Origin: a bacterium | GTDB lineage: Archaea; Thermoplasmatota; E2; JACPAO01; JAHFTW01 | Direction of reading: 5' to 3' | DNA: 64,000 nucleotides | NCBI GenBank assembly: GCA_040390065.1 | Contig: JAZJZE010000002.1 | Span: 38,813 to 102,812 of the forward strand | Shown: one piece after another, positions 1-64,000 of the stretch | How the letters are laid out: every line of letters begins with the position of its first letter | Position numbering within the stretch: the first letter of the stretch is position 1 | Notes under the pieces: generated by a model | Seen by the model: the letters and a program-made list of their open reading frames with translations, nothing else | Database searches by the model: none | What the model was told of the DNA's origin: nothing | Program-made: the position numbers and the translations under genes

Positions 1-630
1 CGGGCTTGATCCGATGGCTCGCGTTGCGCCGGCGCCCGGCGTCGTCACCACGAGGTCCGCCATCGCCGTCGGGGTCGTCATGGCCGCAGAGAACACGGTC
101 GCCGCCGTGTGGCGACTGTCCTTGTGGAACTGGGGCCACGCCGCGCCGCTTTGCACGTCGAACGGTGCGCTGGCCACCGACGTCAGGCCGGCGGCGGTCG
201 CCGTCAGGACGTATCCTTTGCCGATGGTGTCGATGCGCACGTTGCTAAACGTCGCGATGCCGCTTACGAGGCTGGCCGTGACCGTGCTCTGTTTCCCGGC
301 GACGGGGCCCTGCAGAAGGACGCCGCATGGGCGCGCCGGCGGGCCGGCGGTGGGACACGGGGGCCACGTCGTGATGGCGAGCGTCACGGTGCCGGAGGCG
401 CCGGCGTCGACCGCGTTGGAACCATCGACGGCTGCGACCTGGATGGCGGGCGTGAAGGCTTCGCCGGCACCGACGTTGGCGGGGGGGACTGTGAACTTGA
501 GGCTGACGGCCCCTGCGGCCTGCGCGGGCGGAACGGCGAAGAGGCCGGCGACGAAGAGGACTGCGAGGAGCAGGGACGCCGTGCGCGAGCGAGACCTTGG
601 ACTACCTTGACCGTCGAACGCGACCACCAT
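1..630 (-). CDS. Secreted/surface protein, N-terminal part (Ig-like domain followed by the start of a PQQ-like beta-propeller); runs off the window
   Basis: Read manually (absent from the ORF track): ATG at 630, MVVAFDGQGSPRSRSRTASLLLAVLFVAGLFAVPPAQA (signal peptide), Ig-like GIATFSNVRIDTIGKGYVLTATA, then WPQFHKDSRHT typical of PQQ/BamB-like propeller N-termini; frame open to base 1. Confidence 0.7.
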   Translation of the reverse strand, partial: MVVAFDGQGSPRSRSRTASLLLAVLFVAGLFAVPPAQAAGAVSLKFTVPPANVGAGEAFTPAIQVAAVDGSNAVDAGASGTVTLAITTWPPCPTAGPPARPCGVLLQGPVAGKQSTVTASLVSGIATFSNVRIDTIGKGYVLTATAAGLTSVASAPFDVQSGAAWPQFHKDSRHTAATVFSAAMTTPTAMADLVVTTPGAGATRAIGSSP

Positions 631-726
631 TGGATGCCACCGAGCCCTTCCGGGGAAGGGTACCTCGGACCTAGTTTGGCCCTACTTAGGCTTTCCGGCC
701 ATTGCGTCGCTCGAATCGCATCGAAA

Positions 727-2079
727 CTATTGCGGTCGCACGGGCGGCTTGGGGCGCATGGCCAAGGCCACGACTGCGACCAGGGCCGCGATGGCGAGGG
801 CTCCGACGAGGACGCCGACTCCCCACAGCATGTTGGTGGCGGCCGTGTTTGGCGCCGGCGCGGGTTGGTTGCCCCCGGCCGCGCTCGTATCCCTTACGTG
901 GCCGGCGCCGCCAGCCGATGCAGGCGTGCCGTAGATATTGTCGAAGTCGCACGCGTCGCCGATGCCGTCCTTGTCGGAGTCCGCCTGGTCCGGATTGGAC
1001 ACGGATGGGCAGTTGTCCGTGTAGGTGCTGGAGATGCCGTCGTCGGCGATGGCCTGGTTGGGCACGCCGTCGCCGTCGATGTCGTCGTCGCACAGGTCGC
1101 CGTGGGTGTCCTCGTCGACGTTCGTCTGGGCGTTGTTGGCCTTGTCGGGGCAGTTGTCCGAGGCGTCCGGCACGCCGTCGAAGTCGCGGTCCGGCTGTTG
1201 CTGCGGCGGTGGCGTCGGGGGCGGCGTCTCGCCAGCGGGCGGAGCGGCCGTGTCGTCGTCGCACGCGTCGCCCACGTTGTCACGGTCGGCATCGTCCTGG
1301 TCGTGGTTCGGCATGGCGGGGCAGTTGTCGGCGACGTCGATGACGCCGTCCTGGTCGGTGTCCTGGCCGTCGGCGCCGTCGAAGGGCGTGCAGGAGATGT
1401 TGATGTCGTCGAGGAGCGGGCCCTTGTTGTCGCTGCTGGACGGTGGCTGCGGCGCCGCCTGGAATCCGAGATAGTACGTGCCTTGGTCCGTGACCGTGTA
1501 CACCGGCGTCTTGAACGTGGTCCAGACGGTGTTGGAGCTCACGGCCTGGCTGAAGGGCGAGGGCCCCCAGCTGTTGGTGGGCAACGGCCGCGTCAAGGTC
1601 GTCGGGGCCGGGATTAGATAGGCAAGGACAGTGTCCGCCGTTGCCGAGCGCTGCGGACCCGCAAGCGAGAAGGTGAGCGTGTAGTTGCCCGGCGACAGGA
1701 ACATCGTGTGGTAGAAGAAGCCGGCCCGGAACGTCTGGCCGTCGAGCTCGACGAAGGAGCCCATGGTCTTGGTGGCAAACCCTGCGCCCGGGGCCGTGAA
1801 GACCGGGTCGTTGGGGCTGGTGAAGAAGTCGACGGTGCCGTCGAAGACCTTCCAGTTGCGCCACGTCGTGGCCTTGTTCACTTCGCTGGTCTGCGACGTG
1901 CCGCTCTGGATGCGGTCGCCATCGAAATTGTCGTGGAACGTGGCGAAGCCTTCGCAGCCGCGCGCCTGCGCGACGGCGCCGTGCGGCACGACCAGCATGC
2001 CGATGGCCAGCACCGCCACGACGAGGCACGAACGGGAGAGAGACAGTCCACCCACGCCCTTCACATTTCGGCCAGGCAT
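727..2079 (-). CDS. Surface protein: DUF642-like jelly-roll domain, thrombospondin type-3 Ca-binding repeats, C-terminal TM anchor
   Basis: Signal peptide; NWKVFDGTVDF...VELDG...YTLTFSLAG...DNKGPLLDDINI; four DNCP...N..Q.D.D.D..GD.CD repeats; hydrophobic C-terminus then MRPK. Start may instead be a GTG a few codons downstream. Confidence 0.8.
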   Translation of the reverse strand: MPGRNVKGVGGLSLSRSCLVVAVLAIGMLVVPHGAVAQARGCEGFATFHDNFDGDRIQSGTSQTSEVNKATTWRNWKVFDGTVDFFTSPNDPVFTAPGAGFATKTMGSFVELDGQTFRAGFFYHTMFLSPGNYTLTFSLAGPQRSATADTVLAYLIPAPTTLTRPLPTNSWGPSPFSQAVSSNTVWTTFKTPVYTVTDQGTYYLGFQAAPQPPSSSDNKGPLLDDINISCTPFDGADGQDTDQDGVIDVADNCPAMPNHDQDDADRDNVGDACDDDTAAPPAGETPPPTPPPQQQPDRDFDGVPDASDNCPDKANNAQTNVDEDTHGDLCDDDIDGDGVPNQAIADDGISSTYTDNCPSVSNPDQADSDKDGIGDACDFDNIYGTPASAGGAGHVRDTSAAGGNQPAPAPNTAATNMLWGVGVLVGALAIAALVAVVALAMRPKPPVRPQ

Positions 2080-2120
2080 ATGAGGCTTGTCTGCGGACCC
2101 CTGGAGGGCCGCGGTGCTCG

Positions 2121-4562
2121 CTACTCGGGGCGCATGCGGCGCCGCAGCAGCAGCATCAGGAGGCCAACCGTCAGGACGGCTCCGACGACCGCCATCGTTG
2201 CGGCCGTCGTCCAGGACATGCCGGCGACACCTTGCGTGGCCGATGCGCCCACCGGGGAAGCATCGCGCGCCGAGCCACCGGAGGACAAGTAGGAGCACTC
2301 GTCACCGACGCCGTCGTTGTTGGAGTCGAGTTGATCCGGGTTGGCGTACCATGGGCAGTTGTCGAGGAAGGCCCCTGTCGGGCCCGAGTTGCGGACCCCG
2401 TCGCCATCGATGTCGATGTCGCAGACGTCGCCCTTGCGGTCGGCGTCCATGTCAGCCTGATCGTGGTTGGGCGTGCTCTGGCAGTCGTCGGCCACGTCGG
2501 GGACACCGTCATGGTCCGCATCCGGCAGGGGCACGACCACGGGCGTCTCGGTGACTGGGGCCCATTCTGTGACCGGGGCCTCGACCGTGCATGCATCGCC
2601 CATGCCATCGCCGTTCGTGTCGGCCTGGTCGAAGTTGGCAACGGACGGGCAGTTGTCGGACAAGTCAGGGATGCCGTCGAGGTCGCTGTCGAGCGACACG
2701 CCGAAGGGCCAGCGGAGGGACGGGTCGTTGTGCTTCGTGCCCGTGAAGCCGTCGCACGAAGAGTCCTGGCGGATGGGCACGATGGCCGTCGCCGTCGACT
2801 GCAGGCCGGAATTGTAGTAGCTGCTGAGGCCGTTGAAGTCGGTGACGGTCACGGTGACCGTGTAGATGCCTTCCTTGGAGAAGACGTGCGGCACGAAGGC
2901 GTACTGGTTGTACCAGTCATAGGGATGCGCAAACCAGCGGCCCTGCACGACGTTGAGGGCACCACTGCCCGGGTCGCCGAAGTTCCACTTGGCCCACTTG
3001 AAGTCCGCTTCGCCCACGATGGAGTCGCGAGCGTCGAACCAGATGGGGTAGTTGGGACACGTGAAGGCGTACGTCGGCTGCAGGACGGCTTGCGGCTTGC
3101 ACTTGCCGAACCACGTGATCTTGTCCGAGATGGGGCCGTCCGGGGGCGCAGTCACGGGGATGCCGTCGACGAGTCCGCCGAAGAGGTATGCGCTGCATCC
3201 CGTCGAGATGGCGGTTGTGCCGACGAAGCCGCCGCGGCTGTAGTCGTCGGCCTTGGTCGGGCTGCCGGCTCCCGTCGGCATTCCGGAGGCGAAGACCGGC
3301 GCAACGGTCGGCGTCGTGGGATCGTAGCGGTAGACCAGGTTCTTGAACGGCCCGCCGTTGAAGATGAAGATGTAGCGGCCGTCGTAGACGGCGGAAAGCG
3401 AACCGCACAGTGGCGTGAAGTTCTGCTGGTAGATCGTGGTCACTCCCGTGGACGGGGTGAACTTCATGATGGAGCACTCCGGAACGGGGCAGGGGCCGAC
3501 CGTGGGGCAGAGCGGGCTGTAGACGCAGGCGCCGTTCGAGACCTCGGTCGGCGTGCTGCAGGCGACGTCGTCGAGCCAGGTGCCGCCGAAGAGGTAGATG
3601 TCGGAGCCCACCGTGACGGCCTCCATGTCGTAGCGCTTGCCTTCCGGTGTGATGGAGCCGGCGGTGTTGGGCGGCAGCGGGTTCGGGTTCAACGACACGG
3701 TGCAGGATGCCGGGTCGAAGCGGTAGATCTCGTTGGACGTGTGCAGGCTGAACGGGACCAGGTTGCCGTCGCCTTCCAGGTAGCGGCCGCCGAAGACGTA
3801 GGCGGCACCTTCGGCCCAGGCCCCGGCCATGTAGTCGAACTGCCGCGGCAGGACGCAGTTCATCGTGGTGACCAACTGCGATGGCGGGTAGAAACTGTAG
3901 ATTTCGTTGTTGAGGGCGCCGCCATTCGTGCCAGCGAACGTGTACGCCATGTCGAGGTCGGGGTCGTACGCGAGGGCCTGGCGACCGAGGGGCTTCGGCA
4001 GGCTGTTGGCCGGGTTGATCTCGCCGCCCGGGGCGTTGGGGGTGTACGGGATGCCCGGCGAGGGACCGAACGTTGGGCCTTGGGGCATGCCGCGGCTGAA
4101 CTTGGTGATGCTGGAGAGTTCCGTGCCGCCCAGGTCCTTGACACCGCCCAACACGTAGGCGTCCGTGCCGTCCCAGAATGACGTCGCCTCCATGACTTGG
4201 TCGGGGAGCACGACGGGGATGGGCGTCGGCGTGTCAGGCGTCGGCCCAGGGCCGGGCGGGCCGCAGAGGTCCAGGTTGGGAGCGGTGACGGGGTCGGGTG
4301 AGATGATGGTGGGCTCGACCGGGCCCGGCATGCCGATCATTTGGTCGCAGTATTCCTGGTGGACGACGAGTTGCACGCCGTACGTGGGCGACGTGTTCCA
4401 GAAGCCGCTCCATGGGTTGGACGGGGGGAAGCCTTGCTGGGTGGGGACGCACCCTGGGTTGGCGTACGTGCACGGGTCGATGACGGCCTGGCCCGGGATG
4501 GGGACGAGAGCGACAAGCAGGACTGCGGCGGCGAGTTTCAACGTCAGGGCTGGAACGGACAT
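2121..4562 (-). CDS. Kelch-repeat + PKD + thrombospondin type-3 repeat surface protein (paralogue A)
   Basis: Kelch YVLGG/YVFGG/YLFGG blades; PKD WNFGD...HVFSKEGIYTVTVTVTD; DNCP/DDC TSP3 repeats; TM helix + RRRMR tail. Confidence 0.85.
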   Translation of the reverse strand: MSVPALTLKLAAAVLLVALVPIPGQAVIDPCTYANPGCVPTQQGFPPSNPWSGFWNTSPTYGVQLVVHQEYCDQMIGMPGPVEPTIISPDPVTAPNLDLCGPPGPGPTPDTPTPIPVVLPDQVMEATSFWDGTDAYVLGGVKDLGGTELSSITKFSRGMPQGPTFGPSPGIPYTPNAPGGEINPANSLPKPLGRQALAYDPDLDMAYTFAGTNGGALNNEIYSFYPPSQLVTTMNCVLPRQFDYMAGAWAEGAAYVFGGRYLEGDGNLVPFSLHTSNEIYRFDPASCTVSLNPNPLPPNTAGSITPEGKRYDMEAVTVGSDIYLFGGTWLDDVACSTPTEVSNGACVYSPLCPTVGPCPVPECSIMKFTPSTGVTTIYQQNFTPLCGSLSAVYDGRYIFIFNGGPFKNLVYRYDPTTPTVAPVFASGMPTGAGSPTKADDYSRGGFVGTTAISTGCSAYLFGGLVDGIPVTAPPDGPISDKITWFGKCKPQAVLQPTYAFTCPNYPIWFDARDSIVGEADFKWAKWNFGDPGSGALNVVQGRWFAHPYDWYNQYAFVPHVFSKEGIYTVTVTVTDFNGLSSYYNSGLQSTATAIVPIRQDSSCDGFTGTKHNDPSLRWPFGVSLDSDLDGIPDLSDNCPSVANFDQADTNGDGMGDACTVEAPVTEWAPVTETPVVVPLPDADHDGVPDVADDCQSTPNHDQADMDADRKGDVCDIDIDGDGVRNSGPTGAFLDNCPWYANPDQLDSNNDGVGDECSYLSSGGSARDASPVGASATQGVAGMSWTTAATMAVVGAVLTVGLLMLLLRRRMRPE

Positions 4563-4611
4563 CAGGAGGACTCCCACCGGCGATTCTCGCCAGAGAAGGA
4601 CCGCCCAGGTC

Positions 4612-4633
4612 CCTATTTACGGTTTTTGGGCCG
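4612..4633 (-). promoter_or_regulatory. Putative BRE/TATA promoter of paralogue A, conserved upstream of paralogue B (7163-7184)
   Basis: Minus strand CGGCCCAAAAACCGTAAATAGG versus CGGTCCAGAAACCGCAAATAGG (19/22 identical), about 46-50 nt upstream of each ATG. Confidence 0.55.
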
Positions 4634-4651
4634 TCTCCTTCGGGCGCGTCC

Positions 4652-7117
4652 CTACGTCTTGCCCTTGTCGCCCTTCATCGGGCGGCGCAGCACCAGGAGC
4701 AGGAGCGCCGCCGTTCCGAGCGCAGCCAGCACCGCCATCGTGGCCGCCGACGACCATGGCAGGCCGCCGGCCCGCTCGGCCGCATTGCCTGCGGCGGAGC
4801 CCGCGCGCACGGCACTGCCGGGCGAGTCGATGTACGAGCATTCGTTGCCGACGCCGTCGTTGTTGGAGTCGAGCTGGTCGGGGTTCGGGTACCATGGGCA
4901 GTTGTCCAGGAACGCCCCCGCGGGGCCCGAATTGCGAACGCCGTCGCCATCGATGTCGATGTCGCAGACGTCGCCCTTGCGGTCCGTGTCCATGTCGGCT
5001 TGGTCGTGGTTGGGCGTGCTTGCGCAGTCGTCGGCCACGTCGGGGATGCCGTCATGGTCGGCGTCCGGTAGCGGGATGACTTGCTCCTCCGGCGCCGTGG
5101 TGACGACCGGCGGCGGCACGGTTTCGGCAGTGCACGCGTCGCCCATGCCGTCGCCGTTGCCGTCGGCTTGGTCGTTGTTGGCAACGGAGGGGCAATCGTC
5201 GGAAAGGTCCGGGATGCCGTCGAGGTCGCTGTCGAGCGACACGCCGAAGGGCCAGGTCAGAAGCGGGTCGTGGTGCTTGGTGCCCGTGAATCCGTCGCAC
5301 GTTGAGTCCTGAACGATTGGCACGGTGGCGGTCGCCGTCGCCTTGAAGCCGGAGGTCAGCACGCTGCTCAGGCCGTTGAGGTCCGTGATGGTCACGGTGA
5401 CGGTGTAGATGCCGGGGTTCGCGTAGACGTGCGAGACGAAGGCGTACTGGTTGTACCAGTCGTACGGGTGGTCGAACCAGCGGCCCTGGATCGGGTTCGT
5501 GGCGCTCGGGCCATCGCCGAAGTCCCATTTTGCCCACTTGAAGTCGGCTTCGCCCACGATGGAGTCGCGAGCGTCGAACCAGATGGGATAGTTGGGGCAC
5601 GTGAAGGCGTAGGTCGGCTGCAGGATGGCTTGCGGCTTGCACTTGCCGAACCACGTGATCTTGTCCGAGATGGGGCCGTCCGGCGGGGCGGTCACGGGGA
5701 TGCCGTCGACCAAGCCGCCAAACAGGTAGCCGCTGCAGCCGGTGCTGATGGCCGAGACGCCGACGAAGCCGCCGCGCATGTAGTCGTTCGTCTTGAGCGG
5801 GTTGCCGGTGCCAACGGGGAGGCCGGCGATGAAGGTGGGATTGACAAACGGCGTCGTCGGGTCGTACCGGTACGCGCTGCCGCCGGCGAAGACGTAGATG
5901 TAGCGGCCATCGTAGATGCTCGAGAGCGAACCGCACAACTGCGGGAAGTACGGGTTGATCATGGTCGTGACGCCCGTCGACGGCGTGAACTTCATGATTG
6001 AGCACTGCGGCACGGGGCACGGCACGTTGGGCGCCGACGTCGGGCACAGCGGGTTGTAGATGCACGCGCCGCTCGAGATCTCCGTGGGCGTGCTGCACGC
6101 CACGTCCTCCAAGTACGTCCCGCCGAAGAGGAAGATGTCGCTGCCGGTGCTTTGCGCCTCCAGGTCGTAGCGCTTTCCTTCCGTCGTCGGGTTGGGGGTC
6201 GGCGCCACCGTCGGCGGCAACGGGTTCGGGCTGAGGGACACCGTGCACGTGGCCGGGTCGAACCGGTAGATTTCGTTTGACGTGTGCAGGCTGAAGGGCA
6301 CGGTGTTGCCGTCGCCTTCGAGGTAGCGGCCGCCGAAGAGATAGGCCGCACCGTCGGCCCACGCGCCGGCCATGTAGTCGAACTGCCGCGGCAGCACGCA
6401 GTTCATGGTCGAGACGAGAAGCGATGGCGGGTAGAAGCTGTAGATTTCGTTGTTGAGTGCGCCGGCGTTCGTGCCGCCGAAGGTGTACACTGTGTCCAGG
6501 TTGGGATCGTACGCCAGGGCCTGGCGACCGAGGGGATGGGGCAACGAGGCCACCGTCTGAATCTCGCCGCCTGGCGCATTCGGGACCCAGGGTCCGCCGT
6601 TGGGGCCGAACGGTCCCAGGGGCATGCCTTGGCTGAAGCGGGTAATGTCGGACACTTCCGTGCCGGCCAGATCCTTGACGCCACCGATCACGTAGGCGTC
6701 CTTGCCGTCCCAGAACGCGGTCGTCTCCATCAGCTGGCTCGGCAGCAGGACCGGCAGCGGCTCCGGCGTGTCAGGGCAGATGCACGGAGGGCTCGGGATG
6801 CCGCTCGGTGCGGCGCATGCGACATAGTTCGGGTCGGTGATGGGATCGGGCGACAGGATGAGCGGCTCGGCGCCGGGCGTCATGCCGAGCATCTGGTCGC
6901 AGATGTCCTGGTGCACGACGAGCTGCGTGCCGTAGGTTGGCGACCTGTTCCAGAAGCCGGCCCAGCCGTTGGATGGGGCAAAGCCGTTGTTGCCGGCGGG
7001 CACGCAGCCGGAGCTGTCGATGGTGCAGCGGTCGATGATGGCCGACGCCGGCATCGGCACGAGGAGGCCCACGAGAAGGGCGATGGCGGCTTTGGACGCA
7101 AGCGATTGGACGGACAT
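4652..7117 (-). CDS. Kelch-repeat + PKD + thrombospondin type-3 repeat surface protein (paralogue B)
   Basis: Colinear with 2121..4562 over its whole length; WDFGDG PKD motif; TSP3 repeats; TM + RRPMK tail. Confidence 0.85.
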   Translation of the reverse strand: MSVQSLASKAAIALLVGLLVPMPASAIIDRCTIDSSGCVPAGNNGFAPSNGWAGFWNRSPTYGTQLVVHQDICDQMLGMTPGAEPLILSPDPITDPNYVACAAPSGIPSPPCICPDTPEPLPVLLPSQLMETTAFWDGKDAYVIGGVKDLAGTEVSDITRFSQGMPLGPFGPNGGPWVPNAPGGEIQTVASLPHPLGRQALAYDPNLDTVYTFGGTNAGALNNEIYSFYPPSLLVSTMNCVLPRQFDYMAGAWADGAAYLFGGRYLEGDGNTVPFSLHTSNEIYRFDPATCTVSLSPNPLPPTVAPTPNPTTEGKRYDLEAQSTGSDIFLFGGTYLEDVACSTPTEISSGACIYNPLCPTSAPNVPCPVPQCSIMKFTPSTGVTTMINPYFPQLCGSLSSIYDGRYIYVFAGGSAYRYDPTTPFVNPTFIAGLPVGTGNPLKTNDYMRGGFVGVSAISTGCSGYLFGGLVDGIPVTAPPDGPISDKITWFGKCKPQAILQPTYAFTCPNYPIWFDARDSIVGEADFKWAKWDFGDGPSATNPIQGRWFDHPYDWYNQYAFVSHVYANPGIYTVTVTITDLNGLSSVLTSGFKATATATVPIVQDSTCDGFTGTKHHDPLLTWPFGVSLDSDLDGIPDLSDDCPSVANNDQADGNGDGMGDACTAETVPPPVVTTAPEEQVIPLPDADHDGIPDVADDCASTPNHDQADMDTDRKGDVCDIDIDGDGVRNSGPAGAFLDNCPWYPNPDQLDSNNDGVGNECSYIDSPGSAVRAGSAAGNAAERAGGLPWSSAATMAVLAALGTAALLLLVLRRPMKGDKGKT

Positions 7118-7273
7118 GGCGGACCCCGGTGGCACGTTGGCCTAGTTGGCAACCCCCTGGCGCCTATTTGCGGTTTCTGGACCGAACACTGAGCCGCCAA
7201 GCCGCCTCCCGGCCCCGCCCATATTCGTTATCTAGGGGGTGGCTCTGGCGCGAAACATCCTGGTGACTGGACC

Positions 7274-8323
7274 ATGAGCGAGCCCACCGCAGTGGCCTCG
7301 GTCGCGCACGACGGTGCGCCCCCGGAGCCCGCCCCGAACCCCCCGATGGACGCCCCCGAGCCCGAGATGCAGGCCCCGGCCGTCCCCGAAGGCGCCTCCC
7401 CCGTGGATGCCGATGCCCCCGCCGAGCTCGCCCCGGCACCGCCCGTGCCGAACCCGAACGGCCCCAAGCCCGGCATGAAGAAGGAAGAGTTGCAGAACCG
7501 CGCCAACCTCCTGCGCCGCGAACGCGACCGCCTCAACGACGACGCCCGCAAGCACGCGGAAGAGCGCGACGGATTCAACGCGCAAGTGCGCGGACTCGTC
7601 AACGAAGCCAACGAGCACAAGAAGCGCCGCGACGAACTGAACGAAGGCGTCAAGCGCGCGAAGGAGGCCCGCGACGAGGCCAACCGCATCGCGGACGAGG
7701 CGGGCAAGGGCGCCGACCAACTGCGCCGCGAGCGCATGCCGGAAGGCGACGCAACCCTCACGGTCGCGAAACTCAAGAAGGAGGCCAAGCAGCTGGAATT
7801 CCAGCAGATGACCTCCGTCCTCACCGTCACCAAGGAGAAGGCCCTCATGGAGCGCCTCAAGGAGATCGGCAAGCAGATCCGCGAGAAGGAGAAGACGCTG
7901 CGCGCCGACCCCGAACTCAAGGCCGCGCTCGAAAAGGCCGAGGAACTGAAGGAGAAGGCAGAGAAGTCGCACGCCAAGGTCGGCGAGATGGCCGAGAAGG
8001 CGCAAGGCGAACACGACGCCATGATCAAGCTCTACAAGCAGTCTGACAAACTGCGAAAGACTGCGGACAAGCTGCAGGAACGCTTCGTCATCAGCAAGAT
8101 GGAAGCGGACAAGATCCACAAGACGTACATCGAGTTCGTGAACGCCATCCACGAGATCGAAGACCAGGCCGCCACGTCAGGCGCCCCCCCGGGCTCGAGC
8201 CGCGCCGAGGCCAACCAAGCCCGCAGCGAGGCCGCCGCAGAACTCGTGTTCCAGAAGTTCAAAGCCGGCGAGAAGTTGTCGACCGAGGACTTGCTGACAC
8301 TGCAGAAGGCTGGGCTCCTCTAG
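7274..8323 (+). CDS. Archaeal coiled-coil protein (COG1340-like) with Pro/Ala/Glu-rich N-terminal extension
   Basis: Long heptad K/E-rich helix; LEFQQMTSVLT..KEK.L; C-terminal FQKFKAGEKLSTEDLLTLQKAG characteristic of this family. Confidence 0.8.
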   Translation: MSEPTAVASVAHDGAPPEPAPNPPMDAPEPEMQAPAVPEGASPVDADAPAELAPAPPVPNPNGPKPGMKKEELQNRANLLRRERDRLNDDARKHAEERDGFNAQVRGLVNEANEHKKRRDELNEGVKRAKEARDEANRIADEAGKGADQLRRERMPEGDATLTVAKLKKEAKQLEFQQMTSVLTVTKEKALMERLKEIGKQIREKEKTLRADPELKAALEKAEELKEKAEKSHAKVGEMAEKAQGEHDAMIKLYKQSDKLRKTADKLQERFVISKMEADKIHKTYIEFVNAIHEIEDQAATSGAPPGSSRAEANQARSEAAAELVFQKFKAGEKLSTEDLLTLQKAGLL

Positions 8324-8681
8324 GGCAGCGCGACGCCATCGACCTGGGCGGCCGGGCCGAACGGGAGTCGGGCGGAGAAGACGAAACGATTCATCTTCGC
8401 GCCACGTGGTTCCGGTACTCCCTCGCATCCCGAGCGCGCCAACCCACGGGACGCACTGAGGTCACGGACAACGCCGTACCGGCCGCATCGGCGCACTCGG
8501 CGGCTTGGGACGAGCCGAAACCAACCACGCGGCCATCTCCTTGCCGTAGCCGTGCGACGCGACCTCACTGCCCCGCATTGGCTCGCCTTGACCGATGCCG
8601 TTCGCGCGCCGCCACGAACCGCCGATGGCGCGGATGCCGCGGATCGACGCAGCATTTGGCTGGTCGCATGCCGTCGCTTGA

Positions 8682-11600
8682 CTACGCCTTGCGGCGCGCC
8701 AGCAGCCCGACGGCCGCCAAGCCGACCAGCAGGCCGACCAATTCGAAGCCCGGCGAGCCCTTGCCCGTCGTCGACGAGCCCGACGGAGTCGGGGTGGGCG
8801 TCGCTTCGCCTGTCACTTGCAGGAGCGTGAAGCCAGTGACGCCGTCCTTGAAGACCGTGACCGTGTGCGTGCCCGGCGCCGTCGCCGTGCAGGTCGATCC
8901 GGAGCAGGTGCCGTCGGGCATCATGTCGAACCGGGCGCCCGACTGGGCGCTGGCCAACGGATTGTCGAAGGCGTCGAAGCCGCTGACGCTGAAGGTCTTG
9001 GGCACGCCGACCCCCACGGTGGCGCCGGCGGGCGTGACCTCGAGGCGACCGAGCGGTCCAGCGATCGTGGTGGCCGTCGTGGTTCCCGACAAGCTACCGG
9101 AGCGCGCCGTGATGGTCGCCGTGCCGATGGACCTGCTCGAGAACGTGACGGTCGCCTGCCCGTTGGCGTCAGTCGTCGACAGTTGCGCCGAAAGGCTGCC
9201 GTCCGTGGCCGACCACGTGAGCGTCGCTCCCGTGATGCCCTTGCCGTTGGCGTCCTTCAGGGTCGCCTGCAACGGCCGTGATCCGCCGGCGCCGAAGGTG
9301 AAGGTGCCGGGCGTGATGGTCAAGGCCGAGGGTGTGGCCGACGTGACCGTGAACGTCACCGGGCTGTTCGTGAGACCTGCGGCTGCCGCGGTCACCGTGT
9401 TTGCGCCCGCCGTCGTGCCCGTCGTCACGGTCGCTGATGCCAGCCCTGACGAGGAGCTTGGACCGGAGGTCGGGGCGATGGAGCCTCCCCCGCTTGTCAC
9501 AGCCCACGTCACGGTGACGCCCGGCACGCCGTTCTCGAACGCGTCGCTGACCTTGGCCTGCAGCGCCTGCGACGTCCCTGGAGCGTTGTTGGCCGCCGTG
9601 AAGGGATGCGCCGTGATCTTCTTCGCGACACCCGGCGTGACCGTCAGACTGAATTTGCCGGTGATGCCCAGGTTGTTGCCTGTCACGTTATGCACGCCGG
9701 CCTTGGTGAGCCCGTTGCACACGTTGCCCGTGGCGCAGGCGCCGCCGTTGTCGACCGTGAACGTCGTCGTCGACGTGACGTCGCCGAGGCTGCGACCGAG
9801 ATCGTCGAAGGCGACAGCCGACAGCGTCACCTGGCCGACGTCGGCGCTCACGGTGGCGGGCGTGGCCGTCACGTTGAGACGCGCGATGACGGGGCCACCG
9901 TTGCCGGAGACGCCAAGCGGATTGACCTTGAAGATGATGGGACTGTTCGTGAGCGCCGCGCCTTGCGCGTTGTTCGCCGATGCCGTGACCGTGAGGGCCG
10001 GCGCCGTGGCCGACGCGGGTCCGTCCGTCGTGATCTGCGCGGTCGCGATGCCGGAGTCGTCCGTGACCGACGTCGTCGCGCCAAGGATGCCGGCGCCGCT
10101 GGTCTTCGCCCACGTGACTGTCCGCCCGGCAACACCGTTGCCTGACGCGTCGCGGATCTTGACCTGCAGGACGAGGCTGCGGTTGCCCGGGACGCCGACA
10201 AAGGTCGATGCGGGGGAGACGATGTCGCTTGCCGGCTGGCTGATGAAGACGGAGCCGAAGTGCTCCTCGAGGACGACGCCGGGTGCGATGAGGCGCACTT
10301 CGATCATGCCTGTTCGCCCGGTGCCAGACGGGTTGACGATGCCGGACAACTGCGCGGTGATGGTGCCCGGCGGGCACGGGGCGCCGTCGCCCGCGCGCAT
10401 GATCAGCATCTCGTAGTAGAAGGACGTGACATAGTAGGTGCCAGAGCAGCCCGTGACGATGGCCACTGGGGGCGCGGCCCAGATGGTCACTCCTCCGGCC
10501 GATGCGAAGGGCAACGTGCTCTGCGATAGCGTGATGGAGCCGCCGCCTGCCGCCACCGCGGCGACCGTCGTGCCGGTCGGGACATTCCAGCCCGTGACGG
10601 GCTTGCCGACATCGGAGTCGAGGAACAGGTTCAGCGCGCTCGTCACGGTGGTCGTTCCTCCGGTGACGAAGGCGCTGTCGCTGACCCAACGCGGGCTCGC
10701 ATACGGGCCGGGTGGGGTTTTCTCGAAGAAGGAGATGCCGAGCGACCCGGTGGCCGGCCACGTCGATGTCGACCCGATGAGGAACGTGTACGTTGCGGCG
10801 ACGCCGGGGTCCAGGTGGTCGGCGCCGATGACGACTGGCGTCGCCGGGCCGGTCGTGATGGCCACGCCACCGGTGTCGATGATGCCGCCGGACGAGGTCG
10901 TGGTCTGGAACGGGATGAAGCTGGACTGCGGCCCTGCCGGGTTCGTGATGCCGGCGGTGATCGTGACCGTGAGCGACGTCCCGGCCAGGCATTTGGCCCC
11001 GGCCGCGCGGTCGAACAACGCCGTTCCGCCCGCACTTCCACTGCCCGTCGACAGGGCGTCCATGAGGAACGTGTCGCCCGTGGTGCAAGGGTTTCCGGAC
11101 AGGGTCGCCGCGAGGGAGCCGGGGCCGGCCACGACGACGCCGTAGCCCGCGGGAAAGGTTGCGGTGAACAGGCCGTTGTTCGGCCAGTCGTTCGCGAGCG
11201 TGAACTGGAACGTGTACGACGACGTCACGCCGGCGGCCGGAGTGCTCGGCGACAGGGATACGGACGTGAGCGCCGAAGGCAGGATGGACACCGTCACGGG
11301 GGACGCGGCGGCTGGGCCTTGGTCCACCTTCACGGATGGCCCGGGTGTGGCCGAGGTCCACGTCGAGAAGGCGGTCGGCGACGTGAAGGTCTGTACGCCG
11401 GCGACGCCGGGGTTCTTGACACCAGTCAAGGTCATCGTGACCGTCGTGCCGGCTGCGCAGGCGGTGCCTCCGGAGCGCGTGATGGTGGCCACGGTCGTCG
11501 TGTGCGTCACGGCAAAGGTTCCGTCACAGCCTGTGACCGTGGCAATCGTGCCGAGCGCGCCCAAGTCAAAAGTGCCCGGAGTCGTGCCGAAGTCGACCTT

Positions 11601-14198
11601 GAAAAGGCCGCCAATCGGCCAGGGGTTCGTGAGCTTGAACTGGATCGAGTACGTCGTGGTCGCTCCGTCGAAGACCGAGGTCGGCGTTGCCGAAATTCCC
11701 GTCAGCGCGGCGACCGTGATGCTTGCGGTTTGGCCGACTTGCGGCGGCGTCGTCAGGGCAGGCGTCGCATCGATTGCAGCGCCGGTGGACGTCTCGGTCT
11801 CCCACAGGAGGCCGTAGTTGCCCGGCACGGGGGGATTCTTGACGCCCGAAATGGTCAGGATGGCGCTGGAGCCGGGCGCGCAGTCCGACGCGGCTCCGCT
11901 GCGCTGGATGGTGACGACCTGGGTCGTGCCGACGCGCGTCGCTGTGAACGTCCCCGAGAAACAGGTCGCCCCCGTCGTGCCCACGCTGGGCGACATGCCG
12001 GCGAGGTCGACTTGGGACGGGAACGTGACCTTCGCCATGCCCGTGGACGGCCATTGGTTGACCAACGTGAATGCGATGCTGTACGCCGCCGTGGATCCTG
12101 CCGTCGACGGGATCGGCACGACCGAGGAGGGCCCGTCCGAGAAGGTTGCTGCAACGTACGTGATGGCCGCCGCCGTGCCGACGTCAATATCCGCGCCGAG
12201 AGCGGTGCGCGTGCGTAGCGTGAAGGGGCCTGCAACGCCGGAGAACGGCTGGTTGGTGACGCCCGAGATTTCCACCGCCAGGGGCGTGCCAGCGACACAA
12301 CCGGTGCCGCCCGTGCGGGCCGCCATCTTGACGGTGCCCGGGGCAACGAGGCTGAAGATGGTGGCGCCGTTCGTCACGCCGTTCAGGCATCCCGAGGCCG
12401 GCACGATGAGGGCGGCGCCGGAGACGCCAAGCGACGTCGGCAAGCCCGAGATCCAGAGTTCATCCGTCGTGGTCCACAAGTTGGCGGGCGTGAATTCGAG
12501 GCGGTAGGTGACCGGGTTCTTCCCCGCCGTGTAATCCGAGAGCCACGCGGCAGTCGCCGTGAGCACCCCCGGGTTAATCGTGATCGTGCCGGTCCCGTAG
12601 TCGATTTCGGGGACGCCGGCGGTCATCGTCTTGATGTTGCCCGACGTCAACGCTCCGAAGTCCTGGAGGCCGCCGTAACGGGGATTGCGGATGCCTCCCA
12701 GCGTCAACGTCCATGCGCCCCGGGAGCAGACTGCGGGGACGTTCGTGCCGCTCGTAGCGCGCGTCACCGTGATGACGTGGAGGCTGGTGATGGTAACAGG
12801 GAACACGCCGGTCGTGCAGCCGGTCACCGTGGCCGGCGTAGTCACGCCCGACAGGATGACGTCATCGGGGAAGGTGAACTGGATGCGGCCGTCCATCGGC
12901 AGGGCGTTTGCGCTCGTCCAGGCGAATTCCCAGGAAGAAAGGACGCCTGCGACGGCCGGGGTGGGCGTCGTCGTGATGGTGACCCCCGACAGCGTGCCGA
13001 CGGTCATCAGCGGCGAGACCCCCGCCACATTGGTGTCCACGAGGCCGTCGAGGATCGTGATGACGCTGCCAGCCGCCTGGGCGCCGGTCGCGCTCTGCGA
13101 CATGGTGACGCTCGAGGCGCTCGTGAACGAGATGATCGTCGTGCCAGAAGGGATGTTCGGGCCCATGACGAGGCGACCGACGTCCGCGGCGGTGAAGACG
13201 GCGCCTGCGGCGCTGCCGAGGGCGGGCGACAGGTTCGCGGTGGTGCCGTCGACGAAGCCGCGCTGCGACCCCGTCGAGGTGAAGGTGCGGATGGTGAAGG
13301 CTCCAGGTTGGGCCGCAACGCCCGGATTCGTGACACCACTGACGGTCACGGACAGAACCTGGCCGGGGGTGCAGGCGCCGCCGGGGACGCGCGTCAAGGT
13401 GATGGTCGGAACCGTCAAGACGGCCGGTCCGGCGGGCGTCGGGCTGATGTTGGCGCCCACTGCGCTCAACGTGCCAGTCACGCAGCTGCCGCCGCTTGCC
13501 GTCGGCGTCGCGGCCAAGGCGTAGGGCTGCGGCGTGTAGTCGTTGGGGAATTGGATGACCATCTTGCCATTGGCAGGCCACGTCCCGGCCCCGGTTTCGG
13601 TGAAGGTGTAGGTCGTGACCGCCCCGGCAACCGGCGTCGCCGGGAGGGTCGAGATGCTGCCAGAGGAGAACGCACCGTTGATCACGATGCTCGCCGTCGC
13701 CGAGTCGATCGTGGCGCCGCCGGCGTTGCGCGTGCGCATGTCGATGACGTACGGGCCCGATGCGGCAGGGTTGTCGAGTCCACCGAAGCCGATGGTGGCG
13801 ATGGCGCCGGCCGGACAGGCACCGCCGTCGTTGGAACGCGTAAGGAGGATGCGGCCCGGCAGCGAGAAGTCGGGGGCTGCCAGGGTGCCCGCGCCAGGGG
13901 CGGCGCATGCCGTGCCCGACATTGCGAAGGAGACGGCGCCGGATGCAGTGTCCGCCCAGGCGGCCGGGAATTGGATGAGCAAGTCGCCGTTGGCGTCCCA
14001 GCTGCTTGCGAGCTTGAGCGAGAAGAGGTGCGTCGGAGTCGCGCCCGCGGCCAGGTTGCTGGGGACGTCGAACGGCTGCGTGCCCGACTGCGCAAGCGCG
14101 CCGGCTTGGGCGCCAGGGGCGGTCAGGACGAGGACGGCCAAGGTGGCCACGACGGCCAGTCCGAGGACGGCGAACAGGCCAGTGCGTTCATTCGACAT
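8682..14198 (-). CDS. Giant (~1840 aa) Thr/Gly/Ala-rich surface protein with tandem Ig-like repeats, invasin/Big_1-like domains and a PGF-CTERM sorting signal
   Basis: Signal peptide; about 9 repeats of Y(T/S)(F/I)xFxxxxxWPxxGxxxxxFP, most with a Cys pair; Big_1-like V.DA.GN.V.G.TVTW; TPTPTPS linker, then KGSPGFELVGLLVGLAAVGLLARRKA. Confidence 0.85.
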   Translation of the reverse strand: MSNERTGLFAVLGLAVVATLAVLVLTAPGAQAGALAQSGTQPFDVPSNLAAGATPTHLFSLKLASSWDANGDLLIQFPAAWADTASGAVSFAMSGTACAAPGAGTLAAPDFSLPGRILLTRSNDGGACPAGAIATIGFGGLDNPAASGPYVIDMRTRNAGGATIDSATASIVINGAFSSGSISTLPATPVAGAVTTYTFTETGAGTWPANGKMVIQFPNDYTPQPYALAATPTASGGSCVTGTLSAVGANISPTPAGPAVLTVPTITLTRVPGGACTPGQVLSVTVSGVTNPGVAAQPGAFTIRTFTSTGSQRGFVDGTTANLSPALGSAAGAVFTAADVGRLVMGPNIPSGTTIISFTSASSVTMSQSATGAQAAGSVITILDGLVDTNVAGVSPLMTVGTLSGVTITTTPTPAVAGVLSSWEFAWTSANALPMDGRIQFTFPDDVILSGVTTPATVTGCTTGVFPVTITSLHVITVTRATSGTNVPAVCSRGAWTLTLGGIRNPRYGGLQDFGALTSGNIKTMTAGVPEIDYGTGTITINPGVLTATAAWLSDYTAGKNPVTYRLEFTPANLWTTTDELWISGLPTSLGVSGAALIVPASGCLNGVTNGATIFSLVAPGTVKMAARTGGTGCVAGTPLAVEISGVTNQPFSGVAGPFTLRTRTALGADIDVGTAAAITYVAATFSDGPSSVVPIPSTAGSTAAYSIAFTLVNQWPSTGMAKVTFPSQVDLAGMSPSVGTTGATCFSGTFTATRVGTTQVVTIQRSGAASDCAPGSSAILTISGVKNPPVPGNYGLLWETETSTGAAIDATPALTTPPQVGQTASITVAALTGISATPTSVFDGATTTYSIQFKLTNPWPIGGLFKVDFGTTPGTFDLGALGTIATVTGCDGTFAVTHTTTVATITRSGGTACAAGTTVTMTLTGVKNPGVAGVQTFTSPTAFSTWTSATPGPSVKVDQGPAAASPVTVSILPSALTSVSLSPSTPAAGVTSSYTFQFTLANDWPNNGLFTATFPAGYGVVVAGPGSLAATLSGNPCTTGDTFLMDALSTGSGSAGGTALFDRAAGAKCLAGTSLTVTITAGITNPAGPQSSFIPFQTTTSSGGIIDTGGVAITTGPATPVVIGADHLDPGVAATYTFLIGSTSTWPATGSLGISFFEKTPPGPYASPRWVSDSAFVTGGTTTVTSALNLFLDSDVGKPVTGWNVPTGTTVAAVAAGGGSITLSQSTLPFASAGGVTIWAAPPVAIVTGCSGTYYVTSFYYEMLIMRAGDGAPCPPGTITAQLSGIVNPSGTGRTGMIEVRLIAPGVVLEEHFGSVFISQPASDIVSPASTFVGVPGNRSLVLQVKIRDASGNGVAGRTVTWAKTSGAGILGATTSVTDDSGIATAQITTDGPASATAPALTVTASANNAQGAALTNSPIIFKVNPLGVSGNGGPVIARLNVTATPATVSADVGQVTLSAVAFDDLGRSLGDVTSTTTFTVDNGGACATGNVCNGLTKAGVHNVTGNNLGITGKFSLTVTPGVAKKITAHPFTAANNAPGTSQALQAKVSDAFENGVPGVTVTWAVTSGGGSIAPTSGPSSSSGLASATVTTGTTAGANTVTAAAAGLTNSPVTFTVTSATPSALTITPGTFTFGAGGSRPLQATLKDANGKGITGATLTWSATDGSLSAQLSTTDANGQATVTFSSRSIGTATITARSGSLSGTTTATTIAGPLGRLEVTPAGATVGVGVPKTFSVSGFDAFDNPLASAQSGARFDMMPDGTCSGSTCTATAPGTHTVTVFKDGVTGFTLLQVTGEATPTPTPSGSSTTGKGSPGFELVGLLVGLAAVGLLARRKA

Positions 14199-14404
14199 GA
14201 CGTCGGGGGGCGACCCGGACCACATGGGTCAAACGACTCGCGCGCCCCTACTTAAGGTCTTATGGAGGATTCGGTGGCTGCCTGGACAGGGGAAATCCTC
14301 GGGTTTTTCCGGCCTGGAAATTCTATTGGCCGGCTGGATGGGGTTGCGGCCGCGGTCAGGGCCCCGGCCTGAAACGCTTTCTCGGGGCCGGGCGTCCGAA
14401 GGGC

Positions 14405-15343
14405 GTGTCCGTTTGCTCGAAGTGCCGCTCGCCGAGCGTCATCTTCCTGCGTTATGCCGGGACGCACTTGTGTCGCGAGCACTTCCTCGAATTCTTCGCG
14501 CGGCGCGCCAAACTCGAGATCGCTCGGCAAGGCCGTCTGCCCGAAGGGACAGTCGCCGTCGCGCTGTCGGGCGGCAAGGATTCCGTCTCGGTCCTGCACT
14601 TCCTGCACCAGATGCTCGGCGGCCGCCCCGGCATCCGGCTCGTCGCCGTCACCGTCGATGAGGGGATCGCGGGCTACCGCGACTCGGCCCTGGACATCTG
14701 CCGCGAGGTGACGAAGCGTCTTGGCGTCCCATGGACACTCGTGAAGACGGAGGAGCTTGCGGGCTACTCCATCGACCAGTACGCGGCAGGAACGCACGGA
14801 CCCGGGGGCGAGTCGCACACGAATGCCCCGCGGGCGGCGTGTGGCCCTTGCGGTGTCTTCCGGCGCGTTGGCATGAACCGACTTGCACGCGACGCGGGGG
14901 CATCCGCCATCGTGACCGGCCACAACCTTGACGACCAGGCGCAGACCATCCTGATGAACCACCTCAAGGGCGACCTGGACCGGGCCTCGCGGATGGCGCC
15001 CCATGACCAAGGCGATCGCCATGATGGCCTTGTGCCGCGACTCATGCCGTTTCGGACGATCCCCGAGAAGGAAGTCCTCCTGTACGCCGTGCTGAACGAC
15101 TTGCCACTGCACCATGAGGCGGAGTGTCCCTACGCCGAGCGCAGCCAGCGCTTCGCCTTGCGCGATGTCTTGACCAGCCTGGAAGAAAGGACGCCCGGGA
15201 CGCGACATGCGCTCGTGCGTGGGCAGGACCGGTTGCAACCGATTCTCCTGGCGGCGCTGCCGAAGACTCCGCTTGCGTCATGCCCGGAGTGCGGCGAGGC
15301 GACGAGCGGGGAGCGCTGCATGGCATGCGCCCTACGCGCCTGA
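14405..15343 (+). CDS. ncsA: tRNA 2-thiolation protein (NcsA/TtuA/Ctu1, PP-loop family)
   Basis: N-terminal CSKC..LC..HF zinc finger, ALSGGKDS PP-loop, CGPCGVFRR, TGHNLDD, C-terminal CPECG..C..C. Confidence 0.85.
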   Translation: MSVCSKCRSPSVIFLRYAGTHLCREHFLEFFARRAKLEIARQGRLPEGTVAVALSGGKDSVSVLHFLHQMLGGRPGIRLVAVTVDEGIAGYRDSALDICREVTKRLGVPWTLVKTEELAGYSIDQYAAGTHGPGGESHTNAPRAACGPCGVFRRVGMNRLARDAGASAIVTGHNLDDQAQTILMNHLKGDLDRASRMAPHDQGDRHDGLVPRLMPFRTIPEKEVLLYAVLNDLPLHHEAECPYAERSQRFALRDVLTSLEERTPGTRHALVRGQDRLQPILLAALPKTPLASCPECGEATSGERCMACALRA

Positions 15344-15348
15344 GCGGC

Positions 15349-15418
15349 CCATCAAACGAAACAACCGACGCAACAGACGGCCCGCTGATTCGGTTGCCTC
15401 AGGTACATCGGTTGATGG
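15349..15418. repeat. Imperfect hairpin built from 9-nt (CAACCGA-type) units between convergent genes
   Basis: ccatcaaacga-aacaaccga-cgcaacaga ... tcggttgcc-tcaggtaca-tcggttgatgg; same unit at 47575-47813 and 54053-54083. Confidence 0.65.
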
Positions 15419-15440
15419 ACCGGGCGATGCGATGAGGGGG

Positions 15441-16622
15441 CTACTGCGTGGCCGCCGTCGTGGCACCCATCTTCCCCGTGCACGGGTTGAGGTGGTGGCC
15501 CGAGTTGGGGCCAGGAAGGACGCAGCCGCTGGGCAGGTCGACGTCGATGGAGTGGTACCCGATGCCTTCGGTCAGGACGAGGCCGGGCCCGATGGCTTGG
15601 TGGTCGAGTTTCCAGGTTCCGGTGGGGTCGCCCGTGCCGAAGAAGACGATCTTGAGGCCGCTCTCGCCCGCGCCGGAATGGACGGAGTACACAGTGCCGT
15701 TGGGCGAGGTCACCGTCTCCGTGTAGTCACCGACGCCGGGGGATTGTGCGGGCAGGCCGGGCACGATGAAGTTGGTGAGGTCGCCGACGAGGATGGTGAA
15801 CGCGAGGTGGTCGTAGCCGGGCTGGACGTCGACGGTTTCGCTTGCGGCCGCTGGCTTGGGGTCCTGCGTGGGGCTGGTCTGCGCGTTCCATGGTCCGAGG
15901 CGGCCGTTCTGGAACACGAGGTCATGCGCATGGGGGACACGCACGACGCCGTGGTAGCCGTAGCCGTGTGCCGCGACTTCGACGGTTGCGTAGTTGGGGT
16001 CGTCGAGGCGCACGACTTCGCCGGTCTCGGCGTCGTACGTCGCGGTCCAGTTGAAGGAGCCGTTGGCGGTGTCCTCGAAGTGGATCGTGGCCTTTCCGTC
16101 GGCTGCGGCAGTGACGAGGGCATGGCCGGGCCGGCCTTCGAAGGCGGAGTCCCAGCGCTTGCCGGTCGCCAGGGGGAAGTCGAGGATCTTCATGCCGACG
16201 TCGTGCACTTCGAAGGAGAGGTCCTTCTGGTCGATGTCGCCATAGCCGGGCACGTGCAGGACGAGTGCGTCGTTGGAGAAGCCGTCGATGGGGAAGCCGA
16301 CGAGATACTGGGTGCCGAAGGTGCCGGCGACGACGCGCTTGATGTGCAGCACGTGTCCCGCGAAGTGGTCCGTGACCGTGTACTCCCACCATTCGCCGAG
16401 GCGCCATTGCGGCGGCGCCTGAAGCGTGCGCTCTCCCGGTGCGGGCGGTGTGGCGTTGAGGATGGGGATGTCCACCTTGTTGGCGCCGCCGTCGTCGTAC
16501 TGCAGCAGGACGCCTCCCGTGTTGGACTGCTCCGTCGTCCCGCCGGTGCATCCGGCGACGAGGAGGACGACAAGGGCAAGGATTGCGCCGCGCACAGCCG
16601 GCAAGGCCGGGCGTTCGTTCAT
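15441..16622 (-). CDS. Putative lipoprotein, unknown function
   Basis: Lipobox LVAGC; APPQWRLGEWWEY motif seen in Thermoplasmatota lipoproteins; C-terminal jelly-roll-like part. Confidence 0.7.
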   Translation of the reverse strand: MNERPALPAVRGAILALVVLLVAGCTGGTTEQSNTGGVLLQYDDGGANKVDIPILNATPPAPGERTLQAPPQWRLGEWWEYTVTDHFAGHVLHIKRVVAGTFGTQYLVGFPIDGFSNDALVLHVPGYGDIDQKDLSFEVHDVGMKILDFPLATGKRWDSAFEGRPGHALVTAAADGKATIHFEDTANGSFNWTATYDAETGEVVRLDDPNYATVEVAAHGYGYHGVVRVPHAHDLVFQNGRLGPWNAQTSPTQDPKPAAASETVDVQPGYDHLAFTILVGDLTNFIVPGLPAQSPGVGDYTETVTSPNGTVYSVHSGAGESGLKIVFFGTGDPTGTWKLDHQAIGPGLVLTEGIGYHSIDVDLPSGCVLPGPNSGHHLNPCTGKMGATTAATQ

Positions 16623-16648
16623 GAGCGTTGCGTCTGCGGAGCGAAGCC

Positions 16649-17701
16649 CTAGGTCCGTGAAGGCTGGACCAGGAAGAAGACTTGGAGGTAGTAGTGTGCG
16701 GGGAGGCCGGACCCGTCGTCGACGACTGCCATGAAGGTGCGGCCGGTGGCGTTGAGGTTGGGGTCGTAGAATCGCAGTGCCTCGCGCTCGTACGGCGAGT
16801 TGGACTCAGCGAGGAACGCCCCACTCGCGTCGAGGAGTTGCAAATCAAGGTCGGTGGGGACGCCATTGGTGCCGTTGGCGGACACGACGACGACCATGCC
16901 GCGCGCGTCGGCGGGGACGAGGATTGGAATTGGCGGGCTCGAGCTGGCCGAACCGCCGCCCACCGCGACTCCGGGCCCGAGTGAGCCTTCCTGGTGGGGG
17001 CCGGCCAGGATGGAGTTGGTCGTGCGGTTCCACGGGGCGACGACGGGGTGGACGTGCGAATTCTTGTCGCCGCCGACGTCGAGGTAGAGTGGCGCCGCCG
17101 CGGACTGCGAGCCTTGCACGGCAACGAGGAAAACGGGACGGGCTCCTGCGGGGATGCCGACGCCTCCTGGCGTGAGGGCCGTGTCGTTGATGCGGACGTC
17201 GAAGCGCGTCCCGGCCTGCTGCAAGGCGACGCGGGCTTGGCCGTTGACGGGGAAGGATGGCGCGGCGGCTGCGTCGTCGGGCAAGTCGTAGCCGAACCAG
17301 ACCTCGACGCCGCCGAAGTCCTGCAAGTCACCGGTCCACGCCTGGCTGGTCTCGAAGATGAGGTGGACGGTGAAGTTGGACATCCAGACCGCTGTCGCGA
17401 CCGGCTGGCCCGTGAAGCGCAGGAGGTCGCGCTCGTGCGTCGGGTCGCTGCCGCCGGAGATGGCAATCTGGCCGGAGGTCACGTTCGCGGCGACGAGGCC
17501 GTAGGACGTATCCAGGTTCCACGTGAGGCGGACGGGGGCGATGGGAGCCGTTGCGTTGCTGATTGCGCCGTGCAGGGGAGGTCCCGTCGCGGACGTGGAC
17601 GCATCCTGCGTCGGCGACGACGATGAGCAGCCGGCAAGCAGCAGGCCCAAGAGCAGTCCGACGACGGCCTTCACGCGGCTGGAGGCGGCAGCGAGGGTCA
17701 T
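16649..17701 (-). CDS. Putative lipoprotein with C-terminal PPC-like (pre-peptidase) domain
   Basis: Lipobox LLAGC; DLDLQLLDASG..LAES....ERE motif typical of PPC-like domains. Confidence 0.7.
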   Translation of the reverse strand: MTLAAASSRVKAVVGLLLGLLLAGCSSSSPTQDASTSATGPPLHGAISNATAPIAPVRLTWNLDTSYGLVAANVTSGQIAISGGSDPTHERDLLRFTGQPVATAVWMSNFTVHLIFETSQAWTGDLQDFGGVEVWFGYDLPDDAAAAPSFPVNGQARVALQQAGTRFDVRINDTALTPGGVGIPAGARPVFLVAVQGSQSAAAPLYLDVGGDKNSHVHPVVAPWNRTTNSILAGPHQEGSLGPGVAVGGGSASSSPPIPILVPADARGMVVVVSANGTNGVPTDLDLQLLDASGAFLAESNSPYEREALRFYDPNLNATGRTFMAVVDDGSGLPAHYYLQVFFLVQPSRT

Positions 17702-17769
17702 GAGGATTCCGCCGAGGCCGGGGGCAACACACGCACACGGAAACAGGATACATCGCACCCGGCGAGGGG

Positions 17770-18015
17770 CCGAGCCCGCCGGAGCGAAGCGAACGGCGGG
17801 CGAGTGGGGTTGGGCTCAAGCGGGCCCAAGCGAAGCGCGGGCAAGCGTGGGCCGCCGGGGGCGCGTTGCGGAACGCCCTGGACAAGCCCCTGCGAGCGCA
17901 GGTGCGCGAGCCCTTGGGGGCCGTGGGGGCCGAAATGCCCTCCGCCGGGGGGAAACGCGCGGGGGGCGGGAAGCCCCCCGCCGCTATGTGGTGTCGAGCG
18001 CAGCGAGACATCACG
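17770..18015. repeat. Cluster of GC-rich REP-like hairpins (GAGCGAAGCGA motif)
   Basis: cccgccg-GAGCGAAGCGA-a-cggcggg 17775-17800; gggggcgggaagccccc near 17961-17980; ggtgtc-GAGCGCAGCGA-gacatc near 17990-18012. Confidence 0.6.
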
Positions 18016-18170
18016 AAGAAAATGATCGACCTGGTTGCAGGTCGAGTGCAACCCCCGCCCCCGCCGTTGGGAGGAGCCGATGACCGTGGGAGGACAGCCA
18101 TCAACGCGGCGGGGGCGGGTGTGCGGGGAGGAGGGAGGAGGAGAGGGAAGAGGGAGGCATCACGATGATT

Positions 18171-19370
18171 CTACTGCACGAAGTCGATGCCGCCGGTCGA
18201 GGGCGGGGCTTGTCCCCGGCCGCTGCGGCTGCCCATGCTGGTCGGGCGGTCGAACTTGAAGCCCTCGGGCTTGGCCGGTCCGCCGCTCGGGGTGCGAGCC
18301 GCGGCGCCCTTGCCGTTGGCCGTCTGCACCGCGTGCAGTTGCACGGGGGCGTTGGCCTGCTGCAGGTTCGGGGCGACTTCGATGGTGCTGATGCCGGTCA
18401 TGATGGCCATGACGCGGCAGCGGCCCTCGAACTGGGGCAGCACGCGGGCGCCCCAGATGACGTTGGCCTGGGAGTCGAGTTCGTAGGTGAGTCCTTCGGC
18501 GACTTCCTCGGCGTGCTTGAGGGTGAGGTCGGGGCCGCCGGTGATGTGGATGAGGGCGCCGGTCGCGCCGCGGTAGTCCACGTCCAGAAGCGGGTGGTTG
18601 AGTGCCTCGGAGACGACCGACGAGGGGCCGTCGGAGACCTTGGATTCGCCCCAGAGCATGACGGCGACGCCGCCTTCGCCCATGATGGCCTTCACGTCGG
18701 CGTAGTCCAGGTTGATGAGGGACGGCTGGGTGATGGTCTCGCTGATGCCCTTGACGGTCTCCGCGATGAGTTGGTCCATGACCGAGAAGGCCTGGTCGAT
18801 CGGGAGGTTGGGGACGTAGTTCAGCAGGCGGTTGTTGTCGAGGACGATGACCGAGTCGGCGCGGCTGCGCAGCTTCTGCAGGCCTTCGTCGCCGCGGATG
18901 ATGCGGGCGCGCTCGACGTTGAACGGCGTCGACACCATGCCGACGACGATGGCGCCCATCTTCTTCGCGACGTCCGCGACGACGGGGGCGGTGCCGGTGC
19001 CCGTGCCGCCGCCCATGCCGGCCGTGATGAAGACGAGGTCCGCGCCCTTCAGCATCTCTTCGAGCTTGCCGCGGGCCTGTTCGGCGCAGCGCTCTGCGAC
19101 CTCAGGGTAGCCGCCGGCGCCAAGTCCGCGGGTGATGGTCTTGCCGACCAGGAGCTTCTTGTCCGCCTCGACGAGGTCAAGCGCTTGCTTGTCCGTGTTG
19201 ATGGCGATGGTCTCGGCGCCCTTCACGCCCACCTTGTGCAGGCGGTTGATCGTGTTGCCGCCTGCGCCGCCGCAGCCGACAATCACGATCTTCGGTTCGC
19301 CGAAGTTCTCGTACTCTTTGAGTTCCTGCTCTTGGGCGTACCCAACAGCGACTCCAATCAGGCTTTGCAT
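18171..19370 (-). CDS. ftsZ: Cell division protein FtsZ (archaeal FtsZ2 type)
   Basis: [30 protein letters not shown] tubulin signature, INLDYAD T7 loop; located directly after an RHH gene as in cdrS-ftsZ2 loci. Confidence 0.97.
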
Positions 19371-19505
19371 GGTGTGTTCAGCTCCTCCACTTGTTGACGC
19401 CGGTATGGCCGGACCTTGCCGGCATAGGGAATGAGGGGCCGGCGTCGGCCCCCCATCCCCCGAGTGCATCCCATCCCAGCCTTGTGAGGCGAGGACCGTG
19501 AAACC

Positions 19506-19766
19506 CTACTCGAGGCCAAGCTTCTGCTTGGTGGCCTTCTGGCGCGCCAGCTCTTGCTGGAGTTCCAGGACGCCCCGGCTCGACTCCATGATCTTCATCG
19601 CCTCCGAGCCCTTGGTGAACAGGAGCTCCTTGATGGCGTTGTAGACCAGGTCGGTCGTGTTGCGGTACATGCCGGCGTGGACCAGGGCTTCCATTTGCTG
19701 GATCTGGTTCACGGGCAGGCGCACCGTGACGCGGTCGGACGGGTTCTTGGCGTGTTTTGCGGCCAT
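19506..19766 (-). CDS. cdrS: Ribbon-helix-helix regulator of cell division (CdrS-like)
   Basis: DRVTVRLP..QI..MEALV.AGMYRN..DLV..AIKELL RHH pattern, directly upstream of ftsZ2. Confidence 0.8.
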   Translation of the reverse strand: MAAKHAKNPSDRVTVRLPVNQIQQMEALVHAGMYRNTTDLVYNAIKELLFTKGSEAMKIMESSRGVLELQQELARQKATKQKLGLE

Positions 19767-19788
19767 TGTTTGACCTCTTGGGGCGCCG

Positions 19789-19890
19789 CAGTTGTCAGAC
19801 AACTGTGGCTGGCAAAGGTCCACCCGCAGACCCATTCGGGCCTGTTTGTGGTCATTTGTCTGACAGTCCCATTGTCCCTGTGGTATTTAA
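19789..19890 (-). promoter_or_regulatory. cdrS-ftsZ2 promoter: TATA box (TTAAATA, 19884-19890) plus two TGTC-N-GACA palindromes
   Basis: CAGTTGTC-A-GACAACTG 19789-19805 (perfect 8-bp arms) and TGTC-T-GACA 19857-19865 near the expected transcription start. Confidence 0.6.
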
Positions 19891-20157
19891 TGACTTGGGA
19901 AAAAACCGGGCGGCGAAAAGGCGCCGCCTCCTGTTGGATGCCCAACCATGGCCTTGCCTTGAACCTTCGTTTCCGATGGAGTCCATCGGAAATGGTGGTC
20001 CGCCGAGCTGCCGAATGGAGGCGTCTGAGGGAAGGCCGGCCCGCCAAGAACTGACCCATTGTGGGAGGGGGGAGCTGCAATCACGGAGCGGGCCGGACTT
20101 CCGACGACGAGGCCAAAGCCCGCCAAGCCGAAACCTTTGCCGCCAGGTCAGTGAAAC

Positions 20158-20763
20158 CTAGGGGCCCGCCGGCGGCAAGGGGACGCCAGGCGCCGCTGCA
20201 CCCGACCGCAGCCACGCACCGAACTCCGTCCAGTGCCGCAGGTAGTCGTCGCGCCACTTCTGCCGGTAGATGACCGCCGCCGGGTGCAGGCTGACGAAGA
20301 TGGGCACGCCATCAGGGCCGGCCAGGAAGGTCCCGGCCAGGGCGGAGAAGGCCTCCGGGACGTGGCCGATCAAGCCCGACAGGCCGTGCCGGCCGAGCGC
20401 CACGATGACACGCGGGCGCAGCGCGGCGACTTGCGCCAGGAGGTACGGCCGGCACGCGCCTTTCTCGTCGTCCTTCGGATCGCGGTTGGCCGGCGGGCGG
20501 CACTTGACGATGCTCGTGACGAAGCAGGCGCTTCGGTCGATGCCGGCAGCTGCGAGGGCGAGGTCCAGTTTCTTCCCGGCGGCGCCGCAGAAAGGCCGCC
20601 CCGTCTCGTCCTCGTTGCGGCCCGGCGCCTCGCCGACCAGCATGACGCCGCTTGCCCCCGTGCCTTCTCCCGGGACCGCATTCGTCCGCGTCTCGCAGAG
20701 CCGGCAAAGGCGGCAGGCCCGCACCGCGTCGGCCAGGCGCAGGAGGGCTGCGTCGTCGGGCAC
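20158..20763 (-). CDS. udg: Family-4 uracil-DNA glycosylase ([4Fe-4S])
   Basis: CRLCRLC, MLVGEAPG..ED..GRPF.G.AG, VKCRPP.NRDP, LHPAA; probable GTG start. Confidence 0.9.
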   Translation of the reverse strand: MPDDAALLRLADAVRACRLCRLCETRTNAVPGEGTGASGVMLVGEAPGRNEDETGRPFCGAAGKKLDLALAAAGIDRSACFVTSIVKCRPPANRDPKDDEKGACRPYLLAQVAALRPRVIVALGRHGLSGLIGHVPEAFSALAGTFLAGPDGVPIFVSLHPAAVIYRQKWRDDYLRHWTEFGAWLRSGAAAPGVPLPPAGP

Positions 20764-20921
20764 GCATCTCGCACAAGCGGACCCACCGATAACTTGGATG
20801 GACCCGTTGGACGACCGATTCCGTCGGCAAAAGCCGGCCAAGGCACGCCCAGGTGGAAGGCGGGGCGACGGCGTAGCCGGGTCATGCAAAACCTTAGGCG
20901 ACGGGCCGGCGGTCGGGACGC

Positions 20922-21953
20922 GTGCGTCGCGCCGCCGGCTTGGCTCTCCTTCTGATCCTTCTGCCCGCGTGCTTGGGACCTGCCACCACCACCTCGACCA
21001 GCACGTCACCCGTTCTGTCGAACCCGATCGTTCGCTTCGTCGCTCTGGGTGACGCCGGCACGGGCGAAGCCGACCAGTTCACCGTCGCGGCCGCCATCGC
21101 CAAGGTCTGCGCCGAGCGCGGCTGCGACTTCGCCGTCGGCCTCGGCGACAACATCTACGACGCGGGCGCCAGCTCGGACCGCGACCCGCAGTTCGACAGC
21201 AAGTTCGAGGTCCCCTACGCGAACTTGGCGATGCCGTTCTGGATGGTCCTCGGCAACCACGACAACTCGCAAGACCCGGCGGCAAGCGGCGCAACGGGGG
21301 GCCTTGGTCTGTGGTACTCGGCCGGCAACAACGAGGTCGCGTACGGCAAGCGCACGGACACGTCGGGCAAGTGGCACATGCCGGCGCGATACTACACCTT
21401 CACGCAGGGACCCGCCGCCTTCGTCGCCCTCGACACGAACACGCTCTTGTTCGACGATGTTCCGGTGCCGCCTGGCCAGGCCGCAGAGGTGCAGGCGCAG
21501 ACGAAGTGGGTCGACGGCGCCATCGCGGCTCTGCCGGCCAACACCACTTGGCGCATCGCCATCGGCCACCACGGCTACCTCTCGAACGGCCCGCACGGCA
21601 ACGCGGGGGCCTACGACGGGCGCGCCGGCGTGCCGGGCCAATCGGGCGACTACACGAAGCAGTTCTTCGAAGCGCACGTCTGCGACAAGGTGGACCTGTA
21701 CCTCTTCGGCCACGACCACGACTTGCAATGGCTCGACGCAGTGGCGCCTTGCGGAAGGACGCAGTTCATCGGCTCCGGAGCGGGCGGCGCCGGCACGTAC
21801 GAGTTGGTGGGCACGAACGCCGGCCGTTTCCAGGCCAGCGAGCACGGCTTCTGGTACTTCGAAGTCGACGCCAAGAATGTCTACGCGACCGCCTACGATG
21901 CCGACGGCAAGATCCTGTACACGGGCGTCATCTCGAAGCACCTTGCCGCGTGA
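20922..21953 (+). CDS. Lipoprotein metallophosphoesterase (purple/tartrate-resistant acid phosphatase-like)
   Basis: GDAG, GDNIY, GNHD, IGHH, GHDH motifs; LPAC lipobox. Confidence 0.88.
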   Translation: MRRAAGLALLLILLPACLGPATTTSTSTSPVLSNPIVRFVALGDAGTGEADQFTVAAAIAKVCAERGCDFAVGLGDNIYDAGASSDRDPQFDSKFEVPYANLAMPFWMVLGNHDNSQDPAASGATGGLGLWYSAGNNEVAYGKRTDTSGKWHMPARYYTFTQGPAAFVALDTNTLLFDDVPVPPGQAAEVQAQTKWVDGAIAALPANTTWRIAIGHHGYLSNGPHGNAGAYDGRAGVPGQSGDYTKQFFEAHVCDKVDLYLFGHDHDLQWLDAVAPCGRTQFIGSGAGGAGTYELVGTNAGRFQASEHGFWYFEVDAKNVYATAYDADGKILYTGVISKHLAA

Positions 21954-21985
21954 CGCCTCGAGCCATCCCGCCGCCACCCGTTCCG

Positions 21986-21992
21986 CTTAAGT
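21986..21992 (+). promoter_or_regulatory. Putative TATA box for the SRP RNA precursor
   Basis: CTTAAGT is the AT-rich element in the gap, about 60 nt before the mature 5' end, implying a 5' leader. Confidence 0.5.
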
Positions 21993-22048
21993 GGGACACT
22001 CCCGTCGTCGCAATCCCGCCACCGCACTGCGATGGCGGCCCGGCGCAA

Positions 22049-22360
22049 GGCGGGGACTAGGTGAGGGAGTAGGCGCCCCTCTTCGTGCAAGTCTACATGG
22101 CGCGACCGAACCCCTGTCGTGGCGCCCGGGGTCCGCTGCAAGCCCTCGTCTTACGGTGAAACCTCGTCCCCCGAGGTCGGCGGTGGCAGGAAACGTCCCG
22201 GAAGGGACGCCGAATGCCTTCGCTGCGGGGACCGGGTCAGGCCCGGAAGGGAGCAGCCTTACCGCAAACGACCGACGTTTGGGGGGGCGCGGGGTGGAGA
22301 ACAACGAGGGATCCAAACTTGCACGGGTTCCGTGGCCGTCGCGGCAGGATCGTCCCCGCC
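22049..22360 (+). ncRNA. ffs: Archaeal signal recognition particle (7S) RNA, 312 nt
   Basis: Helix 1 GGCGGGGAC/GTCCCCGCC; Alu helices 3 and 4 with loop-loop complement GTAGGC/GTCTAC; helix 6 CGTCCC-GGAA-GGGACG; helix 8 TCAGGCCCGGAAGGGAGCA. Confidence 0.95.
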
Positions 22361-22510
22361 CGCTAAAGGGCCTGCCGGGGAATGTAAACCCCTCACGGAG
22401 TATCGAACATGTTCATGCTGGGCGAATACGCGCCGGTGGACAATGCCGCCCCGCGCCGCAACGCTTAACATAGCACGCAGGCTAAAGTCAATTCCTCCCT
22501 GGCGATTTCC

Positions 22511-22747
22511 ATGGTCCTCCTCCGCTGTGCAAAGTGTGGTTCCGATGCCGGTTTCCTCATCGAGACGTCCGACCGCAAGACGCTCGAAGTGAAGGGCAAG
22601 CTCCCCATGGAGCGCATCCTCAAGACCGTCCTCGTCACCTGCGTCTACTGCAACAACCGCTGGGACCACGTCCCGGTCATCGTGACCGACCCCTCCATCG
22701 ACGAGAAGGTCAGCGCCCCTCGCAAAGACCGCGAACTGCTCAACTGA
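22511..22747 (+). CDS. Small zinc-ribbon protein (CAKC...CVYC)
   Basis: 78 aa, strong GC3 codon bias, two CxxC motifs, TATA-like CTTAACAT at 22464-22471. Confidence 0.75.
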   Translation: MVLLRCAKCGSDAGFLIETSDRKTLEVKGKLPMERILKTVLVTCVYCNNRWDHVPVIVTDPSIDEKVSAPRKDRELLN

Positions 22748-22749
22748 GT

Positions 22750-22917
22750 GGGTATTCCGCAGAATCCCTCCGGTCGGTCATCCATCTGGAGACTCGCAGA
22801 TTGACTTCACCCGCTTAGTCAGTCGGCGGAATCTGCTCCCAGTCCGTGCCATTGCAAGACGTGCAAGCGTTCACCAGGACGATGCCGGGGATGTCGGCGA
22901 AATCCGCGGATGAGTCG
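22750..22917 (+). repeat. Dispersed ~170-bp non-coding element, copy A
   Basis: Reverse complement of 28277-28446; identical blocks of 35 nt (22750-22784) and 18 nt (22823-22840). Confidence 0.85.
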
Positions 22918-22935
22918 TCGCGACGAGCGCCCACC

Positions 22936-24015
22936 TCAACGGGCAAGCGCCAGTTCGTCCCCGAACTCCTTCAGCATCTTGATGCCGTGCACGTCGCGGC
23001 GCCGTAGCGGCACGAGCACCTGCGGCACCTTCGGCAGGCGGCGTTCGAGTTCGGCGATGTGTTCAAGGTTCATGGCGCGGCGCACGCGCCCGAATTCCGT
23101 TGCGGCGACGAGGGCCTCGACGAATTCCGGCTTGGTCTGCGTCGCCGCCGAAGCGGACTTGGCAAAGGCTGCCCTTGCCTCGGCGTCGCCGGCCAAATGC
23201 GTGAAGGCTCCATCGAACCCGGCGACGGGATCCGGTTGCACCTTGTTGACGACGACGAGGCGGACGTGCATGCCGAGTCCGGTGACCGCCGCGTGCAGTT
23301 CGCAGGTCTCCTCGACCGGCAGTTTCTCGGGCAGGCACACGAGGACGAGGGCCGAGTGCTTGGGATCCGTCAGGAAGGCGCGGATGCGCTTTGCCTCCTC
23401 GGCGATGTCCCCGAACACCTTCTCGAAGTCGACGTCGGGTGGTGGCGCCCGCTTGGCCTCGCGCTTCACGACGTTTTGCATGCGGCGTGCGGCTCCCGAC
23501 AGTTTCTGCCAGACCGCGTAGCCCTTCACGGCCCACTTGAGCAGGCTTCGATCGGAGACGAGTTCCTCGATGGCCGCCGGTGCGGACAGGAACGACAGCG
23601 CGTGGCCCGTCGGCGCCGTGTCGACGACGATGACGTCGTAGGCGTTCTCGCGGCGCAGGTCGTTGAGCTTGCCGATGGCCATGAGTTCGTTGAGGCCAGG
23701 CAGGGCGCGCGTCGCCTGCTTGAACAACGGGTGGTCGGTCACCTGGACGCCCGGGAGTTCGCGCGCGAAGTGCTCTCGTACCACGGATTCGGGGTCGAGC
23801 ATCAGCGCAGTGAGGTTGGGCTGCACCGGCGTGGCCACGAAACCGACCGGGACGCCCAGCGAGTCCTGTAGCCGCTTGGCGGGGTCGACCGTGACGAGCA
23901 TGGTCTTGCGGCCGTCGCGGGCAAACCGCAGGGCCAGGGCCGCAGAACACGTGGTCTTGCCCACGCCCCCCTTGCCAGCCACGATGACGAGGTTGCGGCC
24001 GTCCAGCTCCTTCAC
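22936..24015 (-). CDS. ArsA/GET3-family ATPase (single domain)
   Basis: GKGGVGKTT deviant Walker A, VTVDPA, PGLNEL, VVDTAPTGH, VVNK. Confidence 0.9.
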   Translation of the reverse strand: MKELDGRNLVIVAGKGGVGKTTCSAALALRFARDGRKTMLVTVDPAKRLQDSLGVPVGFVATPVQPNLTALMLDPESVVREHFARELPGVQVTDHPLFKQATRALPGLNELMAIGKLNDLRRENAYDVIVVDTAPTGHALSFLSAPAAIEELVSDRSLLKWAVKGYAVWQKLSGAARRMQNVVKREAKRAPPPDVDFEKVFGDIAEEAKRIRAFLTDPKHSALVLVCLPEKLPVEETCELHAAVTGLGMHVRLVVVNKVQPDPVAGFDGAFTHLAGDAEARAAFAKSASAATQTKPEFVEALVAATEFGRVRRAMNLEHIAELERRLPKVPQVLVPLRRRDVHGIKMLKEFGDELALAR

Positions 24016-24057
24016 GGCGCCGCGATGGGCACCGACCGGATAGCAATGACGGCGACG

Positions 24058-25935
24058 TCAGGCCCGCCGACGCATGACGGCGACGACGACTCCGGCTCCG
24101 GCGAGAAGACCGACGCCCGATGCCAGCAGGATGCCGGCAAGGCTGCCGGTCGCCGCCTGGGCGGCCGGGCTGCCCGCAACAGTCTTGTCGAGCGGGCGGG
24201 CGCCTTCGCTTGGCGCCGCGCCGTCGCGGTACGTGAAGATGCTGCAGGCGTCGCCGGCGGCGTCGAGGTCCGAGTTCTCCTGCAGCGGGTTGCGGATTTG
24301 CGGGCAGTTGTCCGTCGCGTCGGGCACGAGGTCCCCGTCCCGATCGTCGTCGCACGCGTCGCCCATGGCGTCCCCGTCGAGGTTCTCCTGGTCTGCGTTG
24401 GAAACGGCCGCACAGTCGTCCGCGGCGTTCACGATGCCGTCGTTGTCGGCGTCCGCATCGCACGCGTCGCCCAGCAAGTCGTCGTCGGCGTCCGTCTGTG
24501 ATGGGTTGGCATCCAGCGGGCAGTTGTCGACACGGTCGATCCAGCCGTCGCCGTCGGAGTCGGCGCCGGCCACTTGGTCGTCCACGCCGTCATGCGGCGG
24601 ACGCGGCGCTTGGCCATTGTCCTGGGAGATGGTTCTCGGGATGCACATGGTTCCCTCCGTCGCGACCACTTGCGACGTGTGCGTCGAGGTCATTCCGTTC
24701 TCGACCGTGACGGTCTCCGTGACTGTGTATTGGCCCGGCTGCGCGTACTGGTGCGTCGGGCTCGGGTCCGTGCTCGTGGCACCGTCGCCGAAGTCCCACG
24801 CCCAGCCCGTGATGTTGTACGTGCCGCCTGCGGACTGGTCCGCAAAGGAGACCGGATGCGGGCCACACGTCCCCGAGGAACTCGTCGCCTTGAAGCGAGC
24901 CGCCGGCGGGATGGGGGGCGGCGGGGGCGGCGGGACCCCGAGTTGCGAGAAGCGCGTGTTGTGCGCGGCGTAGACCGATTCATGGGCCGGGATGCTGAAA
25001 CTCCAGCTCAACCCCGCGCCGGAGTCGAGGTTGGTCGAACACGTGCACGTGTCGGGGAAGGGCAGGTGCAGGCCGATCTGGCGCCAGACGGTGCTGTAGA
25101 AGTCCTCCATGTAGTTCGAGCCGGCCGTGAGCGGCACCCATTGTTCGATGCGGCCGTTGGGCGTATTGTCGACGTTGACGCTGCAGCCGATTGCGCCCTT
25201 GGGTTGGCCTTTGAAGCCGTTGCTTGCATCGCTTACCTGGAGGAAGCAGTCGCCGGCGCGGTACAGGATGATGGTCCGGGCGCTGTCCGTCGGGTTGTCG
25301 ACCGTCACGTTCGTGGTGTAGAAGTCGTTGCCCGAGACGTACGTGTCGACCTCGGTGACGACCATGCCCGTGCTGCCCACCGCGACAACCGTCGTGGCCG
25401 AATTGGTGACCGGCGCAGTCCCCGAGGACGGGCCGCCGAGGCCGCCGAGGCTGTCGGAGGTCTGCGACTGCGAGATGGGAGTAAACGCGCGGTAGCCACC
25501 GATGGACCACGTGGCCGACGAGTGACTTGCCTCGTTCGGGGCGTACAGCGTCGTCCCATCCCAGAGGAACGTGCCGCAATCGCCGGGCTTGACGGTCGGC
25601 GAGTACATCTCGAACTGGTTGTCGCCCTGGCGCGCAATCTGGCAGCCGAGTTCGTTGCCGATCCAGACGTCGATCAGCGGCCCGGCGCCGGGGAGCGTCG
25701 GCAGTTGATTGGAGTTGATCATCTGCGGGCCTTGGTAGCCGATGTCGACGCAGGGCACCGAGCAGCATGGGTTCATGCAACTCGTCACGTTGGCCTGGGC
25801 GGGGGGCGTCCCGTTGAACGAGGCGGTCAACGCGGCGAGGCAGACGACGGCGAGGAGGGCGCGCGTGAAGCGTTGTGCGTCCCAGCTCGTCGGAGCGTCC
25901 GCCGCCTCATCCACCCAACCAACCCAATCCCGCAC
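24058..25935 (-). CDS. Surface protein: Cys-rich N-terminal domain + PKD + thrombospondin type-3 repeats + TM anchor
   Basis: Signal peptide; WAWDFGDG..ST..SPTHQY..PG.YTVT; three DNCP/DDC TSP3 repeats; TM + MRRRA. Confidence 0.82.
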   Translation of the reverse strand: MRDWVGWVDEAADAPTSWDAQRFTRALLAVVCLAALTASFNGTPPAQANVTSCMNPCCSVPCVDIGYQGPQMINSNQLPTLPGAGPLIDVWIGNELGCQIARQGDNQFEMYSPTVKPGDCGTFLWDGTTLYAPNEASHSSATWSIGGYRAFTPISQSQTSDSLGGLGGPSSGTAPVTNSATTVVAVGSTGMVVTEVDTYVSGNDFYTTNVTVDNPTDSARTIILYRAGDCFLQVSDASNGFKGQPKGAIGCSVNVDNTPNGRIEQWVPLTAGSNYMEDFYSTVWRQIGLHLPFPDTCTCSTNLDSGAGLSWSFSIPAHESVYAAHNTRFSQLGVPPPPPPPIPPAARFKATSSSGTCGPHPVSFADQSAGGTYNITGWAWDFGDGATSTDPSPTHQYAQPGQYTVTETVTVENGMTSTHTSQVVATEGTMCIPRTISQDNGQAPRPPHDGVDDQVAGADSDGDGWIDRVDNCPLDANPSQTDADDDLLGDACDADADNDGIVNAADDCAAVSNADQENLDGDAMGDACDDDRDGDLVPDATDNCPQIRNPLQENSDLDAAGDACSIFTYRDGAAPSEGARPLDKTVAGSPAAQAATGSLAGILLASGVGLLAGAGVVVAVMRRRA

Positions 25936-25967
25936 ACTGCGCCCACGGGTTTGCGGGTATAAGAGTC

Positions 25968-26717
25968 ATGGCCCGCGATGCCCACCTGTCGAGCGGCGAG
26001 ACCGGAGAGTTCGCGCGACGGGCCAAGGCGCACTTCCATCAACGCGGACCGGCTCACAAGGGTGTGCCGCGTTCCCAACACGCCGTCTGGGAGGTGATTG
26101 CGGCATCGTTCGACCGGAGCCGGACGCGCACCTGGCCGCATGTCCACGCATTCGTGGCAGGCCTGCCGGCCGAATCTCGTGTCCTGGACCTCATGGCCGG
26201 CAACGGCCGCCACACCACCGTCATCACGGCCGCCGGCCACCAAGCGACTTGGCTCGACTGGAGCCGGCCCGCCGCGCGCATCGCAGCGGCAAGGAACCGC
26301 CCAGCCCACATCGTCGTCGGCGACGCGGCGGCGCTCCCCTTTGCCGACCATTCCTTCGATGCCGCCATCGTCGTCGCCGGCCTGCACTCGCTGCCGTCTG
26401 CCGCGGGGCGCCTCCAGGCCTTGCAGGAACTCGGCCGCGTCCTTGCCCCGCAAGGCACGGCGCAAGTGACCGTCTGGAGCCGGGACGCGCCGCGGTTTTC
26501 CACGCTGGGCGCTCCCGGCGATGAACTCGACGTCGAGCTTCCTTGGCGTAGCGACGGTCACGACGAGACCCGTTCGTACCACTTGTACACCGACGGTGCG
26601 CTGCGCCGCGATTGCACGGCCGCGGGACTCGTCGTGCGCAGCATGGCGGACGTCACGATCCTGGGACGTGGCGGCCCCGACAACCTCGTCGCCGTCGTTG
26701 CGCCTGCCCCGTCGTGA
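25968..26717 (+). CDS. Class I SAM-dependent methyltransferase, Trm9/ALKBH8-like (tRNA cm5U methylation)
   Basis: VWEVIAASFDRSRTRTWPHV (Trm9-like Y..IA..F..TR...WP.V), VLDLMAGNGRH, GDA..LPF....FD, RSYHLY. Confidence 0.75.
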   Translation: MARDAHLSSGETGEFARRAKAHFHQRGPAHKGVPRSQHAVWEVIAASFDRSRTRTWPHVHAFVAGLPAESRVLDLMAGNGRHTTVITAAGHQATWLDWSRPAARIAAARNRPAHIVVGDAAALPFADHSFDAAIVVAGLHSLPSAAGRLQALQELGRVLAPQGTAQVTVWSRDAPRFSTLGAPGDELDVELPWRSDGHDETRSYHLYTDGALRRDCTAAGLVVRSMADVTILGRGGPDNLVAVVAPAPS

Positions 26718-26774
26718 GACCCCCTCAGGCCGTCGCCGACAAGAGTTATCCGGCGCCCGCCGTGTCGCCGCGGC

Positions 26775-28259
26775 ATGCGCGCAGTTTCGGCCGTCGCCCT
26801 GCTTGCCCTCATGACCCTGGCCGGATGCACGAGCACCGAGGCGCCGCCGTCGCAGCCGCCCACGGCGCCCATGCCGACCGAGCATGGCGGGATGCTACGC
26901 ACCTTCGCCGGCAACGACACCGTCGTGACACCTGCAGAATTCGCCGGCCTCGGCCTTGCGGTCCGGTCGACGCACCACCGCGGCGGCGAACCCAACATCG
27001 GCATCACCTCGGACGGCGCCATGTACGTCACGGCCGGCCCCGGCGTCGAGCGCTCCAACGACCTGGGGCTCACCTGGACCGAGGTGTTCAACCTCACGAC
27101 GTTCTGGGGACCTGCGTACAACCCCGAGCCGACGGGAACCGTATACGGCCTGGAGCGCTCGAGCGACGACATGCTATGGGTCGACACCGACACGGACCGG
27201 ATCTTTGCCGACTTCATGACCGGGCTGTACTGCAGCAAGCTGTACTACTCGGACGACGGCGGCGCGTCCTGGATTCCCAGCCCAATCGACTGCGGCGTGC
27301 CCGTCAACGACCACCAGAAGGTCGCCACAGGACATTATGGGCCCGACGTGCCCGTGCCCCTCAACCCGGTGTACCCGAATCTGGTCTACTACTGCTACAA
27401 CAAGCTCGCGGCCTCCAGTTGCGCGGTCAGCCACGATGGCGGCCTCACCTTCAACTACGACCGCGCCGCGACCATCGCGACGACCCCGCAGCCCGATGAT
27501 CCCCTGACGGTCCAGGGTCCATGCGGCGGCATCAACGGCCACCCCGCAGCCGCGCCGGACGGCACGTTGTACCTCCCGCTGAACCTGGGCTGCCCCGGCC
27601 CCGTCGTCGCCGTGTCCACCAACAACGGCCTGTCCTACGTCAACCGCGTCGGCCCCACCGAGCACGGCGCCGAGGAAATCGACCCCGATGTCACGGTAAC
27701 GCCGGACGGCACGGCCTACATGCAATACCGTGGCTCCGACCACCTGCAGTATCTCGTGCGCAGCAAGGACCGCTTCCAGAGCTTCCAGGGACCTTGGCGA
27801 GTCTCGCCGCCCGACCTGCGCTCCACCGTCTTTGCCGGCATCACCTCGGGCGACGACGGGCGCATCGCCATGGCTTACCTTGGCACGCGCGACACGGACA
27901 AGGAGCCCTCCCTGGCACCCAACGAGACGCGCTGGCACCTGTTCGAGACGTTGAGCTTCGACGCCGGCAACGCGACGCCGACCTTCACCACCGTGCAAGC
28001 CACGATGGACGACAGCCCCGTGCAGATCGGATGCGTTTGGCTCAATGGCGGCGGCAATCCGTGCCGCAACATGCTGGACTTCATCGACATGACGCACACT
28101 CCGGACGGGCGCCCCGTCGTGGTCTTCAGCGACGGCTGCACGGCGGGCTGCGACGGCAACCTCAACGCCACCAACAAGGACAGCCGTGGCCGGACCATCA
28201 CGGTCGCGGCACTGCAGTCGGGGCCCAGCCTGCTGGCGTCGAAGGGCCGCTTCGACTGA
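26775..28259 (+). CDS. Lipoprotein with BNR/Asp-box (sialidase-like) beta-propeller
   Basis: LAGC lipobox; EPNIGIT.DG; Asp-boxes SNDLGLTW, SDDGGASW, SHDGGLTF, STNNGLSY; RNMLDF. Confidence 0.85.
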   Translation: MRAVSAVALLALMTLAGCTSTEAPPSQPPTAPMPTEHGGMLRTFAGNDTVVTPAEFAGLGLAVRSTHHRGGEPNIGITSDGAMYVTAGPGVERSNDLGLTWTEVFNLTTFWGPAYNPEPTGTVYGLERSSDDMLWVDTDTDRIFADFMTGLYCSKLYYSDDGGASWIPSPIDCGVPVNDHQKVATGHYGPDVPVPLNPVYPNLVYYCYNKLAASSCAVSHDGGLTFNYDRAATIATTPQPDDPLTVQGPCGGINGHPAAAPDGTLYLPLNLGCPGPVVAVSTNNGLSYVNRVGPTEHGAEEIDPDVTVTPDGTAYMQYRGSDHLQYLVRSKDRFQSFQGPWRVSPPDLRSTVFAGITSGDDGRIAMAYLGTRDTDKEPSLAPNETRWHLFETLSFDAGNATPTFTTVQATMDDSPVQIGCVWLNGGGNPCRNMLDFIDMTHTPDGRPVVVFSDGCTAGCDGNLNATNKDSRGRTITVAALQSGPSLLASKGRFD

Positions 28260-28276
28260 CTGGCGGCGCCTCCCCG

Positions 28277-28446
28277 CGACCAATCCACAGATTCCACTGA
28301 GGGGACTGACAATCTTGTCGGTCCAACGCATCAAACGTTGCAAACGCGCGGACGGGGAGCAGATTCCGCCGATTGGGTCAGCGGCTGTGGTCAATCTGCG
28401 GGGCATCCGGGTGGATGACCGACCGGAGGGATTCTGCGGAATACCC
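28277..28446 (-). repeat. Dispersed ~170-bp non-coding element, copy B
   Basis: Inverted copy of 22750-22917; 28412-28446 and 28355-28372 are exact reverse complements of copy A blocks. Confidence 0.85.
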
Positions 28447-28484
28447 GCCCAAACCCATTTCACGCCGGGGGGCCTGGCCCCATC

Positions 28485-29375
28485 GTGCCCTTCGTGCTTG
28501 CTGGCTCTGGCTCCCGGGTTTTCGCCGAGAGCCTCGCCCGCGAACTTGGCACGCCGTTGGCGCGCGCCGAAACCAAGCGGTTCCCGGACGGCGAAGGCCA
28601 TGTCCGCATCCTCGACCCCGCCAAAGGCCGCGATGTGGTCATCGTCCAGGCGACGGCGCCGGACACCAACCTCGTCGAACTGCTGCTGTGGCAGGACGCG
28701 GCGCGCGAAGCCGGGGCCTCCAGCATCACGACGGTCATCCCCTACCTCGGGTACGCCCGCCAGGACCGCGTCTTCCTTCCCGGGGAGGCGGTCTCGAGCC
28801 GGGCTGCGGCGCGGGCCATCGCGGGCAGCAGCGACCGCATCATCACCATCGACCCGCACAAGGAAGAATCCATGGCCTTCTTCGGCGGCAAGGCTGCCTC
28901 CGTTTCGGCCGTGCCGCAGCTTGCCGCCGTCTTGGCCTCTTGGGGCGTCGACACGGTGCTGGCCCCCGACAAGGGGGCTCGGGCCCGAGCCGAGTCCGCG
29001 GCGCACATCATGCATGCCCGCGTCGACCACCTCGAGAAGACCCGGCTGTCGGCGACGGAGGTCGTCATGCAGGCCAAAGACCTCGACGTGCGCGGTGCCC
29101 GCGTCGCCATCGTCGACGACCTAATTGCATCGGGCGCCACCATGCTCACGGCCGCCCGGCAACTCAAGCAGGCGGGGGCCAAGGCGGTCTACGCCGCGTG
29201 CACGCACGGGCTGTTCACCGGCGGCTCTCCGGCCAACCTCCTGTCGGATGGCATCGATCGCCTCCTCGTCACGGACACGGTGCCGGTCGCTTCGCCGCGG
29301 CCGACCGGCCTGGACATCGTGAGCGCAGCGCCGGCCGTCGCCCGCCTGCTGAAGGTCGCGCCTACGCCCGCGTAA
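28485..29375 (+). CDS. prs: Ribose-phosphate pyrophosphokinase
   Basis: RFPDGE, IPYLGYARQDR, APDKGA, KTR, IVDDLIASGAT, ACTHGLF. Confidence 0.95.
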   Translation: MPFVLAGSGSRVFAESLARELGTPLARAETKRFPDGEGHVRILDPAKGRDVVIVQATAPDTNLVELLLWQDAAREAGASSITTVIPYLGYARQDRVFLPGEAVSSRAAARAIAGSSDRIITIDPHKEESMAFFGGKAASVSAVPQLAAVLASWGVDTVLAPDKGARARAESAAHIMHARVDHLEKTRLSATEVVMQAKDLDVRGARVAIVDDLIASGATMLTAARQLKQAGAKAVYAACTHGLFTGGSPANLLSDGIDRLLVTDTVPVASPRPTGLDIVSAAPAVARLLKVAPTPA

Positions 29376-29868
29376 GCGTGCCGGCAACGACGGGGAAGTC
29401 CTGCTTGACGGGTTTTGCGTCGCCGGTCTTCACTCCGCCCATGCCCTTGCCCTCGAATGCGGCGTGGCCCTGGCCATCACCGACAACCGTGCCGCGGACC
29501 ATGACGCGCATGCCGCCGCCTGCATCGCGGTGGCGGCATTCCATCGCCATCTTGGCGCCGCCGTCCGTCGCCGCGGGGTGCCCGTGCATTTTGGCGCGGC
29601 ACATGGCGTCACCATCGTAGAGCGTGTTGCCCGAGGCGTCCTTCATCGTGACGTGCAGGGGGCTGCCGCGGGACTGGTCGCCCGTGATGGACAGGCGCCC
29701 ATCCGGCGCCGACAGGTCGACGTGGTGGCCGGCCTGGCCGCCGGGGGCCGCATGTTGGCCGTCGCCACGGGGGCCACCGGGGGCACCGAGCGCAGGAGCC
29801 GCGAAGACGGCAAGGACAAGGATGGCGGCGGACAGGGCGCGAATCACGGTAGACACCTGCGCGGCCAT
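29362..29868 (-). CDS. Hypothetical secreted protein
   Basis: Signal peptide, Gly-rich beta domain with two Cys; TATA-like TTTATA at 29880-29885 on the minus strand. Confidence 0.55.
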   Translation of the reverse strand: MAAQVSTVIRALSAAILVLAVFAAPALGAPGGPRGDGQHAAPGGQAGHHVDLSAPDGRLSITGDQSRGSPLHVTMKDASGNTLYDGDAMCRAKMHGHPAATDGGAKMAMECRHRDAGGGMRVMVRGTVVGDGQGHAAFEGKGMGGVKTGDAKPVKQDFPVVAGTLTRA

Positions 29869-29963
29869 CTTTTCCCGACTATAAAGCCCTGGTCGGACGA
29901 TGTTCGAACGGACGCGGGGCCGTCGCGACGAACCTCTTTACGGCAGGCCCGCGGTCCGGCCGC

Positions 29964-30440
29964 GTGGACCTGTCGGAAGTCCTTCCCTTTGGCCAGTTGA
30001 ACTGGGTCGCCATCCTCGGCTGCGTGGTCGTGAGCATGCTCCTGGGCTACGCCTGGTATGCCCCGTTCGGCTTCGGCAAGATCTGGATGCGCGAGGAAGG
30101 CGTCACGGCGGCGGACGCAAGACGGCACATGGCGCGCGCCATCGGGGTCAGTGCCCTCGGCGCCGTGTTCGCCTCGGTCGCCATGGCGGTCGTCCTCTAC
30201 CACATGAGCTTCATCGTGGACCAGTTCTTCTACGCCGACGAGTACCTGTTCAACGCCGCAGTGCTGGGCCTTGTCATCGGCCTCGGCTTCGCCGTTCCCC
30301 TGGTCATGGCCGAGGTGGGCTTTGCCGGTCGAAGCATCCGGCTGGCCGCCGTCCACGGCGGATACCGCCTCGTCCAATTCATGCTCATCGCCATCATCCT
30401 CGCGCAGTGGCCCGGCCCGCAGGACACGTTCTCCCCGTAG
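29964..30440 (+). CDS. DUF1761-family membrane protein
   Basis: LNWVAIL...LGYAWY.P..FGK.W and C-terminal HGGY.LV; four TM helices. Confidence 0.8.
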   Translation: MDLSEVLPFGQLNWVAILGCVVVSMLLGYAWYAPFGFGKIWMREEGVTAADARRHMARAIGVSALGAVFASVAMAVVLYHMSFIVDQFFYADEYLFNAAVLGLVIGLGFAVPLVMAEVGFAGRSIRLAAVHGGYRLVQFMLIAIILAQWPGPQDTFSP

Positions 30441-30525
30441 GCGAAGCCCCCGGCCGTCGCCGCCCCGAAGGGTTTTATGAGGGTCCAATGTCGCCCGCTT
30501 TGCCCCCAGTGGGCAGTTGACGCTC

Positions 30526-30633
30526 ATGAAGCGAAGTTCCCGCGCCTGGAAGAAGCCAGGCAAGCAGCGCTGGAAATGGCGCAAGAAGAAGATGCGCCGC
30601 CGAAAGCGCGCGCAGAAGCTGCGCAAGGCGTAG
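30526..30633 (+). CDS. rpl41e: Ribosomal protein eL41 (eS32), 35 aa
   Basis: Read manually: MKRSSRAWKKPGKQRWKWRKKKMRRRKRAQKLRKA; RWKW.KK.MRR.KR core; TATA-like TTTTATGA near 30473-30480. Confidence 0.88.
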   Translation: MKRSSRAWKKPGKQRWKWRKKKMRRRKRAQKLRKA

Positions 30634-30746
30634 GCGCATTTCCGCCTCCGCGGCGGCGTTCGCTTCCTCATCCCTTCTTCCCAACTGGATCTGTCCGCCG
30701 GCGCGGCGCAACCTTGAAGGGCCGCATCTTTGTGCGCGGACCCATC

Positions 30747-30819
30747 GGGGACTTAGGCTAACCTGGTAGACTGGCGGCCTCCAGAGCCGCTGATATGCGT
30801 TCAAATCGCATAGTCCCCA
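30747..30819 (+). tRNA. trnW: tRNA-Trp (CCA), intronless, 3' CCA not encoded
   Basis: Acceptor GGGGACT/AGTCCCC-A; anticodon arm GCGGC-CTCCAGA-GCCGC (CCA at 30781-30783); T arm ATGCG-TTCAAAT-CGCAT. Confidence 0.93.
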
Positions 30820-30824
30820 TTTCT

Positions 30825-31391
30825 CTAGCGCGGTCGTGGCACGGACTGAAACGTGTCGTCCCTCACGGCCGCCACATCCTGGCCTTCCGCGTCGGCGCGG
30901 GGCAAGGAACGCGGTCTTGCTGGGCGCCGCATCGTCCCTTCCGCATGACCCACCGCCACCGCGGGCACCTCGGCTGTGCGGCGCCGAACGGCGACGAGCG
31001 CCAGCGCGACCGACGTCGCCGTGACGAAGGCAACGATTGGGGCGGGCCGGAACATGCCGGGCACCAACGCAAGCGCAAGGGCGCAGAGCGCGGCGACCGC
31101 CGGGCCAAGCCCGAGGGCGACGACCACGTGGACCAGACGTTCGCGCCGGCTCGACTGCGGCAGTGACGCTTGCAACAGAAGGTAGCCGGGGGCAACGAGG
31201 GCCACGGCGCCGGCCGCCATGCGCAGCAAGGAGCCGGGGGGCAGTGCGAATGCGGCAAGGGCACCGGCCAGGCAGACTCCGGCCGCAGCCACCACGTCCG
31301 CGTTGTGCGGCGCGGGGGCCCGGCCCCTTGGCGCGTCAGGCAATGGATCGTCGAGAGGCGCCGCAGCCCGCATGGGAAAACCTGCCCCCAT
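30825..31391 (-). CDS. DUF1616-like membrane protein (four TM helices)
   Basis: LR...G...L.APGYLL..A.LP......ERL.......GLG pattern; divergent from the glycan locus. Confidence 0.6.
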   Translation of the reverse strand: MGAGFPMRAAAPLDDPLPDAPRGRAPAPHNADVVAAAGVCLAGALAAFALPPGSLLRMAAGAVALVAPGYLLLQASLPQSSRRERLVHVVVALGLGPAVAALCALALALVPGMFRPAPIVAFVTATSVALALVAVRRRTAEVPAVAVGHAEGTMRRPARPRSLPRADAEGQDVAAVRDDTFQSVPRPR

Positions 31392-31505
31392 CGGGGGAAG
31401 ATGCTTGCGCCAATCTTGTTCCGTTTGCCGCGATTGCGCGCTTGTCCCACAAACGACATGCCGCAGGGGCGTCAGACCGGTTTTGCCCCAAGGGGCGATT
31501 GCGCC

Positions 31506-33221
31506 ATGGCCGGACGACGCTCGATTGGGCTATCCCTTCTGTGCGGGTTGATGGCCGTGGGCGCGGTGGCGCTCGGCCTATCGCTGCGGCTACGCGACCC
31601 GTTGTCGTCTCCCGTGATGGCCGCCGAGGACCCGTTTACGCACATGGCCTTGGTGCGCAATGACCTCGACCGCGGCTCGTTTGCCCCCCTCAACGCGGGC
31701 GAAGGCCTGTATCCGCCCGGCCTGCACGCGATGGTCGCGGTCGCCGCGTCGTTCCTCGGCACGGACCTGTACACGCTTATGGTGCTGGCGCCAGCCGTCC
31801 TAGGAGCCATCGGCGTGGCCGGCGTCGCGGTCCTGTTGTGGCGCCACGAAGGCCCAGTCGCAGCGGTGGCCGGTGCGGCGGCGTGCGCCGTTGCGCCCGA
31901 GATCATCTTCCGCTCCGGCATGATGAGCCCGACCGCCATCGACCTTGCCCTGCTGCCGTGGTTCCTCCTGGCGCTTCTCGAGGTCGTGCGCGGGCGGTTC
32001 GGCTGGCTGCTCCCCGCCACCACCCTGGCCGTGTTCACCTTGTTCGCGCATCCGTGGCTGCTCACGGTCCTAGCCATCACGGGCGTGGCCTTCGCCGTGT
32101 TCGTTGCGACGGCACCGTGGCCTCAGGGTCGCGCACCGCTTTCCAGCCGCGGTCTTGCCGCCGCCTGCTGCATCGTCGGCGTCCCCGTGGCCCTCATGCT
32201 TTGGGGTTGCGCGGGCACCTGCGGGGCGGGCTTTCGCGACATCTTCCCCGGCGGCGACCAGTTGCGCTTCGCGGCACCGGCGGTTGCAGCCATCACCCTC
32301 GCCGTCGCAGCGGTCCTTTGGCTGGCGGCCCGCCGGCTCGATCCCCTGCTCGCTGCCCGGCGGCCGCGGCCGACGTGGGTCCGACTCATTGCTTGCGTTG
32401 GGCTTGCGGCCGCGCTGGTCGCAATCGTCGTGCCCGCCGTCCAAGACGGCATGCCGGAATTCGTCAACCTGCCACGCATGATTGGCTGGCCCATCCTCAT
32501 CCTGGCGGGAGCAGCCCTCGTGGCCTTGCCCTTTGCCGCGACACCAGTTCGCACCGCGGGCGCCGCACTGGCGGCTGCGACCCTCCCGTTCGTCCTGTAC
32601 AATCCCTTTCACAGTCCATTCTGGCCACATCGCACCGCCGTGTACCTCGCCGTGGCCGCCGCGATCCTGGCTGGCGCGGCGGTCGGCCAGGCATCCAAGG
32701 CCGCCGGGGCAGCTGTCCAGCATTGGCTGCGTCGACCGCGCCGCGCGTCGAGGCTGGCCGTGGCGCCCCTTGCGCTTGCCGCGGTCGTGCTTGTCGGCGT
32801 AGCCGGCACGGCCGACGTCGTCGCCGCCACGCCCGATCCCTATGCGTGGTATCGGCTGTACAAACCCTGCGAATTCGCCGCCCTGCAGGACATCGCAACA
32901 CGCCTGGCCACGGACCGGCGTACCATTGCCGTGACCGGAGATTGGCAAGCCAAACTTGTCCTTGCAGCACTGGCGCCAAACGCGTCGCGTATCTGGTTTT
33001 CCCCGTCCTTCTTCACGTCGCCTGCCCAGCGGGATGGCCTCGTTGCCACGATGCGCCATGCCGGGACCCCGCTCGTTGCCGTGGACGACCCGCTCTTGAA
33101 GATGGGGACACCCAAGGCGGACATGCATGGCTTTGCGCCGCCGGCGTGGATGGTCCTGGGGACTTGGTGCCCCGCTCCTTCACGGCCCGCCAGCGTGACC
33201 CTGTACGGGATGACTCAATGA
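31506..33221 (+). CDS. Polytopic GT-C-like membrane protein (AglB/PMT-related fold; lipid-linked sugar transferase or polymerase)
   Basis: First external loop AEDPFTH...LYPPGLH, about 12 TM helices, PHRTAVYL, soluble C-terminal domain with TGDW. Confidence 0.65.
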   Translation: MAGRRSIGLSLLCGLMAVGAVALGLSLRLRDPLSSPVMAAEDPFTHMALVRNDLDRGSFAPLNAGEGLYPPGLHAMVAVAASFLGTDLYTLMVLAPAVLGAIGVAGVAVLLWRHEGPVAAVAGAAACAVAPEIIFRSGMMSPTAIDLALLPWFLLALLEVVRGRFGWLLPATTLAVFTLFAHPWLLTVLAITGVAFAVFVATAPWPQGRAPLSSRGLAAACCIVGVPVALMLWGCAGTCGAGFRDIFPGGDQLRFAAPAVAAITLAVAAVLWLAARRLDPLLAARRPRPTWVRLIACVGLAAALVAIVVPAVQDGMPEFVNLPRMIGWPILILAGAALVALPFAATPVRTAGAALAAATLPFVLYNPFHSPFWPHRTAVYLAVAAAILAGAAVGQASKAAGAAVQHWLRRPRRASRLAVAPLALAAVVLVGVAGTADVVAATPDPYAWYRLYKPCEFAALQDIATRLATDRRTIAVTGDWQAKLVLAALAPNASRIWFSPSFFTSPAQRDGLVATMRHAGTPLVAVDDPLLKMGTPKADMHGFAPPAWMVLGTWCPAPSRPASVTLYGMTQ

Positions 33222-33997
33222 CACCAGCACGCCCGCCTGCCTCCCACGTCACTCTCGTGGTCCCGGCCCGCAACGAGGAGGCCGCCATCCTCGACACGCT
33301 GCGAAGCCTCCCCCTCGCAACGCTACGAGCCATGGGGTTCTCCTGTGACGTCGTCGTCCTCGACGGCCACAGCCACGACCGGACCGCCGCAATCGCGGCA
33401 GCCTGGGGCGCCACCGTGGTGCCCGACCGCGAACGCGGGAAAGGGGCCGCCCTTCGCCAAGCTCGTGGCCAACTCCAGGGAGACCTCATCGTCATGCTCG
33501 ACGCCGACGGCACGTACGCCGCGGACGCCGTTCCCCGCATCGTGGCGCGCCTTGCCTGGGGCTCCGCCGACGTCGTCATGGGCCGGCGCGTTCCACAGCC
33601 GGGCTCCATGAGCGCGACGCACCGAGCTGGGAACCGACTGCTCTCCCTTGCGGCCACCGTCCTGTACGGCCGCCGCGTGCACGACGTCTGCACGGGACTG
33701 TGGGGTCTGCGCGCCCCAGTGCTTCGCCAGCTTCCGCTGCGCAGCACCGGCTTCGGCCTCGAGGCCGAACTCTTTGGCCTGTGCGTGCGCACGGGCTGCA
33801 CCATCGCAGAGGTGCGCGTCGACTACCTGCCCCGGCGCGGTGTTGCAAAACTGACCCTCGGCCGCGACGGCATGCGCATCGCCCGACGGCTCGTCCGGAC
33901 GCGCCTTGCACGCCTCCCGAGGCCAGATGCTGCGGCGCCCCAAGCGGCGCTCGACGCCGCCCGGCCAGCCATCCGCGTCGGGCAGGAGGGACCGTGA
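33218..33997 (+). CDS. GT2 glycosyltransferase (Dol-P-sugar synthase-like)
   Basis: VVPARNEE, DGHSHD.T, GKG.A, MLDADGTY, GFGLEAEL; ATGA overlap with the upstream gene. Confidence 0.9.
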   Translation: MTPARPPASHVTLVVPARNEEAAILDTLRSLPLATLRAMGFSCDVVVLDGHSHDRTAAIAAAWGATVVPDRERGKGAALRQARGQLQGDLIVMLDADGTYAADAVPRIVARLAWGSADVVMGRRVPQPGSMSATHRAGNRLLSLAATVLYGRRVHDVCTGLWGLRAPVLRQLPLRSTGFGLEAELFGLCVRTGCTIAEVRVDYLPRRGVAKLTLGRDGMRIARRLVRTRLARLPRPDAAAPQAALDAARPAIRVGQEGP

Positions 33998-35481
33998 GCC
34001 CCCGCCTGGCGGCCATGGCCTTGGCCGCGGTCCTTGCCGCTGGCTGCGTGATCGGCCCTCGCGGCAGCGCATCGCGGCCGCCGTTTGCGCCGACCGTCGA
34101 ATCCTGGGACTGGAACGCGACGGGTCGCGAACCGTCCCTGACACAATCGTTTGGCGCTGGCACTATGCTCGCCAACGTCGGTCGCGGCGAACTCTTCGAC
34201 GTGACGCCGACGACGTACGACATCGATGGCGATGGCGTCGACGAAGTAATCGCGCAGGGCAACGACACGCATGTGCACGTCTTCCGGCTCGATTCGGGCC
34301 GCGACGTGGCCGACCTGCCGACGACCATCCCGTCGCATTGGTACGTCGAACGCGTCCTCAACGTCGTGGCCGCCGGCGTCCTGGCACCCGGTGAGCCGCC
34401 CTCCCTTGTCGTCGCGAACCATGCCGCGTACGTGGCCGCCTGGCGCTTCGACCGCGCCGCAAGCACGACGGATCACTTTGCTTTCCAGCGCACGTGGGAG
34501 CACAGGATGGACGGCTGCTATCCGACACCCAGCATGGACGCCGGCGTCGCCCTCGCCGATGACGGCGCAGGCCGCAAGACCATCCTCGTGCAGACGGAAG
34601 AGACCGGAATCTACGGGCTTGCGCCCGACGGCACGACCCTCTGGCACCAATGCATCGGCGGCGGCAACGCCGCGCCCGCCGTGGACGACCTCGACGGCGA
34701 CGGCCGACAGGAAGCCATCTTCGGCTCCGACGAAGGCATCCTGACCGTCGTCGATGCCGCGAGCGGCCAGCCGCGATGGGCCGTCAACGTGGCGACCGCG
34801 TACAAGACGTGGCCCGGCTCGATGAGTGTGACGCCCACGACCGCCGAACTCGACGGGCAGCCGCCGCGCGAGGTCCTGTTCACGGCCCGGCATGCCTGGA
34901 GCGCCGACGCGGCCGTCCTGCCGCAGGAGCACATGGGCATCTTCGCGGTGCACGGCGACGACAAGGGCGCCGCGACCGTGCTGTGGCACCTCGAACCGTC
35001 CTGGGCGAACCCGACGAGTTACACGCGCCTGGTCGCCACCGATTCCGACAGTGACGGCCGCATGGACATCTTCGGCATGGACTGGAACACCATCGGGCAC
35101 TACCCCGGGGACTGGGAGCGCCTGAACCGTTCGCACATCTTCCGCCTCGACACCGCGGGCAACCAGGTGTGGGTGCGGACCATCGAGGCCTGGTGGTCCA
35201 ACAAGGATATCGCCGTCGGGGACTTCGATGGCGACGGCCGGGCGGAAGTCCTTGCCAACGCGCCACGCCTCGGCTCCGATGGATTCTGGCGCCTCGACGC
35301 CGCGACGGGCACGACGGAAGGCACCCTGTCATTCGGCGACTGGAAGGTCCTGCGCGGCCCCGCCTTTGCGGACCTTCGCCACGACGGCCATGCCACGATG
35401 CTTGTGGCCCTCGAATCGCTTGCGACACCGGGCCGCGGCGCCCTCGTCGACGTCGACTTGGGGGGCGGGGTCGCCGCATGA
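33994..35481 (+). CDS. Lipoprotein with FG-GAP/VCBS-type Ca-binding beta-propeller
   Basis: LAAGC lipobox; DIDGDGVDE, DLDGDGRQE, DSDSDGRMD, DFDGDGRAE. Confidence 0.8.
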   Translation: MSPRLAAMALAAVLAAGCVIGPRGSASRPPFAPTVESWDWNATGREPSLTQSFGAGTMLANVGRGELFDVTPTTYDIDGDGVDEVIAQGNDTHVHVFRLDSGRDVADLPTTIPSHWYVERVLNVVAAGVLAPGEPPSLVVANHAAYVAAWRFDRAASTTDHFAFQRTWEHRMDGCYPTPSMDAGVALADDGAGRKTILVQTEETGIYGLAPDGTTLWHQCIGGGNAAPAVDDLDGDGRQEAIFGSDEGILTVVDAASGQPRWAVNVATAYKTWPGSMSVTPTTAELDGQPPREVLFTARHAWSADAAVLPQEHMGIFAVHGDDKGAATVLWHLEPSWANPTSYTRLVATDSDSDGRMDIFGMDWNTIGHYPGDWERLNRSHIFRLDTAGNQVWVRTIEAWWSNKDIAVGDFDGDGRAEVLANAPRLGSDGFWRLDAATGTTEGTLSFGDWKVLRGPAFADLRHDGHATMLVALESLATPGRGALVDVDLGGGVAA

Positions 35482-37523
35482 AACCATTCTGGGCAACTCG
35501 CCTCGTGCAAGTTGCATGCGTCCTTGCCCTCGCCGCGCCGCTGTCCATCCCGACGCCGGCTGCCGCGGCACCCACGCGCGCCCTGGCCATCACGAACGCA
35601 AGCGCGCACCCGACCGTTCCGTTTGCGGGCTTCGACGGCAACCCGCCCAAGGTCTTCGACGTCAACGGCGACGGCCGCCTCGAGATCATCGCCCAGAACG
35701 ACAACCAATGGGTGTACGTCTTCGACTCGGCGTCAGGGGCCATCCTGTTCCAGGCGACGACGACGCTGCCGCCGGGCTGGGGGGCGCGTAGCTTCAATGG
35801 CCCCGAGGTGGCCCTCATGACGCAAGGCGGCGCAGTCCACCTCGTGGTCGCCAACTCGGCGGCCACCGTCACGATGTTCCGCTTCGATGCCGTCGCGAGC
35901 ACCAGCACGCACTTCGCCTTCGTGAAGGAGTGGGAACGCCGACTGTCAGACTGCTTCTCCACGCCGGGGATGGACGCCAAGCCTGTCCTGGCCGACCTCG
36001 ACGGCGACGGCACGTTCGAGATCATCGCCGCCACGGAGGAGCAAGGCATCTATGCGCTGCGAGCCAACGGCCAGGTCTTGTGGAAGAACTGCATGGGCGG
36101 CGGCAACGCGGAGCCCGGCATCGGCGACTTGAACCGCGATGGCACACCCGACATCGTGTACGGCTCCGACGGTGGCATCGTCTCCGCCCTGGACGGCCGC
36201 ACCGGGTCGTTCCTCTGGACCTACAACGTGCTTGCCCACTTCAACCTGGGTTCAGGCAGCATGCCCGTGGGGCCCGCCGTTGCGCAGTTGGATGGGTTGG
36301 CAGGCCCGGACGTCGTGGTCGGCGCACGCGACAGCCACGACGCGTCGAACTGGTCGAACGACCACGCCTTGCTTCTCGCCCTCGACTCGAGCGGCCGCCT
36401 GCTGTGGGGCCGCCAGGACCCGCAAGGCAACCCACTGACGTACAGCCATGCCGTCGTGGCCGACGCAGCAGGCGACGGCGTACCCGAGGTGTATTGGGGC
36501 GACTGGAACACGATCGGCCACAAGCCGCCGTTCGACGAGTCGCAGGCCTGGAAAGGCACGGGCCCCGCGCACTTCTACCGATATGACCGCTCGGGGAACC
36601 TGGTTTGGCGCCAGACTCTCGGCACCTGGTGGAGCAACAAGGACGTCCCACTGGCCGACGTCGACGGGGACGGGGTCCAGGACATGATCGCCAATGGCCC
36701 GAATGCAGGCGGCCACGACGGCTTGTGGTCCCTCGACTCGCGCACCGGCGCCAAGGAATCCTTCGTCGACCTCTGGCCGTGGAAGCTCGCCCGTGCCCCC
36801 GTCGTCGCCGACCTGGCCGGAAACGGCATGATGCAACTCGTCGCCGAAGTGGGCCAGCTCGACCCGTCTGCCGGCGGCGCGGCCATCCTCGTCTACGACA
36901 CCGGCAAGCCCTACAGTTCGGCGTGGCCACACCTGCCGTACCCGACTGTCGGCCCAGCGCCCCCGCCATCCGGCTTCTTCAACGCGACGTTCACCATCAA
37001 GGCCCCGAATGCGTGGTGGCAGGAACTCACCGTCACGCCGCAGACGCCGCGCACCATCACGCAGGCGCAAGTCCGCGTGTCCGGCGGCGCGTGGCTCCCA
37101 ATGTCCAAGAGCTCCTGGGGGGCGTGGACGTCGTCCTACCATACCGTGGCTGGGACGAAGGTGGAATTCCTCGCCACCTCATCGGACGGCGCGCAGTCGC
37201 AGAGCCAGCCGTTTACGTGGCTCGACGGCAACCTGTCCCATGGAAGTGTCCCGCCCGGCTCGCCGCCGCCGTCCTCCTTTTCGGCGACGTTCTCGCCCTC
37301 ATCCAACATCAACGAGTGGTGGGTCGAGGTGGCCGTCACCGCATCCGACCCGCTTGCCAAGGTGGAGGCCAACGTCAACGGCGGCCCGTGGACCGGCCTC
37401 GACGCAACGAGTTGGGGGACTTGGGCCAAGAGCTTCCACGTCGCAAGCGGCTCCGCCGTGCAGTTCCGTGCAACGAGCACCTCGGGCGACGCGGCGACAA
37501 GCAGCACGTACACCTGGCCGTGA
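35478..37523 (+). CDS. Secreted FG-GAP propeller protein with two C-terminal Trp-rich (expansin CBM63-like) domains
   Basis: Signal peptide; DVNGDGRLE, DLDGDGTFE, DLNRDGTPD, DVDGDGVQD; tandem N.WW.E..V.....V.GG.W..(M/L)...SWG.W..S.H...G..V.F.ATS..G. Confidence 0.8.
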   Translation: MKPFWATRLVQVACVLALAAPLSIPTPAAAAPTRALAITNASAHPTVPFAGFDGNPPKVFDVNGDGRLEIIAQNDNQWVYVFDSASGAILFQATTTLPPGWGARSFNGPEVALMTQGGAVHLVVANSAATVTMFRFDAVASTSTHFAFVKEWERRLSDCFSTPGMDAKPVLADLDGDGTFEIIAATEEQGIYALRANGQVLWKNCMGGGNAEPGIGDLNRDGTPDIVYGSDGGIVSALDGRTGSFLWTYNVLAHFNLGSGSMPVGPAVAQLDGLAGPDVVVGARDSHDASNWSNDHALLLALDSSGRLLWGRQDPQGNPLTYSHAVVADAAGDGVPEVYWGDWNTIGHKPPFDESQAWKGTGPAHFYRYDRSGNLVWRQTLGTWWSNKDVPLADVDGDGVQDMIANGPNAGGHDGLWSLDSRTGAKESFVDLWPWKLARAPVVADLAGNGMMQLVAEVGQLDPSAGGAAILVYDTGKPYSSAWPHLPYPTVGPAPPPSGFFNATFTIKAPNAWWQELTVTPQTPRTITQAQVRVSGGAWLPMSKSSWGAWTSSYHTVAGTKVEFLATSSDGAQSQSQPFTWLDGNLSHGSVPPGSPPPSSFSATFSPSSNINEWWVEVAVTASDPLAKVEANVNGGPWTGLDATSWGTWAKSFHVASGSAVQFRATSTSGDAATSSTYTWP

Positions 37524-37527
37524 TGCC

Positions 37528-38715
37528 ATGGAGCCGTTGCGCCTGACCCTCGTCTCCCCATTCGACCCGAGCCCGCCGGAACGCGCCGACCGCCGAGCCC
37601 ACGTCGGCGGCGTCGAACGCGCCTACCTTGAGACCGCCCGCCTGCTTGCGGCGCGGGGCCATGACGTCACCCTCGTCTGCTCGAGTGCCGGTCGCCACAA
37701 CGTGGCCGTGGAGCACGGCGTCCTCATGGTGCGTCGGCCGCGACGCATGACAATCCTTCGCGCCCCCGTGGCGAGCCTCGCCAAGGAAATCGGCCGCGAC
37801 GGCGGCCTCGTCCAGGTCGCGGCAACGTACCCGTTCACGACGGGCCCGGTGCTGCGCCGTGCGCGCCGCCTCGGGCTTCCAGCAGTGCTGGACTTCCACT
37901 TCGAACCCGTGCCCGGGAGCGTGCTTGGCCGCCTCGGAGCCGCCGCCTTCCGCCGCGCAGGGCCGCGCGCCTATTCCCTGGCCGACGCCGTCATCGTACG
38001 CTCCCTTGGCTATGCGCAGAGCGCCCCGAGCCTGGCGAACGTGCCGCCGTCGGCCCTCCGCGTCGTTCCCAACGGCATCGCCACCGAACGCTTCCGGCCC
38101 GCCTCGGACGCAACCCGCGAAGGCCACATCCTCTTCGTCGGGCGGCTGGTCCCATACAAGGGCCTCGACGTCCTGCTGGACGCCCTGCACGGCCTGCGAG
38201 CCCGCGTTCCGCTGGTGGTGGCCGGGGACGGGCCGCTGCGCCGCCGACTGGAAGGCAGAGCCCGACGGCTTGGCCTCCCCGTGCGATTCCTCGGGCGGGT
38301 GCCAGACGACGCCCTACCTCGCCTCTACCAACAGGCGGAAGCCACCGTCCTGCCCAGCGTCAACAGCCAGGAAGCGTTCGGCATCACGCTGCTCGAGAGC
38401 ATGGCATGCGGGACGCCCGTCATCGCGTCGGACCTTCCGGGCGTCGGCATGGTTGCCCGCCTGGGCGGCGTCGTCGCCCGCCCCGCAGATGCGCGCAGCC
38501 TCGCGGGCGCCATCCGGGCCGCACTCTCTGGCCCGCCGCTTCCGCGGGGCCGAGCGCTCGCCGACCGCATCCACGCCGACTTCTCGTGGTCTGCCGTGAC
38601 GGACCGCCTCGAAAGCGTGTACAAGGAGGTCCTTGCCGCCCATGCGGACCGGGGTCGCTCGGGCGGCCGGGAGGTGACAAGCCATGCGCATCCTCGCGGC
38701 CAGCCCGTACTATGA
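37528..38715 (+). CDS. GT4 glycosyltransferase
   Basis: GGVE, PNGI, LFVGRLVPYKGL, EAFGITLLESMACGTPVIAS. Confidence 0.92.
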   Translation: MEPLRLTLVSPFDPSPPERADRRAHVGGVERAYLETARLLAARGHDVTLVCSSAGRHNVAVEHGVLMVRRPRRMTILRAPVASLAKEIGRDGGLVQVAATYPFTTGPVLRRARRLGLPAVLDFHFEPVPGSVLGRLGAAAFRRAGPRAYSLADAVIVRSLGYAQSAPSLANVPPSALRVVPNGIATERFRPASDATREGHILFVGRLVPYKGLDVLLDALHGLRARVPLVVAGDGPLRRRLEGRARRLGLPVRFLGRVPDDALPRLYQQAEATVLPSVNSQEAFGITLLESMACGTPVIASDLPGVGMVARLGGVVARPADARSLAGAIRAALSGPPLPRGRALADRIHADFSWSAVTDRLESVYKEVLAAHADRGRSGGREVTSHAHPRGQPVL

Positions 38716-39811
38716 ACCGGAGGGTGGCGGCCTCGAACGGTACGAGCACGAGATCCTCAAGCGCCTTGCCGCACGCGGCCACGACGTGCACGCCGTCGCC
38801 TTCACGCGCCGCAGCTTGCCGGACCGCCTGCGCGACGGCGTGGCGGTGCAACGCATGGCTCCCGCTTTCACCGTAGGCAACACGCCAATCCACCCGCGCC
38901 TTGCCTCACACCTTACGCGCATGGTGCGCCGCATCGAGCCGGACGTCATCGTGGGCCACACTCCCGTGCCGTACACTGCGGAACGTGCAAGCCGTGTTGC
39001 CCAGCGCATGGGGCGTCCCTTCGTCGCCACGTACCACGCAGGGCGGCTGCATGGCAGCTCGCGGACCCTCGAAGCCCTCGCCGCACTCGACCGCGCCACC
39101 GCCGAGCGTCGCATGCTGGGCACAAGCGCCGGCCTCATCGCCGTCAGCCCCTTCGTGCGGGACCATGCCCTGGCGCGCCATCGTGACCGGGTGACGGTTG
39201 TCCGACCTGGCGTCGATACCAATCGCTTCTGTCCAAACGGACTCCGCGTGACGCACGACATCCTGTTCGTCGGCCCGCTCTCCTCCCGCTACCGCTGGAA
39301 GGGCGTCGACGTCCTGTGGCGCGCCTTCCAACTCGTGCGGACACGCATGCCCGAGGCGGGCTTGGTCCTGGTGGGGAGAGGCGACCGTCTGGCGGAGTTC
39401 CGGCGCCGAGCGGCGCATGACGGAGACCGCATCCGCCTGCCGGGCCACGTCACCGAGAACGACCTCGTCGAGGAGTACCGGCGTGCGGCCATGCTCGTGC
39501 TGCCGAGCACGACGGACGCGGAGGCGTTCGGTCTGGTGCTCGCGGAGGCGAACGCCTGCGGCCGCCCTGTCATCGGCTCACGCGTCGGCGGCATCCCCGA
39601 CTTCGTGCGGCACGGCGACAACGGGTTGCTCTGCGACATCGGCGACCCAAGCGACCTGGCGGACCGAATCGTCGAAGTGCTGGCCGACCCCCAGCGGGCG
39701 ACGGCGATGGGAGCCAACGGCCGTGCCCGCGTCGTCGCCGAGCACGATTGGGACAAGGCTGCTGACGCGACCGAGACCGTCCTCGAGCGGGCCCGCAGCT
39801 CGCCAGGCTAG
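38684..39811 (+). CDS. GT4 glycosyltransferase
   Basis: MRIL...YY.P..GGLE, PGVD, KGVD, EAFGLVLAEANACGRPVIGS..GGI. Confidence 0.92.
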   Translation: MRILAASPYYEPEGGGLERYEHEILKRLAARGHDVHAVAFTRRSLPDRLRDGVAVQRMAPAFTVGNTPIHPRLASHLTRMVRRIEPDVIVGHTPVPYTAERASRVAQRMGRPFVATYHAGRLHGSSRTLEALAALDRATAERRMLGTSAGLIAVSPFVRDHALARHRDRVTVVRPGVDTNRFCPNGLRVTHDILFVGPLSSRYRWKGVDVLWRAFQLVRTRMPEAGLVLVGRGDRLAEFRRRAAHDGDRIRLPGHVTENDLVEEYRRAAMLVLPSTTDAEAFGLVLAEANACGRPVIGSRVGGIPDFVRHGDNGLLCDIGDPSDLADRIVEVLADPQRATAMGANGRARVVAEHDWDKAADATETVLERARSSPG

Positions 39812-39818
39812 CGAAGAC

Positions 39819-40853
39819 TCACTGCAAGGTGGCGTGACGCAACGCCTCGAGGGTGCGGATGGGGCGGGCACCGGGCGCCGCCACCTCACGGAGGAGTTTG
39901 TGGGCCTCGGCGGCAGGAATCTTGCCGTCGCGAGCCGCGCGCAGCAGTTTGAGCGTCGCGACACGGATTTGCCCGGTGGGATGCGGCGCCATGCGATGGG
40001 CCCCAGGGACCAGCGGGGCTCGCCACATGTACCAAAGCCGCTCGGCCAGGCCGTCGCGGCGACCATACGCATCCAGGGTCGGCAGGCCCGCGTGGCGCAA
40101 TGCGGCGGGGACGGCGTCGAGGACCGCAGCGCGTGCGCTGCGCCATGCGGCCCACGGGTCGGCGATGCGCGCCTGAGCGGGGTCGACCTTGCGCACGTAG
40201 GCCCAGCGCAGGGCGTCGCCAAACGGCACGAGGGCGGCCGGCGCGGCACCGTCGGCCACCAAGCCATTGTAGATTGCCCAACGCTCGGTCTGGCTAGGGG
40301 CAAAGCGCCCCAAGGCAAGCAGGTGCGCGTCCAACGCCGCAAGCAGGGCCTTGCTGGACTGGATCTGCAGGTCGTGCGGGTGTCCCTCCTCGGCGGCAAT
40401 CAGCAAGCCCGCGGCGCGGTTGACGAGCAGCCGAAGACCTTCGCGGCGGTCGAGTTGCGAGGGCGTCCGCACGCGGATGCGCCCCAACAGGTTGTCCCCC
40501 CACAGCACGCGGCCCCGGGCGCGCGTCTCGTACCAGAAGATGGAACGGGACACAAAGCGCAGGCGGGCGACTCCGACGGGCGCGAGGTCGACGTGCATGC
40601 GCAGTCGGTCCTCGAGCGTCAACCGCATGCGGCGGTACGAGACGCGCGCCGGGCCGATGCCGCGCAATGCGACGAGGTCGTAGTCGTTCTGCGGCTGCCC
40701 ATCCAACACGGCCCCCTCGCCGCGGGCAAACGCACCGGTCAGAACAAGCGAACGCAGGGCGGGGTCGCCGGCGCGTACGATCCGGACCGCGGCCGCCAGG
40801 TCGGTCTCCACGCGCGCGACAAGGGCCGGCGTGTCGTGCACCGTGTAAGCCAT
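39819..40853 (-). CDS. Pol-beta-superfamily nucleotidyltransferase-domain protein with helical C-terminus
   Basis: LVLTGAFARGEG.......NDYDLV (hG[S/A]..RG...DxD), later HVDL; EG.RLL.NR helical motif. Confidence 0.72.
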   Translation of the reverse strand: MAYTVHDTPALVARVETDLAAAVRIVRAGDPALRSLVLTGAFARGEGAVLDGQPQNDYDLVALRGIGPARVSYRRMRLTLEDRLRMHVDLAPVGVARLRFVSRSIFWYETRARGRVLWGDNLLGRIRVRTPSQLDRREGLRLLVNRAAGLLIAAEEGHPHDLQIQSSKALLAALDAHLLALGRFAPSQTERWAIYNGLVADGAAPAALVPFGDALRWAYVRKVDPAQARIADPWAAWRSARAAVLDAVPAALRHAGLPTLDAYGRRDGLAERLWYMWRAPLVPGAHRMAPHPTGQIRVATLKLLRAARDGKIPAAEAHKLLREVAAPGARPIRTLEALRHATLQ

Positions 40854-40855
40854 GG

Positions 40856-42139
40856 TTACGGCCTTGCCTTCGGGGGCGCGGCGGCCACGCGCAGGCCGGG
40901 CCGTTCGCGCACGACGTCGCCAAGCAGGCTGTGCCCTTCCTGGCCGTCGGGCGTGGGCACGGCGAGGAGTGCGCACAAGGTCGGGAATACGTCGACCAGC
41001 GGTCGCCGGCCAACGTCCTTCGGACCTGCCAGGCCGTCGCTGGACAGCAAGGCCATCATGCCGTGCGTCTCGTCCGCCTTGTCGAGGTAGCCGTGCATGC
41101 CGCGGATGACCGAGTCCTTGACGTGGAAGTAGTCGGGCCAGAACAACACGCCTCGGTCTGCTGCGAGCATGCGGTCCCCCCACCGACGGTCCATGGGGAT
41201 GCGCAGGTGGCGACGTTCGTCGTCAGGCAGGACGCGTGTGCCTGGGATGGTAGGCAAGACAGCCTCGACTTCGCGCCGGCCCGCATCAGTCAGATACCAG
41301 AAGACGGCAAGGGTGCTGTTGACGAAGACGACGTAGTCCTTGGCAGGCCGCGCGTGGCATTTGCGCAAGGCATGCAGCAGGTCCACCCGGCGTTCGACTT
41401 GCCCCATGCCGTGGTCGCCGCACACGAACAGGTCCCAGGAATCGTAGCCGGCCCCGAGTGCTGCGTGGATGCTGGCGAGCCGACGGTCGAGACGGCGCAG
41501 GAACCCATCGCGCATTGCGGCTGCGTGCGGCCCGTGCTTGTGGCCTTGCTGGTCGGTCACGCTGAACTGCGCCACGTACAGGTCATACGGGGCGCCGGCC
41601 CGCAAGTCGCGCACCAGGAGGTCGTGCACTTCGTCGTCGTCGCCGCTCACGGGATGGGCCAGGTAGCGGAAATTCAGTCCATGGGCACGGCACAAGTCGA
41701 AGATGCTCGTTGCCCGGAGTGCACCCGGCTCGTAGATTGGCCGCATGTCCTCGCACATGGCAAAGAACGGGAGGAAGCGCGGGGGGATCCACGCGGGGTC
41801 GGTGTGGAAGGCGCCCGTGCGCCACTTGGTGATGCGTTGGATGGCCATGCGCGCCGGGAACATCAGCTTGCGCGGGCGGACCAGGTTCCCGACGGGCCCG
41901 AGGCCGCGCACCCAACGGAACGGCGAGCCGTCGGGATCGAAGACGAACTGGCTGAAGTTGCCGGACGTGTCGGGGTACTGCCCGGAGAACATCACGGTGC
42001 GCTGCGCGAAGCCGGGCGGACTCTCGAACGATCCCGTGACGGCGTCCCGCGACAGGCGGTGCAGGAACGGCATGGACGATTCGCTGACGTAGTCGAATCG
42101 TCCGGCATCGATGATGAGGAAGACGGTTGCGTGGGTCAT
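40856..42139 (-). CDS. Alkaline-phosphatase-superfamily protein (NPP/phosphodiesterase or phosphotransferase-like)
   Basis: FLIIDAGRFDY, D..GHKHGP, CGDHGM, RGMHGY, VDVFPTL; no signal peptide. Confidence 0.85.
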   Translation of the reverse strand: MTHATVFLIIDAGRFDYVSESSMPFLHRLSRDAVTGSFESPPGFAQRTVMFSGQYPDTSGNFSQFVFDPDGSPFRWVRGLGPVGNLVRPRKLMFPARMAIQRITKWRTGAFHTDPAWIPPRFLPFFAMCEDMRPIYEPGALRATSIFDLCRAHGLNFRYLAHPVSGDDDEVHDLLVRDLRAGAPYDLYVAQFSVTDQQGHKHGPHAAAMRDGFLRRLDRRLASIHAALGAGYDSWDLFVCGDHGMGQVERRVDLLHALRKCHARPAKDYVVFVNSTLAVFWYLTDAGRREVEAVLPTIPGTRVLPDDERRHLRIPMDRRWGDRMLAADRGVLFWPDYFHVKDSVIRGMHGYLDKADETHGMMALLSSDGLAGPKDVGRRPLVDVFPTLCALLAVPTPDGQEGHSLLGDVVRERPGLRVAAAPPKARP

Positions 42140-42148
42140 GGGGGCACT

Positions 42149-43108
42149 TCAGTGGCCGGGCTCCGGCCCGGGTGTTTCTTGCGGACCCCCTGGGGCCCGC
42201 GACGTTGCGCCGGCGACGAGTCCGGCAAGGAATACGAGGTCGAAGATGGGACTTAGAAGGACGCCCAGCACGCGGGCCATGGCGGGCATTCCCTTGTGCG
42301 GACGCAGGGCGCGTCGCAGGGTCGGAAGCCATAGGAGAACCATGAGGGCAAGGAGGGCGGCGGGCGTCGGAAAGGCGACGACAAGGAGGAGCAGGGCGGC
42401 AAGGGCAATGCCCCACGAGGCGTGCGCGGGCCAGCCGATTGTGCTTGCATACATGGCGCATCCAATTCCTTCACGGAGGTTCTTGCGCAGTTCGGCGCGG
42501 GCCGATCCGACGTCGTGGTGGTGGACGACGAGGGCCGGGTCGTACGTCGCAGACGCCCCATCCCGCACGGCGCGCCGGGCCAGCAGGAGGTCCTCGGCGG
42601 CATTGGCCCAAGGGTCGAACGGGTGCTGCAGGAGGATGTTCTTGCGGTAGGCCGCCGCGACGTTCGAGGCGTAGCGCAGCGGCTGCTCGACCCGGGATTC
42701 GGGGAAGGCGTACCGCAGACCGCGCACGGCGGCGCCGACTCCCCATCGGCGCGGGGCGTGCACCTGGCGGCTGAACGCCATGTCGTGTCCCTCGAGTGCT
42801 TGCAGCGCACGGGCGGCCCAGTTAGGGTCCAGTTCTGCATCCGCACTGAGGAAGGCGACTGCGTCGGCCCGTGCAACGGCGACGCCGAGATTGCGGGCCT
42901 CGCCGATGGGCAGACGGTGCGGCGCATCGACGAGGCGCAGCGGGACGGGGAAGGACCGTTGGGCCGCGCGCACCGCGGCGACCGTGCCATCGGTGCTGGC
43001 GGCATCCACGACGATGACCTCGATGAGCTGCTCCGACTGCGCCGCAAGCGATCCGAGGCAAGCGGCAATGGAGCGTTCCTCATTCCATGTGAGCACGACC
43101 ACCGACAT
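42149..43108 (-). CDS. GT2 glycosyltransferase with C-terminal TM helices
   Basis: SVVVLTWNEE, VDAASTDGT, ARNLG, FLSADA, AEDLLL; start may be TTG at 43123. Confidence 0.88.
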   Translation of the reverse strand: MSVVVLTWNEERSIAACLGSLAAQSEQLIEVIVVDAASTDGTVAAVRAAQRSFPVPLRLVDAPHRLPIGEARNLGVAVARADAVAFLSADAELDPNWAARALQALEGHDMAFSRQVHAPRRWGVGAAVRGLRYAFPESRVEQPLRYASNVAAAYRKNILLQHPFDPWANAAEDLLLARRAVRDGASATYDPALVVHHHDVGSARAELRKNLREGIGCAMYASTIGWPAHASWGIALAALLLLVVAFPTPAALLALMVLLWLPTLRRALRPHKGMPAMARVLGVLLSPIFDLVFLAGLVAGATSRAPGGPQETPGPEPGH

Positions 43109-44378
43109 GCGGGGCTGGGGCAAGGCGCGACACCTCCGGATGCGAAGACCACAGGCGGAGGGCCGCGTAGATCCCGAAAGGCGCGTTCGCAAGCAGCCAC
43201 GCCCAGGCAACGCCAGCGAGGCCGAATCGGCTGGCCATCGGGGGCACGGCAAGGGCGAGGGCGAGGATCATAAGGAGCGGCAGGACGACGAGAGCCGTGG
43301 AACGTTCGCGGGCGCGAAGGACGGCAAGGTAGAGGTACGTCGGGCCGACGAAGACCACGCTTGCCGCCAGGACTGCGAGGGCGGGGGCGGCGGCAGCGTA
43401 CGGGGGCCCGAACAACTGCAGCAGGGGCGTCGACGACGCGGCGGCCAAGACCGCGGCGGGGACCACTACAAACAGCATGTGGCGGGCGGCGCGACGGACC
43501 GCAACCGTCGTGGTGCCGGGGCCGCCGCGTACCATCTCGGACAAGGCGCTGCGGCTGATGGCGGCTGCGGCGAGGAACAGCAGGGATGCCGCCGTCCACG
43601 CCATGCCGAAATAGGCGGCGGCAGCCGGACCACGCAGCGCCAGGACGATTGGCACCAGAATGAGGCCCGGAAGGAATTCGGCGGCGGAACCGGACACGTT
43701 GCGTAGCGCGCTTGCGACGACCTCGCGCCGTGGCACGCTCCGGCCGGCGCGTTCCGGGATGTGCCGGGTGAAGGCCCAGGCGGCAAGCACAGAGGCGACC
43801 AGCGCCAGCGCCCATGCGAGTGCCACGGGTTGCGGGGCCGCCAGCCAGACGAGGGGAAGCGGAAGGGCAATGCGGACGACGCACAGGACGAGGTTGCGCT
43901 GGAACGCAAGACGGGCGTCGCCTTCTGCGAGGAAGTAGGCGTCCTGCAGCCAAGTCACGACGAGGGCGACGGCCGTGAGGCCCGCCAGGAACCATGCCGT
44001 ATCGTCGAACGCGGCAAAGGCGGCGCTGCCGTGGGCGGCGACTGCAAGGATGGCCACGAGGGCCGCGGCCAGCGAGCCCCCCAAGACGATGGCGAAGCGG
44101 ACGACGCGACCGGCTGCCTGACTGCTCGCGCCGGGGACGCAGCGCAGCACTGCCGTGTCCAGACCGCCCTTTGCCAGCACGGCGGCCAGCGTGGCAAGGG
44201 CAACGACGCCATACCCGACGCCGACGGCGGACGGTGGCAGGCCCGACCAGCGCGCGAAGAGCATCCAGAAGAGGAGACCGGCTGCGGCTCCTGCCACGCC
44301 GTTCAGCATCAGGTACGCAGCGTTCTGGCCCTGAGACCGCCATCCGCGGCCCCCGTGCGAGGCGGCGTCGTCGTCCAT
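43080..44378 (-). CDS. Wzx-like oligosaccharide flippase (MOP superfamily)
   Basis: About 12 TM helices; G..FW...AR, GL..A..R..P, P.....L.G...AAYF..AW, FG..Y, FGLAGVA.AW. Confidence 0.85.
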   Translation of the reverse strand: MDDDAASHGGRGWRSQGQNAAYLMLNGVAGAAAGLLFWMLFARWSGLPPSAVGVGYGVVALATLAAVLAKGGLDTAVLRCVPGASSQAAGRVVRFAIVLGGSLAAALVAILAVAAHGSAAFAAFDDTAWFLAGLTAVALVVTWLQDAYFLAEGDARLAFQRNLVLCVVRIALPLPLVWLAAPQPVALAWALALVASVLAAWAFTRHIPERAGRSVPRREVVASALRNVSGSAAEFLPGLILVPIVLALRGPAAAAYFGMAWTAASLLFLAAAAISRSALSEMVRGGPGTTTVAVRRAARHMLFVVVPAAVLAAASSTPLLQLFGPPYAAAAPALAVLAASVVFVGPTYLYLAVLRARERSTALVVLPLLMILALALAVPPMASRFGLAGVAWAWLLANAPFGIYAALRLWSSHPEVSRLAPAPHVGGRAHME

Positions 44379-44388
44379 CGCCCACCGC

Positions 44389-45102
44389 CTAGGCGGCCGC
44401 GGGTGCTTGGTCGCTCGCGGGTGCGCCTGCGTCGGGCCCGTCCGGGGGCGATGGAACTGTCAAGGGGTGCTCGGCCTGGGCAGCAAGCACACGCCGCACG
44501 AAATCCTCGTTGGCAAGCGCGTACCACGTCCCGTCACGGCCCCGCTCCTTGCGCAGGTCTCCGGAGCGCACCATGCGGTGGAGGTGGTATCCGAGCGTCG
44601 AGTCGGCGCAGCCCAGGCGCCGCCGCAATTCCGTGCGACCGAGGGGACCCGTCATGAGGATGCGACCGATGCGGCGCGGCACGGCCCGCGAGAAGCGGGC
44701 AAGTCCCGGGCGCAGGTCCGGAGTATGGTCGGCGGCCGCGAAGAAGCGGCGGTAGCGCCCGTCCTCCACTTCGACGACGGCCCCTTGCCGTTCCAGGCGG
44801 TCCAGATGGTGCCGCAATTGGCCGGCCGACGAGAGGAGTGCAGCGCGTCCAAGGCCGCGGAAATGGATGCCCGGATTGTCCCTCACGATGCCGTAGATTC
44901 GGTGGCCAACGTCGCCGGCAGGGGGCACGTTTGCGCTGGCCGGGGAGATGGGGCGCGGCCGGGGAGGGCGGGCGAGGCGCGACGGAGCCGGGAAGGACAC
45001 CGATGGCTCGGCGCGGGCCGGCAGTCCAACGTCGTTGCCAAGGGGCACTTGCCCCGGCAACACGGGTGCTGCGGTCTCTGGTTCAAGCGTGTCGTCGGCC
45101 AT
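44389..45102 (-). CDS. Double winged-helix transcriptional regulator (COG3398-like)
   Basis: RIY..V..NPGIHFR.L......GQLRHHL..LE..G; second wHTH TEL...LG...STL.YHL..M. Confidence 0.82.
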   Translation of the reverse strand: MADDTLEPETAAPVLPGQVPLGNDVGLPARAEPSVSFPAPSRLARPPRPRPISPASANVPPAGDVGHRIYGIVRDNPGIHFRGLGRAALLSSAGQLRHHLDRLERQGAVVEVEDGRYRRFFAAADHTPDLRPGLARFSRAVPRRIGRILMTGPLGRTELRRRLGCADSTLGYHLHRMVRSGDLRKERGRDGTWYALANEDFVRRVLAAQAEHPLTVPSPPDGPDAGAPASDQAPAAA

Positions 45103-45255
45103 GCGCGTCCTCTTTGAAGGCGAGGGAGCATAACCGCTTGGCCGGCGGCAAGAAGGCAATCGCATTCGTTCGGGTCGCGGCCACCGACATGGCGCGGGCC
45201 GCCGGGCGGCGCCGTTTGCGCAACAACCAAAAACCCCCCCCTCGTCGGCCAAGGC

Positions 45256-45453
45256 ATGCGCAGTGGGAAATTCCTGGCCGTGGCGTCGCTGGCCGTCGGG
45301 GTCGTGTTCTACCTCGGATCCGTCGGCGGCATGCTTTGGGGCAAGGCCAGCCCGCCCGCCGACGTCGGGGTCGTGTCGACGTCGGCCGTCTTCGTCCTCT
45401 TCGGCGTCCTCGGCCTCATGTTGAAGGACGACCAGGCTCCCCAGGCGCCGTAG
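45256..45453 (+). CDS. Small two-TM membrane protein
   Basis: 65 aa, two hydrophobic helices with a DVGV.S loop; good codon bias; divergent from the regulator. Confidence 0.6.
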   Translation: MRSGKFLAVASLAVGVVFYLGSVGGMLWGKASPPADVGVVSTSAVFVLFGVLGLMLKDDQAPQAP

Positions 45454-45454
45454 G

Positions 45455-46207
45455 TCAGACCACGCCGCTCGTGGCGGCAACGTAGATTGCTGCGAGCGTG
45501 AGCGCCGCCGCGAACAGGCGGGCGAGGGGCTGTGCACGGAGTCCATGAGCGGCCCGCGTGCCAAAGGTGGCGGCGCACACGGCTCCGAGGGCGATGGGGA
45601 CCGCTGGATGCCAGTCTAGGCCCTTGCTCAGGCTCACGGCGGATGCCAATGCAGCGTTCGTGAAGACCGCCACGAGGCTCGACCCCACGGCGGCATGCAT
45701 GCGGGTCCCAAGGAAGGCCAGCATGGGCACGCTCACCAGCCCGCCGCCGATGCCGAACAGGCGGGAGGCTGCGCCGGCGACGACGCCCAAAGCCACGACG
45801 CCGAGGGCGGGGTGTGGCTCCTCGTGCACCCGAGGCGGCTTGGCGACAAGGCGCCATGCTGCGCCGACCATGATGAGGGCGAACAGGAATTTCAGCCAGG
45901 ACGTCCCGACGTGCCCCTCGATGACGATCCCGGCGGGAACGCCGACGGCCCCGCCGGCCACCAGAAGGCCCGCAAGGCGCCAATCGACGGCGCCGCGGCG
46001 CGCGTGCTGGTACACGCCGAGCGGTGGATGGGCCAGCATGGCGGCAAGCGATGTCGCGGTCGCGACGTGGAAGTCGACGCCGAGCCCGTACACGAGGACG
46101 GGCACGATGACGACGCCGCCGCCGATGCCAAACAGCGTCGAGAGGAAACCGGCCCCGGCGCCGAGCGCGACGAGCCCGGCGAAGGTCGACGGCTGCGCCG
46201 GGTCCAC
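45455..46207 (-). CDS. TSUP/TauE-SafE family transporter
   Basis: Duplicated G......FGIGGG...VP and A.ATSL/AVGSSL motifs. Confidence 0.9.
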   Translation of the reverse strand: MDPAQPSTFAGLVALGAGAGFLSTLFGIGGGVVIVPVLVYGLGVDFHVATATSLAAMLAHPPLGVYQHARRGAVDWRLAGLLVAGGAVGVPAGIVIEGHVGTSWLKFLFALIMVGAAWRLVAKPPRVHEEPHPALGVVALGVVAGAASRLFGIGGGLVSVPMLAFLGTRMHAAVGSSLVAVFTNAALASAVSLSKGLDWHPAVPIALGAVCAATFGTRAAHGLRAQPLARLFAAALTLAAIYVAATSGVV

Positions 46208-46249
46208 ACGGCGGCCACGCGGTCATGCCGTACAACGTTTGCCAAGCGG

Positions 46250-46600
46250 AGCCGCGGTCTACGCGCTGCGCGCGTCCAGAAAAGTGGGGGGGCCGCGCGG
46301 AGCGCAGGTTTGCAGGCCTGGACGGCCGAGCGAAGCGAGCTCCATCCAGCCACCATGCCTCGCAGCCGGTCCGCGCAGCCCCCTGCCGAAACCTACCCTT
46401 GGCTGCCTCTCAAATGGGTCGTCTGCCCGGGCGCGCGCAGCGCCGCCCGAAGCGGTGAGGACCCATTTGGGAGAGGGGAAGGGGCGGCCCAAAAAGTGCC
46501 GCATCACTTGGAGGAAGTGACAGCCTGTTGGCCACCCACCGGGCGGCCGGTCAGCATCCCCTTCCAGACCCCGCCTCCGGCGTCCGCGTTCTTACGGTTT
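46250..46600. repeat. Hairpin-rich intergenic region with REP-like motif
   Basis: ctggacgg-cc-GAGCGAAGCGAGC-t-ccatccag near 46318-46349; CAAATGGGTC/GACCCATTTG stem 46411-46469. Confidence 0.5.
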
Positions 46601-46622
46601 GCGGTGGCGGCTTTGCGAAGAT

Positions 46623-47093
46623 TCAAGGTTCCATCGTCGCGCCGTCGTCGTCCTTGCTCTTGCGCTCTTCGACCTTGCGGATGAACTTGCGCCCCTCGTT
46701 GACGGCGGTGTCCCAAAGGAGCTCTTCCGTGGCGATGGATTCGTCATGCAGTTTGCGGGCGATCATGCGGATGGCCATCTCGCGGGCGTTGGCAGGGTAG
46801 CCCATGTCGATGAGGCGCACGACGGACCTGGCGCGAAGCGGCAAGCCGGCGAGGACGACGAGGAGGATGAGCGGCACGACGAGGAAGACGGTGGCGACGG
46901 CGTAGGCGTACGGGAAGTACTTCGGCCAGAACAGGCCCACGATGGCCGAGCCGAGGATGGCGAGGATGCCGACGACGAGGAGGAAACGGGCAAGACGCAG
47001 GAGGCGAACGATGCGTTGCAGGCGCTCGGACCAGCGCCGCATCGACTCGTCCATGAGGTGCCAGATGGCGCGGTACCAGGGCTTTGCGTCCAC
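46623..47093 (-). CDS. Hypothetical two-TM membrane protein
   Basis: Two hydrophobic helices, charged C-terminal helical domain, strong GC3 bias. Confidence 0.65.
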   Translation of the reverse strand: MDAKPWYRAIWHLMDESMRRWSERLQRIVRLLRLARFLLVVGILAILGSAIVGLFWPKYFPYAYAVATVFLVVPLILLVVLAGLPLRARSVVRLIDMGYPANAREMAIRMIARKLHDESIATEELLWDTAVNEGRKFIRKVEERKSKDDDGATMEP

Positions 47094-47136
47094 GCCGCAA
47101 CACCCGCCCTGACTGCCATGAAGGTTGCTAGACGAA

Positions 47137-47532
47137 TCAAGCCAGCCCAATCGCCTTCTTGGAAGCCTCATCGGCCATCAGGTTCTGCTCGCGCGGCACC
47201 CATTCGAGTCTGTGCGAGGCGAAGCGCGACAGCAGCTTGGCGGCCTCGGCGTGCAGGGGGGCCAGCTCCGCCTTGCGGACCTTGTACTGCCCGGAGAGTT
47301 GGCGCAGGATCAATTGCGAATCGCCGTGCACGACGATGTCGGTCGCGCCTACGGCGAGGGCGTGGCGGAGACCGAGGATGAGGGCGTGGTATTCGGCGAG
47401 GTTGTTCGTGCCATGACCCTTCGCCATCGACAAGATGTGCGGCTTTGCACCCTCGACGTCGACGACAGCGCCCAGACCCATGGGACCCGGGTTGCCGGAG
47501 CAGGCGCCGTCGAACCAAATGGTGGCCTTCAA
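47137..47532 (-). CDS. rnhA: Ribonuclease HI (archaeal type-1)
   Basis: FDGACSGNPG, TNNLAEY.AL, GDSQL, WVPREQN..AD. Confidence 0.93.
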   Translation of the reverse strand: MKATIWFDGACSGNPGPMGLGAVVDVEGAKPHILSMAKGHGTNNLAEYHALILGLRHALAVGATDIVVHGDSQLILRQLSGQYKVRKAELAPLHAEAAKLLSRFASHRLEWVPREQNLMADEASKKAIGLA

Positions 47533-47574
47533 CGCGGTAGGTACTGGTTGTGCGGTTCTTGGCCTTGCCCCCGG

Positions 47575-47813
47575 CCAGTCAACCGATGTAACAGATGCAA
47601 CCGACGAAGGGCGCGATTTCTGTTGCTTCGGTTGCGTCGGTTGATGACGTAGGTGTCGGTTTCATCGGTTTCATGGCTTGCTGGAGCTGCCCCCGCCGGC
47701 CAACTGGTCAACCGATACAACCGAAGCAACCGATGAGGGACCGCGGATCGGCAGTTTGGGTTGCGTCGGTTGATGACGTAGGTATCGGTTTCATCGATTT
47801 CATCTGTTGACCA
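47575..47813. repeat. Tandem pair of ~125-nt units made of 9-nt direct and inverted repeats
   Basis: gtc-aaccgatgt-aacagatgc-aaccga...tcggttgcg-tcggttgat-gacgtaggt(g/a)-tcggtttca-tcg occurs twice with small variations. Confidence 0.85.
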
Positions 47814-47827
47814 GGGGAGACGGGGCG

Positions 47828-49954
47828 TCACGTTTCCTTGTCGTCCTTCCCCTTCATCGCCCCAGATTTTTCGAAAATCCGCCTTGCTACCTGCGCCGGC
47901 TGCTTGCGCGGCCCGACGCGTTCCTCGACGTCGTGCTCGGCCTTGACCACGCGCTCGGACTTCGCGTCCTTCGGCAGCTGCCCCGACTTGAGTTCCATGA
48001 TCTCGTCGCGAAGCAACGCAGCGCGCTCGAAATCCCAGGCCTTTGCAGCCGACTGCATCTCCTTCTCGAGGCTGACGATGAGTTTGTCGAAGCCCGTCTT
48101 GTCCAGCGTCGCAATCGTCTCCTTGGGGATGAGGACGGGCTTTTCGCCAAGCCGGCGGCCGTCGATCTCGATGCCTTTCATGGAGCGGACGGCGCTGACA
48201 GGGTTGATGCCGTGTTCCTTGTTGTAAGCGATCTGGCGGGTGCGGCGCTGGGCCGTTGCGTCGAGGGCGGCCTTCATCGCGTCGCTCATCCGGTCGGCGT
48301 ACATGATGACCCGGCCGTTCACGTTGCGGGCGGCGCGCCCGATCGTCTGCACGAGACTCGTTTCGCTGCGCAGGAAGCCGATCTTGTCGGCGTCGAAGAT
48401 GGCCACGAGTGACACTTCGGGAAGGTCGAGGCCTTCGCGCAGGAGGTTGATGCCGACGAGCACGTCGAACTCGCCCTTTCGCAGTTTCTCCAGGATGATG
48501 ATGCGCTCCAGCGTGTCGATGTCGGAGTGCAGGTACGTGACCTTGAGCCCGAGTCCTTGGTAGTACTTCGTGAGCTCCTCCGCCATCTTCTTGGTGAGCG
48601 TCGTGACGAGGATGCGTTCGCCGCGTTTGGCCGTCTTCACGATCTCGCCGTACAGGTCGTCGACTTGGCCCGCGATGGGGCGGACGGTGACCTCTGGATC
48701 GATTAGCCCCGTGGGGCGCACGACGGCTTGGACGCGCAATTCCTCGTGCTCGGCCTCGTAGGGTCCGGGGGTGGCACTCGTGAAGACGCACTGCTTGAAC
48801 TTGCGTTCGAACTCGGGGAACTTGAGGGGCCGGTTGTCGAGGGCGGACGGCAGGCGGAAGCCGTAGTTGATGAGGGTCTCCTTGCGCATGCGGTCGCCGT
48901 TGTACATGCCGCGCACTTGCGGGACGCTGACGTGTGACTCGTCGACGATGAGCAAGTAGTCCTCGGGAAAGTAGTCCATGAGGCACGAGCCGGGGTCGCC
49001 GCGCGGCCGGCCCGACAGCGGCTGGCTGTAGTTCTCGATGCCATTGCAGTAACCGATCTCCCGCAGCATCTCGACGTCGAAGCGCGTTCGCTGCTCCAGG
49101 CGTGCCGCCTCCAAGATCTTGCCTTGCGTCCGCAGCTCCGACAAGCGGTCCTTCAGTTGCTCCTGGATCCGACCGATGGCGGCCTCCAACTCGTCGGGCG
49201 GAAGGACGAAGTGCTTGGCGGGAAAGATGGTGATCGCATTGTACGTCGCCATCGGTTCGCCGGTCACGGTGTGGATGCGCTTCACCGCCTCGATCTCGTC
49301 ACCCCACATCTCGATGCGCAGCGGGTGCTCGTCGCCTGGCGGCAGGACGTCGACGGTGTCGCCCCGCACGCGGAAGGTGCCCGGCTTCAGGTCGGCGTCG
49401 TTGCGTTCATAGTAGATGTCGACGAGGCGGCCCACGAGCGTTCGCCGTTCCATGGTCTGCCCGGCCTGCAGCAGAAGGTTTGCGCTGCGGTAATCCTCCG
49501 GCGAGCCGAGGCCGTAGATGCACGACACCGACGCCACGACCACGACGTCGCGGCGCGTCATGAGCGCCTGCGTGGTCGCATGCCGCAGCTTCTCAATCTC
49601 CTTGTTAACGTCCGATTCCTTGGCGATGTAGGTGTCCGATTGCGGCACGTACGCCTCGGGCTGGTAGTAGTCGTAGTAGGAGACGAAGTACTCCACCGCG
49701 TTCTTCGGGAAGAAGGCCCGCATCTCCTCGAAGAGCTGCGCAGCCAGGGTCTTGTTGTGCGAGATGATGAGCGTCGGTTTTTGCAGCCGCGTGATGGCTT
49801 GCGCCATGATGTACGTCTTGCCGACTCCAGTCACGCCCTGCAACGTGACGAAGCGCTTGCCATCCTTCAGCGCCTGGACGACAGCCTCGATGGCGGGCCC
49901 CTGGTCGCCGGCCGGGGCGAATGGCGCCTCCAGGGCAAAGCGGACATCCGTCAC
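47828..49954 (-). CDS. uvrB: Excinuclease ABC subunit B
   Basis: PAGDQ, GVTGVGKT, HNKTLAAQL, YFVSYYDYYQPEAY, DESH, FRLPSALDNRPL, C-terminal UVR domain FERAALLRD. Confidence 0.98.
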   Translation of the reverse strand: MTDVRFALEAPFAPAGDQGPAIEAVVQALKDGKRFVTLQGVTGVGKTYIMAQAITRLQKPTLIISHNKTLAAQLFEEMRAFFPKNAVEYFVSYYDYYQPEAYVPQSDTYIAKESDVNKEIEKLRHATTQALMTRRDVVVVASVSCIYGLGSPEDYRSANLLLQAGQTMERRTLVGRLVDIYYERNDADLKPGTFRVRGDTVDVLPPGDEHPLRIEMWGDEIEAVKRIHTVTGEPMATYNAITIFPAKHFVLPPDELEAAIGRIQEQLKDRLSELRTQGKILEAARLEQRTRFDVEMLREIGYCNGIENYSQPLSGRPRGDPGSCLMDYFPEDYLLIVDESHVSVPQVRGMYNGDRMRKETLINYGFRLPSALDNRPLKFPEFERKFKQCVFTSATPGPYEAEHEELRVQAVVRPTGLIDPEVTVRPIAGQVDDLYGEIVKTAKRGERILVTTLTKKMAEELTKYYQGLGLKVTYLHSDIDTLERIIILEKLRKGEFDVLVGINLLREGLDLPEVSLVAIFDADKIGFLRSETSLVQTIGRAARNVNGRVIMYADRMSDAMKAALDATAQRRTRQIAYNKEHGINPVSAVRSMKGIEIDGRRLGEKPVLIPKETIATLDKTGFDKLIVSLEKEMQSAAKAWDFERAALLRDEIMELKSGQLPKDAKSERVVKAEHDVEERVGPRKQPAQVARRIFEKSGAMKGKDDKET

Positions 49955-50009
49955 GGCCCTTCGCACCCGGCGGACACGGAAAAGGCCAGGGGTGGGGGAA
50001 CTGAACGCT

Positions 50010-50336
50010 TCAGCGCTTCTTCTTTCGCAACGCGGGCTTCGCCTTCGCCTTGCCGGCCTTTGCGGGCTTTGCGCGCTTGGCAGCCTTGGGTCTTGCGGCC
50101 TTCTTCGCTGGCTTGGCCGACCGCTTGGCCTTTGGCGCCTTGCGGACCGGCTTCGCCTTCTTCGCCCGCGCAGGCTTGGCCTTCTTGGCTTTCACCGGTT
50201 TGGCCCGGCGTTTCGGGGCCCCGACGGCGACGGGGATTGCAAACGTGGTGGCCGCAGCGCCATGCGGCGCCTCGACCCATTGGCCCGCAGGCGGCGTGTT
50301 CGGCACCGGCTTGCGGCGGAAGAGACGAAGCACCAT
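50010..50336 (-). CDS. Histone-H1-like Lys/Ala/Pro-rich basic protein
   Basis: C-terminal ~65 aa of AKKAKP/KPAK repeats encoded mostly by AAG/GCC codons. Confidence 0.7.
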   Translation of the reverse strand: MVLRLFRRKPVPNTPPAGQWVEAPHGAAATTFAIPVAVGAPKRRAKPVKAKKAKPARAKKAKPVRKAPKAKRSAKPAKKAARPKAAKRAKPAKAGKAKAKPALRKKKR

Positions 50337-50719
50337 GGGCCCGCCCAGCGGCGCCCTGCGATATCATCGCTTCGAAGCATCGGGCCCGGTTTCCGATGGA
50401 AAAAATGGGTGGCGGTCCGGAGCACTCGCTTCCGTCCCGCATGCGCGGGACATCAGTGGGTGGTGGTCGGTGGTCGCAAGAAATCCGGCAAGAGCCGAAT
50501 CATGCCCCGGGCCGCCTGAGGCAGAGCCTCGAATCCCATCCCTACAGTTGGCTGCCGCCAGTTATAGACCTGGCCGTTTGGGGACGGACATTCGTGGGGT
50601 CTGCAACGCGCCGACGAGGCCGGGGCCTCGCGGTGGCCGCAACCGGCGCCCCCAGGAGGACGTTCTTAAAGAACAGCCACAAAGGGTAAATCGAATCCAC
50701 GACCCAATGGAGCTTGTCC

Positions 50720-50965
50720 ATGAACGACCCGAACCAAGGTGCCCACCCGGTGCCGGCCTCCGTGCAGGCGGTCCTCAACACCCTGAACCACCACAAGCCC
50801 ATGACGGGCAAGGAACTGCGCGAGGCCACCGGGCTGCCCCGCCGCACCATCTACACCGCCCTGCGCCGCCTGCGCGAGATGGGCCTGCTCGAGGAACAAG
50901 CAAGCCTGCGCGATACGCGCCAGACCTACTTCTGGGTCCACGAAGCCAAGCCGCAGGGAAATTGA
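50720..50965 (+). CDS. Small winged-helix DNA-binding protein (archaeal MarR/TrmB-like)
   Basis: PMTGKEL.EATGLPRRTIY.AL.RL...GL......DTRQ..F. Confidence 0.85.
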   Translation: MNDPNQGAHPVPASVQAVLNTLNHHKPMTGKELREATGLPRRTIYTALRRLREMGLLEEQASLRDTRQTYFWVHEAKPQGN

Positions 50966-51047
50966 CAGCGGCGGGCCACGACCCGCGCGCCACACATCCC
51001 GGTGACGAATCGGCCGTCGGCGAGCACGCCTGATTCGTGGCGCCACG

Positions 51048-51308
51048 CCGGACCCCCTCAGGCTTTCTTGGCCGAGGGGCTCGCCAGGCCCGGCGCGATG
51101 ATCTGGCACATCGTCGGTGACATGCGACCTTGAGAAAGGTCGATCATCTGCGTCGTGGGGCCTGCGGCCCCACCCTGCTGCGGGGGGCCTTGCCCCCCGC
51201 CCCTATCCCCCCACCGGGGGCGCTCGCGCCCCCGGACCCCCTGAGGCTTTCTTTGCCAAGAGGCTCGCCAGGCCCGGCGCGATGATCTGGCACATCGTCG
51301 GTGACATG
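51048..51308. repeat. 77-bp direct repeat (51048-51124, 51232-51308) flanking GC hairpins
   Basis: 73/77 identical, last 47 nt identical. Confidence 0.9.
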
Positions 51309-51408
51309 TGATCATATTGGACTTTGGTGAGCGCCGCCCTTTCCCACCGAGCCCCGAGTCGAGAACCGGTCCCACGAGGACCCGGTCCCGCAACGATGCC
51401 GGACGAAC

Positions 51409-51918
51409 CTAGGCCTTCTGCGCCGCCGGCGCCGGCGGCTTCCATGGCTTTGACTTGACGGGGGAGCCGCAGACGATGCACTCTTCCTTCTTGGGCATGA
51501 CTTCGTACCAGCGGCCGCAGCCGATGCAGCGTGGCCGGAAGTCGAGTTGCGAACTGAGGCCCGTCGTGTTGACGGTCTGCGTCGGGATGTGGAGACGGTT
51601 GGCGACGTCGAGCAGCGTGTAGTCGTCGGTGACCAGGGTCGCAGACAGGTCCAAGGCGAGGGCGGCGAGACTGACGTCGGCGACACTCAGGCGACCCAGG
51701 TTGCCGGCACCCATGGCCGTCGTCTCGACGCGGTCGACGGATTCCTGGCGGGCGCTGCGCACCTGCAGCCCCTGGGTGATCCAGCCCTCGTAGCGGCGCG
51801 CGTCCTTGCCGCCGGGCGAGACTTCGGCGGCGGCCTCCGGTGTCGTCGCCCACGAAGAGGAGCGCGGGGGATCCTTGCCACCGAGCAGCAGGGACGTATC
51901 GAGGACCAGCCAGGCCAC
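51409..51918 (-). CDS. nob1: NOB1-family endonuclease (PIN + Zn ribbon)
   Basis: VLDTS, AEV, LS.AD, VTDDY, C-terminal CIGC...CIVCGS. Confidence 0.88.
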   Translation of the reverse strand: MAWLVLDTSLLLGGKDPPRSSSWATTPEAAAEVSPGGKDARRYEGWITQGLQVRSARQESVDRVETTAMGAGNLGRLSVADVSLAALALDLSATLVTDDYTLLDVANRLHIPTQTVNTTGLSSQLDFRPRCIGCGRWYEVMPKKEECIVCGSPVKSKPWKPPAPAAQKA

Positions 51919-52031
51919 AGCGTCGCAAAGTGGGCGCAGCCGTAAGGCTTGTGGGTTGCCCTCCAGGGCTTTTCGGCAGCCGTGCCGCGCCTCGGCAGGC
52001 CCATATCGCCCCCCCGGCATCGTGCGCTGCG

Positions 52032-52766
52032 ATGGCCTTGGACCGCACCGGCGCCCTGGTGGTGCTGGCCATCCTGAGTTTTCTGCCGGCGGTGGCGTAC
52101 GCCCTGTGGCTGCGCAACCAGGAGCGCTTCGAGCGCGAACCGGTGCGCGCCGTGCTTGGCGCCCTGTTCTACGGGTCCACCGCCGGCGTCGCCGTCGCGG
52201 CCGTCCTCGAGTCGCTCGTCCACTTTGACGGTGTGCGCGACGCGTCGACTTTGGCCATCCTGGCGTTCGTGGTCGTGAGCCCGCCCATCGAGGAGTTTGC
52301 CAAGGCCCTCGGCCTGCCCCTCGTTCGGCGCCAGATGGACGAGTTGGAGGACGGCATCGTCTACGGCACGGCCATCGGCCTCGGCTTTGCCGCCACGGAG
52401 ACGGTCGTGTACGCCAACGCCGCCCTGTCCGGTTCGGGGGCAGGGCTTGCCTTCGAGACGATTGCCATCCGCACCGTCTCCAGTCTGCTCTTGCATGCCG
52501 CCGCCGCGGCCGTCGTCGGCTTCGGGTACGGGTATTGCCGCCTGACGGGTCGCTCCATGCTGCACTTGGTGCCGTACTTCGTCGTCGCGGTCGGCCTGCA
52601 TGCGGGCTTCAACCTGCTCGTGCTGCTGTCCGACGTGTGGGGGCTCGTGGCCGACATCGGGTTGGTCGTCGGGTTGGGACTTGCGCTGCGGTTCCGGCTG
52701 CGGCAATTGGATGGGAAGGCACCCATGACCGAGGCTGCGCTTGCCGCGCCCGCTGGCGACCCATAA
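52032..52766 (+). CDS. PrsW-family intramembrane metalloprotease
   Basis: ERFEREP, PIEEFAK, DGIVYG..IGLGFAATE, LLH, GLHA.FN. Confidence 0.9.
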   Translation: MALDRTGALVVLAILSFLPAVAYALWLRNQERFEREPVRAVLGALFYGSTAGVAVAAVLESLVHFDGVRDASTLAILAFVVVSPPIEEFAKALGLPLVRRQMDELEDGIVYGTAIGLGFAATETVVYANAALSGSGAGLAFETIAIRTVSSLLLHAAAAAVVGFGYGYCRLTGRSMLHLVPYFVVAVGLHAGFNLLVLLSDVWGLVADIGLVVGLGLALRFRLRQLDGKAPMTEAALAAPAGDP

Positions 52767-52796
52767 GTTTTGAAGGGCCTCCCCGTCGCCGCGCCC

Positions 52797-53753
52797 ATGT
52801 CCACGAAAGTCGGATTCGTGGGCGCCGGCACCATCGGCGCCAACTCCATCTTTGCGACCCTCGCCATGACGGACCGCATCGACGAGATTGCCGTCGTGGA
52901 CATCGCCGAGCCCGCCGCAGTCGGCCGCGCCCTCGACCTCAACACGGCCAGCGTCGCCTTCGGGCGGCGCACGCGCGTGCACGGCGGCACCGACTACGCG
53001 TTGCTGAAAGGCAGCGCCATCGTCGTCGTCTCCGCCGGCATGCCCCGCAAACCGGGAATGACGCGCGCCGACCTCTTGGGCATCAACATCAAGATCCTGA
53101 AGAACGTCTGCGCCGAGGTCAAGAAGAACGCGCCCGACTGCATCTTCCTACTGGTCACGAACCCGGTCGACATCCTGCAGTACGTCTGCTGGAAGGAACT
53201 CGGCTTCCCCTCCAACCGCGTGATCGGCATGACGAGCCTGCACGACTCCGCCCGCTTCACCGACATCGTGCGCGACGCCACCGGCGACCGCGAAGTCCGC
53301 GCCACCATCCTCGGCGAGCACGGCGAGACCATGTTCGTCGCCCCGACGCTGTCCAGCCCGAGCCTCAAGGGAGGCAACTGGGACGCGTGGGAGAAGACGA
53401 CGCGTGGCCGCGCCATGGAGATCATCGAACGTGTGGGTGCAACGGCCTACGCCCCCGGCGCCTGCACCGGCCGCATGGTGAAGGCCATCCTGGAAGACAC
53501 GCACGAGGAGATCCCGACGGGCTGCATCCTGAACGGCGAGTACGGCCACAAGGACGTCGCGATCGGCGTCCCCGCAGTCCTCGGTCGTGGCGGCCTCGTG
53601 CGCATCGTGCAGTACGACCTCACGCCGACCGAGAAGGCCAAGATGGACGTCACCGTGAAGGCCGTCAAGGAAAAAATCGCCGAGGGCTTGCAGATTCTCG
53701 CGAACCCGCCGGCGCCGGCCGCGACGCCTGCAGCTCCGGCGAAGACGGCGTAG
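52797..53753 (+). CDS. mdh: Malate dehydrogenase (LDH-like)
   Basis: GAGTIG, AGMPRKPGMTR.DL (malate-specific Arg), TNPVD, DSARF, GEHG. Confidence 0.9.
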   Translation: MSTKVGFVGAGTIGANSIFATLAMTDRIDEIAVVDIAEPAAVGRALDLNTASVAFGRRTRVHGGTDYALLKGSAIVVVSAGMPRKPGMTRADLLGINIKILKNVCAEVKKNAPDCIFLLVTNPVDILQYVCWKELGFPSNRVIGMTSLHDSARFTDIVRDATGDREVRATILGEHGETMFVAPTLSSPSLKGGNWDAWEKTTRGRAMEIIERVGATAYAPGACTGRMVKAILEDTHEEIPTGCILNGEYGHKDVAIGVPAVLGRGGLVRIVQYDLTPTEKAKMDVTVKAVKEKIAEGLQILANPPAPAATPAAPAKTA

Positions 53754-53759
53754 GTCGCC

Positions 53760-54430
53760 GTCGGGATCCATGGGGGGCGTCCTGCGCGGCGGCAGGGAGG
53801 GCTGAAAGCCGCCGCGAGGACAAGGATGCGGACAATCCCTGATGCCCGGCCGGCCCGCAAACCCCTTGCGGCACACTCGTCGAAAGGTGGCAACCGTGCC
53901 ACAAAGGGAGAGCTCAAGGCCAGGCAGCGCCCAGCGGCACAGTCGTGCTATGGATGTTGCCCGATTGGGCCCTGCGCCTCATCGGCCGGATCAGGTGTCC
54001 GTGTTGCGGGACGATCTTCAAGCCGGAGCCGGAAGCCGCCGCCTGACGACGACTGGTCAACCGATGCAAGAGATACAACAGACTTGACGGCTGTCCTTCA
54101 GACCACCCTGGGGCCGGCGCCACTTCGCGTCGACCTCCCTGCGCGGCTGGGCTCGGCGGCCGGCTTGCCATCGCGGACCCGGAGGGTAGGAGCCGAGCGC
54201 CCTCCGCGAGCAACGTGCGAATCAGCCGCCTGGCCGGCCTGGGCGGCCGCCGCGAGCGAAGCGAGCGCCCGCCGATGCGCGGCGAGGCCGGGAAAGGAAC
54301 GGCGCGCCGACGAGGCGCGCCGCGTGAGCGGCCGCCCTTTCCTCCGAGGGGTCTGGGGCCTGGAAGGCCCCAGAGTCGGGCGTCCCTTGCCCTCGGTCAA
54401 ACGGCCGAGCTTAGCGAGCGCCGTTTGGCC
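53760..54430. repeat. Long (~670 bp) convergent intergenic mosaic of hairpin and repeat motifs
   Basis: 9-nt units 54053-54083; GAGCGAAGCGAGC 54254-54266; GGGGTCTGGGGCCTGGAAGGCCCCAG 54348-54373; GAGCTTAGCGAGC hairpin loop 54407-54419. Confidence 0.6.
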
Positions 54431-54433
54431 GGT

Positions 54434-55192
54434 TCAGATAAAGGTTTGATCCGGCGCCTTCACGTTCGCCACCATCTCGGTGCGGCTCTGCGCGTTCTTG
54501 ATTTCCTTCTCGAGCGCCATGGCTTCCTTCAGGAGCGGCTTCGCGTCGACGGCGACGTCGGGCACCATGCGCGCGACGGCTTCGATGAGGGCTGCTGCTG
54601 CTCGGCCGTCGGGGTGGTCGCGGCTTGCTTCGACGAGGAGGCCGCCGGCTTTGACACCGCGGGCGGGGGCTTCGAGGAGGATCTGCGCGGTGATGCCGGC
54701 GATGAGGGCGCGTTCCATGGGCGGGATGCCGGCCTTGACGAGCATCTTGAGGACCTTCGCGTCGGCGGCCGCGGCGAAGACGTCGGGGATGTCGTCGCCC
54801 TCTGCTCGTCCCACGCCTTCGAGGACCAGGAGCATGTGCGCTTCGCCGCGGGCGGCCCAATGCATCACGGCTTCAGCGAGGTGGTTGAGGACGGGCGGCG
54901 GCAGCGCGAGTTCCGTGGTGACGACGTAGATGGACGGGCACTCCTTGCCGATCTTGCAGACGACTTCGCCGCCGAAGATGCGCACCGCGGATGTCACGAT
55001 TCCGTCCTGGATGGCGACGAGTCCGACGAGGTCAGGCAGGCGCAGGTGGCCGACGAGCGGCAGGCTGAGGTTGCGGATGAGGTACTGCGCCGCGATGGAG
55101 CCCGCCGAGCCCGTCGTGGGGAACGCGACGATGACGACGGAGCCCTTCAGGTTCACGTCGGCGAAGACCTCGACGGGTGATTCGGAGGGCAT
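54434..55192 (-). CDS. PAC2-family proteasome assembly chaperone
   Basis: VIVAFP..G..G.IAA.YL, G I.GIT..IL, PDGRAAA..IE, VD..PL..EA..LE. Confidence 0.85.
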   Translation of the reverse strand: MPSESPVEVFADVNLKGSVVIVAFPTTGSAGSIAAQYLIRNLSLPLVGHLRLPDLVGLVAIQDGIVTSAVRIFGGEVVCKIGKECPSIYVVTTELALPPPVLNHLAEAVMHWAARGEAHMLLVLEGVGRAEGDDIPDVFAAAADAKVLKMLVKAGIPPMERALIAGITAQILLEAPARGVKAGGLLVEASRDHPDGRAAAALIEAVARMVPDVAVDAKPLLKEAMALEKEIKNAQSRTEMVANVKAPDQTFI

Positions 55193-55403
55193 TGCCTGGC
55201 GGAGGCGGCCCTTGGTCTTGAGGGTGATGGCCGTGGCTGGCTGCGCAAGTTCCGTCCGTCAAGCTTGATGTAGATGCCGCCACGACGTCGTCGTGATGCC
55301 GGAACTCCCGCCTGCGAGCGACACCGCTCGGACCACCCGCCGGCCGCGTCCCGCCTTGCGCAGCCCGCGCCCTGCCGTCGGCCACGGGCGCCGGCCTTCG
55401 GCC

Positions 55404-55922
55404 ATGGACCGAGCAGGCCAGCCGGGCGTGCGTCCGGACGCGGCGCGACACTTCCACGCACAACTGCGTGCAGCGCTTGCTGCTGGAGCCAAACTCACGG
55501 CTGCAACCCTCGTCAAGGCGTTGCGCCAGGCGTACAGGGCATCGACGGATCCCGGTCGTGACCCGTTCGGCAAGGCGCTGCCCGACGCGCGCGCGTTGGC
55601 CAGCATCTACGCCGCATGGATGGAGACCATGGACCCTGACTTGTATTCGCAGGACACGCGCATCCTGAAGCACTTGGGCGACGCGGGATGGATCGAGGCC
55701 CTCATGATTGTCTCGGCGCAGCCGGCGGGACCTGGCCGGGCCGGCTTCTTCCAGCGCGGCACGATGGAGGCAACGGATTTCGTCATCGGCGACGGCACCT
55801 CCGTGCCGCAGCGCAACGACCTGGCCTGGCTGGGCGGTTTCGCGGCGGGGCTGCAAGGCCTGTCCGTCGGGCACGGGGCGCCCGTTGCGCCAGTGCCGCC
55901 GAGTTCGCGCCGCATCCGTTGA
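55404..55922 (+). CDS. Hypothetical protein
   Basis: Fills the gap with plausible codon usage; no recognised motif. Confidence 0.5.
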   Translation: MDRAGQPGVRPDAARHFHAQLRAALAAGAKLTAATLVKALRQAYRASTDPGRDPFGKALPDARALASIYAAWMETMDPDLYSQDTRILKHLGDAGWIEALMIVSAQPAGPGRAGFFQRGTMEATDFVIGDGTSVPQRNDLAWLGGFAAGLQGLSVGHGAPVAPVPPSSRRIR

Positions 55923-55978
55923 ACCTGCGACGGACAACAATGCGCTTGCCCAAGGAATGCCCAACGTTGGCCGGACGA

Positions 55979-57172
55979 CTATGTCCGAAGCATGCGCTCG
56001 GCCTTGCCCTGCAGGTCGTCGAGGGCGTTCTTGTAATTGATGAACGCAAGGTAGGGACTCGTGTACGGGGAGAAGTACGAGTGGATGTCCTGGTCGTTCA
56101 GGTTCTTGGTCGAGCAGTAGTACAGGTGGTCGCTCGTCTGGAGGCGCCGCCACGCCGTCGTCAAGGCCGGGTCGCGTGCCTGCCGGACGAGGTTGCCGAT
56201 GCCTGCGAGCTGGTCGAAGCAGTGGTGCTGCATGCGATTGTGCAGCCAGGCGGAGACGTCACGCTCCGTGTCGGCCCACGAGATGGCGCGCGGCACTTCC
56301 AGCGTGTCGACGGGCACATGGCGGGCGGCCACCTCGCGAGGCAGGGCGTACGACAGGTGGCCGTGCCGCGCCGTCTCCTTCGGGAGGTGTTCGAGGAACT
56401 GGAAGATGCCGGTCTCGGGCCATTGGTGTTCGCCGAAGGTCTCGTAGTCCATGAAGAGATTCACGGTCTCCCCCGGCGCTTTGGCGAGCCACGCGGCGTA
56501 CTTGTCGGCCGTCAGGGGGAAATCAGCCCAGCCGTGCGACGAGAAGCGGAAGGCCACGTCGTCGCTCAGGCGGTAGTTCTTGAGCAGGACGCGCAGGTTG
56601 CTGCCGGGCCGCGCGGGCCGGTACACATGGTTTGGCGAGCGCGCGCCGAGGATGTGGTCGGCGCCCTCCGTCAGCATGGCCGTGTAGCCGAGGGATTCGA
56701 CGGTGTCGGCGATGCGGTTGTCGTAGATGAGTTCCGTGTTGCGGAAGCTCGTGGGACGTTGCCCGAAGTGCCGCTCGATGGCACGGCGGTGCTCGGCCAC
56801 CTGTTCCTTCATCTCCTGCTGGTCGCCCCACAGGCCGGCCAACGAGTGGTAATGCGTCTCGTCGAGGAATTCGACATGACCCGTGCGCGCCAAGTCGCGG
56901 AAGGAGTCGAGGACGTCGGGCCGCTGCTCTTCGAGTTGGTCAAGAAGGACGCCGCTCAGGCTGTACGCGACGCGGAAGGCGCCATCGCTCTTGCGCACCA
57001 TCTCGGCGATGGCCGCGTTGGTGGGCAGGTAGCATTTCGTCGAGGCGCGGTCGAGGATCTCGCGGTTCTTCGCGTCGTCCCAATAATCCAATCCTTGGCG
57101 CGGGGAAAACGGGCGCAGCCGCCGCAATCGGTAAGGCTGGTGGACTTGGAAGTAGAGGCAGATGTCGGTCAT
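55979..57172 (-). CDS. GH57 alpha-amylase
   Basis: YFQVHQPYRL, KCYLPTN, ETHYHSLA, FRNTELIY, LSDDVAFRFS, FMDYETFGEH, LQTSDHLYY. Confidence 0.95.
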   Translation of the reverse strand: MTDICLYFQVHQPYRLRRLRPFSPRQGLDYWDDAKNREILDRASTKCYLPTNAAIAEMVRKSDGAFRVAYSLSGVLLDQLEEQRPDVLDSFRDLARTGHVEFLDETHYHSLAGLWGDQQEMKEQVAEHRRAIERHFGQRPTSFRNTELIYDNRIADTVESLGYTAMLTEGADHILGARSPNHVYRPARPGSNLRVLLKNYRLSDDVAFRFSSHGWADFPLTADKYAAWLAKAPGETVNLFMDYETFGEHQWPETGIFQFLEHLPKETARHGHLSYALPREVAARHVPVDTLEVPRAISWADTERDVSAWLHNRMQHHCFDQLAGIGNLVRQARDPALTTAWRRLQTSDHLYYCSTKNLNDQDIHSYFSPYTSPYLAFINYKNALDDLQGKAERMLRT

Positions 57173-58410
57173 GCTGCCACCTCGAGGATGGCGGCCGGCC
57201 CGGGAGCGTGCAACGCCAAGTGCGCGGCGACGGCCCCGAGCGGTGCCGGCGCCAACGGGGCTAGGCGGGTATACAGGTCCTTCGTGCGGGCGGCGCAGAG
57301 AGCCCAGGTGAAGCCCACGGCCTCCTTGGCACCGTTGCGGCCCATCTCTTCGCGCAGCGCGGCGTTGTCGACCAGGGCGATGATCATGCGGGCCATCTCG
57401 TCGACATCGTCATGGTCGGAGCGCAGGACGTGGTGCAGGGCTTCGCCGACGCCGCAGGAATGGCTGACGATGGTGGGCAAGCCCGTGGCCATCGCTTCGA
57501 GGACGCTGATGCCAAAGGGCTCGCTCACGCTAGGCAGGACGTACAAGCCGTGGTGTGCGTAGACGTCGGCCAAGTCGGCGTTGCCGACGAACCCCGTGAA
57601 CTGCACGCGATTGCCCATGCCGTGCTCGAGGGCATACTCGATGCATTCCCCCAGCATTTCGCCAGTGCCCGCCATGACGAACCGGGTGTCGGGGCGAATC
57701 TCCAGGACACGGCGGGCGGCGCGCAGGAACGACAGCGGGCCTTTCTGGCGGCTGAGGCGGCTCAGGAACAGGACGGGGCCCGGCGCCGTCGCGTAGTCGC
57801 GGTGGTCGGCGCTGCGGAACTTGCTTGCGTCGATGCCGTTGTGGATGGCCACGACCTTGCCGGGATCGATGCCATACTGCTGGACCAGCGCCTGCTTCGT
57901 GTAGCGGCTGACCGCGATGACCAGGTCGGCTTCTCGGACGCCCCGCCGTTCGATGTCGGCGATCCATTGCTGCGGGTGGAAGCCGGCGCTGCGGTCGGAC
58001 TCCATGCTGTGCATCGTCACGACGAGTGGCTTTCCCGTGCGCTCCTTGATGGCCAATGCGGCGGGGATTGTGATCCAGTCGTGGGCGTGCAGGACGTCGG
58101 CGTCGTGCGAGTCGAACGCCGCCACGAGCCGCTGGTTGTACAAGGCGACTGCATCGTTGAAGCCGCGATCATACTGCGCTTTTCCGCCGCCGTACGGTGA
58201 AATGGCTGCGTCAGCCTCGATCTCCTTGATGCGCAAGTGCTCGTGGTGGTCGGCCACGCGCAGGGAGCCCTCCAGCGTCGTCATGTGCGGCATGTAGAAG
58301 TCGATCGAGACGCCCTGGCGTGCGAGGTCCTGCGTGATCTCGAGGCAGTGGATGCCGAGCCCGCCAGAGATGAAGGGCGGGAACTCCCAGCCAAGCATGG
58401 CAACCTTCAT
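57169..58410 (-). CDS. GT4 glycogen/alpha-glucan synthase-like glycosyltransferase
   Basis: MKV.MLGWEFPP..SGGLG, HAHDW, QKGP..F, PSVSEPFGI..LEA. Confidence 0.92.
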   Translation of the reverse strand: MKVAMLGWEFPPFISGGLGIHCLEITQDLARQGVSIDFYMPHMTTLEGSLRVADHHEHLRIKEIEADAAISPYGGGKAQYDRGFNDAVALYNQRLVAAFDSHDADVLHAHDWITIPAALAIKERTGKPLVVTMHSMESDRSAGFHPQQWIADIERRGVREADLVIAVSRYTKQALVQQYGIDPGKVVAIHNGIDASKFRSADHRDYATAPGPVLFLSRLSRQKGPLSFLRAARRVLEIRPDTRFVMAGTGEMLGECIEYALEHGMGNRVQFTGFVGNADLADVYAHHGLYVLPSVSEPFGISVLEAMATGLPTIVSHSCGVGEALHHVLRSDHDDVDEMARMIIALVDNAALREEMGRNGAKEAVGFTWALCAARTKDLYTRLAPLAPAPLGAVAAHLALHAPGPAAILEVAA

Positions 58411-60320
58411 TGCGACGCCCCCTTTCCTGTGACGACGACCTGCGGGACGATATCGGCGGCGGGCAGCGGGCCGAGCTGGATGTGGCGTGTGTAGTCGTTG
58501 ACGGCTTCGATGAAGGTGCTGTGGCTCCACACGAGCGGCGTGACACTCGTGTGCTCGTCCGTCTCTGCGTCGATCTGCTCCGCAAGCAGATGCGTCGGGC
58601 CGGCCGTCGCCGCGCACCACTCGATGAGTTGCTTGCATCGGGCGCGGTTGCCCATGGCCAAGTGACACTGTGCAAGCCACAGCGTGCAGATGATCCAGGG
58701 ATTCTCCTTGCCGTAGTAGACGTCGCCTTCGTACCTTGCGATGCCGCCATGGGGCTTCGACCACAGGCGCGTCTCGACGGCTCGCACGACTTGGGCGTAG
58801 CGGGCGTCGTCGGGTGCGAGAAGGCCGCAGCGCAGGGCCAAGAGCGCCGACGCATCGATGGCTGCGTCCTGCGGGTCGATGCCTTTGAAGAACGTGTGCT
58901 TCGACGGGTTCCATAGATGCGCCAGGGCAGCGGCCTGCATGCGGTCTGCGGCCTGGACCCAGAACTCGGACCGCTTGGCAAGTGCCCGCCCGACTTGGGC
59001 GGCCGCGCGCAGACCTGCGATGACGGCGGCAACCGTGTACGCGTTGACGTTCTTCTTCTCTTCCCACAAGTCGAAGCTGGCCCGCGGGAGGCTGCGTTCG
59101 TCGACGAAGCCCATGAGGAAGTCGGCGCCCCGCCGGACAAGCTGCCAGGAACGCAGCAGTTCGTCGAGGTCACCAGTCACTTCGTAGTGGTGCCACACGG
59201 CCTCGACCACGCTCGCCGTCTGGTCGACTTGCAGAAACGGTGGAGGATGCCAGGTGGAGCCGAGGGTTCCATCTGGCAGGTGGCGGTGCAGGAACGAGCC
59301 GTCCTCTTCCTGGCACTGCGCGGCGAAGGCCAGAAACGCCAAGGCATTGCGGTGCAGGCCGACTTCGCTCATGGCGCGGCAGATGTACGCGCCGTCGCGC
59401 CACCAGTTGTAGGTGTAGGTGTCGCCGCCCCACTTGAGTGTTCGCGAGTCGGGCGAAGCGATGATGGCGCCGTTGGTCGCCTGGCAATCGTGCAGGACGT
59501 ACAGGCTGCGCCGGTACACGTGCCCGACCTGCGGTGACAGGTCACTCGCGACCGTGGCTTGCTTGTCTTGCGCCCAGTGGTTTCCGTAGCCGACCGTCTC
59601 GGCCAGGTACAGGGCTGGTTCGCGGCCGGCCAACCCCTTCGTGGCGGCGGTGACCTCGCGGCGCGAGCCGCCGATCACCATCATGAGGTGGACGGCGCGT
59701 TCCTGGCCGGGGGGGATCTCGAGGTTCCATTGCACGACGCTGTCTGCGGCGCCGTGGCTGATCGTGCCGCCCTGCAACGTGCCGTCCTCGGCGTCGACGT
59801 AGCTTCCCTTCAGGCCCTTGAGCGTGTGCTCGCCGCACGAGACTTGGTCGAAGTCGGGTTTGCCGCTCATCTGGAAGTAGAAGTTCCCCTTGTAGTGCGT
59901 GATGGTCTTCGTCTCGGGGTCCCAATACGCTGTGTCCTGGTACATCGAGCCCGCGATGTTGAGGCTCTGGTAGCGGAAGATGCGCATGCGCCTCGTCGTC
60001 GGGCCAGGGTTCCGCAACGCGATGCGGCGGATCACCAGGTCCAGGTTCGGATGCACCACGTCCTCCAACGTGACGTCGAGGCCCATGCGTCGCAGGCTCG
60101 TGCGGCATGCGTTGGAGTCCTCCAGGTAGTGCATGCCCGTGGGCAGTTCGCCTTCCTGGTCCACCCACGCAAACGCCTTCGTGGCCTCGTCGAAGAGGCC
60201 GACGCGGGCTCCTTGCAGTTGCTGATGCATGCCCGGCTGCGGGAAGTAGAGTTGGGCCCAAGAGCCGCGCTCGTCGATGGTGAGAAGGAGGCGCTGGTTG
60301 CCGCAAAGGAGCGCGATCAT
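58407..60320 (-). CDS. GH15 glucoamylase-like hydrolase
   Basis: NGAIIASPD, YTY.W.RDGA, Q.DQTA, SFDLWEE, GIARYEGD.Y, NPWIICTLW, LAEQ, PLVWSH. Confidence 0.95.
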   Translation of the reverse strand: MIALLCGNQRLLLTIDERGSWAQLYFPQPGMHQQLQGARVGLFDEATKAFAWVDQEGELPTGMHYLEDSNACRTSLRRMGLDVTLEDVVHPNLDLVIRRIALRNPGPTTRRMRIFRYQSLNIAGSMYQDTAYWDPETKTITHYKGNFYFQMSGKPDFDQVSCGEHTLKGLKGSYVDAEDGTLQGGTISHGAADSVVQWNLEIPPGQERAVHLMMVIGGSRREVTAATKGLAGREPALYLAETVGYGNHWAQDKQATVASDLSPQVGHVYRRSLYVLHDCQATNGAIIASPDSRTLKWGGDTYTYNWWRDGAYICRAMSEVGLHRNALAFLAFAAQCQEEDGSFLHRHLPDGTLGSTWHPPPFLQVDQTASVVEAVWHHYEVTGDLDELLRSWQLVRRGADFLMGFVDERSLPRASFDLWEEKKNVNAYTVAAVIAGLRAAAQVGRALAKRSEFWVQAADRMQAAALAHLWNPSKHTFFKGIDPQDAAIDASALLALRCGLLAPDDARYAQVVRAVETRLWSKPHGGIARYEGDVYYGKENPWIICTLWLAQCHLAMGNRARCKQLIEWCAATAGPTHLLAEQIDAETDEHTSVTPLVWSHSTFIEAVNDYTRHIQLGPLPAADIVPQVVVTGKGASQ

Positions 60321-61285
60321 CGCGCCACCTCCATGGCCGTCGTTGCAACGGCCGCCGGGCCGGTGACGTAGGACGTGGCGACGCGGTGGGCCAAGGCCAG
60401 CCGTTCCCGGTCGCCGAGGTCGAGGAGATAGCCGGCGACGTTGCCGGCGTTCCACGCGTCACCAGCGCCCGTCAAGCGCCGCGCGGGGGCGCGACCTGCC
60501 GGGACCTTCACGGCTGTTTGGCCCGTGACGCTTGCGGCCCACTTCCGGTTGTGCAGGTCGATGCGGATCCCCAGTTCCTCGGCGAGGCCCTGCGCGTCCT
60601 GGAGCGTCGAACCGCCCGTGAAGGCGTCGAGTTCGTTGTCGTTCATGCCCATGCTGCCGACGCCCTTCCATGCGGACTTGTCGCGGCGCAAGGCCGCCAC
60701 GTCCGGCCCCCTGTGCCGCACGTCCCCCGGGTCGACGTAGAGGAAGATGCCGCAGGCGTCGAGCCGGGCGGACAGCGCGCGAAGAAGGGCGGTGCCGCGC
60801 TGGTTCTGGGCCCAGTTCACGACGGCGACGAGGTCGGCCGATTCGATGCGCTGCCAGTCCTGCTTCGTGAGTTGTCCGGGACCGAACTCTTGCAAGGGGC
60901 CGGCATGACTCAGCATCACGTTTGAGCGTCCGAACTCCAAGGCCAGGCTGGCCGAGCCCTTGGAGCCGACGCGCACACCATCGGTGCGCAGACGCGTGCC
61001 GGCGGCCGCGCGTTGCAGAAGGCTGTTTCCAAGCTCGTCCGTCTGCGCGACCAGGTCCACCTGCGCGCCCAGATGGGCGAGGGCCACGGCGAGGTTGGCC
61101 GCATTGCCGCCAAGCTTGAACTCGATGGGAGGGACGGGAAGGTTGCCGCCGCCGCGGCCGGCGATGGCCCCGAGCCGGCGGGAGGCCGTTGCCCATGGCG
61201 GAAGGAAGGCCAAGGCATCGACGTAGAGGTCGGGCAGGATGACGGCGCGCTTGCGGCGCAGCGGGGACAGGGATGGGGTGGACAT
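60317..61285 (-). CDS. PfkB-family carbohydrate kinase
   Basis: GGNAANLA.ALA.LG, N.NE, TGAGDAWNAG. Confidence 0.9.
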   Translation of the reverse strand: MSTPSLSPLRRKRAVILPDLYVDALAFLPPWATASRRLGAIAGRGGGNLPVPPIEFKLGGNAANLAVALAHLGAQVDLVAQTDELGNSLLQRAAAGTRLRTDGVRVGSKGSASLALEFGRSNVMLSHAGPLQEFGPGQLTKQDWQRIESADLVAVVNWAQNQRGTALLRALSARLDACGIFLYVDPGDVRHRGPDVAALRRDKSAWKGVGSMGMNDNELDAFTGGSTLQDAQGLAEELGIRIDLHNRKWAASVTGQTAVKVPAGRAPARRLTGAGDAWNAGNVAGYLLDLGDRERLALAHRVATSYVTGPAAVATTAMEVAR

Positions 61286-61358
61286 GATGACGGGCCTGGG
61301 ATCGAGGTGCGGGAAGAATACGGGAAAAGGCGGCGCGCAACGTTGGCGTTCGGCGGAC

Positions 61359-61664
61359 CTACGGGTGGGCCATGACGGGCCTGCGGCTAGCGGCCTGCGA
61401 CATCACGGCCGGCAACAGGTACACTACGTGGCTGGAGCGCCACATGGCGAGGCCGCGCTCTTCCGCGTTCTGCCGCAGGAGCTGGACGCCGCGCTGCTCG
61501 CTCAGGGCGGCTTTCATGAGCGTGGCGGAGCGCAGGCAGGGCAGGCACATAGTGAGGATGTCCGGTGCGCCTTCCTTGTCGAGTTGGACGCTTGGCGCCT
61601 TGGCCGCGTGGCAATATGCGCACACGGGGCCGGGGTGGTTGATGGGCGAAGGGGTGGCGGACAT
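61359..61664 (-). CDS. Small putative zinc-finger protein (CAYC...CLPC)
   Basis: Two CxxC motifs; co-oriented between the receiver genes and pfkB. Confidence 0.5.
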   Translation of the reverse strand: MSATPSPINHPGPVCAYCHAAKAPSVQLDKEGAPDILTMCLPCLRSATLMKAALSEQRGVQLLRQNAEERGLAMWRSSHVVYLLPAVMSQAASRRPVMAHP

Positions 61665-61764
61665 AGAGCACGTTCCGGCGGTGGCCAGAGGGTGGTGTAA
61701 TGCCGCTTGCCTCTTACCGCCGCTGTGAGACGAACATGTGCGCGTAGTCGGATTCAACGGGGCG

Positions 61765-62226
61765 CTACGTGTGGGCCGCGACAGCACCAAGCGTGTCGGC
61801 CGGGAACAGGACGGCGCGGACGGCGACGACAAGCGCATGCGGGCCCAGTCCTTTCGAGACGAACGAGGCGACCTTGGCTTCCCGGCGCGCCCGGTTCTCG
61901 AGTTCCGGGACGGGACCCGGGAAGGCCGTGACGAGGATGCGTTTCGCCTCAGGCCGCAAGACCAGGCACCGGCTCAGCAATCCGATGCCATCCATCTCCG
62001 GCATCCGGTAGTCGGCGACGATGAGGTCGACATCGTTCAACATCGTCAAGGCAGCCGCACCAGACGCTGCGGTCCTGATGGTGATGCCAGGAAGCGATTG
62101 CTCCAGCAGGTCGCGGAAGCTTTCCAGCACGTCCGGCTCGTCATCGACGATGAGGATCACGCGGGGGCTTGCCTGCGCCTTTGCCGCCTTCATGGCCGGC
62201 GTAGCCGGCACGCTGCCGATCGTCAT
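61765..62226 (-). CDS. Stand-alone response regulator receiver
   Basis: ILIVDDE, DLIVADYRMPEMDG, LVTA, FVSK. Confidence 0.92.
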   Translation of the reverse strand: MTIGSVPATPAMKAAKAQASPRVILIVDDEPDVLESFRDLLEQSLPGITIRTAASGAAALTMLNDVDLIVADYRMPEMDGIGLLSRCLVLRPEAKRILVTAFPGPVPELENRARREAKVASFVSKGLGPHALVVAVRAVLFPADTLGAVAAHT

Positions 62227-62267
62227 GGGCTGTCCTCGGTTTGTGCCATGTCACGCACGCCAGCGCT

Positions 62268-62801
62268 CTAGCGCCCCGAGCCGGCAAACAGGGCGTCGGC
62301 CCTCTTGTTGGCCAGGAACGGCTCGGGCCCTTCCTTGCTCTCCTCGCTGGGCGTGGACGGGCTGTAGCGCAGGAGTGCTTCGACCTTGTGGACGGTCTGG
62401 GCAGGTGTCAGGTTCTTGGCGAGGAAGTCGCTGACGACGGCCTCGGCAACGGCGCGCTGGGCCAACGTCTTGTCGGCGAATGCGGTGAACATCATGCGCG
62501 GCAATTGCGGACGCATGCGGCGGACCTGGACGAGGAACTCGATGCCGTCCATTCCCGGCATCTTGTGGTCGGACATGACAAGGTCGACGCGTTCGCGCTC
62601 CAGGATCTCGAGGCCCAACCTGCCGGATGAGGCGGCCAGGACCTTGGTGCCGGGAAGGGATTGCTCGAGAAGCTCGGTCAGGCTGTTGCGCACGTCGAGT
62701 TCGTCGTCGACGACCAGGATGATCCAGGGTCGGGGCGGCGGTCCCGCGGCGGGGTTCGATGCGTTCGGCGTAGCGGCAGGCGCTGGTGGGTTTGCGGTCA
62801 T
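62268..62801 (-). CDS. Stand-alone response regulator receiver
   Basis: ILVVDDE, DLVMSDHKMPGMDG, MFTA, FLAK. Confidence 0.92.
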   Translation of the reverse strand: MTANPPAPAATPNASNPAAGPPPRPWIILVVDDELDVRNSLTELLEQSLPGTKVLAASSGRLGLEILERERVDLVMSDHKMPGMDGIEFLVQVRRMRPQLPRMMFTAFADKTLAQRAVAEAVVSDFLAKNLTPAQTVHKVEALLRYSPSTPSEESKEGPEPFLANKRADALFAGSGR

Positions 62802-64000
62802 GGCTTGTTCTCCTTGGGGATCGGATCCTTGCTTGTCTCGTGTGAGGGGGCATTCCACCCGGCACTTGGTCGGCCGGGCTCGGGAGTCGTGGCGGCACGC
62901 GCAGCGTCCTTCGGAAGGCGGAACCAGAACGTGGCCCCCTCGCCCTTGCCCCGGCTGTGGGCGCCAATCTGGCCGCCGTGCAGTTCGACGAATTCCTTGC
63001 AGATGTACAGACCGAGGCCGGATCCAGGAGCCGTGACTTGGGCCGTGTCGTGCACTTGCACGAACGGGCTGAAGAGCCGCGGCAGGTCTTCCTCGGCGAT
63101 TCCTAGCCCGCTATCGGTGACTGCAATCTGGACGTCGGCACCTTCATCCACCAGGCCAAGGGAAATGCGCCCACCCTTGGGCGTGAACTTGAAGGCATTG
63201 CTTAGTAGGTTGGCAAGGACTTGCGAGATGCGCTTCGGGTCCGCCGCGATCGTCATCCCCGCGCCACGTTCGACGAGGAACGTGATGTCGCGAGCCTTGG
63301 CCATCTCGTCGTAAGCCTCGGCGGCCTCGCCCAAGACCTTGGTGAGGTCGATGGCTTGGTGCTCGATGCCCTGCCGTCCGGCTTGCGACCTGGCGGCGGT
63401 GAGAAGGTCCTCGACGAGTGCTCCGAGCCGCTCCAGGTTTCTCTCCATGACGACGAGCGCCTTCTGCTGGGCCGGCGCCGGGGGCGTCGTGGCGCTGTGA
63501 AGAAGCAGGTGGACCTGGGTGCGCAGCGGCATGAGGGGCGTCCACAGTTCGTGGGCGGCCGTGTTGATGAACTGCGTCTTGAAGCGGTTGACTTCCTGCA
63601 GCCGGGCCATCTCCTGCGAGCGTTCGTGGGCTTCGCGGCGTTCCCTCTCGGCCGAGCGGAGGACGGTGACGTCGCGTTCGGTCGTGGCGATGGCGACGAT
63701 TCTGCCTTTCTCGTCCAGAAGTTTGGTGGTCGTGAGCCAGACGTCGAGAATGCGGCCGTCCTTGGTGCGGCGCTGCGTCTCGAGCGATGCAACCACCTGG
63801 CCGGTTTCCGCTTGCCGGAGAAGGTCGAGGGCCTGTTCGCGGCGATCCTCTGGCACGGTGTCGCGGATGTTCATGTGGAGGGCCTCGGCCTCGGTGTAGC
63901 CGTACATGGCGTGCGCGGCCTTGTTCCAGGCGGTGATCTTGCCATCGAGGCTCTGGATGGTGATTGCGTCGTTGGAGTCGGCGACGACCGACGCCAGCCG
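62798..64000 (-). CDS. PAS-domain sensor histidine kinase (5' end outside the window)
   Basis: Frame open from 64000 (RLASVVADSNDAI..WN.AA..MYGY PAS); AHELWTP H-box, NLLSNAFKFT, DSGLGI, GSGLGL. Confidence 0.95.
   Translation of the reverse strand, partial: RLASVVADSNDAITIQSLDGKITAWNKAAHAMYGYTEAEALHMNIRDTVPEDRREQALDLLRQAETGQVVASLETQRRTKDGRILDVWLTTTKLLDEKGRIVAIATTERDVTVLRSAERERREAHERSQEMARLQEVNRFKTQFINTAAHELWTPLMPLRTQVHLLLHSATTPPAPAQQKALVVMERNLERLGALVEDLLTAARSQAGRQGIEHQAIDLTKVLGEAAEAYDEMAKARDITFLVERGAGMTIAADPKRISQVLANLLSNAFKFTPKGGRISLGLVDEGADVQIAVTDSGLGIAEEDLPRLFSPFVQVHDTAQVTAPGSGLGLYICKEFVELHGGQIGAHSRGKGEGATFWFRLPKDAARAATTPEPGRPSAGWNAPSHETSKDPIPKENKP

Follow-up and report, generated by a model that had tools for sequence, protein, structure and literature searches.

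Can an SRP RNA whose gene is in normal order be cut out of its transcript and closed into a ring by the machinery that splices tRNAs? Textbooks present SRP RNA, a universal and essential component of cells, as a linear molecule. The accepted exception is the circle of Thermoproteus, which depends on a motif termed bulge-helix-bulge (BHB) and is explained as the repair of a scrambled gene. The locus described here, from an uncultured member of the Thermoplasmatota, lies in a stretch of 64,000 nucleotides that was analysed as a whole (the window). The original prediction for this DNA was that an unpermuted SRP RNA is enclosed in a BHB stem, excised like an intron and circularised. We analysed this proposal using covariance models, folding, comparative alignments and public RNA data.

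The SRP RNA gene and its flanking sequences

An archaeal SRP RNA (Rfam RF01857) was found by covariance model at 22050-22359 on the forward strand, scoring 141.3 bits against a gathering threshold of 96.5. Model positions 1-317 were colinear with the DNA and the termini fell in helix 1, and not inside the S domain as in a Thermoproteus-type permutation. The gene order is normal, in agreement with the original prediction. The leader and the trailer of this RNA form a canonical helix-bulge-helix-bulge-helix (hBHBh') in which SRP helix 1 is the inner helix. Its central helix has 4 bp, each of the two strands bears one bulge of 3 nt, and further helices flank the motif on either side (Table 1). 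The pairs of the central helix are, in order, G-U, G-C, C-G and G-C (GGCG with CGCT). Both bulges sit 3' of their own strand of the central helix, matching what we take to be the canonical pre-tRNA handedness, as derived from the position-37/38 tRNA intron. Minimum free energy (MFE) folds of 22025-22385 and 22006-22400 each returned the same BHB structure, and every letter and coordinate that had been proposed for the flanks was recovered in the sequence and in these folds.

A TATA box had also been proposed about 60 nt upstream of the RNA. A TTAAG is indeed present there, and YTTAAG was seen by eye at the same distance in most loci of the same family. Its function as a TATA box is probable, judging from the sequence. 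Judged by eye, positions 22016-22038 within the leader carry a copy of the trailer strand of the outer stem, and the leaders of loci L015 and L027 do likewise. The 5' strand of the outer stem consequently has two alternative partners, the upstream leader, with which it would form a hairpin, or the trailer, with which it would form the processing stem. This pairing switch between leader and trailer may act as a co-transcriptional folding device.

Other features of the window were noted around the gene. The open reading frames that overlap the SRP RNA gene, in high-GC DNA, were taken as spurious. A second CGCTTAA element (22463-22475, forward strand) precedes a 78-aa open reading frame with a Cys-rich N-terminus (22511-22747, forward strand), and this promoter-like word seems to be reused for that next gene. 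Further downstream, the window carries a tRNA-Trp(CCA) gene without an intron (30747-30819, forward strand).

Table 1. Features of the SRP RNA locus (window coordinates) and BHB motifs of the rRNA genes in the same genome (locus coordinates)
Feature	Position	Strand	Basis or remark
Promoter-like element GCTTAAGTG, with TTAAG at 21987-91	21985..21993	+	about 60 nt upstream of helix 1
Leader hairpin 5' of the processing stem	22007..22033	+	fold of 22006-22400; within the presumed leader
Outer helix, 5' strand, GGC + GGCCC	22034..22041	+	sequence, both MFE folds
Outer helix, 5 bp	GGCCC 22037-41 with GGGCC 22368-72		
Outer-helix extension, 3 bp	GGC 22034-36 with GCC 22374-76		across bulged T 22373
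Central 4-bp helix, 5' strand GGCG	22042..22045	+	sequence, covariation
5' bulge CAA	22046..22048	+	predicted cut 22047/22048
Excised segment, predicted 319-nt circular SRP RNA	22048..22366	+	Rfam match 22050-22359, wrap-around contigs
SRP helix 1, 5' strand GGCGGGGAC, BHB inner helix	22049..22057	+	sequence, Rfam, covariation
SRP helix 1, 3' strand GTCCCCGCC, BHB inner helix, 9 bp	22352..22360	+	sequence, Rfam, covariation
Central 4-bp helix, 3' strand CGCT	22361..22364	+	would join the 7-nt loop closing helix 1 of the circle
3' bulge AAA	22365..22367	+	predicted cut 22366/22367
Outer helix, 3' strand GGGCC, bulged T, GCC	22368..22376	+	sequence, both MFE folds
16S rRNA BHB	L344, 16S at 1501-2970		inner helix 5 bp, outer helix 10 bp, bulges ATA and TAA
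23S rRNA BHB	L345, 23S at 1501-4391		inner helix 21 bp, outer helix 14 bp, bulges CAA and AAA

Conservation and distribution of the motif

RF01857 was present in 36 of the 41 genomes of a sample of relatives, the window's own genome counted. All 46 usable loci of the window's own class (families f1-f9) were aligned with MAFFT; they were picked by taxonomy and not by motif, and one further locus (L018) was left out for its missing 3' end. Both ends of the locus stayed in register across the 46 loci. In the central helix 98.9% of the cells were paired and all four pairs had changes on both sides. Similarly, helix 1 had 98.5% of its cells paired, with changes on both sides in 8 of its 9 pairs, and the outer helix 70.9%, with changes on both sides in 5 of 5. 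None of 500 column shuffles reached any of the observed pairing measures, and when the 3' partners were slid by 1-3 columns only 36-48% of the cells were paired. The variants of the central helix were GGCG with CGCT or CGCC, GACG with CGTC, TGCG with CGCA, GGAG with CTCC or CTCT, and GGCC with GGCT or GGCC. The bulge columns were free of gaps in the 46 rows and the 5' bulge was always 3 nt long. Bases 1 and 2 of the 3' bulge were A in 46 of 46 rows, and base 3 of the 5' bulge was A in at least 90% of them. The outer stem extended up to 12-17 bp in some genomes of the same family (L023, L025 and L027).

An anchored scan with strict criteria (4 of 4 central pairs, an inner helix of at least 4 bp and an outer helix of at least 2 bp) scored these 46 loci as 30 strict, 13 relaxed and 3 without a motif. 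Among the relaxed forms, some had a single mismatch in the central or the inner helix, and others, from AT-rich genomes, a weak outer helix. All loci scored as lacking the motif belonged to f9, making up three of its four loci. By eye they carried a homologous motif in which helix 1 has one bulged base, and they are probable misses of the scan. The BHB at the SRP RNA is kept with compensatory changes in relatives at the level of the class; BHB covariation in related genomes was one of the checks named with the original prediction.

The analysis was extended to a phylum-wide sample of 151 genomes with a completeness of at least 80%, of which 147 contained an SRP RNA. With 100 further loci of the phylum added, 130 loci were scanned, three of which were unusable. 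The anchored scan scored 46 as strict, 5 as having an inner mismatch, 4 as having three central pairs, 16 as having a weak outer helix and 56 as lacking the motif. The strict rate was 46 of the 127 usable loci, against 30 of 5080 flank shuffles (0.6%), indicating that the BHB occurs in SRP flanks more often than by chance. An initial scan with a wide register was too permissive (53 strict matches in 2540 shuffles) and was superseded by the anchored one. Flanks of the motif type were found in f1-f9, f11, f12, f14, f16, f17, f19, f20, f24, f26, f28, f31, f32, f35, f36, f40, f41 and f44. The anchored scan found no BHB motif in f10, f13, f18, f25, f27, f30, f33, f34, f37, f39, f42, f43, f45 and f46. 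The flanks of f29 were ambiguous, possibly having a BHB with a 4-nt bulge. Matches were also obtained in f15 (one strict), f22 (one strict and one weak) and f38 (two weak). They were judged by eye to be chance matches, with another register, T-rich 3' flanks and a TATA box at about -25, and these three families were therefore placed by eye among those without the motif.

In most families without the motif, a box rich in A/T preceded the SRP RNA by about 25-30 nt, from which the 5' end of the RNA is probably the transcription start in these families. All the single-contig genomes of the sample (G070, G083, G089, G110, G125, G130, G151 and G166) belonged to motif-less families. The mcrA gene was present in f10 (2 of 2 genomes tested) and in f43 (1 of 1), both of which lack the BHB motif. 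Sixteen genomes of other families, among them the window's own and ten from f14, f19, f24, f37, f38, f41 and f44, yielded no mcrA. We take the methanogens of this phylum to be the Methanomassiliicoccales; if so, cultured groups would be without the BHB. The low-GC families f4 and f5 were considered as candidates for that order and set aside, no mcrA being found in four of their genomes, of 94-98% completeness.

Outside this sample, nine named archaeal loci were gathered through a scan with a conserved helix-8 word, which returned mostly bacteria. They came from Methanobrevibacter (two loci), Methanoperedens, Methanospirillum, Nanoarchaeota (two loci) and MAGs of the Sulfolobales, DHVE2 and Thermoplasmata; the DHVE2 and Thermoplasmata MAGs belong to the window's phylum. 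The f33 flanks are similar to those of the DHVE2 locus, which fits the placement of the window's genome in the Thermoplasmatota. No BHB was seen by eye in these nine SRP loci, and those of the Sulfolobales, Methanoperedens, Methanospirillum, Methanobrevibacter and Nanoarchaeota had a TATA box about 25-30 nt upstream. In three other phyla, with 30 loci each, the anchored scan gave 0, 1 and 0 strict matches (1 of 90). The lone match, in genome G232, was judged to be due to chance for the same features as in f15, f22 and f38 (register, T-rich 3' flank and TATA box at about -25).

Junction contigs in environmental RNA, enzymes and rRNA controls

Window positions 21900-22500 were matched by 24 public runs from 15 studies, each with 0.15-0.22 of the sampled words. 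Four RNA runs were aligned to positions 21950-22450 at 90% likeness, as assembled Logan contigs and not as reads: X2 and X3 from one soil study, X9 from another soil study and X5 from a freshwater-sediment study. Wrap-around contigs, in which the 3' end of the SRP RNA runs directly into its 5' end, were present in 4 of 4 metatranscriptome runs examined, representing three studies. Contigs that aligned from 22047 onwards (three in X2, three in X3 and one in X9) were preceded by the letters of the SRP 3' end through CGCTA, the last 13-14 letters before 22047 being identical to window 22352/3-22365. Conversely, contigs that aligned up to 22369 continued as window 22051-22062, for 12 letters in both X3 and X9 and for 19 in X5, whose letters were closer by eye to the relative G004 than to the window. 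Both views lead to one junction, which reads 3' strand of helix 1, CGCT, three A's and 5' strand of helix 1, with the shared A's and G's absorbed by the aligner on each side. This is exactly the sequence that had been predicted for the joining of 22366 to 22048, found in all four runs in contigs of close relatives. Three bulge bases are retained, as canonically expected (two from the 3' bulge and one from the 5' bulge); all of them are A, and the junction fixes their total and not the position of the cut within each bulge.

The junction contigs were 90-99% alike to the window and the junction-bearing records about 88-97%, some of them only about 88-93%. Their source is thus close relatives and not provably the window's own strain. 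Their unaligned ends were 12-30 letters long. In direct orientation the two ends of the SRP RNA have four bases in common, so the assembler would not be expected to join them without real junction-spanning reads. Logan contigs are, as we understand it, assembled on 31-base words, with words seen only once being dropped. Mean word depth was only about 7 in some of the runs that contained the junction. Contig cover was nil over 21950-22034 and 22375-22450 in the four RNA runs, as would fit rapid loss of leader and trailer, although contig absence is not evidential. Contigs reveal neither how much of the RNA is circular rather than linear nor where its true ends lie. One 273-letter contig in each of X2 and X3 joined 22114 to 22224, skipping 109 bases. 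These two contigs probably come from a more divergent relative whose middle part was left unaligned, rather than from a deletion form. Altogether, the wrap-around contigs support that, in environmental RNA of close relatives, the SRP RNA is cut at the BHB and closed into a ring.

The genes for both the endonuclease and the ligase of a BHB-circle pathway are in the window's genome. EndA is encoded in a single reading frame (G000:C6:32446-33144) with a tRNA_int_endo_N and two tRNA_int_endo stretches (Pfam), a two-unit layout that we take to be that of the homodimeric, strictly BHB-specific type of enzyme. RtcB is encoded at G000:C5:151385-152704 (541 bits). The rRNA genes of the same genome served as internal controls. 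The 16S and 23S genes (contig C1) are linked, and long processing stems enclose each of them and contain a canonical BHB (Table 1), the bulge pair of the 23S stem being the same as that of the SRP RNA. Between the rRNA bulges and the Rfam ends of 16S and 23S there are 47-81 nt, whereas helix 1 itself serves as the inner helix at the SRP RNA.

Proposed maturation, alternatives and comparison with known circles

The following route would account for these observations. Transcription would start at about 22010-22016, downstream of the TTAAG, yielding a precursor in which the SRP RNA, in normal order, is preceded by a leader of some 32-38 nt and followed by a short trailer. The leader hairpin would form first; once the trailer is made, 22034-22045 would pair with 22361-22376 and complete the BHB against helix 1. 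EndA would then cut after the second base of each bulge, and RtcB would ligate both ends of the excised piece. RtcB joins a 2',3'-cyclic phosphate to a 5'-OH end. The predicted product is a covalently closed SRP RNA with helix 1 capped by a 7-nt loop (CGCU + AA + A). We consider it very likely that the SRP RNA is excised and circularised, with EndA and RtcB as the presumed acting enzymes. We also lean, with less assurance, towards the circle as the main functional form of the SRP RNA. The circle is favoured as the mature form because the BHB lies directly against helix 1, with no spacer left for trimming; the near-invariant bases of the junction, and its occurrence in 4 of 4 runs, those of low depth included, also point to the circle as the main form.

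The same motif could instead be a processing stem only, the working SRP RNA being linear and the circles minor by-products or short-lived intermediates that are reopened. We regard this as unlikely. It has a precedent in archaeal rRNA maturation, where the circle derived from a BHB is an intermediate according to the accessible portions of two reports (PMC7714728; bioRxiv 10.64898/2026.03.23.713588), and the circular share of the RNA is not measurable from contigs. However, the spacer of 47-81 nt that the rRNA bulges of this genome leave has no counterpart at the SRP RNA, where the motif abuts helix 1 and adds 7 bases. The junction contigs in four of four runs, even at a mean word depth of about 7, likewise speak against minor by-products, an argument from low depth that depends on our assumption that words seen once are dropped from contigs.

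That the stem remains uncleaved, as an extended helix 1 of a longer linear SRP RNA or as a hairpin for termination or stability, would agree with the Rfam model, in which the 5' and 3' ends of archaeal SRP RNA pair in helix 1. Yet the contigs depart from the genome inside both bulges and continue into the opposite end of the RNA. In addition, the bulges of strictly 3 nt and the central helix of 4 bp are conserved, with covariation, and a plain extension of the helix needs neither, making an uncleaved stem highly improbable. Chance complementarity combined with an artefact of assembly or reverse transcription might be suspected from the short unaligned contig ends and the mixed-community source of the RNA, but the same junction was recovered in three studies with different library types, and the unaligned letters were identical to the window over 12-14 bases on both sides. 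A flank-shuffle rate of 0.6%, and the failure of all 500 column shuffles to match the observed pairing, further oppose such an origin, which we find hardly credible. Excision at the BHB followed by ring closure is the reading that we retain in what follows.

Compared with known systems, the locus most directly recalls Thermoproteus tenax and T. uzoniensis, in which the SRP gene is permuted and its leader and trailer form a BHB, as described in the main text of Plagens et al. 2015 (PMC4731332). According to the same text, the motif is cut in vitro by the tRNA-splicing endonuclease, the RNA is circular by RNA-Seq and RtcB is proposed as the ligase. As in Thermoproteus, the leader and trailer of the SRP precursor form the BHB here. 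In that genus the gene is rearranged, the junction lies near a functional loop of the S domain and ligation restores the RNA (PMC4731332). In contrast, the gene order here is normal and the junction caps helix 1 in the Alu domain. The endonuclease of Thermoproteus, which belongs to a different phylum, is a heterotetramer of relaxed specificity, whereas here two endonuclease units in one reading frame accompany a strictly canonical motif.

The SRP precursor also resembles those of the archaeal pre-16S and pre-23S circles in its long leader-trailer stem and canonical BHB, and in the cut by EndA and the ligation into a circle that are proposed for it here. In the rRNA case the circles still contain spacer, which is removed afterwards, and they are reopened (PMC7714728; bioRxiv 10.64898/2026.03.23.713588). 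Unlike them, the SRP motif adds only 7 bases, and reopening is not obviously needed. Circular RNAs associated with SRP RNA have been reported in Sulfolobus, Halobacterium, Haloferax and Thermococcus barophilus (PMC3326292; PMC12558985; bioRxiv 10.64898/2026.03.23.713588), and these too come from non-permuted genes. In the available sections of those three reports they are described as 7S RNA segments or minor junctions, with no mention of a BHB. Within the portion consulted of another study, a BHB-filtered screen of circular RNAs in H. volcanii lists seven circles, none of them from the SRP RNA (PMC7714728). The same portion describes a canonical-BHB intron within the 5' UTR of Haloferax volcanii HVO_1309 mRNA, with a circular product of 46 nt (PMC7714728). 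The SRP locus is like HVO_1309 in having a canonical BHB outside tRNA and rRNA and a circular excised product, with EndA action proposed here; the 46-nt intron of HVO_1309 has no known function, whereas here a whole essential RNA is excised. In the main texts of the open-access papers searched, BHB-dependent circular SRP RNA was found only for the permuted genes of Thermoproteus, consistent with the original remark that no description in the present lineage was known to its author.

The same machinery would here act on an unscrambled gene, with the BHB kept across many families of one phylum. Given the unscrambled gene, the covariation and the RNA support, circularisation looks like a selected maturation route and not a rescue. 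Natural substrates of EndA and RtcB would thereby extend beyond tRNA, rRNA and one mRNA leader. The route may have been overlooked on account of which lineages are cultured: in the sample, neither the genomes in a single contig nor the families with mcrA (methanogens) have the motif. The closed helix 1 raises the question of its role in SRP stability or in the function of the Alu domain. Judging by the soil and sediment runs, the host organisms need not be thermophiles.

Excision of this kind is independent of where transcription starts and stops, so the SRP gene could ride in other transcripts. We put forward as a tentative possibility, and one that we would not yet favour, that in many uncultured Thermoplasmatota the only mature SRP RNA is a covalently closed ring that the tRNA-splicing machinery makes from a gene in normal order, the gene riding in other transcripts. 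If so, the SRP RNA could be an intron-like insert just downstream of tRNA-Ala in some families. In others it could lie in the 5' leader of the mRNA that encodes the small subunit of DNA polymerase D, which excision and exon ligation would then shorten. In f16 and f29, the SRP RNA is preceded, on its own strand, by a tRNA-Ala(CGC) gene whose end is about 20 nt upstream (L188:433-505, reverse strand; L236:14-88 and L241:11-86, forward strand). The 5' end of the SRP RNA is therefore not a transcription start at those three loci, a point in favour of processing, and the arrangement suggests tRNA-Ala-SRP co-transcripts in these two families. In f5 and f9, both low-GC families, the 3' bulge of the SRP RNA is followed within 0-3 nt by the ATG of a gene (for example L003:1788-3245, forward strand). 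Pfam finds DNA_pol_E_B and Metallophos domains in its product, which resembles the DNA polymerase D small subunit. Were this gene and the SRP RNA co-transcribed, the SRP RNA would leave the 5' leader of that mRNA like an intron.
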